From Vicinamibacteria bacterium (GTDB taxonomy: Bacteria > Acidobacteriota > Vicinamibacteria > Marinacidobacterales > Marinacidobacteraceae), in NCBI GenBank assembly GCA_963555995.3, contig OY821641.1:160001-224000 (forward strand): a stretch of 64,000 nucleotides of DNA. Direction: 5' to 3'. Numbering within the stretch: position 1 is the first letter of the stretch; the number at the start of each line of letters is the position of its first letter. A program made the position numbers and the translations under genes. This document shows positions 1-64,000 of this stretch, in pieces. A model generated the notes under the pieces. It saw nothing but the letters and a program-made list of their open reading frames with translations, was not told where the DNA came from and ran no database searches.

Positions 1-2
1 TC

Positions 3-620
3 GTGATGCTCGGCGTGTTCGCGCTGAACACCCTGGGGCTCGAGGGCGGCATCCTCCAGATGATCAACCACGGGCTCTCCACCGGGGGACTCTTCCTGCT
101 CGTCGGCATCATGTACGAGCAGCGCCACACCCGCGAGATCGCCGCCTACGGCGGGATCGCCAAGGTGGTGCCGAAGTACGCGGCGCTCTTCCTGATCATC
201 GCGCTCGCCTCGATGGGCCTGCCCATGCTGAACGGGTTCATCGGCGAGTTCCTGATCCTGCAGGGCGTCTTCCAGGTGGACTGGGTCTACGCCGCGTTCG
301 CCGTCTCGGGCATCGTGCTCGGCGCCGCGTACCTGCTGTGGCTCTACCAGCGGGTCATGTTCGGCAAGCTGGACAAGGAAGAGAACAAGTCGCTGGCCGA
401 CCTGACCAGCCGCGAGAACGCCACCCTGGTCCCGATCGTCGCGCTCTGCATCTTCATCGGCGTCTATCCCAAGCCGTTCCTCGAGAAGCTCGCCGTTCCG
501 GTGGCCGCCATCGTCGAGCGCGTCTCGCCCGAGAGCGCGCAGACCGCCGAGGCGCCGCCGCTGCCGGCCGAGGTGGAGGAAGAGCTCCGAAGCAGCGCCG
601 CCGTTCCGAGCGACGACTGA
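3..620 (+). CDS. nuoM: NADH-quinone oxidoreductase subunit M, C-terminal part (5' end outside window)
   Basis: QMINHGLSTGGLF, LASMGLPMLNGFIGEF, AAYLLWLYQRV and IGVYP motifs of NuoM/ND4. Confidence 0.93.
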   Translation: MMLGVFALNTLGLEGGILQMINHGLSTGGLFLLVGIMYEQRHTREIAAYGGIAKVVPKYAALFLIIALASMGLPMLNGFIGEFLILQGVFQVDWVYAAFAVSGIVLGAAYLLWLYQRVMFGKLDKEENKSLADLTSRENATLVPIVALCIFIGVYPKPFLEKLAVPVAAIVERVSPESAQTAEAPPLPAEVEEELRSSAAVPSDD

Positions 621-653
621 GCCTGCGGCGGTTCCCCTTGCCTCGGCGGGAGA

Positions 654-920
654 ATGCCGCCGATGAGCCCGGACCCGCCGGTGGCGCCGCGCGCCCGGCT
701 GCTGACCCTGCTCAGCCTCGGCTTCTCGGTGCCCATGGCGATCGTGATCGGCGGCGGGGCCGGGTGGCTGCTCGACGGCTGGCTCGGAACGGCGCCCTGG
801 CTCTTCCTGGTGTTCCTGGCCTTCGGGATCGTCGCCGGGCTCCGCAACGTGGTGCGGGCCGCGTCGGCGGTGGCGGAGAGCGACGCGCCGCCTGAGGATT
901 CGGGCGGAGAGGCCCCATGA
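654..920 (+). CDS. AtpZ/AtpI-family small membrane protein
   Basis: GWLLDGWLGTAPW motif, two TM segments, first gene of the F0 cluster. Confidence 0.85.
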   Translation: MPPMSPDPPVAPRARLLTLLSLGFSVPMAIVIGGGAGWLLDGWLGTAPWLFLVFLAFGIVAGLRNVVRAASAVAESDAPPEDSGGEAP

Positions 921-1366
921 CGCATTCGGGGAGGCCGGCGGAAGCAAGCCGGGAAGAGCGGCTCACCCGGCGGGCGCTCGCCCTCGGAGCGGCCGCCGCG
1001 CTGATCGCACTCGCCTTCGGCCCCCGGATCGGGCTCTCGGTGCTGGGTGGCGCCACGATCTCCATCCTCAACATCGTCGCGCTGCGCCGGGTCGCCGCTA
1101 GTCTGACCGCCGACCATTCGGCGCGTTCGGCGATCCTGCTGGCCGCGCTCACCGGGGTTCGCTATCTCTTGCTCGGGGGCGCGCTGGTTGCGATAATTGC
1201 CCTCTGGAACGCCGACGTGATCGGCGTCGTGTGCGGGTTGGGCGCGCCGAACCTGGCCGTCCTGCTGGAACTGCGAAACGGGGGCTTCCGGGCCCTTCGT
1301 ACACCGCAGGCCTCTCCTCCCCCGGATGAACCGGAGGACAGGGAGAACCCCCCGCCGGGCGCCTGA
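917..1366 (+). CDS. atpI: ATP synthase protein I-like membrane protein
   Basis: About four hydrophobic segments, located between atpZ and atpB, ATGA overlap. Confidence 0.75.
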   Translation: MTHSGRPAEASREERLTRRALALGAAAALIALAFGPRIGLSVLGGATISILNIVALRRVAASLTADHSARSAILLAALTGVRYLLLGGALVAIIALWNADVIGVVCGLGAPNLAVLLELRNGGFRALRTPQASPPPDEPEDRENPPPGA

Positions 1367-1389
1367 CCGCACGTCCTCCCGGCCCGACC

Positions 1390-2079
1390 ATGGAAATCCA
1401 CCACTACTCAGCCTTCACCCACTGGATCGAGGAGTGGTTCCATTTCCATCCGCCGGATCACGTCGTGATGGCGGTCTTCGTGGCGCTCTTGCTGTCCGGG
1501 TTCGCGATCCTCTTCCGCCGGCGGATCTCGGTGGAGAACCCCGGTCGGTTCCAACTGATCCTCGAAGCGCTGGTGGGCGGACTGCTCTCGCTGCTGAGGG
1601 AAAACGTGGGTCCGAAGGGCCGGCGATTCCTGGGCCTCGTGGGCACGCTCGCCCTCTTCATCTGGATCAGCAACCTGTGCGGGCTGGTGCCCTACCTCTC
1701 GTCCCCCACGGTGAGCATCAACATGCCCGTGGGGTGCGCGATCGTGGCGTTCCTCTACTACAACTACCAGGGGATCCGCGCCCACGGGGCGAAGAAGTAC
1801 TTCGCCCATTTCCTCGGGCCGAGCCCCTGGCTGGCCATCGTGATGCTGCCGGTCGAGATCATCAGCCATCTCAGCCGCATCCTTTCGCTTTCGGTCCGGC
1901 TCTTCGGAAACATCTTCGGCGAAGAGCTGGTCGTGGTGGTGCTGGCGTTCCTGATCCCGTTCGTGGTGCCGCTCCCGATGATGGCCTTCGGCGTCTTCGG
2001 CAGCACCCTCCAGGCGTTCGTCTTCACCATGCTCACTGTCATCTATCTCGGCGGCGCGGTCGCGGCCGAGGAACATTGA
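1390..2079 (+). CDS. atpB: F0F1 ATP synthase subunit a
   Basis: SRILSLSVRLFGNIFG and LQAFVFTMLTVIY motifs. Confidence 0.97.
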   Translation: MEIHHYSAFTHWIEEWFHFHPPDHVVMAVFVALLLSGFAILFRRRISVENPGRFQLILEALVGGLLSLLRENVGPKGRRFLGLVGTLALFIWISNLCGLVPYLSSPTVSINMPVGCAIVAFLYYNYQGIRAHGAKKYFAHFLGPSPWLAIVMLPVEIISHLSRILSLSVRLFGNIFGEELVVVVLAFLIPFVVPLPMMAFGVFGSTLQAFVFTMLTVIYLGGAVAAEEH

Positions 2080-2114
2080 TCCGGCCGCGTAATCAGTTCA
2101 AGGAGAAAACCATC

Positions 2115-2438
2115 GTGTCCAACAAGTTTCGGACGACCCTGCTGGCCGTCTTCGGCGTGCTCGCCGCTGCCCCGGCCTTCGCCCAGGGAACCTGGGATCC
2201 GGTAGTCACCCAGTGGGCGCTGATTGCAGCGGGGGGCGCGATCGCCATCGCCGCCGCCTTCGGCGCCACGGCGCAGGGACGCGCGGTGGTCGGCGCCTGC
2301 GAGAGCCTTGCCAGGAACCCGGGCGCCGCTCCGCAGATCCGCTTCTCGCTGCTCCTCGGGCTGGTGCTGATCGAGTCGCTCGTCATCTACGCCTTCGTCA
2401 CCGCGCTGATCATCTTCTTCGTCCTCTGGAACGGGTAA
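2115..2438 (+). CDS. atpE: F0F1 ATP synthase subunit c with N-terminal extension
   Basis: AGGAG then GTG at 2115 (3' part of ORF 1326..2438); ARNP loop and LIESLVIY carboxylate helix. Confidence 0.95.
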   Translation: MSNKFRTTLLAVFGVLAAAPAFAQGTWDPVVTQWALIAAGGAIAIAAAFGATAQGRAVVGACESLARNPGAAPQIRFSLLLGLVLIESLVIYAFVTALIIFFVLWNG

Positions 2439-2519
2439 GGGAGCGCCGGTCTTCAGACCGGCACGCGCGGCGCTCTGCGCCGCGCACGTCGCGACCCCAC
2501 CCACCCTGACGGCGCTCCC
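2439..2519. repeat. REP-like hairpin element after atpE
   Basis: GGGAGCGCCGGTCTTCAGACCGGCAC, second hairpin, and closing GGCGCTCCC. Confidence 0.75.
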
Positions 2520-2538
2520 CCGCTGGTAGGGTGAACCC

Positions 2539-3585
2539 ATGGTCCGCCCCTTCCGCTGGGACCCCGAGCGCAAGGTCCTCCACCTGCTGGATCAGCGCCG
2601 CCTCCCGTCCGAGGAGGTCTGGATCGAGTGCTTCGAGGCGCACGAGGTCGCGGACGCCATCCGTGACATGGCGGTCCGAGGGGCGCCGGCCATCGGCATC
2701 ACAGCCGCCTACGCGGTGGTGATCGGGTTCGCCCGTGGCGGCGGGGACTCGCCGGTCTCCCGGTTCGAGGACTTGGCGGCCGCACTGCTGAATACCCGGC
2801 CCACCGCCGTCAATCTGCGCGCCGCCATCGCGCGGATGCGTGCCCGGTTGGAATCGCTTCATGCCCCTTCGGCCCTGGAGCGGGTTCGCGGTCTTGAGGA
2901 TGAGGCGGACTGCATCGCCGCCGAGGACCTGCAGGCCAACCGCCGCCTCAGCCTGCTCGGGGCGAGCCTCCTGCCGGATGAAGGGCCGGCGCGCGTCCTG
3001 ACCCACTGCAACGCCGGGAGCCTTGCCACCTCCGGGTACGGGACCGCCCTCGGCATCGTCCGGGCGCTGGCCGAGTCCGGCCGTGAGGTCGAGGTGTTCG
3101 CTCCCGAGACCCGCCCCTATCTCCAGGGCGCCCGGCTCACCGCGTGGGAGCTGATGGCGGACGGAATCCCGGTCACCCTCGTCACCGACGGGATGGTCGG
3201 GTCCCTGCTCGCGGGTGGGGACATGGATGTGGTGGTCGTGGGCGCCGACCGGATCGCGGCGAACGGGGATTCGGCCAACAAGATCGGCACCTACCAGGCC
3301 GCGGTCCTCGCGAAGGAGCACGGCGTGCCGTTCCTGGTGGCCGCGCCCTTTTCGAGCGTGGACCTCGGGACGCCAACCGGTGCGGAGATCCCCATCGAGG
3401 AACGCCGCCCCGAGGAAATCGTCGAGATCGCCGGGAGACGGATCGCCCCGGAGGGCGTTCCCGTCTGGAATCCGGCCTTCGACGTGACCCCGGCGCGGTA
3501 CATCACGGCCATCGTCACGGAGCGCGGCATCGCCCGCCCGCCGTTCACCGAGTCGCTGAAAAACCTTGCGGCTCTGCACACCTGA
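2539..3585 (+). CDS. mtnA: S-methyl-5-thioribose-1-phosphate isomerase
   Basis: VRGAPAIG, TRPTAVNL, THCNAGSLAT, ETRPYLQGARLT, NKIGTY, NPAFDVTP. Confidence 0.97.
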   Translation: MVRPFRWDPERKVLHLLDQRRLPSEEVWIECFEAHEVADAIRDMAVRGAPAIGITAAYAVVIGFARGGGDSPVSRFEDLAAALLNTRPTAVNLRAAIARMRARLESLHAPSALERVRGLEDEADCIAAEDLQANRRLSLLGASLLPDEGPARVLTHCNAGSLATSGYGTALGIVRALAESGREVEVFAPETRPYLQGARLTAWELMADGIPVTLVTDGMVGSLLAGGDMDVVVVGADRIAANGDSANKIGTYQAAVLAKEHGVPFLVAAPFSSVDLGTPTGAEIPIEERRPEEIVEIAGRRIAPEGVPVWNPAFDVTPARYITAIVTERGIARPPFTESLKNLAALHT

Positions 3586-3636
3586 TGAATGCAATTTGAT
3601 AGCATGACGGTTTCAGAACGCCGTGGAGGTGTTGTC

Positions 3637-3873
3637 ATGGGCAGCCTTACGATCCGAAATCTGGACGACCATGTGATCGAGGCGCTGAAGGCGGAGGCCA
3701 GGGCGAACGACCGTTCGATGGAGGCCGAGGCCCGGCGCGCGCTGACGGAGCGCTTTGACCGGATCCAGCGTATGGTGGAGTTCCGGGAATACACCGACGC
3801 GCTCCGCCGGCGCACCGAAGGGATTCCCCAGACGGACAGCGTCGAGCTGCTGCGCGAAGACCGTGACCGGTGA
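3637..3873 (+). CDS. FitA-like ribbon-helix-helix antitoxin
   Basis: GGAGG then ATG; MGSLTIRNLDD...RSMEAEAR; C-terminal DSVELLREDR; overlaps PIN gene. Confidence 0.85.
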   Translation: MGSLTIRNLDDHVIEALKAEARANDRSMEAEARRALTERFDRIQRMVEFREYTDALRRRTEGIPQTDSVELLREDRDR

Positions 3874-4622
3874 GGTTCACGGTTGACGCCAGCGTCGTCG
3901 TCAAGTGGTTTGTCTCCGAGGAGCTGACCGAGAACGCAACGTTGTTGCGTTCCCATCGGCTGGAGTTGCACGCGCCCGACCTGGTGTTCGCCGAGTTTGC
4001 GAACGCTTGTTGGAAGAAGTTCCGCAGGGGGGAAATCACCGACATTCGCCAACGTCTGCGGGCCATAGAGCGCCTGCCCCAGCGCATCACCATGCACTCG
4101 CTCGGGAATCTTGCCTTTCGTGGAGCCGAGATCTCGCTGGCGCTCGATCACCCGGTGTACGACTGTCTCTACCTTGCCTGCGCCGAAGCGACCGCATCGC
4201 AGCTCGTCACGGCCGACCACAGGTTCGTGAACAAGGTGCGGGCGCGCGCTCCGGGGCTTCCGGTTCGTTACCTCGGCGACGAGGACTTCGCGGCCGACAT
4301 CGGCGCGGCGGCGGTGGCGCCGGTGATCGCCCGCGCGACGGTGGCGGAGCTTGCAGACGCGTACGATCTGCTGTCCGCCACGGGAGAGCAAGCCGCCTCG
4401 CTTGCGCGCAACCGCTTGGGAGCCCGGCTGGACGCGCTCTCCCCGGAAGAGCGCATTGACCTCCTCGCCTTGGCCCGGTTCGGCCAACCCGGTGAACCCG
4501 ACTGGACGTTCTGTCACGAAGCCGCCTGTTCCGAGGTGGCCGGCGCTGACGCGGCCTACCTGATCCACGGCGGCGCGTTCTGGAGGCGCGGCATGGAGCG
4601 CCTCTTCGACGCCATTCCCTGA
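3870..4622 (+). CDS. vapC: PIN-domain (VapC) toxin with extra C-terminal domain
   Basis: VDASVVVKW, E..N, YDCLYLA, LVTAD; about 110 extra C-terminal residues. Confidence 0.85.
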   Translation: MRFTVDASVVVKWFVSEELTENATLLRSHRLELHAPDLVFAEFANACWKKFRRGEITDIRQRLRAIERLPQRITMHSLGNLAFRGAEISLALDHPVYDCLYLACAEATASQLVTADHRFVNKVRARAPGLPVRYLGDEDFAADIGAAAVAPVIARATVAELADAYDLLSATGEQAASLARNRLGARLDALSPEERIDLLALARFGQPGEPDWTFCHEAACSEVAGADAAYLIHGGAFWRRGMERLFDAIP

Positions 4623-4628
4623 CCCCCG

Positions 4629-5693
4629 ATGCTCATCCTCGGGATCGAGACCTCCTGCGACGAGACCTCGGCTGCCGTGGTCGAGGACGGCCGGCGCATC
4701 CTCTCCAACGTGGTGTCGTCCCAGATCGCCGAGCACGCCCGCTTCGGCGGGGTGGTTCCCGAGATCGCCTCCCGCCAGCACCTGCTGAGCCTCTCGCCGG
4801 TGGTGCGGCAAGCGCTGAGCGAGGCCAAGGTCGGCCTCGACGACATCGAGGCGGTCGCGGTGACGAGCGGTCCCGGCCTGATCGGGGCGCTGCTCGCCGG
4901 GGTCTCCTTCGCCAAGGCGTTCGCCTTCGCCCGCGGGATTCCGCTGGTGGGCGTGGACCACATCGAGGGGCACATCCGCGCCTGCTACCTCGAAGGGGAC
5001 GAGGTGCCGCACCCCGCGCTCGCGCTCGTCGTCTCAGGGGGCCATACGAACCTGTTCCTGATGGAGATCGAAGGCTCCTACCGGCTGCTCGGCAAGACCC
5101 GCGACGACGCCGCCGGCGAGGCGTACGACAAGGTCGCGAAGCGGCTCGGGCTTGGCTATCCGGGAGGCCCGATCCTCGACCGCCTGGCGCAGCGAGGCGA
5201 TGCGAGCCGCCAGGTGTTCTCGCTCCCGCACTTTTCCGACGGGGCAAGGCTGGACTTCAGTTTCTCGGGCCTCAAGACCCAGGTCCTCCGGCTCATCGAG
5301 CACGAGGGCATCGAGCCGCTCGCCGACGGCGAGGACCCGTTCGACCGCGAGGACCTCCGGGATCTGGCGGCCAGCTTCCAGTCGGCGGTGGTCCGCGCCC
5401 TGCGCCGGTCGGTGGACCGGGCGCTGCGCATGTTCGAAGCGAAGGCCGTGCTGCTGACGGGCGGGGTCGCCGCCAACTCGGCCCTGCGGGCCAACTTCCA
5501 GGCGCTCGGCGAAGAGCGCGGCCTGCCCGTCTTCTATCCGAGCATCGCCCTCTCCACCGACAACGCCGCCATGATCGCCGCCGCCGGCCACCTGGCGCTC
5601 CTCCGCGGCGAGACGGCGGGTCCCGAGCTGACGGCAGACACCGAGCTGCGGCTGGGAGAGTCCGGGCCGCGCCGCTCCCGGCGTCACCGCTGA
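4629..5693 (+). CDS. tsaD: tRNA N6-threonylcarbamoyltransferase
   Basis: GIETSCDET, GGVVPEIASRQH, HIEGH, VSGGHT, DDAAGEAYDK, GGVAAN, TDNAAMI. Confidence 0.98.
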   Translation: MLILGIETSCDETSAAVVEDGRRILSNVVSSQIAEHARFGGVVPEIASRQHLLSLSPVVRQALSEAKVGLDDIEAVAVTSGPGLIGALLAGVSFAKAFAFARGIPLVGVDHIEGHIRACYLEGDEVPHPALALVVSGGHTNLFLMEIEGSYRLLGKTRDDAAGEAYDKVAKRLGLGYPGGPILDRLAQRGDASRQVFSLPHFSDGARLDFSFSGLKTQVLRLIEHEGIEPLADGEDPFDREDLRDLAASFQSAVVRALRRSVDRALRMFEAKAVLLTGGVAANSALRANFQALGEERGLPVFYPSIALSTDNAAMIAAAGHLALLRGETAGPELTADTELRLGESGPRRSRRHR

Positions 5694-5701
5694 CCTTCAA
5701 C

Positions 5702-7270
5702 GTGAGGGAAACGCCGCCCGACCTCGGCCGGGTCACGGCCGTCTATCGCGTCCAGCGCGAAGCCGTCGCGTCGGAAGACTTGGCGCGGCTCATCGCCATC
5801 GAACAGACCGTCGAGATTCCCGAGGCGCTGATTCCGCCGGGGAAGATCCGCGACGAGGTCGTCGGGCGGGTGGAATCCGTGGTACCGGACCCGGCGGTTC
5901 CGGGCGCCAGCCGCATCACCATCAGCTACGGGGCAGAACTGGCGGCAGATCTTTTCGGCCTGCTCGCGGTCGCGATCGGCAACGCGCCGATGTACGGCGG
6001 AGTGCGGCTCGTCGAGCTGCAACCCCCGCGGGCGCTGCTCGAAACGCTGCCGGGGCCCAACCACGGCGTCGAAGGAGTACGGCGGCTATGCGGCGTGCTG
6101 GGACGGCCGCTCCTGGCCACCGCGCTCAAGCCACAGGGCTCAAGCGTCGCCGAACTGGCCTCCATCGGGGAGGCCTTCGCGCGCGGCGGCGGCGACCTGG
6201 TGAAGGACGACCAGAACCTGACCGATGACTTCGAGGCGTTCCGCGACCGGGTCACGGCGTGCGCGGAGGCCGTGGATCGCGGCAACCAGGCCACCGGCCG
6301 CCGGTGCCTCTACCTCCCGCACGCCGGCGCCCGCGCCGAGGAACTCGAACGGTACGTCGAGTTCGTCGCCGAAGCCGGGCTTCCCGGCGTCCTCGTCTGC
6401 CCGATGATCACCGGGCTCGACACGATGCGCGCCCTGGCGGAGCGCTATCCGCTGATCTTCATGGCGCATCCCTCCCTCACCGGGGCGTACACCCACGCCC
6501 GCGGCCACGGGGTGGCCCACGAGGTCCTCCTGGGGACCCTGTTCCGGCTGGCGGGCGCCGACATCTCGGTGTTCCCGGACGCGGGCGGGCGGTTCCAATA
6601 CACCGAGGCCGAGTGCGCGGGAATCACCGGGAGGCTCCGCGAACCGCTTGGCGCGCTCCGCCCGGCCTGGCCGTCGCCGGCCGGCGGGATGGGTCCGGCG
6701 GACGTCGGCCGCATCGGCGACACCTACGGCCCGGACACGGTGCTGCTCATCGGCGGCGCCCTGCTCGGCCATCCCGAGGGCATCGAGGCGGGAACCCGTC
6801 GGATCCTCGACCGCATTCGCGAGGTCCACCCGGAGGTTTCCATCCAGCCCTCCGCCCCGCCGCGGCCTTCCCTGCCAGAACCGCGGCGGCTCGCCTTCCG
6901 GCGGGACTGGAACTGGGAGGGCCGCGACAGCTCGCCCTACAAGGACGCGGGCGACCTCACCTTCCGGGGGGTGCGCCGGGTGGAACTCGTGGGCAAGTTC
7001 GGGGAGCGCACCCGCTCGGACCTGCGCTACTTCGAGGTCGAACCCGGCGGCCACACGAGCCTGGAGAGGCACCTCCACACCCATGTCGTGATCGGCGCGC
7101 GCGGGGAAGGCGTCCTCGTGCTCGGAGACCGCCGGATGCCGCTCAGGCAACTCGACGTGGCCTGCGTCGGCCCGCTGGAGGCCCACCAGTTGCGAAACGA
7201 GACGGAGGAGCCGTTCGGGTTCTTCTGCGTCGTGGACCACGACCGCGACCGCCCGCTGCGGGTGGGTTGA
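5702..7270 (+). CDS. RuBisCO-like protein (form IV) fused to a C-terminal cupin; candidate MTRu-1-P 1,3-isomerase / MTXu-5-P methylsulfurylase
   Basis: IEQTVE, ALKPQG, KDDQNL, MAHPS, RLAGAD, PAGGM, IGG in the RLP part; Pro-rich linker; LRYFEVEPGGHTSLERHLHTH...HQLRN...FGFFCVVDHDRDRP cupin from about 6880. Confidence 0.88.
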   Translation: MRETPPDLGRVTAVYRVQREAVASEDLARLIAIEQTVEIPEALIPPGKIRDEVVGRVESVVPDPAVPGASRITISYGAELAADLFGLLAVAIGNAPMYGGVRLVELQPPRALLETLPGPNHGVEGVRRLCGVLGRPLLATALKPQGSSVAELASIGEAFARGGGDLVKDDQNLTDDFEAFRDRVTACAEAVDRGNQATGRRCLYLPHAGARAEELERYVEFVAEAGLPGVLVCPMITGLDTMRALAERYPLIFMAHPSLTGAYTHARGHGVAHEVLLGTLFRLAGADISVFPDAGGRFQYTEAECAGITGRLREPLGALRPAWPSPAGGMGPADVGRIGDTYGPDTVLLIGGALLGHPEGIEAGTRRILDRIREVHPEVSIQPSAPPRPSLPEPRRLAFRRDWNWEGRDSSPYKDAGDLTFRGVRRVELVGKFGERTRSDLRYFEVEPGGHTSLERHLHTHVVIGARGEGVLVLGDRRMPLRQLDVACVGPLEAHQLRNETEEPFGFFCVVDHDRDRPLRVG

Positions 7271-7343
7271 CGACGGTGCCCCGCGATTTCGGGGACCGGG
7301 TTGGCGATCCGCGTTCAGCCGGAGCGGCGCGGAGTATCACGCC

Positions 7344-7826
7344 TCACGACGGATCCAACGTGCTCATGAAGCGTCCGAACCGCTCGAGGTCGCGCGTCAC
7401 CAGCGGGTGGGCCTGGCGCAGCTTGGCCACGAGGAAGTCCAGGCGATCCCAGTCGTATTCGAGCTCGAAGTAGTAGCGCTTGAAGTGGCGGAAGCGGAGC
7501 AGTTCCGAGAGCGGGGGAAGGGCTTCTTCCGATACCGCCGCCGCCCGCACGCCCTGAATCTCCAGAGTCATCCGCTGCAGCAGGTCCTGATGCCAGCGGT
7601 CGGAGCCGAGATCGTTCTCGAAGTGCTGCGAGATCCGCAGGAAGATGGTCTCCAGGCAGGTGTAGTAGTTCTCCAGCAGGCCGGCGACGATCAGGGCCGA
7701 CACCGGCGTCCTGCCGAGCCGGACGACCTCGTCGGTGAGCGCACTCTCGAGGGTTCCGCGAACCGTTTCGAGTCGCTTCCGATGTTGTTCGACGACGGCC
7801 GTGAGTTCACGGATCGAGGCGTTCAT
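7344..7826 (-). CDS. HepT-like HEPN ribonuclease toxin
   Basis: LENYYTCLE.IF.RI, WHQDLL, LLRFRHFKRYY; directly downstream of MNT gene. Confidence 0.82.
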   Translation of the reverse strand: MNASIRELTAVVEQHRKRLETVRGTLESALTDEVVRLGRTPVSALIVAGLLENYYTCLETIFLRISQHFENDLGSDRWHQDLLQRMTLEIQGVRAAAVSEEALPPLSELLRFRHFKRYYFELEYDWDRLDFLVAKLRQAHPLVTRDLERFGRFMSTLDPS

Positions 7827-8196
7827 GGACCAGTGCTCCCCGCGTGCGAATGCGCTCGGCGATGTCCTCCGGCACCTTCTCCAGTTCGATCACATCCACC
7901 GGCAGCGTCGTTCCGTCCATCGCGATGCCGAGCGTCCGAAAGAACTCGGCCGGCCCGCGCAGTCCCTCGACGGCGATGTCTATGTCCGAGATTTCGCTGA
8001 AGCGCGACCGATCGAGCAGCGATCCCCACTGGTAGATGCGGCGCGGGTTCACCTGTTCCGCGATCGCCGCGATGATCGCGCCGGCGTCGCGCGTGGCCCG
8101 CTCGAACCGTTTCTGGATGCGCGCGCGCCGGCGCCGTTCCTTTGCCGCCTGGAAGGCCCGGGCCCGATCAAGATCGATGCCAAACTCGTCTTGCAC
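7807..8196 (-). CDS. Minimal nucleotidyltransferase (MNT) antitoxin
   Basis: YQWGS...SDIDIAVEG, VDVIELE; GTG start at 8196 chosen inside ORF 7807..8397. Confidence 0.85.
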   Translation of the reverse strand: MQDEFGIDLDRARAFQAAKERRRRARIQKRFERATRDAGAIIAAIAEQVNPRRIYQWGSLLDRSRFSEISDIDIAVEGLRGPAEFFRTLGIAMDGTTLPVDVIELEKVPEDIAERIRTRGALVHERLDP

Positions 8197-8332
8197 CTTT
8201 CCGCAGTATAAGCGGCGGCGGCGGGCTCCCCGGACGATTGGCCCCGGTGGTCCGGGCCGCAGCCGCGAACCGCGCCCGCGCTCGGTGATATAACGCCGAA
8301 CCGCCCCAACCCCCCCGTCCCAAGGAGGCGTC

Positions 8333-10279
8333 ATGGCGAACTCATCCGGCAGCACCCGCGAGTTCACGCTGCGGGCACTTCTCCTCGGCCTCTTCATGGC
8401 CGTCGTGCTGGGAGCGGCGAACGCCTATCTCGGCATCCGCGCCGGCCAGACGGTTGCCGCCACCTTCCCGGCGGCCGTCGTCTCCATGGTCGTCATCCGG
8501 GGTCTCTTCAAGGGCAGCCTGCTTGAAGAGAACATCGCCCGCACCACGGCCTCGGTGGGCGAGGCGCTGGCCGCCGGGGCGATCTTCACGCTGCCGGCGT
8601 TCCTGATGGCGGGCGCCTGGGAGGAGTTCAACTACTGGGAGAGCACCCTGCTGATGCTCATCGGCGGCCTGCTCGGCATCCTGTTCGTGGTCATCCTGCG
8701 GCGGAGCATGGTGACCGACCCCGAGCTGCCGTTCCCCGAGTCGGTCGCCGCCGCCGAGATCCACCGCGCCGGACAGGGCGCGAGCGGCGGCCGGCTGCTC
8801 TTCCAGATGATGGGCGCCGGCGCGCTGATCGAGGTCCTCAAGAACTCGAAGGGCATCCAGCTCTTCACCGACCGGATTTCGGGGGCCCTCGGTTACGGCT
8901 CCTTCCAGGGGTCGGTCGCCGTCGGGGGCCAGTCCTTCGGGGCGGCGGCCCAGCCGGGGGTGCTGCCTTTTTCGACCCCGGCGGCGTCGCCCGCCTATCT
9001 CGGGGTGGGCTACATCATCGGGTTCCGGTTGTCGGCGCTCGTCTTCTCCGGCGGGGTCTTCGCCTGGTGGTTCATGATCCCGGCGGTCCTCTTCTTCAAT
9101 CCGGAGTTCGCCGACGCGGGAAGGCTGGCGGCGGCGGGCGCCGACTGGAGCGCGGTCAGCGGCGTGGTCTGGGCCGAGCTCGTACGGCCGATCGCGGTGG
9201 GAGCCATGATCGCCGGGGCGGTCTGGACGCTGCTCCGGATGCGCAAGTCGCTCGGGGAAGGGCTCAAGCGGTCCGTCGCCGAGCTGAGGACGGGGCACCC
9301 GGCCGGATCGGGCGACGAGAAGGACCGCGACATCCCCTTCAGCTGGACGACCGCGGGCGTGGTCGCCCTGATCGTCCCGACCTTCTTCCTCTACAACTAC
9401 TACACCGGGCAGCCGCTCGGGGCGCTCGGTTCGGCGATCGTGATGATCGTGGCCGGGTTCTTCTTCTCGGCGGTGGCCGGCTATCTCGTCGGCGTGGTCG
9501 GGAGTTCCTCGAACCCGGTTTCCGGACTCACGATCTCGACCCTGCTGCTGGCGGCGCTGCTGATGACTTTCCTCGGGGTCACCGGAACGGAGGGCGTGAC
9601 CGCGGTGCTGGGGGTGGCGGCCGTCGTCTGCTGCGCTTGCGCGGTCGCCGGGGACATGCTGCAGGACCTGAAGGTGGGCCAGATCCTCGGCGGAACGCCG
9701 TTCCGCATGGAATGGGCGGAGATCATCGGCGTGGTCTTCGCGTCCATGTTCCTGGTCCTGCCGATGATGCTGCTCCACGAGGGGGACATCGCCGCGGGCG
9801 GCATCGGGATCGGCGGCGAAGAGCTGCCGGCCCCGCAGGCGGGGCTGATGGCGCTGCTCTCCCAGGGCATCGTCGGCGGCGACATGCGCTGGCCGCTCGT
9901 GGTCTTCGGGATCGCCCTCTGTCTCTTCCTGATCCTGATCCAGGCGCCCTCCCCGATGCTGATCGCGGTGGGGATGTACCTGCCGCTCCAGACCACCTTC
10001 GCGATCTTCGTCGGCGGTTTCTTCCGCTGGCTGAGCGACCGTCAGATGGCCAAGCTTCCGGCTGAACGCCGGACGCTCGGAGAAAGCGCCGGGACGCTCA
10101 TCGCCTCCGGCCTCATCGCGGGCGAGGCGCTGATGGGCGTCGGGCTCTCCGGATTCGCGGTCGCGGAATTCCAGTTGCCGGTGCTGGTGTCCACGCCCTC
10201 CGGCATCCCGGGATTCCTGGTGTTCGTCGTGCTCGGGTGGTTCCTGATCCGCATCCCGCTCCGCCACGCGCGGGGGTAG
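8333..10279 (+). CDS. OPT-family oligopeptide transporter
   Basis: NAYLGIRAG, ENIART.AS.GE, LPFPES, SSNPVSG, QDLKVG, SGLIAGEAL; AAGGAGG RBS. Confidence 0.93.
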   Translation: MANSSGSTREFTLRALLLGLFMAVVLGAANAYLGIRAGQTVAATFPAAVVSMVVIRGLFKGSLLEENIARTTASVGEALAAGAIFTLPAFLMAGAWEEFNYWESTLLMLIGGLLGILFVVILRRSMVTDPELPFPESVAAAEIHRAGQGASGGRLLFQMMGAGALIEVLKNSKGIQLFTDRISGALGYGSFQGSVAVGGQSFGAAAQPGVLPFSTPAASPAYLGVGYIIGFRLSALVFSGGVFAWWFMIPAVLFFNPEFADAGRLAAAGADWSAVSGVVWAELVRPIAVGAMIAGAVWTLLRMRKSLGEGLKRSVAELRTGHPAGSGDEKDRDIPFSWTTAGVVALIVPTFFLYNYYTGQPLGALGSAIVMIVAGFFFSAVAGYLVGVVGSSSNPVSGLTISTLLLAALLMTFLGVTGTEGVTAVLGVAAVVCCACAVAGDMLQDLKVGQILGGTPFRMEWAEIIGVVFASMFLVLPMMLLHEGDIAAGGIGIGGEELPAPQAGLMALLSQGIVGGDMRWPLVVFGIALCLFLILIQAPSPMLIAVGMYLPLQTTFAIFVGGFFRWLSDRQMAKLPAERRTLGESAGTLIASGLIAGEALMGVGLSGFAVAEFQLPVLVSTPSGIPGFLVFVVLGWFLIRIPLRHARG

Positions 10280-10565
10280 GCTTTGGCGGAGCTTGGGACC
10301 GCCGGCCAGTGCTCCCGGTGGGGCCTTCAGACCGGCACCGCCAGCCCGAGGCTCGTGAAGCGCGCGGCACGGTGCTGCCCTTGACGAGGCCGGGAGGTCG
10401 TCCCGGGTCGGCGAGGGGCGAGGCGGAGGGAGCGGAGCGACCGGAGCTACGGACCTGCCACCGGCTGCTCATCGGGTTCTCCCTTCGGCGTTGAACAGCC
10501 CGGATAGAAGATTCGTCAGAAACCGACGCCAAGCCAACGCGGGCCGCCGGTTTCGGACGCCGGGA

Positions 10566-11297
10566 CTACTGCGAAAGGCGGAGCGCGGCGAACAGAAGTC
10601 CGGCCACCCCGATGATGGCGACCATGAGTCGCCGCTCGGCCGCGGCGACCGCGTTCGTCACATCGGCCTTGGTGGCGAAGTCCCTCCGGATGTTCGCCTC
10701 GGTGCGCTCCAGGTCGTCGCGCATCGTTGTCCGGACGTCTTCCAGATCCTTCCGCATCGTTGTCCGGGTGTCTTCCAGGTCCTTCCGGAGCATCGCGACA
10801 TCGGCCTTGGTGGCGGTGTCCCTCCGGATGTTCGCCTCGGTGCGCTCCAGGTCGTCGCGCATCGTTGTCCGGACGTCTTCCAGGTCCTTCCGGAGCATCG
10901 CGACATCGGCCTTGGTGGCGGTGTCCTTCCGGATGTTCGCCTCGGTGCGCTCCAGGTCGTCGCGCATCGTTGTCCGGGTGTCTTCCAGGTCCTTCCGGAG
11001 CATCACGACATCGGCCTTGGTGGCGGTGTCCTTCCGGATGTTCGCCTCGGTGCGCTCCAGGTCGTCGCGCATCGTTGTCCGGACGTCTTCCAGGTCCTTC
11101 CGCATCGTTGTCCGGATGTCTTCCAGATCCTCGCGGATGGCCGCCACGTCCGCCTTCGAAGCGACGTTGCGGATCCATGGACCCATGTGCTCCTCGGCCA
11201 GAACCTCGGCCAGCCCCTCCTCCATGCCGGCCTCGGTGAGGCGCTTCACGAACCGGTGGCTGTCGAACACTGCTTGTGCAACCTGTGCGGGAGTCAT
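10566..11297 (-). CDS. DUF1640/CCDC90-like coiled-coil protein with internal repeats and C-terminal TM anchor
   Basis: FDSHRFVKRLTEAGMEEGLAE head, ATKADV motif, repeat stalk, hydrophobic tail. Confidence 0.8.
   Translation of the reverse strand: MTPAQVAQAVFDSHRFVKRLTEAGMEEGLAEVLAEEHMGPWIRNVASKADVAAIREDLEDIRTTMRKDLEDVRTTMRDDLERTEANIRKDTATKADVVMLRKDLEDTRTTMRDDLERTEANIRKDTATKADVAMLRKDLEDVRTTMRDDLERTEANIRRDTATKADVAMLRKDLEDTRTTMRKDLEDVRTTMRDDLERTEANIRRDFATKADVTNAVAAAERRLMVAIIGVAGLLFAALRLSQ
10655..11165. repeat. Intragenic tandem repeat, 105 bp units with 33 bp subunits
   Basis: TCGGCCTTGGTGGCG recurs at 10663, 10801, 10906 and 11011 (spacings 138, 105, 105). Confidence 0.92.
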
Positions 11298-11359
11298 GCT
11301 ACCAGCCTCCCGAAGGGGTTGGGCGCGCGCGTTGGCGAGAAAGAGATGGTGTCTGGCAT
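11294..11359 (-). CDS. Possible 21-aa leader peptide coupled to the DUF1640-like gene
   Basis: AAGGAGGAG SD (11365-11373), ATG at 11359, MPDTISFSPTRAPNPFGRLVA, ATGA overlap. Confidence 0.4.
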   Translation of the reverse strand: MPDTISFSPTRAPNPFGRLVA

Positions 11360-11413
11360 CGGGACTCCTCCTTGAGGTGCGGTGACAGGAACACGACGTA
11401 CCCGTCCTACTTG

Positions 11414-11473
11414 CTCAGACGTAATTCCGCTCGATTTTTCCCACATTGGGCCAAAATGTGGAAAAGTCGAAGC
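11414..11473. promoter_or_regulatory. Conserved ~65 bp element, copy 1
   Basis: CAGACGTAATTCC..GATTTTTCCCAC-N13-GTGGAAAAGTCGAAGC, also at 16848 and 17714. Confidence 0.7.
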
Positions 11474-11613
11474 AAAGGTGCACAAATTGCCGTGCGGGCC
11501 AGCGGCGCGGGACCCGGGCGCGGCGTCGTTGACGCGCGGCAGAAGCCGCCCGGGCGGCTGGCTGGCGGCCAATCAGAGGGCGACGAGGACGACGAGGACG
11601 ACGAGGGACCGGC

Positions 11614-12774
11614 CTACTCCACCGCGCAGGTCGGCTCGGAACCGATGCGGTGCCGGTTGCGGGCGACGAGGTCGTAGGCCGCCTGGCCGATGCGGTCGAA
11701 GGCGGGGAAGAAGAACGCGATCATGGCGACGATCGCGAGGCTGCGCGCCCACGCGGGTCCCCAGTGCAGGCTCAGGAGGATCCCGAGCATGACGAAGTAG
11801 GTGACCGGGTTGTAGAGCAGCATCAGCTTGAACGCCCGGAAGCCCTCCGCGATGCGCTCGCCGTCCACGACGATGTGCAGGCGCTTCGCGAGGGCGTCCC
11901 GGGAGATGCCGAAGCGGTCACCGGTTCCGCTCTGGAACGTGGTCCAGCGGAAGGCGCCCTCGAAGTCGAGGGCCTCGAACCACCGCTTCGTCTTCGCGCA
12001 GATGCCGCAGTCGCCGTCGTAGATGACCTCCGTGGTCGTCCGGGGCCAGCGGGCGAACGCGAAGTAGGCGGCGGGCGCCACGTAGAGGAACAGGACGAAG
12101 GTGATCCCGGTGAAGAGCGTCATCGCCGCGTGGAACAGGATCCCGAGCCAGATCGCGAAGACCCACAGCCGCGGCCACGCGAAGCCGGCGAAGAGGCTCA
12201 GTTCGGTCGCGATGGTCCCCCAGCACATGAACTTCGACAGCGCCACCTCTGGCAGCAGCGCGGCGGCGCGCCGGTAGAGGTCGTGCTCGAGGTTGACGGT
12301 CCAGTGCTCGAAGAACTGGCCGGAAAGCCAGTCGGGATCGAGGACCTTGTTGAGTCCGGCGCCGAAATAGATCATGGCCACCTGGATCCGCAGGAGCCAG
12401 ACCGACCGTTCGGACGTGTAGAGGCCGATCAGCGTGAGCACCGCCCCCATGAAGAAGGTGTTGTTGGCCCAGTAGATCCGCGACGCGGCGATCCCGACGA
12501 GGATCGTCATGCCCACCACGAAGGAGGCCAGCCGCACCCCGCGGTTCAGGAGCAGGCAGGCCGAACCGGCGAGGAACAGGACCTGCAGCGCGGTTCGGAA
12601 CAGCTCGGGATTCCCGATCCGGTCGAAGACGGACAGGAAGGGAAGGAACGGGTCCGGGAGCGTCGTCACGTGGCCGGTGGCCAGCATCGTGACCACGATG
12701 AGCTTCGCCGACAGCAGGAGGGGTACAGGCAAGGGCGTACCGCCCAGCCGCAGCGGATTCCACGACGGCGCCAT
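11614..12774 (-). CDS. HTTM-like membrane protein fused to a DCC1-like thiol-disulfide domain
   Basis: QVAMIYFGAGLNKVLDPDWLSG and GILFHAAM (HTTM); IYDGDCGIC (DxxCxxC). Confidence 0.75.
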   Translation of the reverse strand: MAPSWNPLRLGGTPLPVPLLLSAKLIVVTMLATGHVTTLPDPFLPFLSVFDRIGNPELFRTALQVLFLAGSACLLLNRGVRLASFVVGMTILVGIAASRIYWANNTFFMGAVLTLIGLYTSERSVWLLRIQVAMIYFGAGLNKVLDPDWLSGQFFEHWTVNLEHDLYRRAAALLPEVALSKFMCWGTIATELSLFAGFAWPRLWVFAIWLGILFHAAMTLFTGITFVLFLYVAPAAYFAFARWPRTTTEVIYDGDCGICAKTKRWFEALDFEGAFRWTTFQSGTGDRFGISRDALAKRLHIVVDGERIAEGFRAFKLMLLYNPVTYFVMLGILLSLHWGPAWARSLAIVAMIAFFFPAFDRIGQAAYDLVARNRHRIGSEPTCAVE

Positions 12775-12781
12775 TACGGCC

Positions 12782-13123
12782 CTATCGTGGCGGCCAGGTC
12801 CACGTCTCTTCCGGATGCCCGTTGACGGTGTAGATCACGACGACCTCCGCCCCGTCGTCCCGGCCGTAGGTCTCCTCGTACTGCCGGACCTTGTCGAGCG
12901 CGTGCTGGATGGCCTGCCAGTTGCCGCCCTCGGCCGGCTGTCGGTAGCGCGCTTCGATCTCCTCGGCGCTGAGCTCGCGCCCGTCCATGACGACCGCGAT
13001 CGAGTAGAGGTTCTGCGAGTCCATCGGCGCCCAGCAGAAGTAGCGGGACGGGACGAAGCGCGCGTACCCGATCATGGCGACCTGGAAGGCGAGCAGCGCG
13101 ACGGCGGCAAGGGTGCGGGTCAC
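12782..13123 (-). CDS. Hypothetical 113-aa exported or membrane-anchored protein
   Basis: 3' part of ORF 12782..14815; GTG overlapping the SSS stop; hydrophobic N-terminus, YFCWAP motif. Confidence 0.65.
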   Translation of the reverse strand: MTRTLAAVALLAFQVAMIGYARFVPSRYFCWAPMDSQNLYSIAVVMDGRELSAEEIEARYRQPAEGGNWQAIQHALDKVRQYEETYGRDDGAEVVVIYTVNGHPEETWTWPPR

Positions 13124-14643
13124 GAACCGAGCGTATCCCGTCGCGGCGCGCGACGCTCCCACACCGCGCTGACCGTCCAGCCGACGGCGACCTGGACCAG
13201 GAGCGACGCCGAAGCGACCCACTGGAAGCTCACCGGGTCGCCGCCGGTCTCGGGGTCGAATCCGAAGATGGGTCCGGAGAAGGCGACGAGCGCCGCCGCG
13301 ACGATGCCCGCGACGGTGCCGGCGGCCGCTCCGCCGGCCCGCACCCGGGGCAGGAACAGCGCGAAGAGGAAGAGACCGAAGATGGGGCCGGTCAGGAGGT
13401 TCGACGTCTTGGACGTCACCTCGGTGATGTTGCCGGGGACGAGGTCCATGAGGAAGCTGCCGAGTACGATGAGTCCGCCGGCCGCCGCGGCGAGCCAGCG
13501 GGCCTGCCGGAGGTCGCGCGCGTCGTCGGGCCGGCGCTTCCGGAAGCGGCCCACGAAGTCGGTCAGCACCACCGCCGAGATCGAGTTCACGCCCGAGTCC
13601 ACGCTGGACATGGCGGCGGCGAACATCGCGGCGACGACGAGTCCCGCGATCCCCGCCGGGAGCCGGTTGGCGATGAAGAACGGGAACACGTGGTCCGCGT
13701 CGTCGCGCAGCGACATGCCCGCGCCGAGTTGCCCGGGAAAGGCCTCGAAGTAGCCGAGGAGCGCGACGCCGACGAGCGCGAGCACGATCGTGACCACGGC
13801 GATCGCCAGAAGCTGGGTCCCGTAGGCCCGCCGGGCCGCGCGCAGGTCGGTGGTCGCCATGAAGCGCTGCACCGAGACCTGGTCGCCGCCCGCGGTGGCC
13901 GCGTACCAGACCATCGTGGAGACCACGGTCCCGAACGCCGTTACCCGCGTGGCCGGGTCGAGGCTGAACAGGGGCTGCGTGTCCCAGTTGGCCTGCCAGG
14001 TCGTCGGAAACCACCCGAAGCCGCCGAGCTCCACGGTCACGATGCCGAGCACCAGCAGCGCCCCTCCGAAGAGCAGCAGGGACTGGATGCAGTCGGTGAC
14101 GACGACGGCCCGCAGACCTCCGAGCGACGTGTAGATGACCGCCACCGTCGCCGTGAACAGGACGACGAGCGGTACCGCGGAGGGACCGGCGCCGATCATT
14201 ACCGTCAGCGCGACCGCCGCCGCATGGACCACCAGCGACATCCAGGCGAGCCGGAGCACGATGAACATCGAAGCGCCCAGCAGCCGCGCCCCGGGGCCGA
14301 GGCGCACCTCGAGGAGCTCGTAGGCGCTCGTCACCCGGTGCTTCATGTACACCGGCAGCAGTCCGTAGCAGACGACCACATAGACGAGGGGAAGCCCCAG
14401 GAGCTGGACCAGCAGCACCGGCCCCCGCCCGAGCGTTTCCCCCGGTACCGACAGGTAGGACACCGTGCTGACGAGCGTCGCGAACAGCGAGATGCCCACG
14501 GCGACGGGGTGGAGCCGGCCGCCGCCGATGAAGTACTCCTTCGTCGAGGACTGGCGCCGGCCGTAGAACCAGCCGAGCCAGAGGGTGAGGCCCGCGTAGG
14601 CCGCGAGGACGAGCCAGTCGGTGGCGGCCAGGCCCTGGTTCAT
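13120..14643 (-). CDS. Sodium:solute symporter (SSS) family transporter
   Basis: EYFIGG, SAYELLEVRLG, GGLRAVVVTDCIQ, DQVSVQRF, AAAMSSVDSGVNS. Confidence 0.93.
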   Translation of the reverse strand: MNQGLAATDWLVLAAYAGLTLWLGWFYGRRQSSTKEYFIGGGRLHPVAVGISLFATLVSTVSYLSVPGETLGRGPVLLVQLLGLPLVYVVVCYGLLPVYMKHRVTSAYELLEVRLGPGARLLGASMFIVLRLAWMSLVVHAAAVALTVMIGAGPSAVPLVVLFTATVAVIYTSLGGLRAVVVTDCIQSLLLFGGALLVLGIVTVELGGFGWFPTTWQANWDTQPLFSLDPATRVTAFGTVVSTMVWYAATAGGDQVSVQRFMATTDLRAARRAYGTQLLAIAVVTIVLALVGVALLGYFEAFPGQLGAGMSLRDDADHVFPFFIANRLPAGIAGLVVAAMFAAAMSSVDSGVNSISAVVLTDFVGRFRKRRPDDARDLRQARWLAAAAGGLIVLGSFLMDLVPGNITEVTSKTSNLLTGPIFGLFLFALFLPRVRAGGAAAGTVAGIVAAALVAFSGPIFGFDPETGGDPVSFQWVASASLLVQVAVGWTVSAVWERRAPRRDTLGS

Positions 14644-14683
14644 CCTCACGTTGGCAGCCCACGGCTGGAGTGGCGCACCGCCT

Positions 14684-14825
14684 GGGAGCGCCGACCTTCA
14701 GGTCGGCACGCGGCCCGCAGGGCCGCAGGGGCGCGCCGCCAGTCGGGCTGAACGGCGGCGCGGGTTTCCCGGCGCCATCCGGTTGGGGAGCGGTCTGCGG
14801 TGCCGGTGTGAACACCGGCGCTCCC
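14684..14825. repeat. Inverted pair of REP-like hairpins
   Basis: GGGAGCGCCGACCTTCAGGTCGGCAC ... GTGCCGGTGTGAACACCGGCGCTCCC. Confidence 0.8.
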
Positions 14826-14893
14826 GGCGGCCAGACCCTGTTTCATCCGCGCTCGGGTATAACACAGCCGCGCAGCGAAGGGAGACCCGAGCC

Positions 14894-15838
14894 ATGACCC
14901 CGGCGGACGCCAAGCGAACCATCTGTGGACCGTTGATTCCGGTCATCACCAACTACGCGGACGACCTCACCGTCGATCACGACGCCATCCGGGAGAACGT
15001 TCGCTACGTCGTGGACCGGGGCGTCCGCACCGGAAGCGGGGTGCTCCTCGCCGCCGGCGCCGGGGGCGACTTCCCGATGCTGACGCTCGACGAACGGAAG
15101 GCGGTGTGCGAAACGATCGTGCGGGCCGCCGATGGCCGGACGCCGGTGCTGGTCGGAGCGCAGGACACGAACCCGAACGTGTCCGTCGAGCTCGCCCGCT
15201 TCGCCGAGGACATCGGCGCCTGGGGCATCCAGCTCGCGCCGGGCTACTACTACGAGTCGTCGGCCGAGGACTGCTACCGGCTGTTCGAGACGGTGCACGA
15301 AGCGACCAGCACGCTCGGCATCATGATCTACAACACGCACTGGGAGAGCTACGACATGTCGCTCGACGACGTCGAACGGCTCGCCGAACTGCCCCGCTGC
15401 GCCGCCCTCAAGTGGTCCACCGCGCGCGGCACTCTCGACTACCAGCGCGGGGTCGTGCGCTTCCGGGACCGCCTCGCCGTGATTGACAACCACGGGCTCC
15501 AGGGCCTCACCCACATGCTCGGCGGGCGGGGATACATCACCCACCTGTGCACCGTCTGGCCCGAGCACGACCTCGAGGTCTTCCGTCTCATGGAAGCGGG
15601 CGACTACGCCGCGGCGCAGAACCTGTTGAGCACCGTCAACTGGCCCTGGTACGACTTCCGGGTGCGGATGTGGCGCCGCACCGGCGCCGAGAGCCCGGTC
15701 GTCAACGCGGCGCTCGAGTTGACGGGCCGGAAGGGCGGCCCCAGCCGGCTCCCCACCCGCCGCCTCGACGAGTCGGAACGCGAGGAGCTGCGAAGGCTGC
15801 TGATCGAGATCGGCGTCCCGGGCGTCCAACCGGGGTAG
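14894..15838 (+). CDS. Dihydrodipicolinate synthase / class I aldolase family protein
   Basis: GAGGDFPMLTLDERK, IMIYN, ALKWS Schiff-base lysine; ATG at 14894. Confidence 0.87.
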   Translation: MTPADAKRTICGPLIPVITNYADDLTVDHDAIRENVRYVVDRGVRTGSGVLLAAGAGGDFPMLTLDERKAVCETIVRAADGRTPVLVGAQDTNPNVSVELARFAEDIGAWGIQLAPGYYYESSAEDCYRLFETVHEATSTLGIMIYNTHWESYDMSLDDVERLAELPRCAALKWSTARGTLDYQRGVVRFRDRLAVIDNHGLQGLTHMLGGRGYITHLCTVWPEHDLEVFRLMEAGDYAAAQNLLSTVNWPWYDFRVRMWRRTGAESPVVNAALELTGRKGGPSRLPTRRLDESEREELRRLLIEIGVPGVQPG

Positions 15839-15869
15839 GGACCCACCGGGAGAAACCGGCGGACACGGC

Positions 15870-16028
15870 TTGGAACGCCGGCTTCAGCCGGCACAGCCCG
15901 CCGAAGGCGGGCGGCGAGACGGACCTCAGGTGCCGGGATGGCTGGGCTGTGCGAGCCAACGCGCCCGGGGTAGCGACGAACCGCCCGCGGCCCTGCGGGC
16001 CGCGGTGCCGGCTGAAGCCGGCGTTCCC
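15870..16028. repeat. Inverted pair of REP-like hairpins
   Basis: TTGGAACGCCGGCTTCAGCCGGCAC ... GTGCCGGCTGAAGCCGGCGTTCC. Confidence 0.85.
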
Positions 16029-16121
16029 AGCCGGCGGTGCACTTCCGGCTCCGGGAGAACGCGCGGAACCGCATTCTTGCAGCAGCCGGACCGACTTCCG
16101 GCCGCGCTCCCGGCGGCCCCC

Positions 16122-16784
16122 TCAGCCGGTCGGGGGAACGAAGTCGCGCGGCCGGAACTCCGGCGGGTTGACGATGCTGGCGCTGTTGCCCGTCGCCCGA
16201 ATCACGAAGAGTCCCTTTCGCCCGGCGTAGCGGGAGGTTCCCTGGTGCTCCCGGAGGTAGGCGACTCCGCCGTAGAGCCGCCTTCCCCGGACGTGCCGCA
16301 GCAGGGCCGGGTGCGCCAGCAGGTCGAGGAACCGGTCCACATCAGGCGGTCGCAGCGTGGTCTTCACCTCGACCGCCACCACCTCATCCCCGTTGGTCGC
16401 GAGAAGATCCACCTCGCGCTCGTACGGACCGCACTCCAGCCGGAGGCGTGAGTAGACGGCTTCAACCTTTACGCCGCGTTCCCGCAGCAGCTTCAACAGG
16501 TCGCCCTCGACGAGCGACTCCACCAGCCGCCCCCACTGGCTGGTGAACAGATCCTCCGCGCGCCGGAGCCGCCGGTCGGCTTCCTTCCTCTGCCGGTCGG
16601 CTTCCCCCTGAATCTGCTTCAGGTGCCGGGCGGTTTCCTCCATCTGCCGATCGGTCTCCTTCATCCGCCGGTCGGTCTCCTTCATCTGCTGGTTGGTCTC
16701 TTCCTGGCCCTTCGCCACCCGGTCGAGGGTCTCCAGGATTCCCTCCAGGGTTACGGGCGCCGGATCGGTGTGTGGGGTGTTCAT
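16122..16784 (-). CDS. Coiled-coil protein with C-terminal PD-(D/E)XK-like nuclease domain
   Basis: KETDRQM heptad repeats, WGRLVESLV, EVDLL...AVEVK; AAGGAGG RBS. Confidence 0.8.
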   Translation of the reverse strand: MNTPHTDPAPVTLEGILETLDRVAKGQEETNQQMKETDRRMKETDRQMEETARHLKQIQGEADRQRKEADRRLRRAEDLFTSQWGRLVESLVEGDLLKLLRERGVKVEAVYSRLRLECGPYEREVDLLATNGDEVVAVEVKTTLRPPDVDRFLDLLAHPALLRHVRGRRLYGGVAYLREHQGTSRYAGRKGLFVIRATGNSASIVNPPEFRPRDFVPPTG

Positions 16785-16847
16785 GGATGCTGGCCTCCTT
16801 GGAGTCTATGCCGGTGCTGAGGCCTCCGTCGTACGGGCCTCTCCACG

Positions 16848-16914
16848 CTCAGACGTAATTCCGGCCGGATTTTTCCCACTTCACGGGGAATTGTGGAAAA
16901 GTCGAAGCGAAGCG
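16848..16914. promoter_or_regulatory. Conserved ~65 bp element, copy 2
   Basis: Same arms and 13-nt spacer as copies 1 and 3. Confidence 0.7.
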
Positions 16915-17094
16915 TCGTTCTGCGGGGCTGCTGGGCGGGCTGAAATGTTCCTGCCTGACATCTGCTATCGTGCCCGGCAAGGAGCACGTCGCTATCGCTC
17001 GGTCGTTCCCCAGGGTGCCTGGCTCCCCAGATGGAAAGGCGATCCGGCTTGCCGGAGGCGGAGAGGGTCGACCTCCGCCCGTGTTCCCGCGGGG

Positions 17095-17658
17095 CTACCA
17101 GGCGCAGCCCCATCCCATTCCGTGCGGCGCGCGAAATATGTTGGCGGCCTCGGCGCGCAAGTGCTCAACGTAAGTGTCCGTGACCCCGTAGAGGGTTTGT
17201 AGTCGCACGCGCTTGCCGTCGGGGCTGCGCCGCACGACGGCATGGATCAGGTTTCCGTGCACCTCGTCCACGAGGTTCAGGCGTCGCTCCAATTCCGCCG
17301 CTGACAGCGGTTGCGACGGCATGCGGCGCATCACTTCTCTGGGTGCCGCCAGGAGGTCCGCCGCTCGCACCAGGTCCGGCGCCTGGAGGCCGTGCTTCCG
17401 GATCAGATGGCGGGCCTGCCGGGCCTCCAGATGCACCACGTCGGTCTTTGCTTCCAACCAGCCCTTCACATCGGGGTCCAGAACTCCCACGACGAGGCGC
17501 CCCCGAGGATTCGCCAGGAACCCGTCCACGACGGGACTCCGCAACACGGCGCGTAGTGCGGCATCCGCGGTAGCGGCTGCCGGGTAGCGGTCCGTCTCCC
17601 GCCTGGAGACCCGCCGTAGCCAGCGCTTGCATCCCCACCTGTTCGCGGTTCCCGGCAC
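17095..17658 (-). pseudogene. Possible truncated phage MuF C-terminus plus PBECR-like nuclease domain
   Basis: NRWGCKRWLRRVSRRE resembles the MuF PPNGWGCKC.VR end; HLIRKHG and AVVRRSPDGKRVRLQTLY resemble BECR-fold toxins. Confidence 0.4.
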
Positions 17659-17713
17659 GGGGACCTCCGTGGTGAGTTGACTGCGGAAAGGCGGGATGCC
17701 TCCCCTAACTCTC

Positions 17714-17778
17714 CAGACGTAATTCCGGCCGGATTTTTCCCACTTCGGGGGGTTTTGTGGAAAAGTCGAAGCGAAGCG
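17714..17778. promoter_or_regulatory. Conserved ~65 bp element, copy 3
   Basis: Near-identical to copy 2 apart from the 13-nt spacer. Confidence 0.7.
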
Positions 17779-17836
17779 ACGTTTGGCGCGCGGATCCGGC
17801 CGCTTTCCGGCAGCACTTCCGGAGCGGATGGATGGA

Positions 17837-18110
17837 TCAGCCGGGGCCGGCGTGGGTCAGCAGCAGGATGGCGGCGATGCGGCGCGTGGTGTTGGTGAAG
17901 TGGTGGACCTCTTCGGGGTGGAGGGGGCGGTCGAGGACGGAGCGCTCGCGGTAGGAGAGCCACTTCTTGAGGACCTGGTAGCCGCCGAGGCGGTAGTTCC
18001 AGACGGCGGCGGGGACGTTCCGCCAGTGGGCGCGGTCGTTCAGGTGGATGTCGAGGGTGGTGTCACCGAGCGCCCGGAGGGCGGGCGCGAGAGTGGCGCG
18101 ATCGGCGGGT
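17837..18110 (-). pseudogene. Second copy of the 3' end of the R-M gene
   Basis: About 17862-18109 matches about 19083-19330 in the same orientation, with its own stop at 17837-17839. Confidence 0.88.
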
Positions 18111-18159
18111 CCAAGCCAATGACAAATGGCGTGGTAGCCGAATTCTTTGGGGATCGAGC

Positions 18160-18591
18160 CTATTCGCGGGGACCCATGAGCCGTCGGGCAGCCAGCGTGA
18201 CGCTGTGGATCACGCCGTAACCCCCGATACCAGTCAGCAGCGTCTTCAACACCTCCAGCGCAATCGCGCTCTGGCGTTCATCACCTACGAAGGCGAACCA
18301 GAGGAGCAAGCCCAACACAAGAATGGAGATACCGAGCGCCACCGACATGAACTGGCGTCCAAAACTGGATCGTCGGGTGGACCGGTCGTGGTGTTGATCG
18401 CGGCTCTTCGAGTGGAACTCGAACTGTCGTTTGTCCTGAGCGTCGGCCAGCTCCAAGGCTTTTTCCTGGAGACTGAGCCGCCTGTCCTCAAGGACGTTCC
18501 GGTCCTTCGCCAAATTGACGAACTCGGCGAACACCTCCTCCGGCGGAGGGGGACCGACCAACTCGCCCGCTGGTTTCCGGTCCGCCGACAC
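18160..18591 (-). CDS. Hypothetical two-TM protein, DUF2335-like
   Basis: GPPPPEEVF motif, coiled segment, two C-terminal hydrophobic helices; lower GC. Confidence 0.6.
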   Translation of the reverse strand: MSADRKPAGELVGPPPPEEVFAEFVNLAKDRNVLEDRRLSLQEKALELADAQDKRQFEFHSKSRDQHHDRSTRRSSFGRQFMSVALGISILVLGLLLWFAFVGDERQSAIALEVLKTLLTGIGGYGVIHSVTLAARRLMGPRE

Positions 18592-18842
18592 TACAGGTCT
18601 TCGTAGCTGACGCTTGCGCCCGATCTGCCTTCGTCAATCACCCTGTCGATCGGCACGGATCGGACGGTGTAGCCGCCACCGTAGGACGACCGCTCGACAC
18701 GGCTGACGAATCCAGCCCAAGCCGGATCGGCTTTGCGCCGGTCCGCCTCCTTGCGCGCATCCAGCCATGACTCGAAGTGGAAGGCCTTCCGGGCAGCCGT
18801 GTCCCGGAAAGACTGGCTTGCCTGCATCACGGAAGGAGTCAA
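18591..18842 (-). CDS. Hypothetical small protein
   Basis: ORF whose stop overlaps the start of the 18591 gene; lower GC. Confidence 0.4.
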   Translation of the reverse strand: MTPSVMQASQSFRDTAARKAFHFESWLDARKEADRRKADPAWAGFVSRVERSSYGGGYTVRSVPIDRVIDEGRSGASVSYEDL

Positions 18843-19057
18843 TTGCGCGCCTCTTGAATCGCAGAAGAGCGCGTCTCACCCTCTAGCCTGGTGGGCATGC
18901 CTTTCTCTCCTTTGATACCCAAGTCGGGAAACGGTGTCCCGCTTACGGCGCGCCGATGATACACAAAGTGCTACATCCGCCGTCGGCGGAACCACGTGCC
19001 GGACGCTGTTCGCCGACTCCCGGTGGCCACAACTGTTTCCTGGGGGCGTCGGTGGAT

Positions 19058-22000
19058 TCAGGCGTTGGTGGACGCCGTGAGGAGCAGGATGGCGGCGATG
19101 CGGCGGGTGGTGTTGGTGAAGTGGTGGACCTCTTCGGGGCGGAGGGGGCGGTCGAGGACGGAGCGCTCGCGGTAGGAGAGCCACTTCTTGAGGACCTGGT
19201 AGCCGCCGAGGCGGTAGTTCCAGACGGCGGCGGGGACGTTCCGCCAGTGGGCGCGGTCGTTCAGGTGGACGTCGAGGGTGGTTTCGCCGAGGGTGGGGAG
19301 GGCGGGGGCGAGGGTGGCGCGTTCGGTGGGGGTGAAGGGGCGCTCGGCGGCGCGGCCGGTGCCGGGCATCACGGCGTCGCCGGCGCCGAAGTGTCCCCAG
19401 CCGGCGGTGACGGCGAAGTCGGCGCCGGACATGTTGCCGCCGTCCGTGGTGGCGGGGACGGCGAGGGCGGCGAGTTCGGGACGGAGGGTCCCCTCGGTGA
19501 CGCCGGGAGCCGGGGCGTCGGGGTCGAGCAGCCGGGCCAGTTCCCGGCCGCGGGCGGCGGACCGCTTCAGTTCGGCCGCAGCGCCTTCGGTGTCGCCGTC
19601 CGGCCAGCCGGGAAGGGGAACGCGGGGCCATTCCATGCGGAGCGCCCCGGCGTTGGCCGCGTGGTAGGCGGGATCGTGGAGGGTGGCGAGCGCGTGGAAG
19701 AAGAGATCGTCGGAACTCACGTCGGCGCCTTGCAGATACCGGAGCGCGTCGCCCGACAGGTTGGGCCGGGACGGTTCGGCGCCCCTCGCGTCCGCTCCCA
19801 GACCGCGGAGGTACTGCGGGAAGAAGCTGGAGAGTCCGTTGCCGAAGTTGTCGGCGAGGGCCGTGACGAAGGTTCCCCGGCAAAAGTCTTCCCGCGCCTC
19901 CTTCTCACGGGCTTCGATCCACGAATTCCCGGGGAAGACCTGCGAGTGGTAGTCAGGGCGCTTTCTGTCAAGGAGTTCGGTCTCGCCTTCCCAATAGAGC
20001 CACCGGATGTCGAAGGGACGGTAGGCGAAGCGGACGAAGCCGGACTCGGACGGTCCCCCACGCGAGAGGAGCGCGTCCCGCACCGTCCGCGCGGCGAAAC
20101 GTCCCGTGGTCCTCATCACCGCCGGATAGCGCCGGGCGATCTCATCGTGGCTGAGGCGCGCGTCGAAATAGTCTGTGACTCGGGCCTTCAGCCGATCCAG
20201 ATCCACATCCACCAGGAACCCGTCGCGACTGGTCTTCACGCCCGGAAAGGCCATGGGAAACAGTTCGGGGAGCGACGGCCACGAGAACCAGTTCTCGCTC
20301 ACGACCAGCGGGACGAATGGCAGACCGAGGGGCAGTGACGGGCGAACCCCTCCATAGACCGGCGGAGACTCCGCGAGGTCGGCGAGCTTCGTCCGGCCCC
20401 ACAGGTGCCGGAACGCGATCTTGCGGACCGGCGCATGCTCGGCGCGACGCACGAGGGTGGTGACAGCGGTGCCCACCTGGATGCCGACCGGATCCTCCGG
20501 CGTCGAGAACACGCTCGGGTCCGGCGCCCCGTCCGGCGTCGTCTTCCCGGTCCGGTACTTGTCGCCGTTGAGGCAGTCCACCCGGATCGCGTCGAACGCC
20601 TCCAGGTACCGCTCCCGCATCCCGGTGAACGACAGCCCGTCCAGCCACGAGTAGTTCGAGATGAAACAGACCACGCCGCGCCCGGTCTTCTCGACGATGC
20701 GCCGCTCGGCCATGCGGAAGAAACGGACGTACACGTCGTTGAGTCCCTGACCCTCGGGCTGTCGCACCTCCTTCGTGGTCCGGTAGGCGTCCGAGAGCTC
20801 CCGCTCCTCCTCCACCGCCACGCCCGCGAACCCGTTGTACGGCGGGTTCCCGAGGATCACCAGGATCGGCGTCTCCTGCTTCACCCGCTCCGCCCGGTCG
20901 CGCTCCTCCGCGAGTTCCGGGAACAGCAGCGGCTTCCGCTCCTTCGCCTCCCACCCGGTGAGCGCGTTCGTCAGGAACACCTGCGCCCGCTCCGCGCCGT
21001 CCTCGGACAGCGGCGCGTCGAGGTCCTGCATCGTCAGCCCGACCTGCAGGTGGGCCACCACGAACGGCGCGGGCATGATCTCGAAGCCGAAGACGCGCCG
21101 CGTGGCGGCCTCCTTCACCCGCGCCCCGACGAGCGCCCCGAGGCCCTTGCCTTCGAGGTTGGACCCGATGCGGCGCAGCACCTCGGCGAGGTAGGCCCCG
21201 GTCCCGCAGCACGGGTCGAGCACGTACACGTTCTCCGCCGCCAGCCCGTCGGCGATCCCGAGGTCGTCCCGGAGCGCCCGGTCCACCCGGGCGACCATGT
21301 AGCGGACGATCTCGTTCGGGGTGTACCAGACGCCGAGCTGCTTCCGCAGGCCGGGATCGAAGGCCGCGAGGAACGGCTCGTAGAAATAGGTGACCGCCTC
21401 TCCTTCCCGGAAGCGCTCGAAGAACGCCTTCCGGTCCACGCGGTCGAGGGCGGCGTCCGTCCAGTCGAGGACTTCGACGAGGCCGAGCGGCTGCAGGCGG
21501 CCGGGATCGGAGAGTTGTTGGAAGAGCGCCCGCAGCACCGGCGCGCGCAGGTGCCAGACCGCCTTCCGCCATTCGAAGCGGGCCTCCGCCGGACCGGCGC
21601 GCGCCCACAGCACCCACGCGGAGAAGACCCCGTAGAAGAGTGTCTGGACCAGCGTCGAGTGGAAGAAGCGTTTCCCGCGTTCGCCCTCGAACCGGATCCC
21701 GAGCGCCTCTTCGAGCGCGGCGCGGAGCGGCTCGAACGCGGCGGCCTCGTCGCTGGCCTCGACCCGCGAGAGCCCGTCCCGCGCGTAGGAGGCGAGCAGC
21801 CAGGCGAGGTCCCGCGGCTCGGCGATCGCCGCCCGCCAGGACAGCGCGCGGGTGAGGTACTCGACGAGACGCTCCCCGATCTCGCGGGCGAAGGCGCGGG
21901 GCTTCCCGAGCTTCCGGTGGAACTCGCCCGCGCTCTCCGCCAGCCGGAAGGTTTCGAGGGTGCGTTGCCCTTGGGCCGGGTCGGGGCCGACCAGGGCGAA

Positions 22001-22384
22001 CTCGCGCAGGTTGGTGACGAGCACGAGCCGGTAGCGCGCCCAGTAGCGGGCGACCTGTTCCCCGGCGGCGACGACCGCCAGTTCGTCCGGGTCCGGCTTG
22101 ACTTCCACGACGCCGCGCTCGGGAATCTGCCCGGTGCGCGGCCGGCCGCGCTGGACCTGCTTCGCCGAGTAGAGCCCGATGTCGGGGTGGCCCGCGCCCT
22201 GGTCGGCGAGCTCGGGGACGCAGAAGACCTTCGGCTTCAGACCGCCGCCCACCGCGTTCAGCAGGTTCACCAGCGCGGTGTAGCGGGACCGCTCGCCGGT
22301 CGCGCCGCCGGAGGCGCCGAGGCGGGCGAGGTCGCTCAGGTAGTGCTCGACGGCGGTGGTGAGGCGGGCCTTGGGAGGGGTCAC
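19058..22384 (-). CDS. Single-chain restriction-modification enzyme (nuclease, N6-adenine MTase, TRD; type IIG/IIL or helicase-less ISP-like)
   Basis: PDIGLY...VVEVK nuclease, FYEPFLAAFD, GVWYTP, LDPCCGTG, ILGNPPY, YRPFDIRWLY, LGGYQVLKKWLSYR; GTG start at 22384 inferred. Confidence 0.9.
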   Translation of the reverse strand: MTPPKARLTTAVEHYLSDLARLGASGGATGERSRYTALVNLLNAVGGGLKPKVFCVPELADQGAGHPDIGLYSAKQVQRGRPRTGQIPERGVVEVKPDPDELAVVAAGEQVARYWARYRLVLVTNLREFALVGPDPAQGQRTLETFRLAESAGEFHRKLGKPRAFAREIGERLVEYLTRALSWRAAIAEPRDLAWLLASYARDGLSRVEASDEAAAFEPLRAALEEALGIRFEGERGKRFFHSTLVQTLFYGVFSAWVLWARAGPAEARFEWRKAVWHLRAPVLRALFQQLSDPGRLQPLGLVEVLDWTDAALDRVDRKAFFERFREGEAVTYFYEPFLAAFDPGLRKQLGVWYTPNEIVRYMVARVDRALRDDLGIADGLAAENVYVLDPCCGTGAYLAEVLRRIGSNLEGKGLGALVGARVKEAATRRVFGFEIMPAPFVVAHLQVGLTMQDLDAPLSEDGAERAQVFLTNALTGWEAKERKPLLFPELAEERDRAERVKQETPILVILGNPPYNGFAGVAVEEERELSDAYRTTKEVRQPEGQGLNDVYVRFFRMAERRIVEKTGRGVVCFISNYSWLDGLSFTGMRERYLEAFDAIRVDCLNGDKYRTGKTTPDGAPDPSVFSTPEDPVGIQVGTAVTTLVRRAEHAPVRKIAFRHLWGRTKLADLAESPPVYGGVRPSLPLGLPFVPLVVSENWFSWPSLPELFPMAFPGVKTSRDGFLVDVDLDRLKARVTDYFDARLSHDEIARRYPAVMRTTGRFAARTVRDALLSRGGPSESGFVRFAYRPFDIRWLYWEGETELLDRKRPDYHSQVFPGNSWIEAREKEAREDFCRGTFVTALADNFGNGLSSFFPQYLRGLGADARGAEPSRPNLSGDALRYLQGADVSSDDLFFHALATLHDPAYHAANAGALRMEWPRVPLPGWPDGDTEGAAAELKRSAARGRELARLLDPDAPAPGVTEGTLRPELAALAVPATTDGGNMSGADFAVTAGWGHFGAGDAVMPGTGRAAERPFTPTERATLAPALPTLGETTLDVHLNDRAHWRNVPAAVWNYRLGGYQVLKKWLSYRERSVLDRPLRPEEVHHFTNTTRRIAAILLLTASTNA

Positions 22385-22471
22385 GGGGAAGGTCGGGGCC
22401 GCGGTCCGGCGCGGCGGTTCACGGCGGATTGTGCGGGATGGCGGGCGGGTCGTCCCGGTACCATCCGCCGC

Positions 22472-23428
22472 ATGGGTTCCCCGGAGACGGCTGCCCCCGC
22501 CGCGCCGCCGCCGGAACGACCCCCGGCTGCGGGGGCGAACGCGGAGGAGTCGCCGCCGGGGCTCGACCGGTTCCGCCGGTTCCTCCGCACTCCGGTGATC
22601 CGGGGAACCTGGCTCTGGATCCGGAAGATCGGAGAGTGGCTGGGGGCCGCCTGGCGCTGGTCGCGGAAGAACGCCGGGCCCCTGCTGCACGGGCTGGCGC
22701 GGGCCGCGGCGACCGGCGCGGAGGTCGCCCGGCGCGCCGCGGAAGCGGGCAGGATCGCCACCGAGGGAGGAAAGCGCCTCCGGACGTGGACCAGGCGGCG
22801 GCGGGCGGAGGGAGCGAGCGGCCGCATCCAGGATGCGCTCGAAGACGCCGAGGAGGGGGCGCGCACCTTGGGCCCCCGGCTCCACCGGGGGGGCGCGGAC
22901 GCCAGCGGGGTGCTGGACGCGGTGAGCCGGTTCGCGGGCGCGCTCGCGGGCGGACGCCGCAAGCGGTCGGGGAAGTCGCTCCCCGCTTCCGGCGGCGAGG
23001 AGCCGGCGACGACCCCCGCGCCGGAGCTTCCCGAAACCCCCGCGCCGCCGCAGCTTGCCGAACCGCCCGCGCCGGCGCTGGCGGCGGAAGCGCCGTCGCC
23101 CGAGCCCGCGAGCGAGTCCCCGGCCGGGACCGCGGAGGAGCGTTTCCAAGACGTCCTCGATCGCGCCCGCAAGCTCGGGCGGCGCCGTCGCCGCGGGCCG
23201 CTGCGGAAGCTGATCGTCGAGATGGTCGCGATCCGGGAGCCGGCGACCGCGGGGGAACTCGCCGGCTGGCTCGGGATGCAGAAGAAGCACCTGAAGAAAG
23301 CCCACCTGCGCCCGATGGTCGAGACGGGAGAACTCCGCCTGCACCATCCCGAGGAACCCACCCATCCCGACCAGGCGTACCTGGTGGGTGACCGGGCCGG
23401 TCCGCCGTCTTCCGGCGAGCTGGGGTGA
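22472..23428 (+). CDS. Hypothetical protein with C-terminal winged-helix domain
   Basis: ELAGWLG...HLRPMVETGELRLHHPEEPTHPDQAY resembles the wHTH tail of Fic/RecG-C-like proteins; start uncertain. Confidence 0.6.
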   Translation: MGSPETAAPAAPPPERPPAAGANAEESPPGLDRFRRFLRTPVIRGTWLWIRKIGEWLGAAWRWSRKNAGPLLHGLARAAATGAEVARRAAEAGRIATEGGKRLRTWTRRRRAEGASGRIQDALEDAEEGARTLGPRLHRGGADASGVLDAVSRFAGALAGGRRKRSGKSLPASGGEEPATTPAPELPETPAPPQLAEPPAPALAAEAPSPEPASESPAGTAEERFQDVLDRARKLGRRRRRGPLRKLIVEMVAIREPATAGELAGWLGMQKKHLKKAHLRPMVETGELRLHHPEEPTHPDQAYLVGDRAGPPSSGELG

Positions 23429-23520
23429 CAAGCCGCGGAGCTGGGGTGATAACGCCCGAGCTGGGGTGATAAGGGTGGGAGCTGGGGTGATAACGCCTGA
23501 GCTGGGGTGATAACGCCCGA
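23417..23520. repeat. Five tandem copies of GAGCTGGGGTGAYAA, period 20-21 bp
   Basis: Copies at 23417, 23438, 23458, 23479, 23499. Confidence 0.95.
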
Positions 23521-23774
23521 AACAGCGTGAATTCCGGCCCGCGGACGCCGTTTCGGGCCGGTTTTCGGCGCCGGGACCGGTTTTTCGGCGATTCGGTCAA
23601 AACGCCCCGAATTCGGTGTTTTCCAGCCGAAAAGCCGGTCTGCATCGGTTTCCAGCCGGTTGACCGGCCGGAGATTGGGTGTCAGGCGACAGAAGAACCG
23701 GGCCGCTCGGCGACAGATAAAACTGGGCCACCCCCGAGGGTGACGATCGGAGGCGGCGGGATCTTCCGGCCCGC

Positions 23775-23852
23775 GAGCTGGGGTGACAAGACCCGCGAGC
23801 TGGGGTGATAAGGCGGCAGCTGGGGTGATAAGCGGGAGAGCTGGGGTGATAG
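23775..23852. repeat. Four tandem copies of the same core, period 20-22 bp
   Basis: Copies at 23775, 23797, 23817, 23838. Confidence 0.95.
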
Positions 23853-23929
23853 GGCGGCAGCGTCCGACGACCGCTGGAACCGGGGGCCGCGTCGCATGAC
23901 TCCGCTACGGGAGCCGACGGCGTGACCCC

Positions 23930-24343
23930 TCAGTGCGCCGGTGGACGGAACGGATCGAGCGTCGGAACGCCGAACGGCTCCAAGTCCCGGACGTTCCGGG
24001 TCACCACCGTGAGCCGGTGCACGACCGCGGTGGCGGCAATGAGCGCGTCGGTCGTCAGGGTGTCGGACCTGCGGTGCATGAGGCGCGCCCATTCGCGAAA
24101 CACCGGGCCGTCCTGCGGCAGGACGCGGTAGGTCGCGAGTACCTGATCGAGCCACCGTTCGAGTGCAGCCGCCTTGGCCGTGTCCTGTTCCCTCGTGATC
24201 TCGATTCCGGCCTGGATTTCCCCGATGGTGACGCCGGAGAGATAGAGCCGCTCCGGTGGAACCTGCCGAATCCAGTCCAGAACACCGAGGTGGGGCCGTG
24301 GGCGGCGCAACTCGGACACGACATTCGTATCCAGCAGGTACAC
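23930..24343 (-). CDS. vapC: VapC PIN toxin
   Basis: YLLDTNVVSEL, TIGEIQAGI, DALIAATA, VVTRNVRD. Confidence 0.95.
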   Translation of the reverse strand: MYLLDTNVVSELRRPRPHLGVLDWIRQVPPERLYLSGVTIGEIQAGIEITREQDTAKAAALERWLDQVLATYRVLPQDGPVFREWARLMHRRSDTLTTDALIAATAVVHRLTVVTRNVRDLEPFGVPTLDPFRPPAH

Positions 24344-24346
24344 GAT

Positions 24347-24607
24347 CTACTCGAACGAGGGCGACCGGCGGCGCGCTAGCCGACGGCGGGGTGGCGTGAG
24401 GGACTCGGTGCGTGGTGCGGGCGCGAGCAGCAAGTCCTTCAGGTTCGGCTGGGCGATTCGCTGCAGGCTCCGCCACTGCTCCAGCGGCACCACGACCGCC
24501 GTCTCGATGCCTCGTCTGGTGACGATCTGGGGTCCCTCCGCGATGGTTCTCTCGAGAAGTTCGCTGAACCGCGCCTTGGCGGTCTGCACTTGCCACCGGT
24601 TACTCAT
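24347..24607 (-). CDS. Phd/YefM antitoxin
   Basis: WQVQTAKARFSELL...GPQIVTRRG. Confidence 0.93.
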   Translation of the reverse strand: MSNRWQVQTAKARFSELLERTIAEGPQIVTRRGIETAVVVPLEQWRSLQRIAQPNLKDLLLAPAPRTESLTPPRRRLARRRSPSFE

Positions 24608-24629
24608 CGTCGCTGCTGCCAGTGTATCT

Positions 24630-24649
24630 GACTAGTTAGAAGACTAGTC
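24630..24649. promoter_or_regulatory. Putative antitoxin operator (two ACTAGT palindromes)
   Basis: GACTAGTTAGAAGACTAGTC just upstream of the Phd gene. Confidence 0.5.
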
Positions 24650-25042
24650 CTATAGGGATTCCCGCGCAAGCACCATCGCGCGCGGCACCGTCGGTTTGGG
24701 TGTGACCGCTTCCTGGCCCTGTACAGCCTGTGGACAAAGTCACGCGGCATTCCCGAGCTACGAGGAATGGAGGTCGCCTCGCGCCGACTCCGTTCATAGT
24801 GCTCAAGGGGTCTCCGCGGGGCTCGAACTCTCGCCCCGCTCCGGAAGCCCGAGCCAGGAGGGATAGGGGCCGGGCGAACCCGTCCCCTGTCCCTCCCGCT
24901 CCGGGGTCTGCGCGGGGCTCACGCCCCGACAACGACGCGAACGCCGATGCATCCCGCCTGAACCGCGCCTCTGCGAGGCGCTCTGCGTTGCGTTTCGGTT
25001 GTCAAGCGACAGATAACCGGCGCTCCTCTTGTCCACCGGCGG

Positions 25043-25921
25043 CTACCACCGCAGCTCGCAGCCGGCGCCGGTGCAGGCGGCGACCGGCTCGCCGGCGCAG
25101 GCGCCGTCGGCGGAGCGGAAGCGGAGCCCGATTTCCAGCTCCGAGAGCCACTCAACCTGGATCTCGTGGCGAAGCGACGCCGCCTCCGGGTCGAGCGACC
25201 AGTCTTCCAGGATCACATGGAACAGGTTCCCGGCGTTCACCCGCCGTTGGCGGAACGACGGATTCCAGGAGCCCAGATCGTAGTCCCGGTAGGGACCGAT
25301 CCAGTCCAGGGAGACGGCTTCGGAACCGGGGCCGCTGACGACGACGAACCGGGTGCGGGCCGTCTCGCTCGGCTGCAGGGTCGCCCCCTCCTCCCACTGG
25401 TCCCGGCGCACCGGCGGCTCCGCCCCAATCCGGATTCCCGCACAGGCGCTCACCCCGGCCTCCTCGATGGATACGTCGAGCGCGCCGTCCGCCCGCACCG
25501 ACGCGCCGGAGGGCCCCACGAGTTGCAACGACAGGGTCTCCTCGCCCTCCGCGAACCGCGCGTCCTCCAGGGCCCGGAGCGAGATCGCCGCCGTCCCGCT
25601 CGCCACCGACGCCGGGACCTCGAAGCTCGCGGACACCAGCTCGTAGTCGTCATCGCCGGCGGTCCGGTTCTGCGCGGCGACCCCGATCTCCAACGCGCGG
25701 CCCGGCGGCCCGCCCGACCACCGCACCGGGATCTCGGCCGTTTCCCCCTCGGCCAGGCGGACCGCTTGCTCGGCGAACGCCACCACGAGCGACGGCTGCG
25801 GCGCCGCCGGGACGCTCGGCGCTGGAGCGCCGCCCGGATCTCCGCAGCTCGCCGCGGCCAGCGCCACCAGCGCCACGATCCGGCCGCGGGTCCCGGCCGG
25901 CAGCCGCCTGCGCACCGTCAT
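25043..25921 (-). CDS. Lipoprotein with Calx-beta-like domain
   Basis: LAAASC lipobox, Pro/Ala linker, VAF...LAEGE, TAGDDDY, LEDARFAEGEETLSL; ATGA overlap. Confidence 0.7.
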   Translation of the reverse strand: MTVRRRLPAGTRGRIVALVALAAASCGDPGGAPAPSVPAAPQPSLVVAFAEQAVRLAEGETAEIPVRWSGGPPGRALEIGVAAQNRTAGDDDYELVSASFEVPASVASGTAAISLRALEDARFAEGEETLSLQLVGPSGASVRADGALDVSIEEAGVSACAGIRIGAEPPVRRDQWEEGATLQPSETARTRFVVVSGPGSEAVSLDWIGPYRDYDLGSWNPSFRQRRVNAGNLFHVILEDWSLDPEAASLRHEIQVEWLSELEIGLRFRSADGACAGEPVAACTGAGCELRW

Positions 25922-27114
25922 CGGCCGCACGGCGCCGGCCGCCGGCAGTCCCGCCCCCGGTGGGCGTGAACCTGCACGCCCTCCGTCGTTGTTCCGGCGG
26001 TCACCAGGACGGGAAAGGGCCGCAGGGTCTCGTCGAGGTCAATCAGGGAACCGCGGCCGACCAGATCGAAGTGCGCCGAGCGCGATCCCATGGAGGACAC
26101 CCAGAGGACATGGGCGCCCGGTTGGAGTCCCTCGATCAGGAAGCTCCCGTCCCGCCCGCTGAAGGACCCGACGGCGTTCGGCAACCCGCGCGCGCTCCCG
26201 GGTCCGAACGCCCAGACGTGGGCGTACCCGAGCGGCTCGCCCTCCAGCAGCACCTGTCCGGCGATGCTGCCGGTCTCCCGCCTCCAGCCCCTTGCCGGCC
26301 GCAGCAGCGACACCCCCACGATGTCGTCCCGGGTCACAGGCACTTCGATGCCGTAGTCGGACCACCCGTAGGACATCTGGGGATCCCGCGGCCCAACCTC
26401 GGAAGAATCCACCCAGGCATGGCGATACTCGTCCCGTTCGGAATCGAAGTCATACCGGACCGTGAGCCCAACCTGGCCGGGCAACTCGATGGAGTGGCCG
26501 AGCCCGAGGCAGTGTCCGAACTCGTGAATCAAGGTCTGGAGGGCCGGGTACCGCCGCTCGGGATCGTCCTCGTCCAGCTCCTTCCACCAGTCCGGTGGCT
26601 CCCTCGCTGCCCAGGAACCGAGGTACACCGCGCACTCGGTGATCCGATCGTTCCGACTCCAGATGCGCGCATATCCCCCGGTCGGCGAGTCCGGATCAAT
26701 GCTCACGAACGGCGCCGCCTCCCGTCTCTCGTCCAGCGCGGCGACGCCTTCGACCCGCCACGAGACGTCTGCGGTGGGGATGCCGGACCAGGCTTTCAGA
26801 GCTTTCCCGACCGCCCGCAGCGCGCCTTCCGGGGACCCGAACCAGGGCGACCACTCGGGGATGTCCGAAACCCGCCAGACCAGCGTGTCGCCCGGCCCCC
26901 AGGTGCCCGGCGACCAGCGCACCGCCTCGGCGGCCCCGGCGATATAGCCCGCCCCTTCGACCGGGAAGAAGCGGTACGCGTCCGCGCGATGCGCCGGGCC
27001 GGGCGCAAGGCCCAGCGGGAGCACCGCGAACAACACCACCAGCGGGACTTGCCCGGGCCTTCTTCGCACCGTGCCGGGAATCCTAATCCCGCCGCCGGCC
27101 GAGGGCCCGTGCAC
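25918..27114 (-). CDS. Secreted matrixin-like zinc metalloprotease with C-terminal carboxypeptidase-regulatory-like beta domain
   Basis: HEFGHCLGLGH, Met-turn QMSY, GSIAGQV...DGSFLIEGL; start uncertain. Confidence 0.82.
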   Translation of the reverse strand: MHGPSAGGGIRIPGTVRRRPGQVPLVVLFAVLPLGLAPGPAHRADAYRFFPVEGAGYIAGAAEAVRWSPGTWGPGDTLVWRVSDIPEWSPWFGSPEGALRAVGKALKAWSGIPTADVSWRVEGVAALDERREAAPFVSIDPDSPTGGYARIWSRNDRITECAVYLGSWAAREPPDWWKELDEDDPERRYPALQTLIHEFGHCLGLGHSIELPGQVGLTVRYDFDSERDEYRHAWVDSSEVGPRDPQMSYGWSDYGIEVPVTRDDIVGVSLLRPARGWRRETGSIAGQVLLEGEPLGYAHVWAFGPGSARGLPNAVGSFSGRDGSFLIEGLQPGAHVLWVSSMGSRSAHFDLVGRGSLIDLDETLRPFPVLVTAGTTTEGVQVHAHRGRDCRRPAPCGR

Positions 27115-27335
27115 ACAAAGCCGAGTGGGACATTTTCGGCGCCCATTGACAACCAGTCGTATCTGTCGCTTGACGTCGGTCGGAATACGCCCGGTATTCC
27201 TCCCTCACGCGCCTTGCCAGCCGGGCGCCTCGGCGTTCTCGGTACTCACGTCACTTTGTCCACAGGCTGCTGAGGACCGTACCCAGTGCCCGGCACTCCG
27301 GGGGACGCAGAGTTGGACAGAACGGGAGTCATGTT

Positions 27336-27380
27336 TGCGCGTTAGCGTATATTGACGCAACTTACGCTTCGGCGTATTCT
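27336..27380 (+). promoter_or_regulatory. Sigma70-like hipBA promoter with two palindromic operators
   Basis: TTGACG (27352)-17 nt-TATTCT (27375); TRCGC-N4-GCGTA at 27336 and 27363. Confidence 0.65.
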
Positions 27381-27392
27381 CTGCGAGCAACC

Positions 27393-27641
27393 ATGGATCC
27401 CATCGCCACGAACCCCCGCGCCCTGGGCCAGGCGATTCGCCGGCTGCGGCGCGAGCGCGGCATGACGCAGGCGGAACTCGCGGAAGCCTGCGTCTTGCGG
27501 CAGGCGACCGTCTCCGCCGCCGAGAACGGCGCCCCGGGAACGCGTTTGGACACGCTCTTCCGCCTGCTCGCGGTGCTCGGGCAGGCGGTCGTCCTCCGCG
27601 ACCGCGTGCGCCTGCTCGCGGATCGGGGCGGCGTCGAATGA
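27393..27641 (+). CDS. hipB: HipB-like XRE antitoxin
   Basis: LGQAIRRLR...TQAELA...QATVSAAENG...LDTLF. Confidence 0.87.
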   Translation: MDPIATNPRALGQAIRRLRRERGMTQAELAEACVLRQATVSAAENGAPGTRLDTLFRLLAVLGQAVVLRDRVRLLADRGGVE

Positions 27642-27663
27642 CTCGGCTGAGGGCGCCGGCGGC

Positions 27664-28962
27664 GTGACCTCTCGGGTGCGGATTCTCGGCCTCTTCGAAA
27701 ACGGCCGCCGCCTTGGCAGACTCCTCCGGACCTCGTCCGGGCTGTCGCTGGAATACGACCCCGAGTGGCTTTCGTGGGATGGCGCGACGCCGGTGTCGCT
27801 CTCGCTGCCGCTGGGCCCCGCGGCACATCGGGGAGAGCGGGTGCTCCGCTTCCTCGACAACCTCCTTCCGGATTCCGAGGGAATGCGAGCCCGGTTGGCG
27901 TCGCGCGTGGACGCGCCGGACACCCATCCGTTCACGCTGCTGGAGTGTCTGGGCCGATGCTCCGCCGGCGCGCTGACCTTCGTTCCCGACGGGGAGGACC
28001 CGGGCGCGGCAGGCGCCGCGTCGGGGCGGCCGTTGTCCGATGCGGAGGTCGGAACGCTGCTCGCGCAACTCGACCGGCGCCCCCTTGGAGTCGGCCCGCG
28101 CTTTCGCATCTCGCTCGCGGGGGCGCAGCGCAAGACCGCCCTCCTGTTGCAGGACGGCGTTTGGCGCCTACCCCTCGGGTTCACGCCGACGACCCACATC
28201 CTGAAGCCGCAGACCGGCTCGGTGATGGGGGTGGACTTCAGCCGAAGCGTCGAGAACGAGTTCCTCTGCCTGAGGCTGGCCTCGGCGTTCGGGCTCGCGG
28301 TGGCGCGAGCCCGGATCGCGGACTTTGCGGAAGCGCGCGCCCTCGTGGTGGAGCGTTTCGACCGGCGCTGGACGGAGGATGGACGGCTGCTGCGAATACC
28401 GCACGAGGACTGCGCCCAGGCGCTCGGCGTCCCGACCCGGCGGAAATACGAGATGGACGGGGGACCGGGGTTCGGGGAGCTGCTGGGTCTGCTGGAAGGA
28501 TCGGTGCATCCGGACGCCGACCGGCGCAGTTTCCTGCGCGCGCAGATCGTTTTCTGGCTGCTCGCGGCGGTGGACGGCCACGCCAAGAACTACAGCCTCC
28601 GGCTGCTCCCCGCGGGACAGTTCCGGCTGGCGCCGCTCTACGACATCGTCTCGGTGCAGCCGGGCCTCTCCCGCGGGGAGCTCCCGGCGGACGACGCGAT
28701 GATGTCGCTCGCGGTCGGGGATGCGGGCCTCCGGGGGCCGGACGACATCGGGCCGGAACACTTCTTCCAGAGCGCGAAGGCGGCCGGGGTTCCCGCGCGC
28801 GTTGTTCAGCGAATCTTCGCGGAACTGATCGAAACCCGGGCCGGGGCCTTCGAGGCCGTCCGCGCGAGCCTGCCGGAGGACTTCCCGCGAGCGATGGAGG
28901 CTGCCATCTTCGGTGCCGTCACCGGCCACCTGCACCGGATCGAGCGCTATCTGGCCGGATGA
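27664..28962 (+). CDS. hipA: HipA family Ser/Thr kinase toxin
   Basis: SLSLP, DNLLPD, ISLAGAQRK, THILKP, ERFDR, DGHAKNYS, LAPLYD. Confidence 0.95.
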   Translation: MTSRVRILGLFENGRRLGRLLRTSSGLSLEYDPEWLSWDGATPVSLSLPLGPAAHRGERVLRFLDNLLPDSEGMRARLASRVDAPDTHPFTLLECLGRCSAGALTFVPDGEDPGAAGAASGRPLSDAEVGTLLAQLDRRPLGVGPRFRISLAGAQRKTALLLQDGVWRLPLGFTPTTHILKPQTGSVMGVDFSRSVENEFLCLRLASAFGLAVARARIADFAEARALVVERFDRRWTEDGRLLRIPHEDCAQALGVPTRRKYEMDGGPGFGELLGLLEGSVHPDADRRSFLRAQIVFWLLAAVDGHAKNYSLRLLPAGQFRLAPLYDIVSVQPGLSRGELPADDAMMSLAVGDAGLRGPDDIGPEHFFQSAKAAGVPARVVQRIFAELIETRAGAFEAVRASLPEDFPRAMEAAIFGAVTGHLHRIERYLAG

Positions 28963-29070
28963 GGGGGAACCGCCCGCGGCGCCGCGCCGCTGTGCCGGCT
29001 GAAGCCGGCCCGGTTGCCATGAAAATGCGGTTCCGGCGCGACGTCAACCAGCGCGAGTGGCGACGCCGGC

Positions 29071-29234
29071 TGGGAACGCCGGTCTTCAGACCGGCACCGC
29101 GGGCCGGAGGCCCGCGGATGTCGTGCCGGTGTTCACGGTGATGATCCGAGAGCCGAGCGCCATCGCATGCGGAAGCGTTTTTCCGTGCGCTGCGCTGTCG
29201 CGCAGCGCGTGCCGGTCTGAAGACCGGCGTTCCC
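29071..29234. repeat. Inverted pair of REP-like hairpins (extra single unit near 28993)
   Basis: GGGAACGCCGGTCTTCAGACCGGCAC ... GTGCCGGTCTGAAGACCGGCGTTCCC. Confidence 0.85.
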
Positions 29235-29342
29235 GGCTGCCTCCGCCATTTTCATGACCGGCGGGGTGAGCGGGAGGATAGGCGCATGAGCGTTTCTCCC
29301 GGTGGGGGCTCCAAGCCGTTTCCGCCATCTCCCGCTGGTCCC

Positions 29343-30743
29343 CTAACGCACGGCGTGGCGGGCGACGACCGTGGCGACCGCTTCGGTGAGGCGCTTGGCG
29401 TAGGCGATCTCGAGGAACTCGTTCGGTCCGTGGGCGTTCGAGTTCGGGCCGAGCACGCCGGTGATGACGAACTGCGCCTCGGGGAACTGCTCGCCGAGCA
29501 TGCCCATGAAGGGGATCGAACCGCCCTCGCCCATGTACATGGCCGGCTTGCCGTAGGCGCCCATCGAGGCGTCGTGGAGGGCGTCGCCGAGCCAGGGCGC
29601 GAGCGCCGGGGCGGACCAGCCCTGCGCGGGCTCGTGGAAGTGCAGGGTGACCTTGGCGCCGTAGGGCGGGTCGGGTTCGACGACTTCCCGGATCGCATTC
29701 TGGGCGGCGACCGGGTCCACCGTGGGCGGCAGGCGGAACGAGAGATTCAGGGTGACCTGGGGGAGGAGGACGTTTCCGGCCTTCTCCAGCGAGGGCAGCC
29801 CACCCGCTCCGGTGACCGCGAGGTTCGGCCGCCAGGTGCGGTTCAGGACGAGTTCGCTGGTCGGGATTCCGGGCCGGCCGGTGTTCCCGGCCCAGGGAAA
29901 GCGGGTGAAGGTGTCCGGTCCCAGGGTCTCGGCCGCGGCCTCCGCCTGCGCCACCCGCTCGGCGGGGATCTCGGCGTGGAGCGCCTCCGGGATGATGCGG
30001 TCGGTGGCCGGATCTTCGAGCCGGTCGAGCAGCTTGCGCAGGATCAGGAAGGGTGGGGGGACCACCCCGCCGGCGTCGCCCGAGTGGACGCCCTCGGTGA
30101 GGACCTCGGCCTGCAGGGTGCCGCCGACCATGCCGCGGAGCGAGGTGGTGGACCAGAGCTGGTCGTAGTTGCCGGCGCCCGAATCGAGGCAGATCACGAG
30201 GTCGGGGCTGCCGATGACGTCGGCGAAGGACTCCATGTAGGCGGGCAGGTCCGGGGAACCGCTCTCCTCGGAGAACTCGACGAGCAGGACCACCCGCGCC
30301 CGCTTCTTCCCCTCGCGGCGCACCGCTTCGAGCGCGGCGAGCGCGCAGTAGAGCGCGTAGCCGTCGTCGGCGCCGCCCCGGCCGTAGAGCCTGTCGCCCT
30401 CGCGGACCGGGGTCCAGGGGCCGAGCCCCTCGCGCCAGCCGACCATCTCGGGCTGCTTGTCGAGGTGGCCGTACATCAGGATCGTGCCGTCGGCCTCGCC
30501 CGGGCAGTCGAGCAGCAGCAGGGGCGTCCTTCCCGGAATCCGTCCCACGTGGAGGGTCGCGTCGTCCGGGGCGTGCTTCTCCATGAACGCCTTGCCCATC
30601 TGGAGCGCGTCCTCCATGTGGCCGTTCGCCTCCCAGTCCGGGTCGAACAGCACCGAGACGTTCGGGACGGCGACGTAGTCGGTGAGGGAGGGGAGGATCT
30701 CGTCCTCCCAGAAACGGTCCAGGAACTCGCGGGTATCGGTCAT
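29343..30743 (-). CDS. M20 family dipeptidase
   Basis: YGHLDKQP, GRGGADDG, EESGS, GGSIPF, NAHGPNE. Confidence 0.93.
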   Translation of the reverse strand: MTDTREFLDRFWEDEILPSLTDYVAVPNVSVLFDPDWEANGHMEDALQMGKAFMEKHAPDDATLHVGRIPGRTPLLLLDCPGEADGTILMYGHLDKQPEMVGWREGLGPWTPVREGDRLYGRGGADDGYALYCALAALEAVRREGKKRARVVLLVEFSEESGSPDLPAYMESFADVIGSPDLVICLDSGAGNYDQLWSTTSLRGMVGGTLQAEVLTEGVHSGDAGGVVPPPFLILRKLLDRLEDPATDRIIPEALHAEIPAERVAQAEAAAETLGPDTFTRFPWAGNTGRPGIPTSELVLNRTWRPNLAVTGAGGLPSLEKAGNVLLPQVTLNLSFRLPPTVDPVAAQNAIREVVEPDPPYGAKVTLHFHEPAQGWSAPALAPWLGDALHDASMGAYGKPAMYMGEGGSIPFMGMLGEQFPEAQFVITGVLGPNSNAHGPNEFLEIAYAKRLTEAVATVVARHAVR

Positions 30744-30775
30744 GGCCGGCGATTGTAGGACGCGAACGGAGCGCC

Positions 30776-30948
30776 GGGAGCGCCGGTCTTCAGACCGGCA
30801 CCGCCCGCGCAGCGGGCGAACCTCCTATCGTTTCGTCTGCCGTATGGCGCCGCGTCACACGGGATGGCGTTACGCCATGCGGAAGAGTGGCGGTGGGAGT
30901 TTCGCTGCCCTGGCGGGCAGCGGTGCCGGTCTGAAGACCGGCGCTCCC
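30776..30948. repeat. Inverted pair of REP-like hairpins
   Basis: GGGAGCGCCGGTCTTCAGACCGGCAC ... GTGCCGGTCTGAAGACCGGCGCTCCC. Confidence 0.85.
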
Positions 30949-30986
30949 ACGCCCGCTCCGGTAGAGTGGCCAGCGCCCGAAAAGCA

Positions 30987-31475
30987 ATGCAGGGCCTGAT
31001 GAACCGCCTCTGGCGAACGCTCGAGACCGGCGCGGCGCTCGCCCTCGGGCTGATGGCGGCGCTGGTGATCTACCAGGTGGGGGCGCGCTACCTGTTCGGC
31101 AGCCCGCCGAGCTGGACCGAGGAACTCGCGCGCTTCCTGCAGGTGTGGCTGGTGCTGCTGGCGTCCCCGATCTGCGTGCGGCGCGGGATGCACCTCGCGG
31201 TGGACTACGTGACGCCCCGCCTGCGGCCGGGCGCGGCGGTGGCGTTGCGGACCGGGGTCCTGATGATCTCGGCGCTGTTCTGCCTGGGCCTCGCCTTCTA
31301 CGGGACGCGGCTGCTGGCGGTCGCGGCCTTCCAGACCTCGCCGGCGCTCGGGATCTCGATGGTCTGGCCGTACCTGGCGGTGCCGGTCAGCGGGGTGCTG
31401 ATGGCGGTGGCGGCGGGGGTGCTGATCGTTTCGGGACTCCGGGGCGGGGCCGACCACAAGGATGACGAGACGTGA
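30987..31475 (+). CDS. dctQ: TRAP transporter small permease
   Basis: QVGARY, WTEELARF, HLAVD, QTSPALGI. Confidence 0.9.
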   Translation: MQGLMNRLWRTLETGAALALGLMAALVIYQVGARYLFGSPPSWTEELARFLQVWLVLLASPICVRRGMHLAVDYVTPRLRPGAAVALRTGVLMISALFCLGLAFYGTRLLAVAAFQTSPALGISMVWPYLAVPVSGVLMAVAAGVLIVSGLRGGADHKDDET

Positions 31476-32755
31476 TCCCGGCACTCCTCGTCACCCTCGC
31501 GCTCCTGCTCCTGCTCGGGGTGCCGGTCGCCTTCGCGATCGGGCTGAGCGGCATGGCGGCGCTCGTCGCCGACGGCCAGATCCCCTTCGAGATCATCCCG
31601 CAGCGCGCCTTCGCGGCGCTGAACTCCTGGGCGCTGATGGCGGTGCCGCTCTTCATCTTCGCCGGGGAACTCATGAACGCGTGCGGGATCTCCCGGCGCA
31701 CGGTCGAGGTGGTGGGACGGCTGCGAGGCGGGCTCCCCATCGTCTCGGTGATCTCGTCCATGTTCTTCGCGAGCATCTCGGGCAGTTCCAGCGCCAGCAC
31801 CGCGGCGGTGGGCTCCATGATGATCCCGGCGATGCGGGAGCGCGGGTATCCCACCGGCTTCGCCACCGCGCTCCAGGCGGCGGGCGGGGCAATCGGGCCG
31901 ATCATCCCGCCGAGCATCATCATGATCGTCATGGGCTACGTGACGGAGACCTCCATCGCGGCGCTCTTCGTGGGCGGCATCGTGCCCGGGTTCCTGATGG
32001 CGGCGGCGCTCATCGGGATCAACCTGCGGCGTTCGCGCCGCTACGAGGCGGCGTTCGCCGCCTCCGAGGGCGCGCCGCCCGCCCCGGACGGCTCCCTCGG
32101 CCGGGCGCTCCTCGGGGCGCTCCCGGCACTCGGGATGCCGGTGGTGGTGCTCGGCGGCATCCTGGCCGGGATCTTCACCGCCACCGAGGCCGCCGGGGTG
32201 GCGGTCGCCTACGGTCTCGCGGTGGGGTTCTTCATCTACCGGGAACTCCGTCTCCGGGACCTGCGCCCGCTGCTGGTGAGCGCGGCGCTCCGCTCCTGCG
32301 TCGTGCTCTTCGTCGCCACCAGCGCCTTCCTGCTCGCCTGGATCATCGCGGTGGGCCGGGTTCCCGACCAGGTCGGAGGACAGGTAGAGGCCCTCGCCGG
32401 CGGCCAGCTCTCCTTCCTGATCGTCTGCAACATCATCCTGATCGTGGTGGGCATGTTCATGGAGAGCATCTCGGCCATCATCGTGATCATGCCCATCCTG
32501 TTTCCGCTGGCGCTCCAGATGGGGGTGGACCCGATCCACTTCGGGGTGCTGGCCTCGGTGAACCTCTGCATCGGCATGGTGACGCCGCCCTACGGGGCGA
32601 CCCTGTTCGTCGCCTGCACCATCGCGAAGCGGAGCATCAGCGACATCGCGGGCTGGACGGTGCGTCCGGTGCTCGCCATGGTGGCGGTGCTGGTGCTGAT
32701 GACCGTCTTCCCGGACGCCGTGACGATCCTGCCGCGCTGGCTGGGAATGCTGTGA
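31472..32755 (+). CDS. dctM: TRAP transporter large permease
   Basis: LMAVPLFIFAGELM, IIPPSI, FTATEA, DPIHFG, TPPYG. Confidence 0.95.
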   Translation: MIPALLVTLALLLLLGVPVAFAIGLSGMAALVADGQIPFEIIPQRAFAALNSWALMAVPLFIFAGELMNACGISRRTVEVVGRLRGGLPIVSVISSMFFASISGSSSASTAAVGSMMIPAMRERGYPTGFATALQAAGGAIGPIIPPSIIMIVMGYVTETSIAALFVGGIVPGFLMAAALIGINLRRSRRYEAAFAASEGAPPAPDGSLGRALLGALPALGMPVVVLGGILAGIFTATEAAGVAVAYGLAVGFFIYRELRLRDLRPLLVSAALRSCVVLFVATSAFLLAWIIAVGRVPDQVGGQVEALAGGQLSFLIVCNIILIVVGMFMESISAIIVIMPILFPLALQMGVDPIHFGVLASVNLCIGMVTPPYGATLFVACTIAKRSISDIAGWTVRPVLAMVAVLVLMTVFPDAVTILPRWLGML

Positions 32756-33747
32756 CGTTGCGCCCGCTCCTCGCCGTCGTCGCCGCTGTTGCTCTCGTCG
32801 CCGGGTGCGCGCCGCCGGAAGAGCGCCGGATCACGATCAAGGCCAGCACCAGCACCGCCGCGAACGAACCGGCGGTGAAGGGACTCGAGGTCTTCGCGCG
32901 CGAGATCGACACGGCGACCGGCGGCCGCATCGCGGTGGAGATCTACCCGAACAACGCCCTCGGAAACGAACGGGACGTCATCGAGCTGACGATCATCGGG
33001 GCGGTGGAACTGACGACGCCCTCGAACGCGCCGCTCGCCACCTTCGCGCCGGAGCTGCTGGTGTTCGACCTGCCCTACCTGTTCCGGGACCGCCCGCACA
33101 TGTACGAGGTGCTCGACGGTCCCATCGGGCGGCGTTTCGAGGGGCCGCTCGCCGAGCGGGGGCTGGTGCTGCTCGGCTACTTCGAGGCGGGTCTCCGCCA
33201 CGTGATGACCCGGGACCGGCCGGTCGAGCGGACCGAGGACCTTGCCGGGCTGAAGATCCGGACCATGGAGAACCCGCTCCACCTGCGGGCGTTCGCCGCG
33301 TTCGGGGCCAACCCGCTGCCGATGGCCTACGGGGAGGTCTATACCGCGCTGGAGCAGGGCGTGATTGACGGCGCCGAGGCCGCCCGTTCGAACTACTTCT
33401 CGAAGCGCTTCTTCGAGGTGGCCCCCAACTGGTCCGAGATCGGCTGGATGTACCTGGTGCAGCCGCTGGTGATGAGCCAGCGGTTCTTCGCGTCGCTGTC
33501 GCCGGAGGATCAGGCAGCGGTGCGCGCGGCGGCCCGGAAGGCGGTGGACGCGGAGCGCGAGGAGTACCAGCGGCAGGATGCGGAGGCGCGGGCGAAGCTC
33601 GAGGCGGCGGGCGTCCGTTTCACCCACCCGGAGACCGGGGCGCTGTTGGGGTTGGCGCGCGAGGTCTGGCGGAACGCCGCAGGAGACGTGGACCTGGCGC
33701 TCGTCGAGGCCATCACGGGGCACGACGTGGCGAACGAAGCGCCGTAG
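32752..33747 (+). CDS. dctP: TRAP substrate-binding lipoprotein
   Basis: GTG overlapping dctM stop; LVAGC lipobox, DLPYLF, GLKIRTM, EVYTALEQGVIDG. Confidence 0.92.
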   Translation: MTLRPLLAVVAAVALVAGCAPPEERRITIKASTSTAANEPAVKGLEVFAREIDTATGGRIAVEIYPNNALGNERDVIELTIIGAVELTTPSNAPLATFAPELLVFDLPYLFRDRPHMYEVLDGPIGRRFEGPLAERGLVLLGYFEAGLRHVMTRDRPVERTEDLAGLKIRTMENPLHLRAFAAFGANPLPMAYGEVYTALEQGVIDGAEAARSNYFSKRFFEVAPNWSEIGWMYLVQPLVMSQRFFASLSPEDQAAVRAAARKAVDAEREEYQRQDAEARAKLEAAGVRFTHPETGALLGLAREVWRNAAGDVDLALVEAITGHDVANEAP

Positions 33748-33754
33748 CTTCGTC

Positions 33755-34945
33755 ATGGATTCCCGCCGCGCGCTGGAATTGGCGGAGGGCTCGCGCGGTG
33801 AACTGCTCGCGCTCCTCGAAGAACTGATCGCGGCGCCAAGTCCGTACGGAAGCTCGGGGAGGGAGGCGCAGGATCGGCTCGGGGAGTATCTGGACCGGAG
33901 CGGCTTCGCCGTCGAGACCCGCGAAGACGCCTGGGAACCCTTCCGCGGCCACCCGGAGTTCAGTCCGCCGCCCGCAGCAGCCGAGCCGCCCGTGAACCTG
34001 CTCGCGGAGCCTCCGGAGTCCTCGGGCCTCACGTTCTTCGCCCACGTGGACACCGAGGCCCCGTCTTCCGGCTGGACCTCGCCACCCACCGAAGCCACGG
34101 TGCGCGACGGACGCGTTCACGGGCTGGGGGCGGCGGACGACAAGGGCGGGCTCGCCGCGGCGGCGGTGGCCGCGGCGGTCCTCGCGCGAGAATCGCGGAA
34201 AGCGCCCCGGGTCGTCAGCGTCCACGGCAAGGGCGGCGGGGCGCGCGGCACGCTGCCGGTGTTCGCCGGGATGGAGCCCGCCGACTCCCTCTACGTCCAT
34301 CCGCCGGAGAACGGGGCGGGCCTCGACGTGCTCAAGAGCGCGAGCCGGGGCGTCGTGGACGTGCATCTCCGGGTCACCGGCTGGCCCGGACGGCCGCGGG
34401 AGATCGGGACCCCGGAGAGCGCCCCGTTCGCGGAGGGCGGCGACGCCCTCGCGGCCTGCCTGCGGCTGGTCGAGGGCCTGCGCCGGGGCGAGCTGTCCGA
34501 CTGCGAGCTGAACCTCGGGCGCGTGGCGGCCGGGGAGGCGGCGGGCCGGACGCCGGTCCGCTGCGAGGCCGGGATTCGGGTGCTCTTCCGCGGGGAAAGG
34601 ACGGTGGACGGCGTGCTGGACGCTTTCCGCCGCGCCGCCGGGGAGGATCGGTTCCGGTACGAAACCGGGCCCGCCGGAATCCGGGCCAACCCCGCCCGAA
34701 CCCCGTGGGACGGCCCGCTCTCCCGCGGCCTCCGTGCGGCGGTCGCCGAAGTCACCGCCCGGCAACCGGCCGAGTACGGCGATCACCTCGCGAGCGACAT
34801 CCGTTTCCCGATCCGGCTCTGGGGGGCGCCTTCGCTCGGAGTCGGCTCCTTCGGTGGAAACTTCTACGGCCCCGACGAGTGGGTGGACCTCGACGACCTG
34901 GTCCGCCTGGTCGCGGTACTCATGCTCTTCGGAGCGCGCCGCTGA
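33755..34945 (+). CDS. M20/ArgE-like amidohydrolase, divergent
   Basis: FFAHVDT, GLGAADDKGG, GPDEWVD; the usual EE and terminal His motifs look altered. Confidence 0.75.
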   Translation: MDSRRALELAEGSRGELLALLEELIAAPSPYGSSGREAQDRLGEYLDRSGFAVETREDAWEPFRGHPEFSPPPAAAEPPVNLLAEPPESSGLTFFAHVDTEAPSSGWTSPPTEATVRDGRVHGLGAADDKGGLAAAAVAAAVLARESRKAPRVVSVHGKGGGARGTLPVFAGMEPADSLYVHPPENGAGLDVLKSASRGVVDVHLRVTGWPGRPREIGTPESAPFAEGGDALAACLRLVEGLRRGELSDCELNLGRVAAGEAAGRTPVRCEAGIRVLFRGERTVDGVLDAFRRAAGEDRFRYETGPAGIRANPARTPWDGPLSRGLRAAVAEVTARQPAEYGDHLASDIRFPIRLWGAPSLGVGSFGGNFYGPDEWVDLDDLVRLVAVLMLFGARR

Positions 34946-34987
34946 CCCCGGTGCTCGAAACGCTCCTCCCTCCGGTGGCGGAACGGC

Positions 34988-35147
34988 TTGGAGCGCCGGC
35001 TTCAGCCGGCACCGCGGGCCGGAGGCCCGCGGATGTCTTGCGGCTGGTCGCGTTTGGTGGACCGAAGGCCGAACGCCGTCACGCGGACAGCGTCGTGCAG
35101 TCCGCTGCGCTCCGCGCAGCGGGTGCCGGCTGAAGCCGGCGTTCCAA
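34988..35147. repeat. Inverted pair of REP-like hairpins
   Basis: TTGGAGCGCCGGCTTCAGCCGGCAC ... GTGCCGGCTGAAGCCGGCGTTCCAA. Confidence 0.85.
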
Positions 35148-35167
35148 GGCGGAGCGTCGTCGCGCCC

Positions 35168-35977
35168 CTAACGCGTCGCGACCAGGAAGAGACGGGGGAA
35201 GGGATACACGGTCGAGCCGTCTGCGCGGCGTGGATACGCCTCACGCAGCCGTGCCCGGTACACCTGCAGGAAGCGCGCGAGGTGGGCGCCGGCCAGTCCG
35301 TTGAGGACGGGCCGGAGCCCGGTCGCCCGGACCCATTCGAGGACGGGGTCGTCGCCTTCGAGCCGGTGGAGGTACTCGGTCTCCCAGATGTCCAGTTCGG
35401 AAGTCTGCGGCGCGAGCAGATCGTAGTACGCCCCGGAATCGAGCACCCGGTTGCGTGCGGCGGCAGCCGCGAGCGCTTCGTCACCGAGCCGCGAGCCGCC
35501 GGCGCCGCCGTTCGCCAGGGTCTCGCACATGAGCACGTGCGACGGCTGGAGGTGGCTGAGCGGCATCTGCACCGCGAGGCGGCCGCCGGGGGCGAGGCAC
35601 CCGAGGAGCCGGGGAAAGAGTGACTCGTGGTCCTCCAGCCAATGCAGGGCGGCGTTGGAGTAGATGAGGTCGGGCGCGCGCTCCGGCGCCCAGTCCGCGA
35701 TGTCCCCGTGGACCCATTCGATGCGGCCCGGCCGGGCGGTGGCCCTGGCGAGCATCTTCGGGGATTGATCGAGTCCGACCACGCGGGCGCCGGAGAACCG
35801 GTCCGCGACGACCCGGGTGATGTTCCCCACGCCGCAGCCGAGGTCATAAACGAGCGACGGATCGGTGACCGGAACCCGGTTCAACAGCTCCAGAGCCGGA
35901 CGGAGGCGGTAGTCGCGGAACCTGTCGTACTGCGTCGGGTCCCAGTCGGCCCCCGCCGGCCGGCCCGGTTCCGGCAT
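35168..35977 (-). CDS. tam: Trans-aconitate 2-methyltransferase-like SAM methyltransferase
   Basis: WDPTQY..F...RLRPALELL, DLGCGVGN, SNAALHW, LAVQMP, TGLRP, YPFPRLF. Confidence 0.88.
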   Translation of the reverse strand: MPEPGRPAGADWDPTQYDRFRDYRLRPALELLNRVPVTDPSLVYDLGCGVGNITRVVADRFSGARVVGLDQSPKMLARATARPGRIEWVHGDIADWAPERAPDLIYSNAALHWLEDHESLFPRLLGCLAPGGRLAVQMPLSHLQPSHVLMCETLANGGAGGSRLGDEALAAAAARNRVLDSGAYYDLLAPQTSELDIWETEYLHRLEGDDPVLEWVRATGLRPVLNGLAGAHLARFLQVYRARLREAYPRRADGSTVYPFPRLFLVATR

Positions 35978-36468
35978 CACTCCGGCGTGGAAGCGAGCAC
36001 CACGTAGAGCGCGCCGCTCCCGCCGTCCTCGCGGCGCGCCTCGCCCCACGCGGCCACGAGTTCCGGTTTCCACCCGGTGAGCCACTCCGGGACGCGGCGC
36101 GCCAGCACCGGCTGGCCGCCTGCGGAGCCGTAGCCCTTGCCGTGGATCACGGTCACGAACCGGTCGCCCCGGACCCGGCGGGCGCGGAGGAAGTTCTCGA
36201 GCAGCCAGCGCGCCTCCTCCCGGGTCTTCTGGCGCAGGGAGATCGCGCAGTCGTCCCGCACCCGGCGCCGGCCGCTCTGGAGATCCCGGAGGAGCGCGTT
36301 CGCCGAGGGGAGCGGGGGAGCCGCCGAGACATCCCGAACGGCCCCGAGGAGTTCCGCCGGCGTCTCGGCAACCGCCCGCGCGAACTCGGCCCGATCGCGC
36401 TCCGTCGCGCCCCCCGCCGCGGGGAACTCCAGGAGGGGCGGCTTGCGTTTTCTCGATGGGTCAGGCAC
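35977..36468 (-). CDS. Smr domain protein
   Basis: VIHGKGYGS...VL and DGGSGALYVVL. Confidence 0.88.
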   Translation of the reverse strand: MPDPSRKRKPPLLEFPAAGGATERDRAEFARAVAETPAELLGAVRDVSAAPPLPSANALLRDLQSGRRRVRDDCAISLRQKTREEARWLLENFLRARRVRGDRFVTVIHGKGYGSAGGQPVLARRVPEWLTGWKPELVAAWGEARREDGGSGALYVVLASTPE

Positions 36469-36518
36469 GCATAGACTCCGAAAAGGCGACCGGCTCGGTT
36501 GCGACGGAGGGTAACGCC

Positions 36519-37946
36519 ATGAGGAAGTGGAGGAACGAGGGGCTCTTCGGCGCCGGATGCGCCGTCCTGCTCCTGCTGGCGCCCGGCGGTTGCGGGGCGC
36601 CGGCCGGGGATATGGACTCCCCGCCGTCCGGCGGCGCCGCCTACGGCATCCCGGACTCGAAGGAGCGGTTCGAGACCCAGCGGAACGCCATCGCCGAGAA
36701 GCTCCAGACCGCGCTCCTGCCGGCGATGCGGAACCACGGGATCGACATGTGGATCGTCATGGACCGGGAGAACAACGAGGAGCCGCTCCACGTCGAGCTC
36801 GGGGGCGGCTTCGCCGGGGTGCGCGGCGCCTTCATCTTCCACGACAACGGCTCGGACACCGTCGAGAAGCTCTACTACAGCTCGCACGAGCAGCCCGCCA
36901 ACTCGGTCATCAGCCAGATCTACGACGAGACCATCTACTACGGCTATTACCCGGAGGGGCTGACGCCGCACCTCCGGAAGGCGATCGAAGACCGGGACCC
37001 GCAGCGGATCGGGGTCAACACCTCGCACACGCTCCCCGAGGCGGACGGGCTGACGGTGGGCCTCCGGAACTACCTGGTGGACACCATCGGCCCCGAATAC
37101 GCGAGCCGCCTCGTCTCCGCCGAGCTGCTGGTCCGTGATTTCCGGCTGCAACGGACGCCAACGGAGACGGCGATCTACACCGGGCTCCTGGAGTGGACCG
37201 CCCGCTGGATGGAGGAGGCGCTCGCTGCGGAGAACATCACCATCGGGGTCACCACCGCGGAGGACGTCAACTGGTGGCTGCGCGACCGGGCGCTCGAGCT
37301 CGGGCTTACCGGCGGGGGCACCGTGCGGATCGTCCGGGAGGGGGATCTGCTTCCGATCCACGATCCCGACATCCCGATCGAGCGCGGCGACATCGTCGGG
37401 ATTGATGGCGGTCTGCGCTACCTCCAGTACGCGACCGACATCAAGCGCACGGCCTACATCCTGCGGCCCGGTGAGACGGAGATGCCCGAGAGCCTCCAGG
37501 AGATCTGGCGCACCACCCACGAGATCGGCGACTACTACGCGAGCCTGATGTTGCCGGGCGCCGTCGGTTCCGAGACCTGGTCGGCGATCAACGCCGAGAT
37601 GGCGAACCGCGGCTACCGGGCCGTTGGACCCGACGCCGGCGGCGACGCGGTCACCACCACGGAACCGGAGGTCGGGGTCTACGGCCACTCGGTCGGCAAC
37701 GTCGCGCACGACATCGGCGCCCGCATCGCGGACGACATCCCGTTCGCCTACGGCGACCGGGTGCGGTTCCCGCTCCAGGCGAGCGAGTGGGTCTCCATCG
37801 AGTTCCACGTGAGCATCCCGGTGCCCGCATGGGACGGCAAGACCTGGTACGCACGCTTCGAGGAGACCGCCCAGATCACCGGGGAGGGAGTGAAATGGCT
37901 GATTCCCACGCAGACGGAGCTGTTCCTGATCGAGCCGACGAACTGA
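36519..37946 (+). CDS. M24-family (Xaa-Pro peptidase-like) lipoprotein
   Basis: APGGC lipobox; DGG..TDIKRT, YGHSVG, SIEF, FEE metal ligands; GGAGG RBS. Confidence 0.8.
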   Translation: MRKWRNEGLFGAGCAVLLLLAPGGCGAPAGDMDSPPSGGAAYGIPDSKERFETQRNAIAEKLQTALLPAMRNHGIDMWIVMDRENNEEPLHVELGGGFAGVRGAFIFHDNGSDTVEKLYYSSHEQPANSVISQIYDETIYYGYYPEGLTPHLRKAIEDRDPQRIGVNTSHTLPEADGLTVGLRNYLVDTIGPEYASRLVSAELLVRDFRLQRTPTETAIYTGLLEWTARWMEEALAAENITIGVTTAEDVNWWLRDRALELGLTGGGTVRIVREGDLLPIHDPDIPIERGDIVGIDGGLRYLQYATDIKRTAYILRPGETEMPESLQEIWRTTHEIGDYYASLMLPGAVGSETWSAINAEMANRGYRAVGPDAGGDAVTTTEPEVGVYGHSVGNVAHDIGARIADDIPFAYGDRVRFPLQASEWVSIEFHVSIPVPAWDGKTWYARFEETAQITGEGVKWLIPTQTELFLIEPTN

Positions 37947-37983
37947 CACCGCTCCCGGCACGGCGCGCGACAATGGGTGGGAC

Positions 37984-38622
37984 ATGCCGCGCCCGGCTGC
38001 CCCGAAGATCTACCACATCGTCCATCTGGACCGGCTCGACTCGATCGTTTCGGATGGATGTCTCTGGTCCGATGCGGTGATGGTGAACCGTCCGCAAGTC
38101 GGCACGGGCATCGGAATGACCTCCATCAAGCAGAGTCGGCGGACTCGCCCCTTGAGCAGTCACCCGGGGCTCAACGTCGGCGATTGCGTGCCGTTCTATT
38201 TTTGTCCGCGCTCCGTCATGCTCTACCTGATCCACATGGCGAACTACGATGGCCTCACCTACCGCGGTGGACAGAAGCCGATCCTCCATTTGGAAGCAGA
38301 CCTCCATGAGGTGGTGATTTGGGCGAACGCGCATCAACGGAAATGGGCCTTTACTACTTCCAACGCGGCGTCCGGGTACTTTGCAGACTACGCCGATATG
38401 ACGAAGCTCGACGAGATCGATTGGGAGGCCGTGGAAGCCCACGTGTGGCGGGGTCGCCGCGAAAGCAAGCAGGCAGAGTTTCTCCTTGAGACCTTTTTCC
38501 CGTGGAGTCTGGTTCGCCGCATCGGGGTGCAAAACGGGTCCGTTCACAGGGCCGTGTGCGATACCGTGACGAGCGCCTCTCACCAGCCGCAGGTGGAGAT
38601 CAGGGGCGATTGGTACTATTGA
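37984..38622 (+). CDS. darT: DarT ssDNA ADP-ribosyltransferase toxin (DUF4433)
   Basis: IYHIVH, VPFYFCPRSVMLY, FTTSNA, KQAEFL. Confidence 0.95.
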   Translation: MPRPAAPKIYHIVHLDRLDSIVSDGCLWSDAVMVNRPQVGTGIGMTSIKQSRRTRPLSSHPGLNVGDCVPFYFCPRSVMLYLIHMANYDGLTYRGGQKPILHLEADLHEVVIWANAHQRKWAFTTSNAASGYFADYADMTKLDEIDWEAVEAHVWRGRRESKQAEFLLETFFPWSLVRRIGVQNGSVHRAVCDTVTSASHQPQVEIRGDWYY

Positions 38623-38641
38623 TGCCCGGAGCGCGCTTGAG

Positions 38642-39703
38642 GTGATCCACTTCAAGACGGGGGACATCCTCGCCGAGGACGTCGAAGCCCTGGTCAACAC
38701 GGTGAATTGCGTCGGGGTCATGGGACGCGGAATTGCGCTCCAGTTCAAGAAGCGATTCCCGGACAACTTCCGGGCCTACTCGCAAGCCTGCCGGCGCGAG
38801 GAGGTGCAGCCCGGCCGGATGTTCGTCTTCGAAACCCGCTGCCTCGCCAACCCCCGATACGTCATCAACTTCCCCACGAAGCGGCATTGGCGCGCCAACA
38901 GTCGGCTTGACGACATTGATGCGGGGCTCGTTGACCTCAGCCGGCAGATCCGGGAGCGCGGTATCCGCTCGGTCGCCATCCCGCCTCTCGGTAGTGGCCT
39001 GGGCGGCCTGGACTGGCCTACCGTCCGCTTGCGCATTGAAGAGGCGCTGGGAGGTGTGGAGGACGTGCAGGTTGTCGTCTTCGAGCCTGGCGCGGTGCCC
39101 GCGGCAGATCGGAGGGTGCGTAATCCTCGGGTACCCAAAATGACCGCCGGCCGGGCGGCCCTCGTGGGATTGGTCGATCGCTATCGGAAGGGGCTGCTTG
39201 ACCCGTTCGTGACCCTGCTGGAAGTTCACAAGTTGATGTATTTCATGCAGGTCGCCGGAGAGCCCTTGAGGTTGCGATTCGCCAAAGGGCCTTTCGGTCC
39301 ATACGCGGACAACCTGCGGCACGTCCTGCACAAGGTCGAGGGCCACTTCCTGTCGGGCTACGCCGACGGCGGCGATGCGCCGGACAAACCGCTGGAACTC
39401 GTGCCGGGCGCCGTCGAGCGCGCCGCTGCCGTCCTCGAACGCTTTCCGGAGACCAGAACGCGCTTCGACAGAGTTGCGGAGCTTGTCGAAGGCTTCGAAT
39501 CGCCCTTCGGGCTGGAACTGCTATCGACGGTCCACTGGATCCTTGACCGCGACGGTTCCCCGGGGGCGGAGGATCTCGTTGCGCAGACCTACCGGTGGAA
39601 CGAGCGAAAAAAGCAGTTTTCGCCGCGGCAGATTGCGTTGGCGGCCGAAGTGCTGCGCAGCAAGGGCTGGGTCGCCGGCGCTGCGGCAACTCCGCAGCAC
39701 TGA
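38642..39703 (+). CDS. darG: DarG macrodomain antitoxin
   Basis: LVNTVNCVGVMGRGIALQFK, INFPTKRHW, PPLGSGLGGLDW, GFESPFGLELLSTVHW. Confidence 0.95.
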   Translation: MIHFKTGDILAEDVEALVNTVNCVGVMGRGIALQFKKRFPDNFRAYSQACRREEVQPGRMFVFETRCLANPRYVINFPTKRHWRANSRLDDIDAGLVDLSRQIRERGIRSVAIPPLGSGLGGLDWPTVRLRIEEALGGVEDVQVVVFEPGAVPAADRRVRNPRVPKMTAGRAALVGLVDRYRKGLLDPFVTLLEVHKLMYFMQVAGEPLRLRFAKGPFGPYADNLRHVLHKVEGHFLSGYADGGDAPDKPLELVPGAVERAAAVLERFPETRTRFDRVAELVEGFESPFGLELLSTVHWILDRDGSPGAEDLVAQTYRWNERKKQFSPRQIALAAEVLRSKGWVAGAAATPQH

Positions 39704-39721
39704 CAGGGGTAAGCGGCCGCG

Positions 39722-40444
39722 GTGATGACGGCCGGTAACCTGACGAGGGTCCGCGCGCTGGCCTTCGACGTCTTCGGCACAGTGGTGGACTGGCGTTCCG
39801 GGGTGGTCCAGGAGGGCGAGGCGCTGGGCCGCGCGAAGGGGCTGCGCGTGGACTGGGCCGCCTTCGCGGAGGCGTGGCGGGACCGCTACCACCCCGCCAT
39901 GGACCGCGTGCGGCGGGGAGAGCTTCCCTGGAAGAGCATGGACGAGCTGCACCGGATGAACCTGGACGACGTGCTGGAGCGATTCGGGGTCGAGGGCCTC
40001 AGCGAACCCGAGAAGGAGGACTTCAACGGCGTCTGGCACCGGCTCGATCCGTGGCCCGACGCGGTGGCGGGCCTCAGGAGGCTGAAGGCGAAGTTCACGG
40101 TGACGACGCTGTCGAACGGGAACGTGGCGCTGCTGGTGAACATGGCCAAGCGCGCCGGGCTTCCCTGGGACCTCGTGCTCTCCTCGGAGCTGATCGGCCA
40201 CTACAAGCCGGCCCCGGAGGTCTATCGGAAGGCGGCTGGCCTGCTCGGGCTGGCGCCGGGCGAGGTGATGATGGTCGCGGCGCACAAGTACGACCTGAGG
40301 GCGGCGGCTGAAGCGGGCCTGCGGACGGGGTTCGTCCCCCGGCCGGAAGAGTGGCCGAACCGCCGGGTTGATCTTTCGTACGAGGACGCGTTCGATGTCA
40401 ACGCGCGGGATTTCCTCGACCTGGCCGAGCAACTCGGAGCGTGA
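39722..40444 (+). CDS. Haloacid dehalogenase, type II
   Basis: FDVFGTVVDW, LSNGN, YKPAPEVY, MVAAHKYDL. Confidence 0.93.
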   Translation: MMTAGNLTRVRALAFDVFGTVVDWRSGVVQEGEALGRAKGLRVDWAAFAEAWRDRYHPAMDRVRRGELPWKSMDELHRMNLDDVLERFGVEGLSEPEKEDFNGVWHRLDPWPDAVAGLRRLKAKFTVTTLSNGNVALLVNMAKRAGLPWDLVLSSELIGHYKPAPEVYRKAAGLLGLAPGEVMMVAAHKYDLRAAAEAGLRTGFVPRPEEWPNRRVDLSYEDAFDVNARDFLDLAEQLGA

Positions 40445-40456
40445 TGGCGCACTGGC

Positions 40457-40652
40457 CTGGAGCGCCGGCTTCAGCCGGCACGCGCTGCGCAACAGCGCAG
40501 CGCACGGCGCGACGTTGACGTGCGGGGTGGCTCTTTTTCTGCGCCGACGTGAACTGACCGGACGTTCCGGTAGTGGCGTCCCGCAACGCCGAACCGCGAC
40601 ACGTCGCCCGCGGGCCTGCGGCCCGCTGTGCCGGCTGAAGCCGGCGCTCCAA
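40457..40652. repeat. Inverted pair of REP-like hairpins
   Basis: TGGAGCGCCGGCTTCAGCCGGCAC ... GTGCCGGCTGAAGCCGGCGCTCCA. Confidence 0.85.
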
Positions 40653-40701
40653 GCCGGGTGCGCCATCCGGCCGGCCGGAGGCCGGCGCTCCTCCGTTCGG
40701 G

Positions 40702-42096
40702 CTATCGGGAGTGGATGAGGAGAAGTTCTGTCTGGAAGGGGATCAGCTCCTCAAGTCCATCAGGTCCCACCACCGCGATCTCCTCGTAGCGGGCCGACCA
40801 CTTCTTCCCGTTCCACTCGGGGATGGGCACGCCGACGTGGAACTCCATGGCGACGAACTCGCCTTCCACCAGCGGGAACCGCACCCGGTCCCCGTAGGCG
40901 AAGGGCAGGTCGGGGGCGACCCGGGCGCCGATGTCGTGGAGGTCGTTCCCCAGCGAGTGTCCGTAGAGCGCGATCTCGTGTTCGGGGCCGACGTTCCCGA
41001 CGCTGGGGTCGGTCCGGGTGTCCCGGACGTAGCCGTCGCGTAACGCCTCTTCGATGATCGCCTCGTAGATCTCGTGCCCGATGGCGCCCGGGACCATCTT
41101 GCTCGCGTAGAGGCGCGAGGTCTGGATCACCTCCGCCCAAGCGTTCCGGATGCTCTCCGGCGGCTCGGTCTCTCCGGGGGCGAGGACGTAGGCGGTCCGC
41201 TTCATGTCGCTCTCGAACTGGAGGTAGAAGAGTCCCGCGTCCACCGCCACGATGTCGCCGGGCTGGATGGGGATGTCCGCCGCGTGGCGCGGCAGCAGGT
41301 CGCCCTCCCGGACCACCCGGACGGTCTGGAAACTCCCCATCCCCAGTGCCAGCGCCTGGTCCTCGAACCAGCCGGCCATTTCGAGGGCGGTGGTCTCCCC
41401 GGGGATGACGTGGGGTCCGGTCAGCCCTTCGGTCTCCCAGCGCGCCGTCCATTCGGTGAGCTGTCGGTAGAGGTCCCGCTCGAGCGGTGTGCGCAGGTTG
41501 CGGAAGTCCCGGATCAGGAGTTCCGCGGAGACGAGGCGGTCGGAATAGGGGCTGCCGATCGCCTCCACCAGGACCTCCCGGAAGGCGACCGTGAGACCGT
41601 CGGCCTCGGGAAGCGTCCTTGACGTGTTGATCCCGATGCGCTGGGGATCGCGGCTATGGACGGCTTCCCGGAGGTGGGGCGTGATCCCCTCCGCGCTGTA
41701 GCCGTAGTAGACCTTCTCGTCGTAGACCTGCTCGATCACGGAGTCTCCCGGCTGGACGTGGGAGCCCAGGTAGATCTTCTCGGGCTCCGCGCCGCCCGAG
41801 TCGAAGAAGATGTAGGCGGAGCGCACCCCGGCGAAACCGCCGCCGATCTCGTCGTGGAGCGGGTCCGGGTGGTTTTCCCGGTCGAGCACGATCCACATGT
41901 CAATCCCGTGCGTCCGCATCGCCGGAAGCAGCGCGGTGCGCAGTTTCTCCTCGACGATCGCGGTCTTGATCCGCGCCCGTTCGAGAGCTCCGGGCACGCC
42001 GTAGCCGGAATCGTCCGGCGAGTCCGGCGGTGGAGACGCCGCCGGGGTGCAGCCAGCGGCGAGCAGGACGGGAAGAACGACAGGGATCAGGCGCAC
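40702..42096 (-). CDS. M24-family lipoprotein, paralog of 36519..37946
   Basis: LAAGC lipobox; shared blocks such as TALLPAMR.HGIDMWIV, TLPEADGLTV, PFAYGDRVRFPL; GTG start inferred. Confidence 0.8.
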   Translation of the reverse strand: MRLIPVVLPVLLAAGCTPAASPPPDSPDDSGYGVPGALERARIKTAIVEEKLRTALLPAMRTHGIDMWIVLDRENHPDPLHDEIGGGFAGVRSAYIFFDSGGAEPEKIYLGSHVQPGDSVIEQVYDEKVYYGYSAEGITPHLREAVHSRDPQRIGINTSRTLPEADGLTVAFREVLVEAIGSPYSDRLVSAELLIRDFRNLRTPLERDLYRQLTEWTARWETEGLTGPHVIPGETTALEMAGWFEDQALALGMGSFQTVRVVREGDLLPRHAADIPIQPGDIVAVDAGLFYLQFESDMKRTAYVLAPGETEPPESIRNAWAEVIQTSRLYASKMVPGAIGHEIYEAIIEEALRDGYVRDTRTDPSVGNVGPEHEIALYGHSLGNDLHDIGARVAPDLPFAYGDRVRFPLVEGEFVAMEFHVGVPIPEWNGKKWSARYEEIAVVGPDGLEELIPFQTELLLIHSR

Positions 42097-42166
42097 GGGA
42101 TGTACCTCGCTGGGTTGGCCGGGGCGGCGCCGCGTGGGTCCGCCCCGGCTGCTGGGGTTCAGTAGA

Positions 42167-45049
42167 TCAGAAACGCAGCTTCGCACCGATCCGGAAGATC
42201 CGCGGCGGCACGAACGCCAGGACCCGCCCGAAGGCGCCTCCGGAGAGGCTCTGCGTGTTCGTGATCGTGTTGATGTTCAGCGCGTTGAACACGTCGAACT
42301 GGAGCGACAGCGTCCCCAGGTCGCCCAGCCCCAGGTCGTAGGCGGCCCTGAGGTCCAGCACGTTGGCGGCGTCCCAGTTCTCACCGTTGCGTTCCCCCGC
42401 GAAGGCCCGCACGTTGCCCTGGTTGAGCCGGCGGCCGAGGGCGGCCTGCGCGTTCACCGTGCGGGTGAAGTTGTTGCCGCTGATGTACTGGTAGAAGCCG
42501 CTCAGGGTCAGCCCGAAGTCGGCCTGGTAGGTCCCGAGCACCTTCATCAGAAGCGGCGTGGAGTTCGCGACCCGGGTGCCGTCCACGAGTTCCGGATTGT
42601 TCAGCGGGAACTGCGGCTGGCCGCCCAGCCGCCCGCGGTCGTCGGGCACCGCGCGGTCCACGTTGTCGTAGGCGCCGGGGCCGTAGTTCTCCGACTGCTC
42701 GCCGATGGTGATCGAGCCCATGAACTGCCAGTTCGAGGCGAGCCGGCGGTGCAGGTTGAACTCGAAGCCGCGGTACTCGTGCTCGAACCCGGCGCGGGTG
42801 GTGAGGAAGTTGGGCGAGAGCCCGGTCTTCGAGGCGTCGAGCTCGTAGAAGGTGATCGCCCCGCCGTCGTCGCCGGTGCCGAGCGCCCCGTCCGGTCCCG
42901 GGTCGGTGCCGGTCACCGCGGTGTAGTCGGCCGCCGAGATGCCGGTGTTCGTGATCTGGGTGATGTCCCGGTCCCGCCGCCACATGACGGTGGCGCTCGC
43001 CGAGACGTTCGCCGCCACCTCGCGGGTTAGCCCGACCGTGAACTCGTCGGTGTAGGTCGGGTCGAGGTTCCCGTCGATCGTCACCGGGTTCGCGCCGGCG
43101 TCGAACACGCTGAGCACCGGGCCGGCCTCGTCAATCGTGAAGTTCCGGTCACCGTTCAGGTCGTTCCACTCGTGCTTCCGGTTCCGGTCCCCGGCCACGC
43201 TGGCCAACTGCACCCGGTCGAGCCAGAGCACCCAGTAATAGCGGCCGTAGCTCGCCTTGAAGAGCGTCCGGGCGTCTCCGGTCAGGTCGAAGACCATCCC
43301 GAGGCGGGGCGAAATCGTGTTCCAGACGATGAGGTTCCCGGTGCCCTCCTGCGAGACGGGATCCAGGTAGGCGCTGGCGGGCGCGGTGACCTGGTCGAGC
43401 GAGTTCGCCTGCCAGTCCCAGCGGGCGCCGAGGTTCAGGCGCAACTGGTTGTTCACCGCCCAGGAGTCCTGGAGGAAGGCGGACCGCTGCGGCCCGGTCG
43501 CCGCGACCGCCCCGGACGCCCAGAGGATGACCTCCGACGGCTCGCCCTCGAAGAAGTGGAGGCGGTGGTCGGCGGGATAGGTGTTCCGGGCCACCCCGCC
43601 GCCCTGGTTCCCGAAGGCGCGGATCTGGCCGATCTCGAAGCCGGCCTTGATGTCGTGGTCGCCGCCCCAGTCGGTGCGGTACCAGGACACGGTGGTGGCC
43701 ACGTTCCGGAGGTTCTTGTGGACCCCGAGTTCGAGCGGCGGGGCGTCCGACCACTGGCCGGTGGCGAGATCGAGCCGCGCCGGAGTGTTCGCGACGTCCA
43801 CTTCGGGCTGGGCTCGGAGTTCGAAGCCCTGGTCCATCACGTTCGCCTTGAAGGCGACCAGCACGTTCGGGCTGGGAGTCCAGTCGTCGCGGAAGGTGAA
43901 GAGCCGCGCGATGGGCGCCCCCTGCTGGTTCCAGGTGGTGGGCAGCGGACGCAGCGAACTCAGCGAGCGGTTGAACCGCTTCTTCTGCGCCATGTTGAAG
44001 TAGACCGAGAAGTTGTGGTTCTGGTTGATGGCCCAGTTGATCTTGGCCGACGGGTACCAGAGCACCGTCTCGTCGATCGGGAAGCTCCCGTCCGGGTTCT
44101 GGGTGCCGGTGACGAACTTCTGGACGACCTGGTGCCGGTGGCCGGCCCACCACCAGAGCTTGTCCTCGATGAGCGGGCCGCCGACCTCGGCGCCCACGTC
44201 GAGATACTGGTTCAGGTTGCTCGCCCGGTCCACGCCGAGGCTCATGAGGTTGCTGTCCACGTTGTCGGACTGCATCCCCTCGTTTCCGAAGTAGAGGCTG
44301 GTGGTGCCGCTGAAGTTGTTCGAGCCGGACTTCGGCACGATGTTCATCACCATGCCCGGCGTCTGCACCTCGGCGCTGTGGGAGCTGACCTCGATCTGCA
44401 TCTCCTCGAAGGAGTCCACGTCGAAGTAGAACTGCGAGCCGCCGTTCGACTGGTTGTCGGTGACGTTCGCGCCGTTCAGGACGTAGATGTTCTGGCCCGG
44501 GAAGACCCCGTGGCCCCGGAAAGCGAGCTGGTTTCCGGTCTCCGTGCCCCCGACGTTGATCCGGTTCGTGGTCACGCCGGGCACCTGCGAGACCATGGCC
44601 CACGGGTCGCGCGCGTTCGGGACGTTCTCCATCACCTCCTCGGTGAAGTTGAAGGCCACGTCGGTGGCCTGCGTCTCGATGACGGGGGCCTCACCGGTGA
44701 CGGTGACGGTCTCCTCGAGCGCCGCGACGCTCAGCTCGGCATTCAGGGTGAAGGTGGTGTCCGTCGAGATGCGGACGCCCTCATAGACCTGCTCGCCGAA
44801 CCCGCTGAGCGCGAAGGACACCTGGTACACGCCGGGCGGAATGTTCGCGAGGCGGTAGGCCCCGTTCCCGGCGGTCACGGCGCTCCGGGATCCGCCGAGG
44901 ATGTTGTCCCCGGAGATCGTCACGGTGGCCCCGGGAAGCACGCCCGCCGAGGCGTCGGTGACCCGGCCCTGCAGGGCGCCCGTAATCTCCTGGGCGGCGA
45001 GCGTGGAGGAAAGGAGCAAGGCTCCAGACAAGAGAAGAAGACGACGCAT
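42167..45049 (-). CDS. TonB-dependent (Oar-like) outer membrane receptor
   Basis: Signal peptide, GRVTDASAGVLPGATV, EETVTVTGE, LNLGARWD, FNALN, terminal LRF. Confidence 0.92.
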   Translation of the reverse strand: MRRLLLLSGALLLSSTLAAQEITGALQGRVTDASAGVLPGATVTISGDNILGGSRSAVTAGNGAYRLANIPPGVYQVSFALSGFGEQVYEGVRISTDTTFTLNAELSVAALEETVTVTGEAPVIETQATDVAFNFTEEVMENVPNARDPWAMVSQVPGVTTNRINVGGTETGNQLAFRGHGVFPGQNIYVLNGANVTDNQSNGGSQFYFDVDSFEEMQIEVSSHSAEVQTPGMVMNIVPKSGSNNFSGTTSLYFGNEGMQSDNVDSNLMSLGVDRASNLNQYLDVGAEVGGPLIEDKLWWWAGHRHQVVQKFVTGTQNPDGSFPIDETVLWYPSAKINWAINQNHNFSVYFNMAQKKRFNRSLSSLRPLPTTWNQQGAPIARLFTFRDDWTPSPNVLVAFKANVMDQGFELRAQPEVDVANTPARLDLATGQWSDAPPLELGVHKNLRNVATTVSWYRTDWGGDHDIKAGFEIGQIRAFGNQGGGVARNTYPADHRLHFFEGEPSEVILWASGAVAATGPQRSAFLQDSWAVNNQLRLNLGARWDWQANSLDQVTAPASAYLDPVSQEGTGNLIVWNTISPRLGMVFDLTGDARTLFKASYGRYYWVLWLDRVQLASVAGDRNRKHEWNDLNGDRNFTIDEAGPVLSVFDAGANPVTIDGNLDPTYTDEFTVGLTREVAANVSASATVMWRRDRDITQITNTGISAADYTAVTGTDPGPDGALGTGDDGGAITFYELDASKTGLSPNFLTTRAGFEHEYRGFEFNLHRRLASNWQFMGSITIGEQSENYGPGAYDNVDRAVPDDRGRLGGQPQFPLNNPELVDGTRVANSTPLLMKVLGTYQADFGLTLSGFYQYISGNNFTRTVNAQAALGRRLNQGNVRAFAGERNGENWDAANVLDLRAAYDLGLGDLGTLSLQFDVFNALNINTITNTQSLSGGAFGRVLAFVPPRIFRIGAKLRF

Positions 45050-45150
45050 GGGAACCTCCCGCAAGGCTCTGAGCTACGGGCGCCAGAAAATCCGACCCCT
45101 TCGGTCGGATATATCAGATCGGCGGGGCCGGCTTCAAGTGCGGAAACATC

Positions 45151-45260
45151 TGGGACCGTCGGCCTTCAGGCCGGCACGCGGCCCGCAGGGCCGCGGCGCG
45201 GCTGGCTGAACCGCGTGGGTGACGGATACGGCTTGGAACGCCGGTCTCCAGACCGGCACC
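45151..45260. repeat. Two REP-like hairpins in direct orientation
   Basis: GTCGGCCTTCAGGCCGGCAC and GGAACGCCGGTCTCCAGACCGGCAC. Confidence 0.7.
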
Positions 45261-45335
45261 CGCTCCGCGGAGCGGAGCGGAACCGAACCCCGCTCCGTGC
45301 CTGACGGCAGAAACGGCCTGGTTTCCGGCCGTCAG

Positions 45336-46700
45336 CTACTCCGGTCGTGGCATTGCTGCCTGGAGCCGCAGCAGAAAGTCCGCGTTCGGCGGTGACCCCA
45401 ACCTCTCCGCCGCGTCAACGTGGTCCCAGGCGCCGGCGAACTCCCCCTCCGCCGCCAGCACGATGGCAAGGTCGCGGTGCACCGGGCCGTCCTGCGGATC
45501 GTGTTCCAGCACCGCGCGGAAGTGCCGGATGGCGGCTACGTTCTCTCCCCGGTATGCGAAGAGCCCGCCCAGGGTGCGGTTGGCGTCCGGGTCCGCCGGG
45601 TTGTGTTCCAGCGCGCGGAGCAGGTGTTCCATCGCCGCGTCGCGCCGGCCGACCATGAGGAGCGCGCTGCCCAGGTTCACCCGCGCCGCGACGTGGTCCG
45701 GGCGCGCTGCCAGTGCTTCCCGGTAGCGCGTCGCGGCCTCCCCGAAGCGCCGGGTGCGCGCGTAGAGGTTGCCGAAGTTGTAGAGGATGTCCGGGTCGCC
45801 GGGACGCAGCGCGAGCAGGCGTTCGTAGATCGCCTCGGCCGCCCCGAACTCCCCGGCCGCTTCGGCGCGCAGCGCGCGCTGCTGGGCGCCCCGCGCGGAT
45901 ACCGCCTCGTCCCAGACCTCGGTCAGCACCGGATCGTCCACCGGGACCAGGTCGGGCAACTCACGGGACGCCGCTGCCGCCGCCCGCGCCGCCTCGGGTT
46001 CGTCCTGCCGCGCGTAGAGGCGGGCGAGTTCCGCCCGCACGGGCCCGGACCGGGGCGCGAGCGCGGCGGCCCGTTCGAGATGCTCCCGCGCCAGGCCGAG
46101 TTCGCCGTCCCGCAGGAGCAGGCGTCCGATGCCCAGCTCGGCCACAGCCGAGTCCGGCGCGGTCTCGAGCGCCCGGCGGTAGCGGTCCATCGCCGCTTCC
46201 GCGTCTCCGGCGCCCTCCAGCAGCTCCGCGGCCAGCAGGTGGACGGGCGCGTAGCCGGGGTTCAGCTCCGCCGCGCGGCCGGCGGCAGTGAGCGCGTCCT
46301 CCGGCCGGATGTTCCTCAGAACGGCGGCTCGCAGGTAGGGCCAGCGGAAGTCCGCGGGGTCGAGCTCCTCCGCCCGGAGATACACCGTCTCCGCCTCGGG
46401 CTCGAGACCGTGGGCGTGGAACGTCCTCCCGAGCGATCCCCAGGCTTCGGCGGACCCGGGGGCGTCCTCGACGAGGCGCCGCTCCCGGGCGATCTTTTCC
46501 CGCACCGGCGGTTCCATTGCCGCGGTGTCGGGATCCGGAATCGGGACCGGCGGCTCCGGCTGCGCGACCGCCGCGGAGGCCGCCGCAATGCTCAATGCCG
46601 CCGCAAGTCCGGCACTCCGGCCCCGGCGCGCCTTGCCCCGGCGCCCGTGGGACCGAACAGGAAAAAGGATTCGCTTAGCGCATCCACGAAATGTGGACAT
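45336..46700 (-). CDS. Exported TPR-repeat protein
   Basis: Repeated A..Y..AL...P TPR pattern; signal-like AAVAQ segment; start uncertain. Confidence 0.82.
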   Translation of the reverse strand: MSTFRGCAKRILFPVRSHGRRGKARRGRSAGLAAALSIAAASAAVAQPEPPVPIPDPDTAAMEPPVREKIARERRLVEDAPGSAEAWGSLGRTFHAHGLEPEAETVYLRAEELDPADFRWPYLRAAVLRNIRPEDALTAAGRAAELNPGYAPVHLLAAELLEGAGDAEAAMDRYRRALETAPDSAVAELGIGRLLLRDGELGLAREHLERAAALAPRSGPVRAELARLYARQDEPEAARAAAAASRELPDLVPVDDPVLTEVWDEAVSARGAQQRALRAEAAGEFGAAEAIYERLLALRPGDPDILYNFGNLYARTRRFGEAATRYREALAARPDHVAARVNLGSALLMVGRRDAAMEHLLRALEHNPADPDANRTLGGLFAYRGENVAAIRHFRAVLEHDPQDGPVHRDLAIVLAAEGEFAGAWDHVDAAERLGSPPNADFLLRLQAAMPRPE

Positions 46701-46869
46701 ATCAATGCCGATATTCCAGGAAAATTGCGATCCTGCATCACATTTTTCCATGTTCCATTCCCCGAGGCCGGAAGTCCGGAATCGTGAGGAGCTGCCGCGC
46801 ACCAGTGGGTGGGTCCTCGGGAAACTGCGGTCCCGTGCGTTCTCCAAGAGCCGTGAGGGCGCCGCCGGT

Positions 46870-47029
46870 TTGGAACGCCGGCTTCAGCCGGCACCCGCTG
46901 CGCGAAGCGCAGCGCGCGGCACGACGCTGAACTGCCCGATGACGCTCGGCTCGCGGTCCATCACCGCGAATAGCGGCACGACATCCGCGGTCCTTCGGCC
47001 CGCGGTGCCGGCTGAAGCCGGCGTTCCAA
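46870..47029. repeat. Inverted pair of REP-like hairpins (further single unit at about 47101-47126)
   Basis: TTGGAACGCCGGCTTCAGCCGGCAC ... GTGCCGGCTGAAGCCGGCGTTCCAA. Confidence 0.85.
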
Positions 47030-47226
47030 GCCGTTTCGGCAACTTCATGACGGGCGGGGTGTGCAGGAGGACCGATCATGGGCGTTTCGCGCTCTCGCGC
47101 GATGCCGACCAGAGGTCGGCGCTCCGGGGCCGCGCGCTCGTCCTCGTCTCGATATCGGAGGTCAACAGCCCGTGGCGAAACCCACGCGGCGTTCGAGCGG
47201 CGATGCATCCCGTCTGAACTGCGGCT

Positions 47227-47277
47227 CTACGAGGCGCTCATGATGCGCGAGGCGGCGCTGGTATCGAGGAGCAGCAT
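47227..47277 (-). pseudogene. Truncated VapC/PIN start
   Basis: TGATG-coupled MLLLDTSAASRIMSAS then stop. Confidence 0.55.
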
Positions 47278-47543
47278 CAGAACAGCGGTCTCGTTCGACT
47301 CCGGCGCGTGGCGCGCATGGCCTCATCGAAGTCGTCGCCGGCCTCCTGAAGCGCCTCGAGTTCGGCGGCGGTCAGGTGGTCGTTCGAGAAGAACCCCTGG
47401 GGCCAGGTCGTCGTCTCGGCGGCGGTCCGGCGACAGGACTCCACGATCACGCGGTTCCGGCTGACCCCCTGCTCTGCGGCGATGCGGTCCAGGCTGGCGA
47501 GCAGCGACGGGGGGAAGTGAACGCTCGTGTTCGGCATGAACAT
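47277..47543 (-). CDS. CopG/RHH antitoxin-like protein
   Basis: TSVHFPPSLLASLDRIAAEQGVSRNRVI; WPQGFF. Confidence 0.8.
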   Translation of the reverse strand: MFMPNTSVHFPPSLLASLDRIAAEQGVSRNRVIVESCRRTAAETTTWPQGFFSNDHLTAAELEALQEAGDDFDEAMRATRRSRTRPLF

Positions 47544-47564
47544 AGCCTGACAGGTTGGAACCTC

Positions 47565-49334
47565 TCAGCGCGGCGCGCCCCCGTCTGTCGCGCCGATGGC
47601 GATGCTCCGCTGGCGCCGCCCGGCGCGCTTCGCCCAGGCGTCCACCGTGATCTGCAGGGGCCCGTCGCCCCGGACCGTCCAGGAGACCTCCTTCCTCGAT
47701 TCGTCGGCGCCTGATCCCCAGCGACGGATGTAGGCCAGCTTCCCGAGGATGTGGCCGGCGTCCACCTTCGCCGGGCCGCTCACCTCGCCGCCCTGGACGC
47801 GGATCTCGGCGAGGATCGGGTAGTCGAGGTCTATTTCGAGCGCCTTCCGGGTCACGTAGGTCGAGAGGTACCCCTGGTTCTGCAGCACCGCCGTGACGCG
47901 GTGTTCTCCCGGAGAGACCTCTTCGGCGTCGAGTTCGATGATGCGGAGCAGCGGCGACCGGCCGGCGATCTCCATCAGGTACTGGTAGTGGATCTCGCAC
48001 TCGAACCGGAGGCGGTCGTCAATCCCCTGCGGCAGCCCCCGGTAGCCCCCGATCTCGACCTCGCCGAGTTCCGGGTGCTGGTACGGCGTCCAGGGAGCGA
48101 AATAGACGCCGTCCTTTTCCTCGTCCACCCAGCGCAGGATTTCGTACTGGGTGGTGTAGCCGTCCTGGTCGTAGTCCCGGCCCGCGCCCCCGATCTCGGG
48201 CAGCAGGCTGTGGATGCCGACGTGCATGTAGGCCCAGTCGTTCGAGAAGCCGTGCATCGTCTCGCCGTAGCGGCCGGCCTTCACCTCCTGGGCGTACCAG
48301 TTGTTGTTCATGACCCCGCCCTTCGAGAGCCAGGACCAGACGGCCCCGAGGCGGGTGTAGAAGTCGTTGTCCTCCGGGGGCATGTACTCGAAGGGATGGC
48401 TCATCGGCGGGCGCACGATGTAGTTGCGGGCGCCGCCGCCGGAGTGGATCGTGTAGGTGAAGAAGATGTTCGGGTGGGTGACGGTGAACTCCGCCACCGC
48501 CCGGACCTCGGGCAGCGAGAACGGGTAGGGGCCGGCGCCGGGCTCGTGCCGCTGCCACTCGGCGGACCAGTTCCGGTTGAAGTTCGTCTCCTCGCGTTCG
48601 TCGGTCACCTCGCGGGTGAGGCTCTGGCCCTCGGTATAGACGCGGTAGCGGTTCTCGGGTGGGGCGAGCTTCTCGAATTCGCCGGGGTCCTCGAGCGTGG
48701 TGGGGACGAAGTTCCAGCGGCCCCCGTCGCGGGTGCGGACCTGGAGCAGGTGCCGGTCGTCAATCCAGCTCGGGTACCAGTTCCCCTCGGGGTCCCGGAC
48801 CCGCATCCGGGTGATGTAGCCGTCGCCATCGAGGTCCTCCCCGTTGTGCTCCTCGGGTTTGTGCTCCGGCCACGCGGGGTGCCGGGTCAGCGCCGCCTCC
48901 CCGCCGTCGGCGTCGAAGATGGGCATCACGTAGAAGGTGCGGGTGTCCAGCATCCGGGTGGCCACCGGGTCCTCCCCGTAGCTCGCCAGCGCGGCCTCCG
49001 CGAAGTACCACATCATCTGGCGGCCGGTGACCTCGACGGCGTGGATGTTCCCGTCGAGCCAGAGCGCCGGCTTCTCCTCGCCCGGGCCGGTCTCGAAGTT
49101 CGTGATCTCGAGGACCACGAGGTCCCGTCCCTGCCGGCTCTTCCCGATGACATGGGTGCGAGCGAGGTTCGGGTAGATCTCGGCCAGCTCGTGGAGCCGG
49201 TCCGTCACCTCCTGGTGCAGGGGGTAGGGCCAGCGCTCGAAGTCGAAGTCGAGGTCCTCCGGAATGCTCGCGAACTGGCCGGCCTGCACCGGCAGCGCGA
49301 CGAGCAGCAGCGCTACGAAGAAGAGGTTGCGCAT
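47565..49334 (-). CDS. Secreted M14 zinc carboxypeptidase
   Basis: IGKSRQGR, DGNIHAVE, NFNRNW, SLPEVRA, TIHS; GGAGG RBS before ATG 49334. Confidence 0.9.
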   Translation of the reverse strand: MRNLFFVALLLVALPVQAGQFASIPEDLDFDFERWPYPLHQEVTDRLHELAEIYPNLARTHVIGKSRQGRDLVVLEITNFETGPGEEKPALWLDGNIHAVEVTGRQMMWYFAEAALASYGEDPVATRMLDTRTFYVMPIFDADGGEAALTRHPAWPEHKPEEHNGEDLDGDGYITRMRVRDPEGNWYPSWIDDRHLLQVRTRDGGRWNFVPTTLEDPGEFEKLAPPENRYRVYTEGQSLTREVTDEREETNFNRNWSAEWQRHEPGAGPYPFSLPEVRAVAEFTVTHPNIFFTYTIHSGGGARNYIVRPPMSHPFEYMPPEDNDFYTRLGAVWSWLSKGGVMNNNWYAQEVKAGRYGETMHGFSNDWAYMHVGIHSLLPEIGGAGRDYDQDGYTTQYEILRWVDEEKDGVYFAPWTPYQHPELGEVEIGGYRGLPQGIDDRLRFECEIHYQYLMEIAGRSPLLRIIELDAEEVSPGEHRVTAVLQNQGYLSTYVTRKALEIDLDYPILAEIRVQGGEVSGPAKVDAGHILGKLAYIRRWGSGADESRKEVSWTVRGDGPLQITVDAWAKRAGRRQRSIAIGATDGGAPR

Positions 49335-49675
49335 GACCGCCCTCCCGCGGGAACCCCCGCCGAACGTCGGGTGTACCACATCGCGCCTCCGCCCCGCGAA
49401 CGGGTCTCGGAGCGCCCGCCTCCGGCAGGCATCGCCCGCCCAGCGGGCGATGCCTGCACACCGCTGCCCTGGCGGATGGCGCACCGGCCGGGACCGCCGC
49501 TGGGAGCGCCGGCCAGTCCTCCCGGAGAGTGGCGTTGTCAGCCGGTGGTGAAACCCACGCGGCCCGGGCGCCGCAGGATTCCGTGCCGCGCGGGTCCGCC
49601 AACGGGGGTGATGGCGCTCCAGTCGTTTTCGTGGCGGGCGGGGTGCGCAGGAGCCCCCGTCGCCGGGACGTGCGC

Positions 49676-49736
49676 TTGACATTATGTTCGCCAAATGGCA
49701 ACAATAAAGTAGCAATCGAAAGTGTCGCAATCGAAA
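49676..49736 (+). promoter_or_regulatory. Possible promoter of the lipoprotein array with GCAATCGAAA direct repeat
   Basis: TTGACA at 49676 in an AT-rich patch; GCAATCGAAA at 49712 and 49727; weak -10. Confidence 0.4.
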
Positions 49737-49776
49737 CGAATGACAGGCGAGAACGATGCCGCCCTACCCCATGTCA

Positions 49777-49835
49777 GCGGCGGCCTTCGCCTCCCCGATT
49801 TCCAGGGAGAACGCCATCACACGAAACCGATTTCG
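49777..49835 (+). repeat. Orphan copy of the 5' region of gene 51558 (ATG changed to ATC)
   Basis: 59 bp match to 51519-51577 with 4 mismatches by manual count. Confidence 0.88.
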
Positions 49836-49869
49836 TGATGGGAACGACACATCACAGGAGATACCTGAA

Positions 49870-51312
49870 ATGAACGCCATAGCCCGCCGCGCGTTTCTCC
49901 GGCGGCTGGCCGTGACCGCGCCGTCCCTGATCGGGTTGGCGCGTTGCGGCGAGTCGCCGGGAACGGCCCCACCGACCGCACCCGCCGCGCCGGCCCCCAC
50001 GCCCGAACCGGCTCCCGCGCCCGAACCGCCCCCGCCCGTTGTCCCGCCGGGCGATGCGGGACCCGACTACGGAGCGCTGCTGACCAGCCTCGACAGTCCC
50101 GAGTTCGAGATTCCCGAGGGCTTCCGCTGCGTGCGCCTGAGCAAGGGCGATGCGGCTTCGTCCGTGCGCCGGGGTCTCCACGTGCCGGAGAAGGCTGACG
50201 GCATGGCCGCCTTCCCGCTGCCGAACGGCAACGTCCGCCTGATCCGCAACCACGAACGCGGGTACAACCCGTGGGCGGAACCCATCGCCGAGCCGTACTA
50301 CGATCTGATGGGCCGCGGCGGCACGACGTCGTTGGAGGTGCGGATCTCCGGGACCGGCGGCGACCTGCGGGTCGAGCTGGTGGACGAGTTCATCTCGCTG
50401 GCGGGCACGAGCCAGAACTGCGCCGGCGGGCCGACGCCGTGGGGAAGCTGGCTGTCCTGCGAGGAGACCACGCGGGGGCTCGACATTGGCTTCCGCGAGC
50501 CGCACGGATACGTCTTCGAGGTCCCGGTGAGCGCCACCGGTCCGGTGGACCCCGCGCCGCTGAAGGCGATGGGGCGATTCAAGCACGAGGCCGCGGCGGT
50601 GGACCCGAAGACCGGGTTCGTCTATGAGACGGAGGACATGGGGTACGACCAGGAGGAGGAACGGGGGTCGGGCTTCTACCGGTTCCTACCCGACCGGCCG
50701 GGAGTGCTGTCCGCCGGCGGTCGGCTACAGATGCTGGCGATCACCGACTGGCCACGCTACGTGACCGTGCGGGGGCAGACCCCCGGCCTGGCGTTGCCGG
50801 CCCACTGGGTGGACATTGCCGACCCTGACCCGCCGGACGCCGAGGAGAACCCGGTCGCCGTGTACCGGCAGGGCCTCGCCCAGGGCGCGGCGAGCTTCGA
50901 TCGGCTCGAAGGCGCCTGGTACGGGGACGACGGCATCTACATCGTGTCCACCTTCGGAGGAAACCACCGGTCCGGACAGGTTTTTCACTACCGCCCGACC
51001 TCCGAGGACGCCGGCGAACTGACGCTGATCTTCGAGTCACCTTCCGGCGCGGTGCTGAATGGGCCGGACAATATCGTGGCCAGTCCGCGGGGCGGCGTCC
51101 TGCTGTGTGAAGACGGCGGGAACGACGATCTCTACATCCGGGGCCTGAACCGCGAGGGACACATCTTCGACTTCGTGCGCCAGCCGAACGCGATCGGTGA
51201 ATTCGCGGGAACCTGCTTCAGCCCCGACGGGCGGGTGCTGTTCTTCAACGTGCAGCCGGACGGCGGCACGACCTACGCCATGTGGGGCCCCTGGGAGACC
51301 GGGCCGGTCTAG
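49870..51312 (+). CDS. phoX: PhoX-like (DUF839) alkaline phosphatase, Tat lipoprotein
   Basis: RRAFL, LARC, DGMAAF, LIRNHE, NCAGGPTPWGSWLSCEE, MGRFKHEA, RLEG, PDNI, CED, EFAG. Confidence 0.9.
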   Translation: MNAIARRAFLRRLAVTAPSLIGLARCGESPGTAPPTAPAAPAPTPEPAPAPEPPPPVVPPGDAGPDYGALLTSLDSPEFEIPEGFRCVRLSKGDAASSVRRGLHVPEKADGMAAFPLPNGNVRLIRNHERGYNPWAEPIAEPYYDLMGRGGTTSLEVRISGTGGDLRVELVDEFISLAGTSQNCAGGPTPWGSWLSCEETTRGLDIGFREPHGYVFEVPVSATGPVDPAPLKAMGRFKHEAAAVDPKTGFVYETEDMGYDQEEERGSGFYRFLPDRPGVLSAGGRLQMLAITDWPRYVTVRGQTPGLALPAHWVDIADPDPPDAEENPVAVYRQGLAQGAASFDRLEGAWYGDDGIYIVSTFGGNHRSGQVFHYRPTSEDAGELTLIFESPSGAVLNGPDNIVASPRGGVLLCEDGGNDDLYIRGLNREGHIFDFVRQPNAIGEFAGTCFSPDGRVLFFNVQPDGGTTYAMWGPWETGPV

Positions 51313-51557
51313 TCGTGACAGGAAACCGTTGCTGCCTCGGGGAGTTCGTTCTCCTCGCCGCCCCGCGGAGGCCGTCCCCGTGATCGGCGGGACCAAGAGA
51401 CGCACAACAGGAGAGGTCTGACATGAACTCCATCGCTCGCCGCGCGTGGTCGCGCACCTCGCCTCGGAGCGGGACGACGAGTAGTGCGCCCCGCAGCGCT
51501 CAAGGCGGGGAGATCGGGGCGGCGGCCTCCGTCTCCCCGATTTCCAGGGAGAACGCC

Positions 51558-53909
51558 ATGACACGAAACCGATTCCGCCTCATCGGCCAGGTTGGGGCGG
51601 TGCTCGCGGTGCTCCTCGTCGCATTGGCGGCGGGCCTGATTGCGGCCTGCGATGGCGGCGATTCCGCCGTCGCGCCGGCGCCCGCGCCGCCTCCAGCGCC
51701 CACGCCCGCGCCCGCCCCCGCGCCCGAACCCGAGCCGGCGCCGCCGCCCTTGGATCCGGCCGCGGGAGGCGTCACCGCAATTCCGGCCGGAGACTTCATC
51801 CGCACGCCCGGCAACTTCTTCGATCTCGAGGGGAAGACCCTGACGTTCAGCCCGGACGCCTCCGGCGCCTACACGGTGGAGGTCGGCCGCCTGCTCTGGG
51901 ACGCCCCCGGTTCCGGGGGGGCGGGAACGCGCAGCCGCGAACTGCGCGATGACCGCGATGACGACGCCGTGGTGAACCTGCCGTTTTCCTTTCCCTTCGC
52001 CGGCCGGACGTGGACCCGCGTCTATGCCAATGGGTTCGGGAACATCTCGTTCCGGCAGTCCGAGAGGAGGCACTGGACGGAGCGCAGCACCTGGTCGGAC
52101 GGCCAGATGCGCTCGGTGGCGGCGGCCCTCGACTCCCGTTCGGCGGCCGGACTGGAAGCCATGATCGCGGCGCTCTGGGCGGAGTATCGCGACTGGACGG
52201 TCTTCGTGGATTCCGGCCCGGCCAGGGCCGTGTTCACCTGGCGCGCGTCGCGCGGCGGCGGGTACGCGCCGCTGGGGGAAAACCTGTTCCAGGCGCGTCT
52301 GTATCCGTCAGGAACGGTCGAACTCTCCTACCGGTCCGCGCCCGAACGGGACGGCATCGTCGGCCTCTTCCACGGCCAGGAAGGCGCCGGAGACATCCTC
52401 GACGCGCTGGACGATCCGGCGGGAGATGCGCCCGACGTCATGGACATCACCCGCGTCGAGATGCTCGACAACGGCAGCAACATGCTCGCCCGCATCACCC
52501 TCGCCCGGAACGTGCCGCAGAGAGTTCCCAACGGTACGATCTCCTTCAGGATCGGTCTTGACCTCGGCCACGAGGTGTGCAACGTGGGGTTCGAGGTTAC
52601 GACGAACGGATGGGACCAGCGCTCCTGCAGTTCCGAACCGCACGTGGTCGGGTTCCGCGTGCGCGGAGCGACCATCGAGATCTGGATCTCCAAGACACTG
52701 CTGGACGGCGTAGAGGAGTTCGGTTGGGAGGCCGGCGCCTACTGGTGGGACGGCGACGGGCGAGAGCGCGTGGATCCGGGCGTCGTGCGCGTGGACGAAC
52801 CCGATCGCGACCTGGGCGCGACCTCCGGGACAGTGGCCGGCAACGTGTTCGAGGTGTTCCACTACCCGTTGATTCCGAGGGATCCCCATGAGGCGCTTTC
52901 CTTCATCTACGAGCGGGCGCCCGCCAACGACGAGATCGCGGTGATCTTCACCGACTTCCGGTTCGACGACATCCACAACAGCGGTCCGGGAACCGGCCCG
53001 TTGAACGTGGCCGTCCAGGGCATCGGCGACTGGCAGGCCGATCCGGGCCGAGGAGACCGGTACCGGTCGGACATCCTCCTGACCTCGATGCACACCATCT
53101 ATATCGGCGGCGAGAACTGGACGGAGACCGGGGTCTCCGCGGGCCGCTCGTTTCACAACTACGGACGCGGGGTCAACTGGATCGCGCACGAGGCGGTGCA
53201 CCGGTGGGCGGCGCATCTTGACTTCCGCAACTCCCGCTCGGGAGAGATCGAGCCGCTTGCGGGAGACGGGTGCCGGTGTCACTGGCGTCAGTACCTCCAC
53301 ACGCCCGAGATGTTCCCCGTGTGGCCGGGCTTCTCGAACAGCTCGAATGCCGGAGCCTCGAACATGGGCGGCAACGTATGGACCGACAACGGCGACGGCA
53401 CCTTCACCAGGAACGACCGCAATCCGCTGCCGGCCGGCCTGTCGGCGCTCGATCTCTATGTCATGGGGATGATCTCGCCGGACGAGTTTCCCGATACGTA
53501 CCTCCTGACCGAGGTTCAGGAAACGGGCGACGGCCATACCGTGCGCGCCACCAAGCTGCCGGTTCGCGTCGAGGACATCGTGGCCGCACATGGTCCGCGG
53601 CTCCCCTCGGCCGAGGAGTCCAAAAAGGAATTCAAGCTCGGGTTCTACCTGCTGCACCCGGACGAACGTCCCCTGCGCGCGGACCTGTTTGCGCGCGCGC
53701 AGGTCGTCCATGCGGCGACGGTGGATTTCTTCGCCCGGGCTACGGACGGCCGCATGCGGGTGGTCGTGGCCACGAGCCCGGCCGCGATCCTCACCACGTC
53801 AACGGCCCGTCGCAACCCCCTCGACGAGGGCGGCGAGCGCACGCCGCTCTTCTTCCAGGGCGGCGAGTCGGCGCATGCCCACTCGCACACCTGCCGCCTG
53901 CCCTTGTGA
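51558..53909 (+). CDS. Large lipoprotein with HExxH zinc-peptidase domain
   Basis: LIAAC lipobox, Pro/Ala linker, LPFSFPFAG nidogen-like segment, AHEAVHRW, HW, LDLYVMG. Confidence 0.75.
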   Translation: MTRNRFRLIGQVGAVLAVLLVALAAGLIAACDGGDSAVAPAPAPPPAPTPAPAPAPEPEPAPPPLDPAAGGVTAIPAGDFIRTPGNFFDLEGKTLTFSPDASGAYTVEVGRLLWDAPGSGGAGTRSRELRDDRDDDAVVNLPFSFPFAGRTWTRVYANGFGNISFRQSERRHWTERSTWSDGQMRSVAAALDSRSAAGLEAMIAALWAEYRDWTVFVDSGPARAVFTWRASRGGGYAPLGENLFQARLYPSGTVELSYRSAPERDGIVGLFHGQEGAGDILDALDDPAGDAPDVMDITRVEMLDNGSNMLARITLARNVPQRVPNGTISFRIGLDLGHEVCNVGFEVTTNGWDQRSCSSEPHVVGFRVRGATIEIWISKTLLDGVEEFGWEAGAYWWDGDGRERVDPGVVRVDEPDRDLGATSGTVAGNVFEVFHYPLIPRDPHEALSFIYERAPANDEIAVIFTDFRFDDIHNSGPGTGPLNVAVQGIGDWQADPGRGDRYRSDILLTSMHTIYIGGENWTETGVSAGRSFHNYGRGVNWIAHEAVHRWAAHLDFRNSRSGEIEPLAGDGCRCHWRQYLHTPEMFPVWPGFSNSSNAGASNMGGNVWTDNGDGTFTRNDRNPLPAGLSALDLYVMGMISPDEFPDTYLLTEVQETGDGHTVRATKLPVRVEDIVAAHGPRLPSAEESKKEFKLGFYLLHPDERPLRADLFARAQVVHAATVDFFARATDGRMRVVVATSPAAILTTSTARRNPLDEGGERTPLFFQGGESAHAHSHTCRLPL

Positions 53910-54158
53910 GCGGCGGGGCGCACATGACGGAACGAAACACCACGGGAGTCGCTTGACTTCCAAAAAACAGGAGCCAGTCGTGAGACGAAACCACTGCGGG
54001 CGGACGGGACCCCACCGGCGCACGGCGCCAACGGGTGTTGACGAACATGTCTCTCGACTTTCAACATTGATGTGGCCATCAACAAGAGTGAAGATTGGGA
54101 ACAACACGCCCACGAAGAACGGGCTCAAGAAAACGAAACAGGAAGAGAGGTGCCCCAG

Positions 54159-55601
54159 ATGAGTTCCATGGACCGCCGTCTGTTCCTCCAGCGGCTGGCC
54201 GTCACCGCGCCGTCCCTGATCGGGCTGGCGCGTTGCGGCGAGTCGCCGGGAACGGCCCCACCGACCGCACCCGCCGCGCCGGCCCCCACGCCCGAACCGG
54301 CTCCCGCGCCGGAACCGCCCCCGCCGGTTGTCCCACCGGGCGATGCGGGACCCGACTACGGGGCGCTGCTGACCAGCCTCGACAGCCCCGAGTTCGAGAT
54401 CCCCGACGGCTTCCGCTGCGTGCCCCTGAGCAAGGGCTATGTGGATTCGTCCGTACGCCCGGAGCTCCGCGTGCCCGGCGCCTTCGACGGCATGGCCGCC
54501 TTCCCGTTGCCGAACGGCAACGTCCGCCTGATCCGCAACCACGAAATGCGCGTCAATCCGAGGGCGGAGCCCATCGGCGAGCCGTACTACGATCTGATGG
54601 CCCGCGGCGGCACCACGTCGCTGGAGGTCCGGATCTCCGGGACCGGCGCCGACCTCGGCGTCGAGCTGGTGGACGAGTTCGTGTCCCTGGCGGGCACGAT
54701 CACGAACTGCGCCGGGGGGCCGACGCCGTGGGGAAGCTGGCTGTCCTGCGAGGAGGACGTGCGGGGGCTCGAGGCGGGCTTTGACAAGCCGCACGGGTAC
54801 GTCTTCGAGGTTCCGGTGAGCGCCACCGGCCCGGTGGACCCCGTGCCCCTGAAGGAGATGGGGCGATTCGTGCACGAGGCGGCGGCGGTGGACCCGAAGA
54901 CGGGGTTCGTGTACGAGACTGAGGACATGGGGTATCGCGAGGACGAGCGGAAGGGGTCGGGCCTTTACCGGTTCATCCCCAACCGGCCGGAGGTGCTGTC
55001 CGCCGGCGGTCGTCTCCAGATGCTGGCGATCACCGACCGGCCGAACATGGTGCTGGCGCGGGCCCAGACCCCCGGCGTGGCGCTGCCGGTCCACTGGGTG
55101 GACATTGACGATCCCGACCCGCCGGCCGACGCGGACAACCCGGTGGGCGTGTACCGGCAGGGTCTCGCCCAGGGCGCGGCGAGCTTCACCCGGCTCGAGG
55201 GCGCCTGGTACGGCGACGACGGCATCTACATCGTCTCGACGAGCGGCGGCGTCGCCAGGAGGGGACAGGTTTTCCATTACCGTCCCACCTCCGAAGACGC
55301 CGGTGAACTGACCGCGATCTATGAGTCCCCCTCCAGCGCGGTACTGGACGCCCCCGACAACATCGTGGCCAGCCCGCGGGGCGGCGTCCTGCTGTGTGAG
55401 GACGGGGGGAACGAGGCTCTCTACATCCGGGGCCTGAATCGCGAGGGGCACATCTTCGACTTCGTGCGCCAGCCGAACGCGGTCGGCGAGTTCGCGGGAA
55501 CCTGTTTCAGCCCCGACGGGCGGGTGCTGTTCTTCAACGTGCAGGGAGGTGGCGGCACGACGTACGCGATGTGGGGCCCCTGGGAAACGGGACCGGTGTA
55601 G
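54159..55601 (+). CDS. phoX: PhoX-like alkaline phosphatase, second paralog
   Basis: Same motifs as 49870..51312, with long identical stretches. Confidence 0.9.
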   Translation: MSSMDRRLFLQRLAVTAPSLIGLARCGESPGTAPPTAPAAPAPTPEPAPAPEPPPPVVPPGDAGPDYGALLTSLDSPEFEIPDGFRCVPLSKGYVDSSVRPELRVPGAFDGMAAFPLPNGNVRLIRNHEMRVNPRAEPIGEPYYDLMARGGTTSLEVRISGTGADLGVELVDEFVSLAGTITNCAGGPTPWGSWLSCEEDVRGLEAGFDKPHGYVFEVPVSATGPVDPVPLKEMGRFVHEAAAVDPKTGFVYETEDMGYREDERKGSGLYRFIPNRPEVLSAGGRLQMLAITDRPNMVLARAQTPGVALPVHWVDIDDPDPPADADNPVGVYRQGLAQGAASFTRLEGAWYGDDGIYIVSTSGGVARRGQVFHYRPTSEDAGELTAIYESPSSAVLDAPDNIVASPRGGVLLCEDGGNEALYIRGLNREGHIFDFVRQPNAVGEFAGTCFSPDGRVLFFNVQGGGGTTYAMWGPWETGPV

Positions 55602-55611
55602 AGAGCCGGAA

Positions 55612-58131
55612 GTGACACGAAACGACCTCCGTTTTGCCGGCCTGGCTGGGGCGGCGTTTCTCGTCGCCGCGGCCGCGGGCCTGATCGCAGTCTGTGGTGG
55701 CGATTCCTCCACCACCCCGGCGCCCCCACCTGCTCCGCCCCCGGCGCCCGCGCCCGCACCGCCGGCGCCGGAGCCTCCGCCCGAGCCACTGCCTCCACCC
55801 GAGCCCGACTGGCCTCATGAGGAGCACCATGCGGCGCTCACGGCCGGTTTGCCGGAACGCCCTTTCCTGAGCGCGACCGTGGGCGGAACGGAGGGCTCGA
55901 CGGAGACGGTCGGCACTCTGGGACTGGATTTGAGCCCCAACGCGTTCCCGGTGATCGTCATCCCAAGCGACGTTGGCCCACGGGTCCTCGTGGCTGGATC
56001 GCGGCTCGGCGCCGGCAGAGTCGTCGCGTTCTCCGGGCAGGACTTCGTTTCACCGGGGACCCGAGCGACGCTCCTCGGGAACGCCAACGCCGCCCGCCTG
56101 CTGGCCAACGCGGTTCGCTGGGCCGGGGGCAATCGCAGCGGGCCGCCCCGGGTTCTGGTGGACAACGGGCGGGTCGCGGATGTGCTCCGGCGGCAAGGAT
56201 TGACAGGCATTGAGGTGGTCGGCAGGCGCGGCCGATACGCCGACTGGACCGCTGACGCGCTGGGCGATGCGGAGGTCGCCGTCGGCCTGACCAATGAATG
56301 GGGAACCGCACACCTGGTAGAGGCTTCCGTCAGGCCGCTGCGGGCGTTTGTCGAGCGCGGCGGCGGTCTGATCGTTGCCGGCTCGGCTCTTCACTGGGAC
56401 TGGTGGCTCGAAGAGCGCCACGGGCCGTTCACCGGCAATCTTCTCGTGAGCGGCGCCGGGATCTCGTGGAACGAGGACAGCATCGTCGACATCAGCTCCG
56501 CTACCACGGACGTTGACCTGGAGACATTGCCGTCTGCAGTGTGGGCGGCGTGCCTGGACGGACACCGAACCGAAGAAGTCTCGATGCTGTCGGGGGCCTT
56601 CAACTCGGCACTCGATCTCGGTCGTTATGAAGAGCTGGACAGGGCCCTCATCCGGTTGGTGTCGGAGACGCCTCCCTTGCCGGTCGCGGCCGACGACCCG
56701 CAGTCGTGGCTGGCGGCGGAGGTGGCGGAGACGCTGGGCGCCTACGAGTGGCCGGAGACGCACCCGTGGGCCGCGACATTCCCTGGCCTGCCGGATTCGA
56801 GCGCCCGCCGCGTGACCGGGTCCGTCACTGTGGACGCCACGGGAGGCGAGTTTCCGGCGGACGCCCGGCGGCGCGAACGTCGCTTCCCGCTCGGGTTCTA
56901 CGCTCCTCCCGGCGGCCTCGTCACGATCTCGGTTCCCCACCAGTACGCCACCGGGGCGCTGTGGATCGCGGTGGGCCAGGACCACGACGACCTGCGCCAC
57001 CCCCACTACGCGGAGCACAACCCGGATCTCAGGACGTGGCGCCGCGCGCCGGCCCTCCGTCGCCTCTTCCGGATGACTGCCGGGACCGCGGTAACGAACG
57101 CCTATGGTGGTTCGCTTTCGCTTGTCGTTCCCGAGCACTTCAGGGACGCCATCCCCGTGACCGTCGAGGGGGCGATCCCCATGGCCGTCTATACGGCGGG
57201 CCAGTCCACCCTGACGGAGTGGCGCGCCGACCTGAACGCGGGCGCCCCGCAGGCGATCATCCAGACGCTCGGCGGCATCCGGCTGGTGCTCTCGGCCGAA
57301 AACGCCCACGACATCTCCGACCCGGGCGAAGTCGCGGCGTTCTGGGACGGGTTCCAGCAACACCATGCGGAACTCGCCGGCGAACCCGTTCGGCGGGCGT
57401 ACGAGAGCATCTGGCTATTCGATCCGCAGGTCGGCTGGGGATATGCCAACGTGGTAGGGGACCGGATCAACTACCCGCTTCACGGAGAGCACTGGGCGCT
57501 GCTGCCGGGTACGGCGGCGGGGCGGGAGTACATCGCCACATTGCCGAATCTGGGGCCGCAGGGCCATCGGATCCCGCCATCCACGGGGTATATCCCGAGG
57601 GAGCACGGGGTGGACTGGTGGCTCTTCGGCCACGAGTTGGGCCACCAGTGGCAGACCGAGGACTGGAGGGGCCACGGGGACACGGAGAGAGACAGATACG
57701 GTGGAATCACCGAGGTCGGAGTGAACCTGTTCACGATGTACACGCTGAACTACTACGTCTTCAGCGGCGACGATTTCGGCGTTTCTGTGAGGGAGCCGAC
57801 CCACGGCTGCGCCGCCCCGCTGGACCATGCCGCGTTGGCCAACCGGCGGTGGTCCACCGCCGGCTTCTGCGAGCGGCTTGCGCTGTACCGCCAGCTCATC
57901 AGCCAGTTCGGCTGGGACCCGATGCGCCGGACGTTTCATAGTTACTACGATCCGTCGTATCCACGCGAAACGTACGGGGGGCACCTTGACGGCTTCGCCA
58001 TCCGGTTCAGCACGATGGTCCAGCGCGACCTCGTGGAGTTCTTCCAGCGTTGGGAGTACCCCCTCTCGGGTTCCGCTGAAACCACCATCCGCGACTTCGG
58101 TTTCGCCGTTTGGCTGCCGCCGGGTTGGTAG
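55612..58131 (+). CDS. Peptidase M60/enhancin-like lipoprotein with FAM115/TCAF-like N-domain
   Basis: LIAVC, AFPV...GRVVAF, LGFYAPPG, NAYGG, GHELGHQWQ...EVGVNLF. Confidence 0.82.
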   Translation: MTRNDLRFAGLAGAAFLVAAAAGLIAVCGGDSSTTPAPPPAPPPAPAPAPPAPEPPPEPLPPPEPDWPHEEHHAALTAGLPERPFLSATVGGTEGSTETVGTLGLDLSPNAFPVIVIPSDVGPRVLVAGSRLGAGRVVAFSGQDFVSPGTRATLLGNANAARLLANAVRWAGGNRSGPPRVLVDNGRVADVLRRQGLTGIEVVGRRGRYADWTADALGDAEVAVGLTNEWGTAHLVEASVRPLRAFVERGGGLIVAGSALHWDWWLEERHGPFTGNLLVSGAGISWNEDSIVDISSATTDVDLETLPSAVWAACLDGHRTEEVSMLSGAFNSALDLGRYEELDRALIRLVSETPPLPVAADDPQSWLAAEVAETLGAYEWPETHPWAATFPGLPDSSARRVTGSVTVDATGGEFPADARRRERRFPLGFYAPPGGLVTISVPHQYATGALWIAVGQDHDDLRHPHYAEHNPDLRTWRRAPALRRLFRMTAGTAVTNAYGGSLSLVVPEHFRDAIPVTVEGAIPMAVYTAGQSTLTEWRADLNAGAPQAIIQTLGGIRLVLSAENAHDISDPGEVAAFWDGFQQHHAELAGEPVRRAYESIWLFDPQVGWGYANVVGDRINYPLHGEHWALLPGTAAGREYIATLPNLGPQGHRIPPSTGYIPREHGVDWWLFGHELGHQWQTEDWRGHGDTERDRYGGITEVGVNLFTMYTLNYYVFSGDDFGVSVREPTHGCAAPLDHAALANRRWSTAGFCERLALYRQLISQFGWDPMRRTFHSYYDPSYPRETYGGHLDGFAIRFSTMVQRDLVEFFQRWEYPLSGSAETTIRDFGFAVWLPPGW

Positions 58132-58192
58132 GGACCTCGACCGGATGGGCGGAGCCGTACAGCTCCGCAACCCGCAAGATCAGGAGACGCCA

Positions 58193-59395
58193 GTGACACG
58201 AAACGACCTCCGACTCACCGGATGGGTCATGGCGGCGCTCGTCGCCGCCGCCGCTTCGGGCCTGATCGCTGCCTGTGGCGGCGATTCCGCCACCACCCCG
58301 GCGCCCGCACCCGGATCGCCGGTACCCGCACCGCCACCGGCGCCGAGCGTCGAGGGCCTGGTCATCACCACGACGCCGTTCGGTCCGCGTGGATACGTGG
58401 GGGGCGAGACCATCGGGGTGCAGGTCGCGTTCAGCGAGGCCGTGACGGTTTCCGGCGCGCCGCTGCTGAAGCTCGGCATCGGGGCGGACCTTCGGGACGC
58501 CGCGTGGGACGAGGAAGCGAGCGACGGTGCGTCCCTCGTGTTCGGCTACGTGGTGACCCTGGAGGACCTGGACGAGAACGGCATCAGCATCGGTGGCGAC
58601 GCTCTCGACGCGGGTGACGGGACGATCCGGAACGCGGCCGGGGTGGAGGCGGATCTCGATATCGGCGACCACGCCATCGCCGACGCCGCCGCCCATCGTG
58701 TCCTCGGGCCGCCAGCGGAAGGATGCGGCGACCAGCGATCGCTGGCGTTGGGTCACGAGGCCCAGTTCGGAAATCACGGAATCGTCCGGGACTGGGATGG
58801 AACGCCGCTTCGGGTGGACCTGATCCGGAACTTCCCGGACTTCGTCACCGACAACGACCTGCGGGAGCTGCTCGATCCGATCAGCCGGTTGGCCGATCGG
58901 ATCGAGGCCCAGCTCGGGTACTCCATCCTGGAGGTGGGTGGCCTCGTCGAGGTTCCGTCCCGCGCCCCGGAGGGCTGGGATCAAGACTGGCGGCGGTACT
59001 GGTCGGAGCGGACGCTCGTAGCCAATCCGGGCGAGATCCTCGTGTTCTACCTGGATGACTACGGCGCCGGCTGGGGAGAGGAGGGTTCCCCGATGAGCGC
59101 CCACGTCTGCTGCGGCACGACCAGCTACAACAAACGGGCGCTGGGACCCATGTGGACGGGTGACGACCCCTGCTGTCAGGGGGACGCCAACCAGTACACC
59201 CGCGAGGGACAAGCCATCGTCCACGAGGTGTTTCACCTCCTGGGCTTCAAGCACTACTCCGACCAGGAACATCTCATCGGGGTCAAGATGTCGCCCGGTG
59301 GGCTCGACAGTCCGTGGGAGAGCGGCTCCTTGTTCTATCACGCGACTCCGTCCGACATCGAGAACCTGCGGTGCATTTTCCCCAGGGGAGGATGA
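58193..59395 (+). CDS. Lipoprotein with Ig-like domain and metzincin-like peptidase domain
   Basis: LIAAC, VAFSEAVTVSGAP.L.L.IG, HEVFHLLGFKH, Met-turn VKMS. Confidence 0.77.
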   Translation: MTRNDLRLTGWVMAALVAAAASGLIAACGGDSATTPAPAPGSPVPAPPPAPSVEGLVITTTPFGPRGYVGGETIGVQVAFSEAVTVSGAPLLKLGIGADLRDAAWDEEASDGASLVFGYVVTLEDLDENGISIGGDALDAGDGTIRNAAGVEADLDIGDHAIADAAAHRVLGPPAEGCGDQRSLALGHEAQFGNHGIVRDWDGTPLRVDLIRNFPDFVTDNDLRELLDPISRLADRIEAQLGYSILEVGGLVEVPSRAPEGWDQDWRRYWSERTLVANPGEILVFYLDDYGAGWGEEGSPMSAHVCCGTTSYNKRALGPMWTGDDPCCQGDANQYTREGQAIVHEVFHLLGFKHYSDQEHLIGVKMSPGGLDSPWESGSLFYHATPSDIENLRCIFPRGG

Positions 59396-59447
59396 GAGGG
59401 GCGCCGAACCTTCCGTACCCATCCATCGGGACCATCAGGAGACGGTC

Positions 59448-59856
59448 ATGATGATCCGATTCCATATCCTTACTCGTGCTCTTTGCGGGCTCGCTCACGG
59501 CCGGGTGTCAGAATTTGGAACTCCCCCTCGGCCGCCCCAACCTCGGAGAGACGGTCCAGGAATTCTTCCTGGCGGCGCTTGAAGCCAGATGCGAAGACGC
59601 CTTTGGGCGAGTGGGCCGCGAGCTACAACGACACGATGACGGGCGAGATTGTCGTCGTGAGTTCGAAAGGAACAGACTGGCTGCGGGAGTTTCGAGACTC
59701 GCTGGTGTAGAAGTCGAAATCGTGAACGTGGAGTTTGATGGGGACGATGTCGCCCGGGTGGAGTACAGGATGGTCGCCATGGGCAGGAGATCGCCGGCAT
59801 CCGTCGTCGTGCTGAAGATGTTTGATGGTGCATGGCGGATAACGGCGTTGGACTGA
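59448..59856 (+). pseudogene. DUF4878-like small lipoprotein with an apparent frameshift in the signal peptide
   Basis: RBS-preceded ATG 59448 is out of frame with ORF 59476..59856; removing one base near 59460 gives MMIRSISLLVLFAGSLTAGC; C-terminal DGAWRI. Confidence 0.55.
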
Positions 59857-60184
59857 CCGGTCCTCAGTCGAGGTTCACCAGCGGGCGAGCCAACCGCGAT
59901 GTGTCTTTGGTGTGGCTTGGCAAATATTTCGCGGTACTGCCTGCTTCCGTTACAGCCGGTGGTGCGAGTGACGTGCGCACCGAGAATAATGATGGGGATT
60001 TCACACGTTGGCAACACAAGTGTCGCCATCAAATGAAACGCAAGTATGCGACAACGCGGGTGGCGTACGCTGTTGGCGCAGGGCGGCGGTTGCGCCGCGG
60101 TGGTTCTTCCGGAACGGTGCTAATTTCCGTCCCGCTGTCGCCGCCCGCGGACGACCGGACGCACGGCGCGGAAAACTTCCACAC

Positions 60185-62602
60185 ATGTCTCTCGCCAGAC
60201 CGCGACACAACCCCGGCTTCCTCACCGACAGCGAGCTGGTGGAGTCGTTCTGCGGGCGCGGGCACGAGTTCGACGCCGTCGTGGAGCGCCTGCGTACGGT
60301 GGCCCGGCGCGAGAGTTCCTCCGGAATCGAGGACCCGAAGCACCAGATCCTGATCGGGCCGCGGGGCAGCGGCAAGACGTTCCTGCTCCTGCGGGTGGCG
60401 GCCGAGCTGCGCCGCGACCCCGAACTCGCGGCGGGTTTCTTCCCGATCTGTCTCGCCGAGGAAAGCTACGAGGTCGCGGCGGCCGGCGAGTTCTGGCTGG
60501 AGTGCCTGGCGCGGCTCGGCGACCAGGCGCCCGAGCCCGAGCGGCGGCACCTGCGCCGCTCGCTCGAAAAGGCGCGGTCGGTCGTGGACGACCGGACGCT
60601 CTCCAAGGATTGCCGCCGGGCTTTGCGGCGCTTCTCCAAACGGGTGGAGAAACGGCTTGTTCTCGTCGTCGAGAACCTGGACATGCTGCTGGAGGACCTG
60701 CAGGACGCGGACGCGGCGCGCCGGCTGGCGAAGTCGCTCCGCGCCGAAGACCGGATCGTGCTGCTGGCGAGCGCGAGCGGCCCCTTCCGGGCGATCTCGG
60801 ATCCGGAAGGTCCGCTGCGCGGCATCTTCCACGAATCCGTCCTGCGCCCCTTCGATACGGAGGAGTGCGGCGCGCTCTGGGAGAGCGTGTCGGGGAAGCG
60901 GCCGGCGCCGCCGACGATCCGGGCGCTCGAGATCCTGACCGGCGGGAACCCCCGGCTGATCGCCATCGTGGCCCGTTTCGGCGCGGAGCAGTCCTTTCCC
61001 CGGCTCATGGCGGAGCTGCTCGCGTTGGTGGACGACCACACGGACTACTTCCGCAGCCGGATCGAGTCGCTGGCGCCGCAGGAACGGCGCGTCTGCCTCG
61101 CCCTCGCCGGGCTCTGGAAGCCGGCCACCACCCGGCAGATCGCCGCCGAGGCCCGGCTCGACACGAACCGGTGCAGCGCCCAGCTCGCGCGGCTCGTCGC
61201 GCGCGGCGACGTGCAGGTCGTGGGCGGCACCGCCCGCCGCAAGCAGTACTACCTGACGGAGCGCCTCTACAACATCTACTACCTGCTGCGGCGCCGCCGG
61301 GGAGCGGCCGACGCCGTCACCGCGCTGGTCCGCTTCATGGAAGCGTTCTACGCGGCGTCCGAGGCGCACGACGTGGTGATGCGGGAACTGGAGAGCGACG
61401 ACGACGGGGCGGACTGGAAGGATGCGCTGGCCTCGGCGATCCGGGAGGAGCGCCCGCCGGGCGGCGGCGAGGGAGCGAACGGCCGCGCCCTGGACGGCGA
61501 GGTGGCGGACCGGGAGGCGCGCGCGAAGGCGATCCTCCTCGCCTGCGCCACCGCCCCGGTTCCGGAGATCGAGGCGGCGCTTGCCTCGCTCGACCGCCTG
61601 TTGACCGAATCGGCCCCCCCGGAGCGGCTTCGCTGGAGCGAACGGGTGGCGGGCGCGCTGCTCCACCGGGGGTGGGCGCTCCGCGATGCGGGACTCCCGG
61701 AGGAAGCCCTGAAGGTCTGGTCCGAGGTCGCCGGCCGCTTCGGAGGCGAGGCGCCGCTGCGGAAGACGGTGGCGCGAGCGGTCTTCGATCGGGCGTACGT
61801 CCTGCACGAGCTCCGGCGCTGGGAGGAGGCCGTTGCCGCCTGCGACGACTTCCTGCGGCGCGCGGACGACGGCCAGCCGCCGCTCGTCGTGGCGGCGGCG
61901 CTGCTCTACAAGGCGATGGGCCTTGCCGCCCTGCGACGGCCGGACCGGGCGCTGGCCGCCTGCGAGGAGATGGTGGGCCGCTTCGGCGCGGAGGAGCCGG
62001 AGCCGGTGCGGCGGGAGGTCGCGGCCGCCCTCGCGCTGAAGGGCGACATCCTCTCCCGGCGGGGCGCTCTCGAGGAGGCGCGCGAAGCGTTCGAGGAGGC
62101 CGCGGCGCGGGTTCGGGTGGGCACCGGCCGGCCGAGCTGGCGGAGGCAGTTCGCCCTGATCGGGAAGGCCGACGTCGAGTACCGCCTCGGCCGCTACGGG
62201 CAGGCCCGGGAAACGGCCGCGCGGCTCTGCGGAGAACCGGACCGGACGGAGTCCGGAATCGGCGCCGAGGCGTCCGCGGTCCGCGCGGCGGCGGCGCTGG
62301 CGGGCGGGGAGACAGCGGCCGGCATCCGGTGGACCGAGGAGCTCCTCGAACTCCTGGCGGGGCAGTCGCTGTCCCGGCGGACCCTCCGCTACCTGATGGA
62401 GATCAGCAACCGCGTCGGGCCGGAACGGATGTTCGACCTCATTGAGGCGTCGGCGTCGCGGGCCCTGCTGCTGCCGCTGGCGACGGCGCTCGGCAAGCGC
62501 GCGGGGCGGATGCCCCCCGTGCCGCTCGAGGTCGTGGAGGCGGCCCGGGACGTGGAGCGGAAGATGGGTGTCCTGGGGTTGCCGGCCGCGGAGAACACAT
62601 AA
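60185..62602 (+). CDS. STAND-like AAA ATPase with wHTH and TPR repeats
   Basis: GPRGSGKT Walker A, LVVENLD Walker B-like, TGGNPRL, IAAEARL...LARLV HTH, TPR-like helices. Confidence 0.82.
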   Translation: MSLARPRHNPGFLTDSELVESFCGRGHEFDAVVERLRTVARRESSSGIEDPKHQILIGPRGSGKTFLLLRVAAELRRDPELAAGFFPICLAEESYEVAAAGEFWLECLARLGDQAPEPERRHLRRSLEKARSVVDDRTLSKDCRRALRRFSKRVEKRLVLVVENLDMLLEDLQDADAARRLAKSLRAEDRIVLLASASGPFRAISDPEGPLRGIFHESVLRPFDTEECGALWESVSGKRPAPPTIRALEILTGGNPRLIAIVARFGAEQSFPRLMAELLALVDDHTDYFRSRIESLAPQERRVCLALAGLWKPATTRQIAAEARLDTNRCSAQLARLVARGDVQVVGGTARRKQYYLTERLYNIYYLLRRRRGAADAVTALVRFMEAFYAASEAHDVVMRELESDDDGADWKDALASAIREERPPGGGEGANGRALDGEVADREARAKAILLACATAPVPEIEAALASLDRLLTESAPPERLRWSERVAGALLHRGWALRDAGLPEEALKVWSEVAGRFGGEAPLRKTVARAVFDRAYVLHELRRWEEAVAACDDFLRRADDGQPPLVVAAALLYKAMGLAALRRPDRALAACEEMVGRFGAEEPEPVRREVAAALALKGDILSRRGALEEAREAFEEAAARVRVGTGRPSWRRQFALIGKADVEYRLGRYGQARETAARLCGEPDRTESGIGAEASAVRAAAALAGGETAAGIRWTEELLELLAGQSLSRRTLRYLMEISNRVGPERMFDLIEASASRALLLPLATALGKRAGRMPPVPLEVVEAARDVERKMGVLGLPAAENT

Positions 62603-62714
62603 GCCAGGAGCGCTGGAGCGCCGGCCAGGAGCGCCGGCCAGCTCAGCCAGCAGGGCCGCCAGCGCCGGCACATCCATGGTTGGGGTTGCGTCGTGCGCGG
62701 CGCGGAGCGCCGCG

Positions 62715-62741
62715 GTGCCGGTCTGGAGACCGGCGTTCCAA
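62715..62741. repeat. REP-like hairpin (degenerate partner near 62614)
   Basis: GTGCCGGTCTGGAGACCGGCGTTCCAA. Confidence 0.7.
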
Positions 62742-62849
62742 GCCGGTGCGCCATGCGGGTGGGTCGCGGCACGCGACCCCGTTGGATGCCGCCGTCCGGA
62801 AACAGCGCGGACGGCCCGCCGCTGCTACGATGCGTAGCCCCGTTCCGCC

Positions 62850-64000
62850 GTGTTCCGTAGCACCCCGAGCCTCGCCGCGCTGACGCTCGCGGCGGCCCCG
62901 TTCGCCGCTCCCGCTACGGCCCAGTACGGCTACTTCCCGGAACAGCCCGAGGCAGTGGAAGTGGCGGATCTCGCGCGGCGTCCCAGCTTCTACCACGAGA
63001 AGGCGGTGCTCACCCGCGGCAGGCTGGGCTTTTCTGTCGGGTTCGGGATGAACGAGCGGGTGATGGCGCTCGAGGATCCGGAGTCCATTGACGAGATCCT
63101 GATGGCCCAGCCCTACATGAGCAGCAACGACCTTGCCTTCATGGGCGCCGGAGAAGTGGAGGTCGAGGGTTGGTTCTTCGCCACCCGCATGGTGGATGAG
63201 TTCACCCTCCGTTCGCATCCGATCCTCAGGAACTATCCGTACGACCCCTCGTGGGGCGATTCCATGGACATGCGCAGGGAGGGTTTCCTGGCCATCGTGG
63301 CGGTGACCCCGATCGGCGACACCGAGAGCGTGGTCTCCGAACGCGAGCGCGAGGCGGCGGCCGAGATGGCGGCCGGCGACGCGATCAAGATCGAGGCGGG
63401 CAGCGCCGCCTTCCTCACCCTCGACCAGTTGATCGCCGATCCCGATCCCTGGCTGAGCCAGCGGGTCGAGGTGATCGGCAAGTTCCGGGGCAACAACCTG
63501 TTCGGCGATCTCTCCATCAAGGACAAGAAGACACCGCGCGACTTCGTGATCAAGACCAGCGACGACGCGATCTGGGTCACCGGGATGCGCCCCGCGGGGA
63601 ACGGGTTCCGGTTCGATCCCACCCGCCGCCGCGATACCGGCAAGTGGCTGCGGGTGTACGGAAGGCCGTGGACCTCGGAGGGAATGGTCTATCTGCGCGC
63701 CGAGCGGCTCGAACTGGCCGACCGTCCCGACGACGACTCCCTGGAGCCGGTGGACATCCGGGTCGCCGAGAAGGAAGCCCGCGAGGCGGACGTGAGTCCG
63801 CTCCGGGTGGTCTTCTCGCTGCCGCTCGACGGGGAACGGGAGATCCCGCTCGACAGCGAGTTCCGGGTGCAGTTCTCGAACCGGATGGCGGCGGAGAGCT
63901 TCCACGCCGCGGTGGACCTCCTCTACGGCGACGAGCCCTACGTGGACAACCCGTTCCCGGAACTGGAGGTCAGCTACGACGACGGGAGCCGGAGCCTCCT
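62850..64000 (+). CDS. Exported protein with OB-like segments and a probable Ig-like (Big_5) domain; runs off the window
   Basis: Hand-translated open frame from GTG 62850: signal ending APATAQ, GKFRGNNLFGDL, VVFSLPLDGE...RVQFSNRM. Confidence 0.65.
   Translation, partial: MFRSTPSLAALTLAAAPFAAPATAQYGYFPEQPEAVEVADLARRPSFYHEKAVLTRGRLGFSVGFGMNERVMALEDPESIDEILMAQPYMSSNDLAFMGAGEVEVEGWFFATRMVDEFTLRSHPILRNYPYDPSWGDSMDMRREGFLAIVAVTPIGDTESVVSEREREAAAEMAAGDAIKIEAGSAAFLTLDQLIADPDPWLSQRVEVIGKFRGNNLFGDLSIKDKKTPRDFVIKTSDDAIWVTGMRPAGNGFRFDPTRRRDTGKWLRVYGRPWTSEGMVYLRAERLELADRPDDDSLEPVDIRVAEKEAREADVSPLRVVFSLPLDGEREIPLDSEFRVQFSNRMAAESFHAAVDLLYGDEPYVDNPFPELEVSYDDGSRSL

Follow-up and report, generated by a model that had tools for sequence, protein, structure and literature searches.

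A RuBisCO-like protein fused to a cupin, a likely catalyst of the two central MTA-isoprenoid shunt reactions in a dxs-less Acidobacteriota genome

We analyzed a window of 64,000 nucleotides from a member of the Marinacidobacteraceae, in which a single gene encodes a RuBisCO-like protein (RLP) joined to a cupin. The genes of the locus and the parts of the fusion are listed in Table 1.

Table 1. Genes and protein features at the RLP-cupin locus (positions in the window)
Feature	Position	Strand	Remarks
mtnA, methylthioribose-1-phosphate isomerase	2539..3585	+	TIGR00512 423.6 bits, cut-off 279; sole copy in the genome
FitA-like ribbon-helix-helix antitoxin, variable insert	3589..3873	+	PF22513
Toxin with PIN domain and DUF3775-like tail, variable insert	3870..4622	+	PF01850; PF12616 weak
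tsaD (t6A synthesis), housekeeping neighbor	4629..5693	+	TIGR03723 over cut-off; ends 8 bp before the fusion
RLP-cupin fusion gene	5702..7270	+	522 aa; GTG start; no internal stops
RuBisCO-like domain, residues about 10-377	5729..6832	+	DeepYkr-related; predicted 1,3-isomerase
KDDQ motif, residues 168-171	6203..6214	+	KDDH in 3qfw; KDDE in enolase-type 4nas
Pro-rich linker, residues about 378-395	6833..6886	+	
Cupin domain	6887..7261	+	ExHxHxH...H metal motif; predicted MTXu-5-P methylsulfurylase
Cys509 of the cupin domain	7226-7228	+	
OPT-family transporter	8333..10279	+	PF03169; conserved neighbor, found in 18 loci

The preliminary description of a single ORF with an RLP barrel, a KDDQ motif, a Pro-rich linker and a cupin was borne out by the reading frame, by the Pfam matches (RuBisCO_large at residues 124-366, Cupin_2 at 443-511) and by the positions of the cupin motifs (ERHLHTH at 455-461, FFCVV at 507-511, RDRP at 515-518). 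The AF2 model of the protein showed a mean pLDDT of 92 and a pTM of 0.86. Among the 120 homologues listed, which span at least four phyla, 119 carried both Pfam labels, and the motif residues of cupin and barrel were kept in all 120, with E455, H457, H459, H461, H495 and C509 invariant. After KDD, 115 of the homologues have Gln and 5 have Asn, and 63-72 residues separate barrel and cupin.

The fusion is not specific to its lineage: Gammaproteobacteria, Planctomycetota and Fibrobacterota have it too. It was found in 42 of 79 loci, each from a separate genome, while RLP and cupin formed split pairs in the same order in seven of the 79 loci and in Terrarubrum; in an eighth split locus the cupin lies further upstream. 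Within the family 25 of 28 genomes carry the fusion, and 25 of the 61 relatives do. In itself such a union of two enzymes that act in succession is nothing unusual, and it is common in metagenomes. A fused RLP-cupin was not described in the available portions of the literature searched; Erb 2012, Warlick 2012, North 2020, the supplements and the Warlick thesis may list one.

The best solved match of the barrel was 3qfw in sequence searches (212.6 bits, with 159 for the runner-up), in profile searches (345.7 vs 224.3 bits) and in Foldseek (rank 1), and among the VIA rows it had the lowest rmsd (1.8) and the highest identity (38%). The title of the structure reads R. palustris RLP and that of 2qyg rlp2; we infer that 3qfw is R. 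palustris RLP1. The active-site motifs EQxVE, KPxG, AHP, FPxxGGRF and PAGG are common to the barrel and 3qfw. The assignment of the RLP to the shunt type was thereby supported, its nearest solved relative by sequence being 3qfw and not YkrW, Photo or a true RuBisCO. The KDDQ motif had been correctly read but set against KDDE, when KDDH is the fair comparison. Where 3qfw has His after KDD, the barrel carries Gln; because of Gln or Asn at this position we rank it as a DeepYkr variant rather than a plain member. In a quick tree of 93 RLP rows, drawn without Rru_A1998 and RPA2169, the barrel nested among KDDH RLPs with split cupins, apart from the KDDE OiaX rows. Rhodospirillum rubrum and R. palustris proteins were not among the listed matches of the stand-alone RLP homologue search.

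For the cupin the nearest solved relatives were 3ibm, 3jzv (Rru_A2000) and 3kgz, with 131-159 bits vs 54 for the next structure. All three came first in both sequence and fold searches (Foldseek ranks 1-4), and they derive from R. palustris, R. rubrum and H. halophila, species with shunt genes. Both halves of the fusion point to the shunt genes of these same three organisms. The earlier call of a methylsulfurylase-type cupin agrees with the alignment, in which the metal motif and the cysteine are shared with Rru_A2000 at about 35% identity (45/121 by hand count). The aligned cysteine of Rru_A2000 is said to have been given a catalytic role by Warlick in 2012. TM1459 also has a cysteine, Cys106, so the residue alone is not diagnostic of a methylsulfurylase. 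According to the available portion of PMC5893883, identity above 45% to the R. rubrum cupin served as a working cut-off, and the fusion cupin lies below it. Members of the same cupin family also accompany zinc dehydrogenases in 12 loci that have no RLP.

MTRu-1-P, the presumed substrate, is the product of MtnA. The reported position of mtnA 2.1 kb upstream in the same orientation was correct (gap of 2116 bp), but the antitoxin, the toxin and tsaD intervene and had gone unmentioned. Of 14 close loci that share the mtnA-tsaD order, 9 have the antitoxin/toxin pair and 5 lack it. As evidence for the shunt the proximity of mtnA is weak, because mtnA-tsaD after atpE occurs in relatives without the fusion as well; the place of mtnA beside tsaD is inherited from such relatives. 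No mtnA lay within the fetched flank of fused loci from other groups. In favor of the shunt, mtnA is present, though unlinked, in 34 of the 35 genomes from other groups that carry this RLP family. The gene for the OPT transporter is likewise found in relatives that lack the fusion (L096, L100, L101), and no remnant of the fusion was detected between tsaD and OPT in the relatives G017 and G022.

The proposed search for MEP genes returned dxr, ispDF, ispG and ispH from the host genome, ispE was not matched in a motif search, and dxs and HMG-CoA reductase are absent. Without the latter two, the fusion is the one recognizable candidate DXP source of the host. Among the 61 relatives searched dxs is missing in 60 and over cut-off in one, and dxr is present in 59. 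The distribution speaks against the fusion as sole DXP source: 36 of these relatives lack it, and dxs is retained in 17 of the 18 genomes elsewhere that carry the fusion. Carriers of the RLP family in other groups showed a dxs match in 29 of 35 cases. As another route we considered the zinc-dehydrogenase pair, which was detected neither in the host (G000) nor in G017, G022, G020, G029 and G034, where the best matches reached 27-34% identity and at most 227 bits vs 471-526 for full-length members. A fused E1 linked to ispH is a further candidate for DXP synthesis.

In a survey of 4,400 species, 181 had the MEP pathway but lacked Dxs, and the shunt was proposed as a candidate bypass (PMC10663253). 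Veillonella, Dialister and Rhodothermus marinus combine a Dxs-less MEP pathway with both shunt genes, as here (PMC10663253 Table S2; bioRxiv 10.1101/2021.05.17.444423), and for these the authors suggested that the shunt may substitute for Dxs (PMC10663253; bioRxiv 10.1101/2021.05.17.444423). In contrast to those genomes, the genes here are fused and the host belongs to Acidobacteriota, and sister genomes that have neither dxs nor the fusion are available as natural controls.

The usual entry into the shunt was not recovered in the host. The MTA phosphorylase MtnP (TIGR01694) was detected in none of the 28 family genomes and in 31 of 33 outside the family, the MTR kinase MtnK is absent from the host genome, and the only PF01048 gene there is a PunA-type PNP, not MtnN. 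SAM decarboxylase was not found either (0/5), which leaves no polyamine-derived MTA. A class II aldolase of the mtnB/ald2 type is missing from the genome, as had been suggested as a check, and the host holds no competing consumer of MTRu-1-P. Of the 61 relatives, all but one fragmented genome encode the fusion or else a class II aldolase, and the aldolase seemingly replaced by the fusion is the microcompartment (ACI) aldolase; this complementary pattern may be coincidence. In the comparison with Ald2/DrdA the aldolase matched 6btd with 74 bits, below three other aldolases, and reached no NCBIfam cut-off. R. palustris can consume MTRu-1-P through either Ald2 or RLP1 (available portion of PMC5893883). 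For the far end of the route two O-acetylhomoserine sulfhydrylase genes scored over the TIGR01326 cut-off. Regarding the thiol acceptor, a motif search of the host genome gave no convincing gshB; egtB and egtD are present.

This one two-domain protein likely performs both middle steps of the shunt and would be one source of DXP in its dxs-less host. MtnA would make 5-methylthioribulose-1-P, the RLP barrel would isomerize it to 1-methylthioxylulose-5-P, and the cupin would move the methylthio group via Cys509 onto a cellular thiol, yielding DXP and methanethiol. DXP would then pass to Dxr and methanethiol to either of the two sulfhydrylases. Our best guess for the supply of MTR-1-P is that an MtaD-like amidohydrolase (295511-296929 of G000:C1) deaminates, NupC imports and the adjacent purine nucleoside phosphorylase, the PunA-type enzyme at G000:C1:2123524-2124402, cleaves by phosphorolysis; a YfiH-type protein (about 2694883-2695482) may be an alternative. 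Since the host is without the usual DXP synthase, a contribution of the fused protein to isoprenoid supply is likely; close relatives manage without it.

With its predicted activity the fusion would be a variant of the known MTA-isoprenoid shunt. The shunts of R. rubrum (Rru_A1998, a DeepYkr RLP, and the cupin Rru_A2000) and R. palustris (RPA2169 and RPA2170) use the same pair of domains in matching order, and like those organisms the host has mtnA, O-acetylhomoserine sulfhydrylases and the MEP pathway. It differs in having one polypeptide, KDDQ where 3qfw has KDDH, a cupin of the low identity given above, and neither MTA phosphorylase nor SAM decarboxylase detected; furthermore R. rubrum has dxs (PMC4334135). 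In the available portion of PMC5893883, R. palustris RLP1 and cupin are active in vivo and RLP1 also in vitro, with a kcat of about 1.3 per s. Should the assignment hold, the fusion would add Acidobacteriota, Planctomycetota and Fibrobacterota to the groups with a methanethiol-forming route and would show if Gln or Asn can stand in for His at the RLP metal site. As the candidate bypass lies in a single ORF that can be expressed and comes from a host without Dxs, complementation of a dxs deletion is made simple.

A stronger version, which we regard as doubtful, holds that in Marinacidobacteraceae the fusion supplies most or all of the DXP, that it replaced the ACI aldolase, which would dispose of the product of MtnA, and that MtnP was lost because the family lives on deaminated nucleosides taken up from outside. 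Every isoprenoid, including menaquinone tails and undecaprenol, would then depend on the salvage of SAM waste, and the family would offer a natural test of the way in which bacteria without Dxs form DXP.

The main substrate in vivo might instead be 5-deoxyribulose-1-P from 5'-deoxyadenosine, a radical SAM by-product, from which the barrel alone would form DXP, leaving the cupin only for external methylthio sugars. RLP activity on the deoxy sugar has been reported. The lack of polyamine-derived MTA fits, a radical-SAM-like motif occurs in 15 gene calls including MqnC and MqnE, and KDDQ RLPs without an adjacent cupin, in Wenzhouxiangella and Elusimicrobiota, are nested among the fused forms. Promiscuity of MtnA for 5-deoxyribose-1-P is described in the available portion of PMC6302742. 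However, the invariant metal ligands and cysteine of the cupin imply a steady methylthio substrate, and the missing phosphorylase is a problem for the deoxy route too, which we consider unlikely.

It is improbable that the KDDQ clade has moved on to a different sugar phosphate or chemistry and resembles the shunt enzymes by ancestry only. The change from His to Gln at a metal-ligand position, which defines a starred clade of 63 rows in the tree, would fit such a drift, as would related KDDH RLPs on rhizobial plasmids that accompany split TPP enzymes without a cupin, and the lack of conserved metabolic neighbors of the fusion outside the family. Against it stand the fused KDDH forms, which have the same cupin motifs and are basal to the KDDQ forms, and the co-occurrence with mtnA noted above.

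Very improbable is an enolase of the YkrW/MtnW type from the classical methionine salvage pathway. This 2,3-diketo-5-methylthiopentyl-1-P enolase of Bacillus and Geobacillus acts downstream of MtnA, like the fusion, and shares the fold of the barrel (Z 45-46, rmsd 2.0-2.4); the enolase model PRK09549 is the best NCBIfam match, and the top VIA Z-score goes to the enolase 2zvi (46.1 vs 44.7 for 3qfw), although the RLP subfamilies are not separated by fold scores. Yet the barrel scored far under the family cut-offs (196.6 bits vs 409 and 154.7 vs 513.6), KDDE is missing, the EQxVE glutamate absent from 4nas is kept, a cupin is attached, and the genome lacks MtnB, the maker of the enolase substrate. 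Split pairs in other genomes notwithstanding, the chance that the fusion is an artefact of assembly or gene calling is negligible: it is already refuted by the independent assemblies, and over 6750-6923, a stretch that includes the linker, where read support was to be checked, sequencing depth in four runs was similar to the flanks, with no joint or loose end there among those listed. None of the listed contigs bridged the linker.

No RNA run was among those listed as containing the locus. Small shares, not to be taken as evidence of habitat, were found in sponge and coral runs.

The RLP-cupin fusion is real and common. The preliminary description had proposed a single ORF joining a RuBisCO-like protein (RLP) to a cupin, which was borne out: 522 codons encode a RuBisCO large-chain and a Cupin_2 domain, and every motif quoted there is present. 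The AlphaFold model predicts two domains with confidence (pLDDT 92, pTM 0.86). Read support over the linker, checked in four runs of contigs, equals that of the flanks in depth; no contig among those listed spans the linker. A protein search yielded 1,407 relatives among 7,994 candidates. Both Pfam labels occur in 119 of the best 120 relatives, and the barrel residues K143, K168, D170, H256 and R297 as well as the cupin residues E455, H457, H459, H461, H495 and C509 are kept in all 120. By plus-strand frames only, 79 loci from GTDB genomes were classified as fused (42), split (8), RLP only (11) or cupin only (18). Fused forms are known from Acidobacteriota, Gammaproteobacteria, Planctomycetota and Fibrobacterota, and the closest named loci (Acidobacteria, Vicinamibacteria, Ca. 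Marinacidobacterium) are 83–93% identical. The fusion was found in 25 of 28 genomes of its own family, Marinacidobacteraceae, versus 0 of 33 relatives outside it. In 301 class genomes, scored by four candidates each, the fused form was restricted to this family and split pairs occurred in two others. A literature search, its reach stopping short of the three primary shunt papers and their supplements, found no description of an RLP-cupin fusion.

We consider it fairly probable that the protein is a one-chain core of the MTA-isoprenoid shunt, where MtnA, an RLP isomerase and a cupin lead to DXP and methanethiol. Since His after KDD, 45% cupin identity and MtnP are all lacking, it would be a variant and not a plain member. 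The solved structure closest to the barrel by sequence is 3qfw, titled as R. palustris RuBisCO-like protein (212.6 bits, next entry 159; profile score 345.7, next 224.3), and both share the motifs EQxVE, ALKPQG, AHP, FPxxGGRF and PAGG. KDDQ is present as described, but 3qfw carries KDDH, and the substitution that matters is thus of His by Gln rather than of Glu by Gln. RLP subfamilies are not told apart by fold scores: the enolase-type 2zvi reached Z 46.1, against Z 44.7 for 3qfw, which had the lowest rmsd (1.8). A tree of 93 RLP domains, made by a quick method and without R. rubrum and R. palustris sequences, groups the 24 own-family sequences as one starred clade within a KDDQ clade that in turn lies among KDDH forms including split RLP-cupin pairs; the fused state requires at least three changes on starred branches. 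Stand-alone KDDQ RLPs of Elusimicrobiota and Wenzhouxiangella, with no adjacent cupin, are nested among fused forms and likely reflect cupin loss. Rhizobial plasmid operons with a KDDH RLP and no cupin perhaps point to another fate for MTXu-5-P.

Cys509 of the cupin domain aligns with a Cys of R. rubrum Rru_A2000 that is said, after Warlick's work of 2012, to be catalytic. The best matches by profile and by fold were Rru_A2000 and the cupins of H. halophila and R. palustris, all three species being named as shunt carriers in the available text of PMC4958253. To the R. rubrum enzyme it is just 35% identical; a cut-off of 45% is used in the accessible part of PMC5893883. In Nitrospirota, Desulfuromonadales, Binatia and others, stand-alone cupins of the same family adjoin one or two zinc dehydrogenases and no RLP. 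A dxs match was absent in 5 of 15 cupin-only genomes searched, and a zinc-dehydrogenase pair as DXP route was not found in six genomes tested.

As described, mtnA lies upstream of the fusion and passes its family cut-off, yet three genes stand between the two: an RHH antitoxin, a PIN toxin and tsaD. Of the 79 loci, 16 have mtnA inside the flank that was fetched, and each of them comes from a close acidobacterial relative. An atpE-mtnA-tsaD block occurs in five of six fetched relatives from other families (mtnA-tsaD without atp genes in the sixth) and in the two family members without the fusion, and 59 of 61 relatives have mtnA. Because block and gene also occur without the fusion, this proximity is inherited and weak evidence. 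Co-occurrence gives better support: 34 of 35 genomes of other groups carrying the fusion's RLP family have an mtnA match. A HepT/MNT pair directly follows the fusion; further defence or toxin-antitoxin modules of the window are a type ISP restriction-modification system, HipA and DarT/DarG.

A class II aldolase shows the complementary pattern. All 33 relatives from outside the family have it, as do the two complete genomes inside the family that lack the fusion, but among the 25 carriers it occurs in only 4, there directly downstream of the fusion; the four fetched loci of this kind form the KDDN subclade. This fits a swap of the enzyme consuming MtnA's product; in R. palustris either Ald2, a class II aldolase, or RLP1 can take that role (PMC5893883, available text). 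The pattern is suggestive only, because the aldolase is the enzyme of the ACI microcompartment, with shell genes following, and its typing as Ald2 gave no assignment. In the accessible texts, a part in the breakdown of carbohydrates is proposed for this enzyme (PMC8217296), and ACI is reported mainly from subdivisions 4 and 6, also home of the Dxs-less Acidobacteria listed in PMC10663253. The ACI aldolase may act on MTRu-1-P or 5-deoxyribulose-1-P. In the non-carriers G017 and G022 the bare gene is kept and the shell genes are lost at the locus; the copy adjoining the fusion in the KDDN clade is 44–54% identical.

The fusion's own genome (92.95% complete, 2 contigs) contains the MEP genes dxr, ispDF, ispG and ispH, whose presence was to be checked, as well as metK, mqnC, mqnE and two O-acetylhomoserine sulfhydrylases. 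Searches of this genome found no dxs (three weak matches are dehydrogenase E1 subunits and transketolase), HMG-CoA reductase, MTR kinase, SAM decarboxylase or MTA phosphorylase, nor, in line with the anticipated absence of mtnB, a class II aldolase/MtnB. The missing entry step could be filled by a nupC-punA pair, a YfiH-family protein or an MtaD-like amidohydrolase, the last scoring under the family cut-off and carrying an apparent signal peptide; in P. aeruginosa, deamination and subsequent phosphorolysis form a known route (PMC6302742, available text). In relatives, acyl-CoA dehydrogenase/meaB/epimerase genes are followed by an mtnP-pfkB pair, which is cleanly missing from the fusion's own genome. 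A single PF01048 gene was found there, and it is a PunA-type phosphorylase; the MqnB/MTAN step of the futalosine genes therefore has no evident gene.

Coordinates of features (G000:C1, contig of the fusion's own genome; L, fetched loci; P, protein homologues)
Feature	Position	Strand
RLP-cupin fusion	window 5702-7270	+
mtnA	window 2539-3585	
Defence or toxin-antitoxin modules	window 7344-8397, 19061-22384, 28033-28959, 37984-39700	-, -, +, +
CCDC90-like coiled-coil protein, 243 aa, of near-identical internal repeats	window 10566-11297	-
Stand-alone KDDQ RLPs	L026, L032, L033, L035, L037; P0123-P0242	
mtnK-mtnA-split TPP enzyme (transketolase-like)-RLP operons (mtnK seen in L134)	L134:1-5125, L135:1-4107	
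Stand-alone cupin with zinc dehydrogenase	L063-L065, L068, L070, L071, L073, L074, L076-L079	
ACI aldolase loci compared	L115, L117, L125-L127, L132 vs L123, L124 and L009, L013, L014, L021	
Site of missing mtnP-pfkB pair	G000:C1:1929159-1931571 vs L103-L107	
Futalosine genes mqnE and mqnC	G000:C1:79332-82541	
Giant modular polyketide synthase region: two ORFs, about 59 and 48 kb, each with about ten enoyl-reductase-like domains	G000:C1:3320786-3427259	-
ispH with fused E1 ThDP enzyme	L142:1333-5530 (G000:C1:2131832-2136029); L166-L173, L175, L176	

No DXP source other than the fusion can be recognised in its genome. For Veillonella, Dialister and Rhodothermus, the shunt has been hypothesised in print to bypass Dxs, the usual DXP synthase (PMC10663253; bioRxiv 2021.05.17.444423; available texts). 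That the fusion alone supplies DXP and is fed by imported nucleosides seems unlikely to us. Among 61 relatives, whose counts represent few events because kin are not independent, dxs was over cut-off in 1, dxr in 59 and ispH in 59; 36 of the 61 genomes are without the fusion, in a class sample nearly all without dxs and HMG-CoA reductase but with dxr and ispH. Two single-contig family members have neither dxs nor fusion, and Luteitalea is likewise listed without Dxs and without the shunt. An older route to DXP therefore exists in the relatives and may persist in the fusion's own genome. Since 17 of 18 fused carriers of other groups keep dxs, the fusion was not born as a Dxs replacement. In 10 of 16 relatives fetched, ispH adjoins a fused E1 alpha-beta ThDP enzyme, usually with an acyl-CoA dehydrogenase (two sister families 7/7, own family 3/6, other orders 0/3). 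This enzyme is probably a branched-chain dehydrogenase and a candidate for a Dxs-like side activity.

Follow-up and report, generated by a model that had tools for sequence, protein, structure and literature searches.

A candidate competence-type promoter with a DnaA-box-like upstream site and a putative ECF-type sigma factor in an order of Acidobacteriota

To our knowledge, competence regulators are described almost only from Firmicutes and Proteobacteria. Streptococcal ComX/SigX and Lactobacillus sakei SigH are reported as alternative sigma factors with a promoter type of their own, found ahead of dprA, radC, recA/ssb and uptake-pilus genes and showing a T-rich stretch in front of a CG-containing -10 (PMC6560143, PMC3364868). 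The element described here resembles them in these respects. It differs in belonging to diderm Acidobacteriota, in having a true -35 (GGGAAR/GGAGG) at ECF spacing, in its -10, CGTC(T) where ComX promoters are reported to have TMCGAATA, and in an ECF-like candidate sigma with a zf-HC2/TM/TPR anti-sigma-like partner. A ComX cin-box (TMCGAATA -10, no -35) is ruled out by the consensus TTACGTCTA with its conserved -35. For the gamma-proteobacterial CRP-S/Sxy regulon, the reported targets are comM, dprA, pilABCD, comA-E (pilMNOPQ), radC and ssb, with upstream activator sites one helical turn apart, near -62 and -73 (PMC1635313). The present element is alike in both features; however, it lacks the TGCGA-N6-TCGCA palindrome, its upstream site is a DnaA-type 9-mer and its core promoter is of ECF type, where that of CRP-S is given as sigma70. 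Its column profile does not match the CRP-S site, a 22-bp palindrome with TGCGA half-sites.

The core promoter finds its closest likeness in ECF sigma/zinc anti-sigma systems (class I ASD), which are reported to have a GGAAN-like -35, a 16-17 nt spacer, a CGT -10 and an anti-sigma-like gene directly behind the sigma (PMC7776599, PMC7826278). There the promoter stands before the sigma, whereas here it lies between sigma and anti-sigma; the word 'competence' does not occur in the main text of either paper. A single DnaA box at a promoter is reported for the DnaA-activated Caulobacter promoters gcrA and mipZ (PMC3193534). Unlike these, the box here is paired with a candidate alternative sigma promoter in fixed phase across an uptake and accessory regulon. 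A literature search, in which subscription journals were thinly covered, returned no paper dealing with the element, with how Acidobacteriota control competence, with a competence switch built from an ECF sigma and its anti-sigma, or with competence genes activated by DnaA.

Three copies in the window and their genes

The window, the whole 64-kb stretch of DNA that was analysed, lies in the genome designated G000, whose contig positions are written C1. A pattern search of the window gave three repeat matches, and 100 shuffles gave none (Table 1). The three copies and their spacers are present exactly as the original prediction wrote them, and all precede minus-strand ORFs, as it had said. Its positions 11414, 16848 and 17714 mark real sites, the first two counting a leading CT: CAGACG starts on the forward strand at 11416, 16850 and 17714. 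Its gene labels fared unequally. The DUF1640-like label stood, the 243-aa CCDC90-like protein matching PF07798 over the cut-off (E 1.2e-9), with a hydrophobic helix at the C-terminus by hydropathy. For the 220-aa protein, the PD-(D/E)XK label has weak Hjc/DUF4143 matches below cut-off; a paralogue of its gene at C1:2655301 carries its own promoter copy. The MuF-like label of the 187-aa protein is backed by the ESM Atlas (feature score 0.93, 10/10 best matches in one clan), with no match in Pfam or NCBIfam. The 254-bp fragment of the type ISP gene is a rearrangement scar outside the element. In G011, a genome without the insert, the HTTM/DCC1 gene abuts the OPT gene.

Table 1. Coordinates of the element copies and neighbouring genes in the window
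Feature	Position	Strand	Details
Element copy 1	11414..11482	-	Pattern search, window and genome copies; genus-conserved left flank to about 11482
Copy 1, -10-like CGTCT	11417-11421	-	
Copy 1, -35-like GGGAAA	11437-11442	-	Spacer 15 nt
Copy 1, DnaA-box 9-mer TTTTCCACA	11457-11465	-	
CCDC90-like (DUF1640) coiled-coil gene, 243 aa	10566..11297	-	Target of copy 1
Element copy 2	16848..16917	-	-10 16851-16855; -35 16872-16877; spacer 16 nt; DnaA-box 9-mer 16892-16900
Coiled-coil gene with probable PD-(D/E)XK nuclease domain, 220 aa	16122..16784	-	Target of copy 2
Element copy 3	17714..17781	-	-10 17715-17719; -35 17736-17741; spacer 16 nt; DnaA-box 9-mer 17756-17764
PBECR2/MuF_C-like putative nuclease gene, 187 aa	17095..17658	-	Target of copy 3
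3'-end copy of type ISP restriction-modification gene	17856..18109	-	254 bp, 94% identical
Type ISP restriction-modification gene	19058..22384	-	PF18135, PF02384; upstream of copies 2-3
OPT transporter gene	8333..10279	+	Hotspot of variable cargo in the genus at its 3' end
HTTM/DCC1 gene	11614..12774	-	Upstream of copy 1

Architecture of the element and its targets

Read on the gene strand, the element consists of TTTTCCACA, then GGGAAA after a gap of 14 nt (in some copies 25, longer by one helical turn), then CGTCT after a further 15-16 nt. The -35/-10 spacer, 16 (15) nt from the hexamer, amounts to 17 (16) nt from GGGAA; a bipartite -35/-10 with a 16-18 nt spacer and a CGT-type -10 is the arrangement of ECF promoters. 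Among 125 distinct elements from relatives, the box-to-promoter offset is 24 in 121 and 35 in 4, and the -35/-10 gap varies by 1 nt. The spacer between the arms, predicted as a fixed 13 nt, has this length in 22 of the 24 genome copies (24 nt in the other two) and in 121 of the 125 elements from relatives (the longer one in four). The inverted arms themselves did not hold up as a maintained palindrome: an A.C pair occurs in 61/121 and a C.A pair in 24/121 with no compensating change, in a comparison where the search restricted the left arm to at most one mismatch. Pairing in the spacer is 0.82, against 0.76 +/- 0.05 in shuffles. An Rfam search of the window gave no match, which together with the uncompensated stem speaks against a structured RNA, and a MITE/REP is made unlikely by position-specific conservation and fixed orientation to genes. 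The genome also holds a separate, real MITE, whose ends are near-identical.

The genome-wide motif search and table of downstream genes, proposed as a check of the original prediction, brought the count to 24 full copies plus two without a good box. With a matrix built from sites outside G000, 26 matches above 20 bits were obtained on G000 and none on the reversed genome; 25 of the 26 are intergenic and at most 350 bp from a same-strand start. The core targets are comM, pilB, a pilV-like operon, pilMNO and dprA, the last carrying the promoter half alone; YifB/ComM (TIGR00368) and DprA (TIGR00732) are identified over cut-off, alongside PilB/GspE and PilM/N/O matches. Accessory genes, with no known uptake role, make up 20 of the 26 targets: 17 small coiled-coil genes, two coiled-coil nuclease-like genes and the PBECR2-like gene. 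The original prediction had read the element on the non-gene strand, and the competence targets were out of its view. At pilT only a -10-like part is present, and recA scores 15.2 bits, under the control maximum of 16.1. One conserved site is directed antisense through rsmD, towards a gene without a match in Pfam, NCBIfam or the ESM Atlas, of no known family.

The probable promoter in relatives and a candidate sigma factor

Sites orthologous to those of G000 stand before comM, pilB, pilV and pilM in other species; with the bipartite geometry and the fixed orientation to the downstream start, they carry the first of the two options originally offered, a promoter/operator with a regulon, and the element is very probably a promoter. 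Across the order, the promoter half is shared. In four genomes from a different genus, the box+N36+CGTS pattern (no -35) gave 34 matches against none in controls. Of 30 loci examined, with labels from tblastn against G000 proteins, 11 were before pilT/pilM/pilV/pilB/recA, 18 before coiled-coil genes and one other. A GTDB scan with a pattern omitting the -10 found CGTC at 15-17 nt in 71/71 scorable acidobacterial matches and 1/11 others.

In the sister families the targets comprise dprA, comM, recA, radC, ssb, pilB, comEA (preceded by the promoter in G031), recQ, DinG-like helicases, integron integrases and transposases. The promoter stands before dprA in 12/13 genomes of the genus, 4/12 others of the same family, 17/19 of the sister families and 1/33 from other orders, and the sister-family pattern scans gave 45 rows against 5 in controls (6 double-counted), and 150 against 22; the regexes behind both results were written with the dprA/comM upstreams already known, and genomes of relatives do not count as independent samples. 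Of the 96 sister-family sites examined further, many fall inside genes or lack a clear ORF. In the other orders of the class the promoter was not found, and many genomes there have TATAAT-like sites before dprA. A shared motif before the uptake pilus, dprA, comM and recA/radC/ssb is the pattern of competence regulons of the ComX/SigH/CRP-S type, and a regulon devoted to DNA uptake and recombination is what these targets probably compose.

The promoter is probably read by a divergent ECF-like sigma (C1:3675889-3676590), which matches TIGR02937 at E 4.8e-10, below that model's cut-off, and has no Pfam match at E <= 1e-4. Both its range and its specificity residues match the promoter. It occurs in 39/40 same-order genomes against 0/80 other class members; in manual alignment, the residue matching RpoE Asn84 is an invariant Asp, and Lys and Arg are absent at the Arg171 position, which by Todor 2020 Dataset S3 fits CG at -13/-12 and a base other than C at -31. 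The -35 differs between families, as does sigma region 4.2. The promoter lies directly after the sigma stop codon in 15/15 sister-family genomes (8 by regex, 7 by eye), ahead of an anti-sigma-like gene of zinc-finger/TPR type; of seven of these next ORFs scanned, all have TPRs and four have zf-HC2 over cut-off. In the sponge-associated family this gene is absent at the locus and the DnaA box is present instead, and a search for an anti-sigma orthologue in G000 gave generic TPR matches only. The box occurs at 2/115 sister-family sites. A related sigma was found in 17/300 genomes of the phylum, followed in 10 of the 17 by an HxxxCxxC ORF (nine candidates scored per genome). G030 keeps the dprA promoter, and the divergent sigma was not found there. 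The sigma model is poor from the single sequence (pLDDT 61; 76 from an alignment), and a fold search ranks sigma factors at the top, none at E <= 0.001. Other ECFs were rejected: the six canonical ones are all conserved in five family genomes, without co-loss; three canonical ones have Lys at the Arg171 position, selecting C at -31; and the comF-adjacent one occurs throughout the class, while a search of three sister-family genomes did not find it.

Alternatives and the proposed circuit

The other option originally offered, a recombination site or transposon end bounding single-gene cassettes, is largely refuted and now very improbable. Tandem element+gene arrays at C1:672, 699-702 and 2004-2005 kb and the variable-cargo hotspot at the window site speak for it, but orthologous copies precede core operons, dprA has half-elements, the arms do not covary, and spacer and flanks vary between copies, unlike those of the MITE. 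The strain comparison, expected to place breakpoints at the element, put the homology breakpoint about 130 bp away in G011 and G003, which lack the insert. The statement that the element matches neither attC nor dif agrees with this, covarying arms and breakpoints at the site having both been sought and not found. What binds the upstream block is less settled. The DnaA box consensus is the 9-mer TTWTNCACA, which 124 of the 125 boxes fit, toggling between TTTT and TTAT; TTTTCCACA occurs 28 times in the genome against 3.8 expected, 23 of them inside elements. A dedicated activator other than DnaA, for which the 9-mer would be part of a longer site, would account for CTTCGCTTCGAC, the flank conserved in the genus to the left of the box, with its 14 further conserved bases, which DnaA does not explain, and for the preference of TTTT over TTAT (121 to 3). 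However, in genus g6 flank and -35 are altered and just the 9-mer, at its usual distance, is retained, box variation stays within the DnaA consensus, non-acidobacterial matches to the same core are DnaA-box clusters, and three like boxes of the TTTT type, 11 bp apart, occupy the dnaA-dnaN spacer, 44 kb from the skew minimum. DnaA is the more plausible binder, and such an activator is possible though rather unlikely.

It is quite unlikely that another sigma reads the promoter, the candidates being an order-specific group-2/3 sigma (C1:3693590) and an ECF at C1:971057. Their ranges are order-restricted (26/27 against 0/53 and 22/27 against 1/53), yet the former has an RpoD-like region 4.2, a search for the latter found none in G029 and G032, both of which have the promoter, and neither has the promoter at its own locus in G000. 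For the divergent sigma, by contrast, the promoter stands ahead of the adjacent anti-sigma-like gene. With the same promoter and sigma, the regulon might also be a LexA-independent DNA-damage or envelope-stress response with pili for motility or adhesion. The recombination, helicase, integrase and transposase targets of the sister families would suit it, and membrane anti-sigmas usually respond to envelope cues; in G000, comEA and comEC, like pilC, pilA and pilD, have no site within 330 bp. Against it, dprA, comM, comEA (G031) and four pilus operons form the set that is also reported to define the CRP-S and ComX regulons; uvrA, recN and lexA are absent among the 26 G000 matches and the 96 sister-family sites; and G000 has comEC, comEA and dprA. 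A stress regulon seems improbable. The comEC gene of G000 sits inside an operon.

The sequence itself shows the geometry, which genes are targeted, how the sigma is distributed and that the promoter stands behind it in sister families, and we consider it likely that, as a whole, they reflect a competence-regulon promoter with a divergent ECF-type sigma and probable DnaA activation upstream of the -35. RNA polymerase with this sigma would recognise GGGAAR-N16-CGTC. In the two sister families the sigma would be restrained by a membrane zf-HC2/TM/TPR anti-sigma which, transcribed from the same promoter, would complete a negative loop. The sponge-associated family, which lacks that gene at the locus, may use the DnaA box for class-I activation from about -58 to -50, or from -69 to -61 where the box lies a turn farther out (ECF numbering assumed); this would couple the regulon to the state of replication. 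The promoter would also have been taken up by small coiled-coil membrane genes, nucleases, integron integrases and transposases, which would be induced together with the rest, and the coiled-coil genes probably spread by duplication along with it. More speculatively, and on balance doubtful, an ancestral ECF sigma/membrane anti-sigma switch would run competence in the order; after losing the anti-sigma, the sponge-associated family would have placed its whole regulon under DnaA, timing uptake and recombination with the replication cycle. DUF1640/CCDC90-like proteins would then be competence-stage effectors (cell contact or DNA release), not passengers, and integrons and transposases would act when foreign DNA arrives.

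By comparison with described systems, this is likely a variant of ComX-like competence control. It offers for an uncultured acidobacterial order a named, testable circuit of sigma, anti-sigma-like protein, promoter and regulon, and the sigma and promoter are open to study in E. coli without culturing the organism. It would place integron integrases and transposases under a competence-type promoter, not LexA, gives a first functional clue to the DUF1640/CCDC90-like coiled-coil family expanded in symbionts, and may link the replication initiator to DNA uptake.

Element anatomy and the choice between promoter and cassette end

The window (C1:160001-224000 in a genome of 3.8 Mb and 70% G+C) contains the three element copies that the original prediction described, with no match in 100 shuffles. 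Further copies exist: a motif search recovered 24 elements with blocks A and B in this genome. On the gene strand, block A is a conserved flank plus TTTTCCACA, and block B is RYGGGAAA followed, 15-16 nt after the hexamer, by CGTCTR. Two more sites are block B without a good box, one of them before dprA. The spacer, predicted as fixed, is so in 22 of the 24 copies, whereas two are exactly 11 bp longer. Among 125 distinct elements from this genome and the fetched loci, the box-to-promoter offset is 24 in 121 and 35 in 4; the gap from -35 to -10 shows one base of variation. Such a displacement of the upstream block by one helical turn, together with one-base play between the two downstream boxes, would be expected of an activator site plus a promoter. 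Of the supposed inverted arms, one corresponds to the box and the other to the -35, and they show no covariation. Rfam gave no match for the element in a search of the window.

Two roles had been proposed, promoter/operator of a regulon or recombination site bounding cassettes. The cargo behind the OPT transporter gene does vary in 14 relatives, with an empty site in G011 and a different insert in G003, and a homologue of the copy-1 gene lies behind OPT in two relatives (1.5 kb fetched, ending short of the upstream region). Yet in the comparison with G011 and G003 homology resumes at 11609-11612, and this breakpoint is about 130 bp from the element. The role as cassette end is largely ruled out; judging from sequence, the element is very probably a promoter. 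In the neighbourhood, a 94% copy of a type ISP gene 3′ end lies just upstream of copy 3, and a similar fragment is found behind OPT in G013. Homologues of the PIN and HipBA-like pairs of the window are alternative cargo behind OPT in relatives.

Genes behind the element

A matrix trained without the sites of this genome gave 26 matches above the threshold of 20 bits, against 0 in the reversed genome used as control; 25 of the 26 are intergenic and at most 350 bp from a same-strand start in our own gene calls. Among the 17 coiled-coil targets, only the window's member passed the PF07798 cut-off. No site was found within 330 bp of comEA, comEC, pilC, pilA or pilD in this genome; pilT has the -10-like part only and recA a borderline matrix score. 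About 15 additional coiled-coil loci are without full element. Two members of the five-gene coiled-coil array share an identical internal deletion removing box and -35, which indicates that gene and promoter duplicate together.

Targets of the element and other features located in this genome
Feature	Position	Observation
Copy 1	window 11414..11482	before CCDC90-like gene
Copy 2	window 16848..16917	
Copy 3	window 17714..17781	before PBECR2-like gene
comM/YifB		element target; TIGR00368 over cut-off
dprA		promoter target; TIGR00732 over cut-off
PilB/GspE ATPase		element target; family match
pilM-N-O		element target; family matches; pilP, pilQ assigned by position and eye
pilV-like operon		element target; prepilin motif by eye, no family match
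17 small coiled-coil genes		element targets; 16 with strongly hydrophobic helix
2 coiled-coil PD-(D/E)XK-like genes		element targets
PBECR2-like gene		element target
rsmD antisense site	C1:2097559 (L011; also L020, L040)	conserved, +11 spacing; points through rsmD to 402-aa gene of no known family
Array of five coiled-coil paralogues	C1:699370-702407 (L005)	adjoins PIN toxin-antitoxin pair and phage integrase
Type ISP 3′-end copy	window 17856-18109	
PIN toxin-antitoxin pair and HipBA-like pair	window 23930-24607 and 27393-28962	by eye
Lone TTTTCCACA	C1:3677251 (L375)	~165 bp upstream, same strand, of two-gene unit ending in divergent sigma
MITE, 170/260 bp	C1, e.g. 3472550-3472825, 532629, 1522991	at least 18 copies
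Divergent sigma	C1:3675889-3676590	tenth sigma
Group-2/3 sigma	C1:3693590	order-restricted (26/27 vs 0/53)

Candidate readers: DnaA and a divergent sigma

The DnaA-box consensus is TTWTNCACA, and 124 of the 125 boxes fit it, with TTTT in 121 and TTAT in 3. Three similar boxes, 11 bp apart, occupy the dnaA-dnaN spacer. We consider the 9-mer to be probably a DnaA-type box, with DnaA as putative binder. In Caulobacter, DnaA is described as activating through a single box (PMC3193534), and CRP-S activator sites are placed near -62 and -73 (PMC1635313). A lone box also precedes the unit of the divergent sigma, and DnaA might control this gene too. Separately, there is a MITE whose flanks are CTAG/TTAA-like and whose terminal inverted repeats are CAGCCTGTGGAYAAAGT; its ends include a DnaA-box 9-mer, and one copy is inside the dnaA-dnaN spacer.

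Pfam searches found nine sigma genes by region 2 and six by region 4, and none of these carries the element. A less strict TIGR02937 search added the tenth, the ECF-like divergent sigma; in three sister-family genomes it lies in synteny with hslV. Its profile matches 39 of 40 same-order genomes against 0 of 80 others of the class. The sole exception, G030 (94% complete), retains the dprA promoter, while its dprA has two stops and no comM match was found there. The promoter lies just behind the sigma stop codon in all 15 sister-family genomes having the sigma. Seven ORFs following it were translated: each has TPRs and an HxxxCxxC motif as well as a hydrophobic segment in the middle, and zf-HC2 is over cut-off in 4. 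A search of the present genome turned up no orthologue of this anti-sigma-like gene, and none of the 16 loci inspected in its own family has the gene behind the sigma.

Aligned by hand, the divergent sigma invariably carries Asp where RpoE has Asn84, and the vicinity of Arg171 is variable (Ala/Gly/Glu/Ser/Arg), in most not Lys/Arg. Lys/Arg at that position selects C at -31, according to Dataset S3 of Todor 2020 (PMC7776599). A fold search with the model of this sigma gave weak matches to sigma factors, the best at E 8.4e-3. Other observations concern this family: G024 has two copies, each adjoining an element-driven coiled-coil gene (L410, L416); related sigmas occur in other Acidobacteriota classes (L547-L563), 10 of 17 being followed by an HxxxCxxC ORF; and there is a weak match to the type III-E CRISPR RpoE-like model NF041236. 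In the group-2/3 sigma the -12 contact position is occupied by Trp, and some members of the genus have as many as four paralogues of it.

Conservation across the order

Of 15 genus genomes, 14 contain the exact block-A core; none of 25 others does. In G014 it stands before the comM, pilB, pilV, pilM and rsmD-antisense orthologues, the -35 having drifted to GGGAAG. A GTDB scan by a pattern without the -10, with results from 80 of 104 stretches, found CGTC at the expected place in 71 of 71 scorable acidobacterial matches against 1 of 11 others; element-bearing records are labelled Vicinamibacteria, ‘Candidatus Marinacidobacterium’ and Acidobacteria MAGs. The full element also occurs on L176, a contig of 3.6 kb with the title Acidimicrobiia, through misbinning or transfer. 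In four genomes of another genus, box + 36 nt + CGTS has 34 matches against 0 in controls; 30 loci inspected comprise 11 before pilT/pilM/pilV/pilB/recA, 18 before coiled-coil genes and 1 unrelated. In that genus the -35 reads CGCRAC/CGGGAC and the flank is different, with box and box distance retained.

As far as sequences tell, the promoter half is older than the full element. A regex composed after inspecting these same sequences places it before dprA in 12/13 genus, 4/12 other same-family, 17/19 sister-family and 1/33 other-order genomes. In other orders of the class (L253-L285), many dprA upstream regions have a different conserved motif, TATAAT-like then GAGGTCGGG. Pattern searches of eight whole sister-family genomes returned 45 rows against 5, and 150 against 22, in reversed controls. 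In the 96 sites surveyed out of about 189 distinct ones, many of them intragenic or without clear ORF, targets include dprA (3), comM (2), pilB (1), comEA (1), recA (2), radC (2), ssb (2), recQ (1), DEAD helicase (2), integron integrases (3, of which 2 over the TIGR02249 cut-off), REP-tyrosine-transposase-like genes (2, below cut-off), IS1595 (1), IS110 (1), Uma2 (2) and a few toxin-antitoxin genes. Integron integrase, REP-tyrosine-transposase-like and IS1595 genes begin directly after the promoter (L510, L514, L468, L476, L520, L515). The DnaA 9-mer is upstream of just 2 of 115 sister-family promoter sites.

A literature search returned no description of the element or system; the regulon tables S6-S9 of PMC7776599, which may hold such a prediction for a relative, lay outside its scope. 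For comparison we used parts of PMC7776599 (with Dataset S3), PMC7826278, PMC1635313, PMC3364868, PMC3193534 and PMC6560143. In its way of working the regulon likely resembles the competence regulons ComX/SigH and CRP-S, yet it belongs to neither: here the candidate reader would be an ECF-like sigma, two families having an anti-sigma-like partner of the zinc/TPR kind and the third a DnaA-type box.
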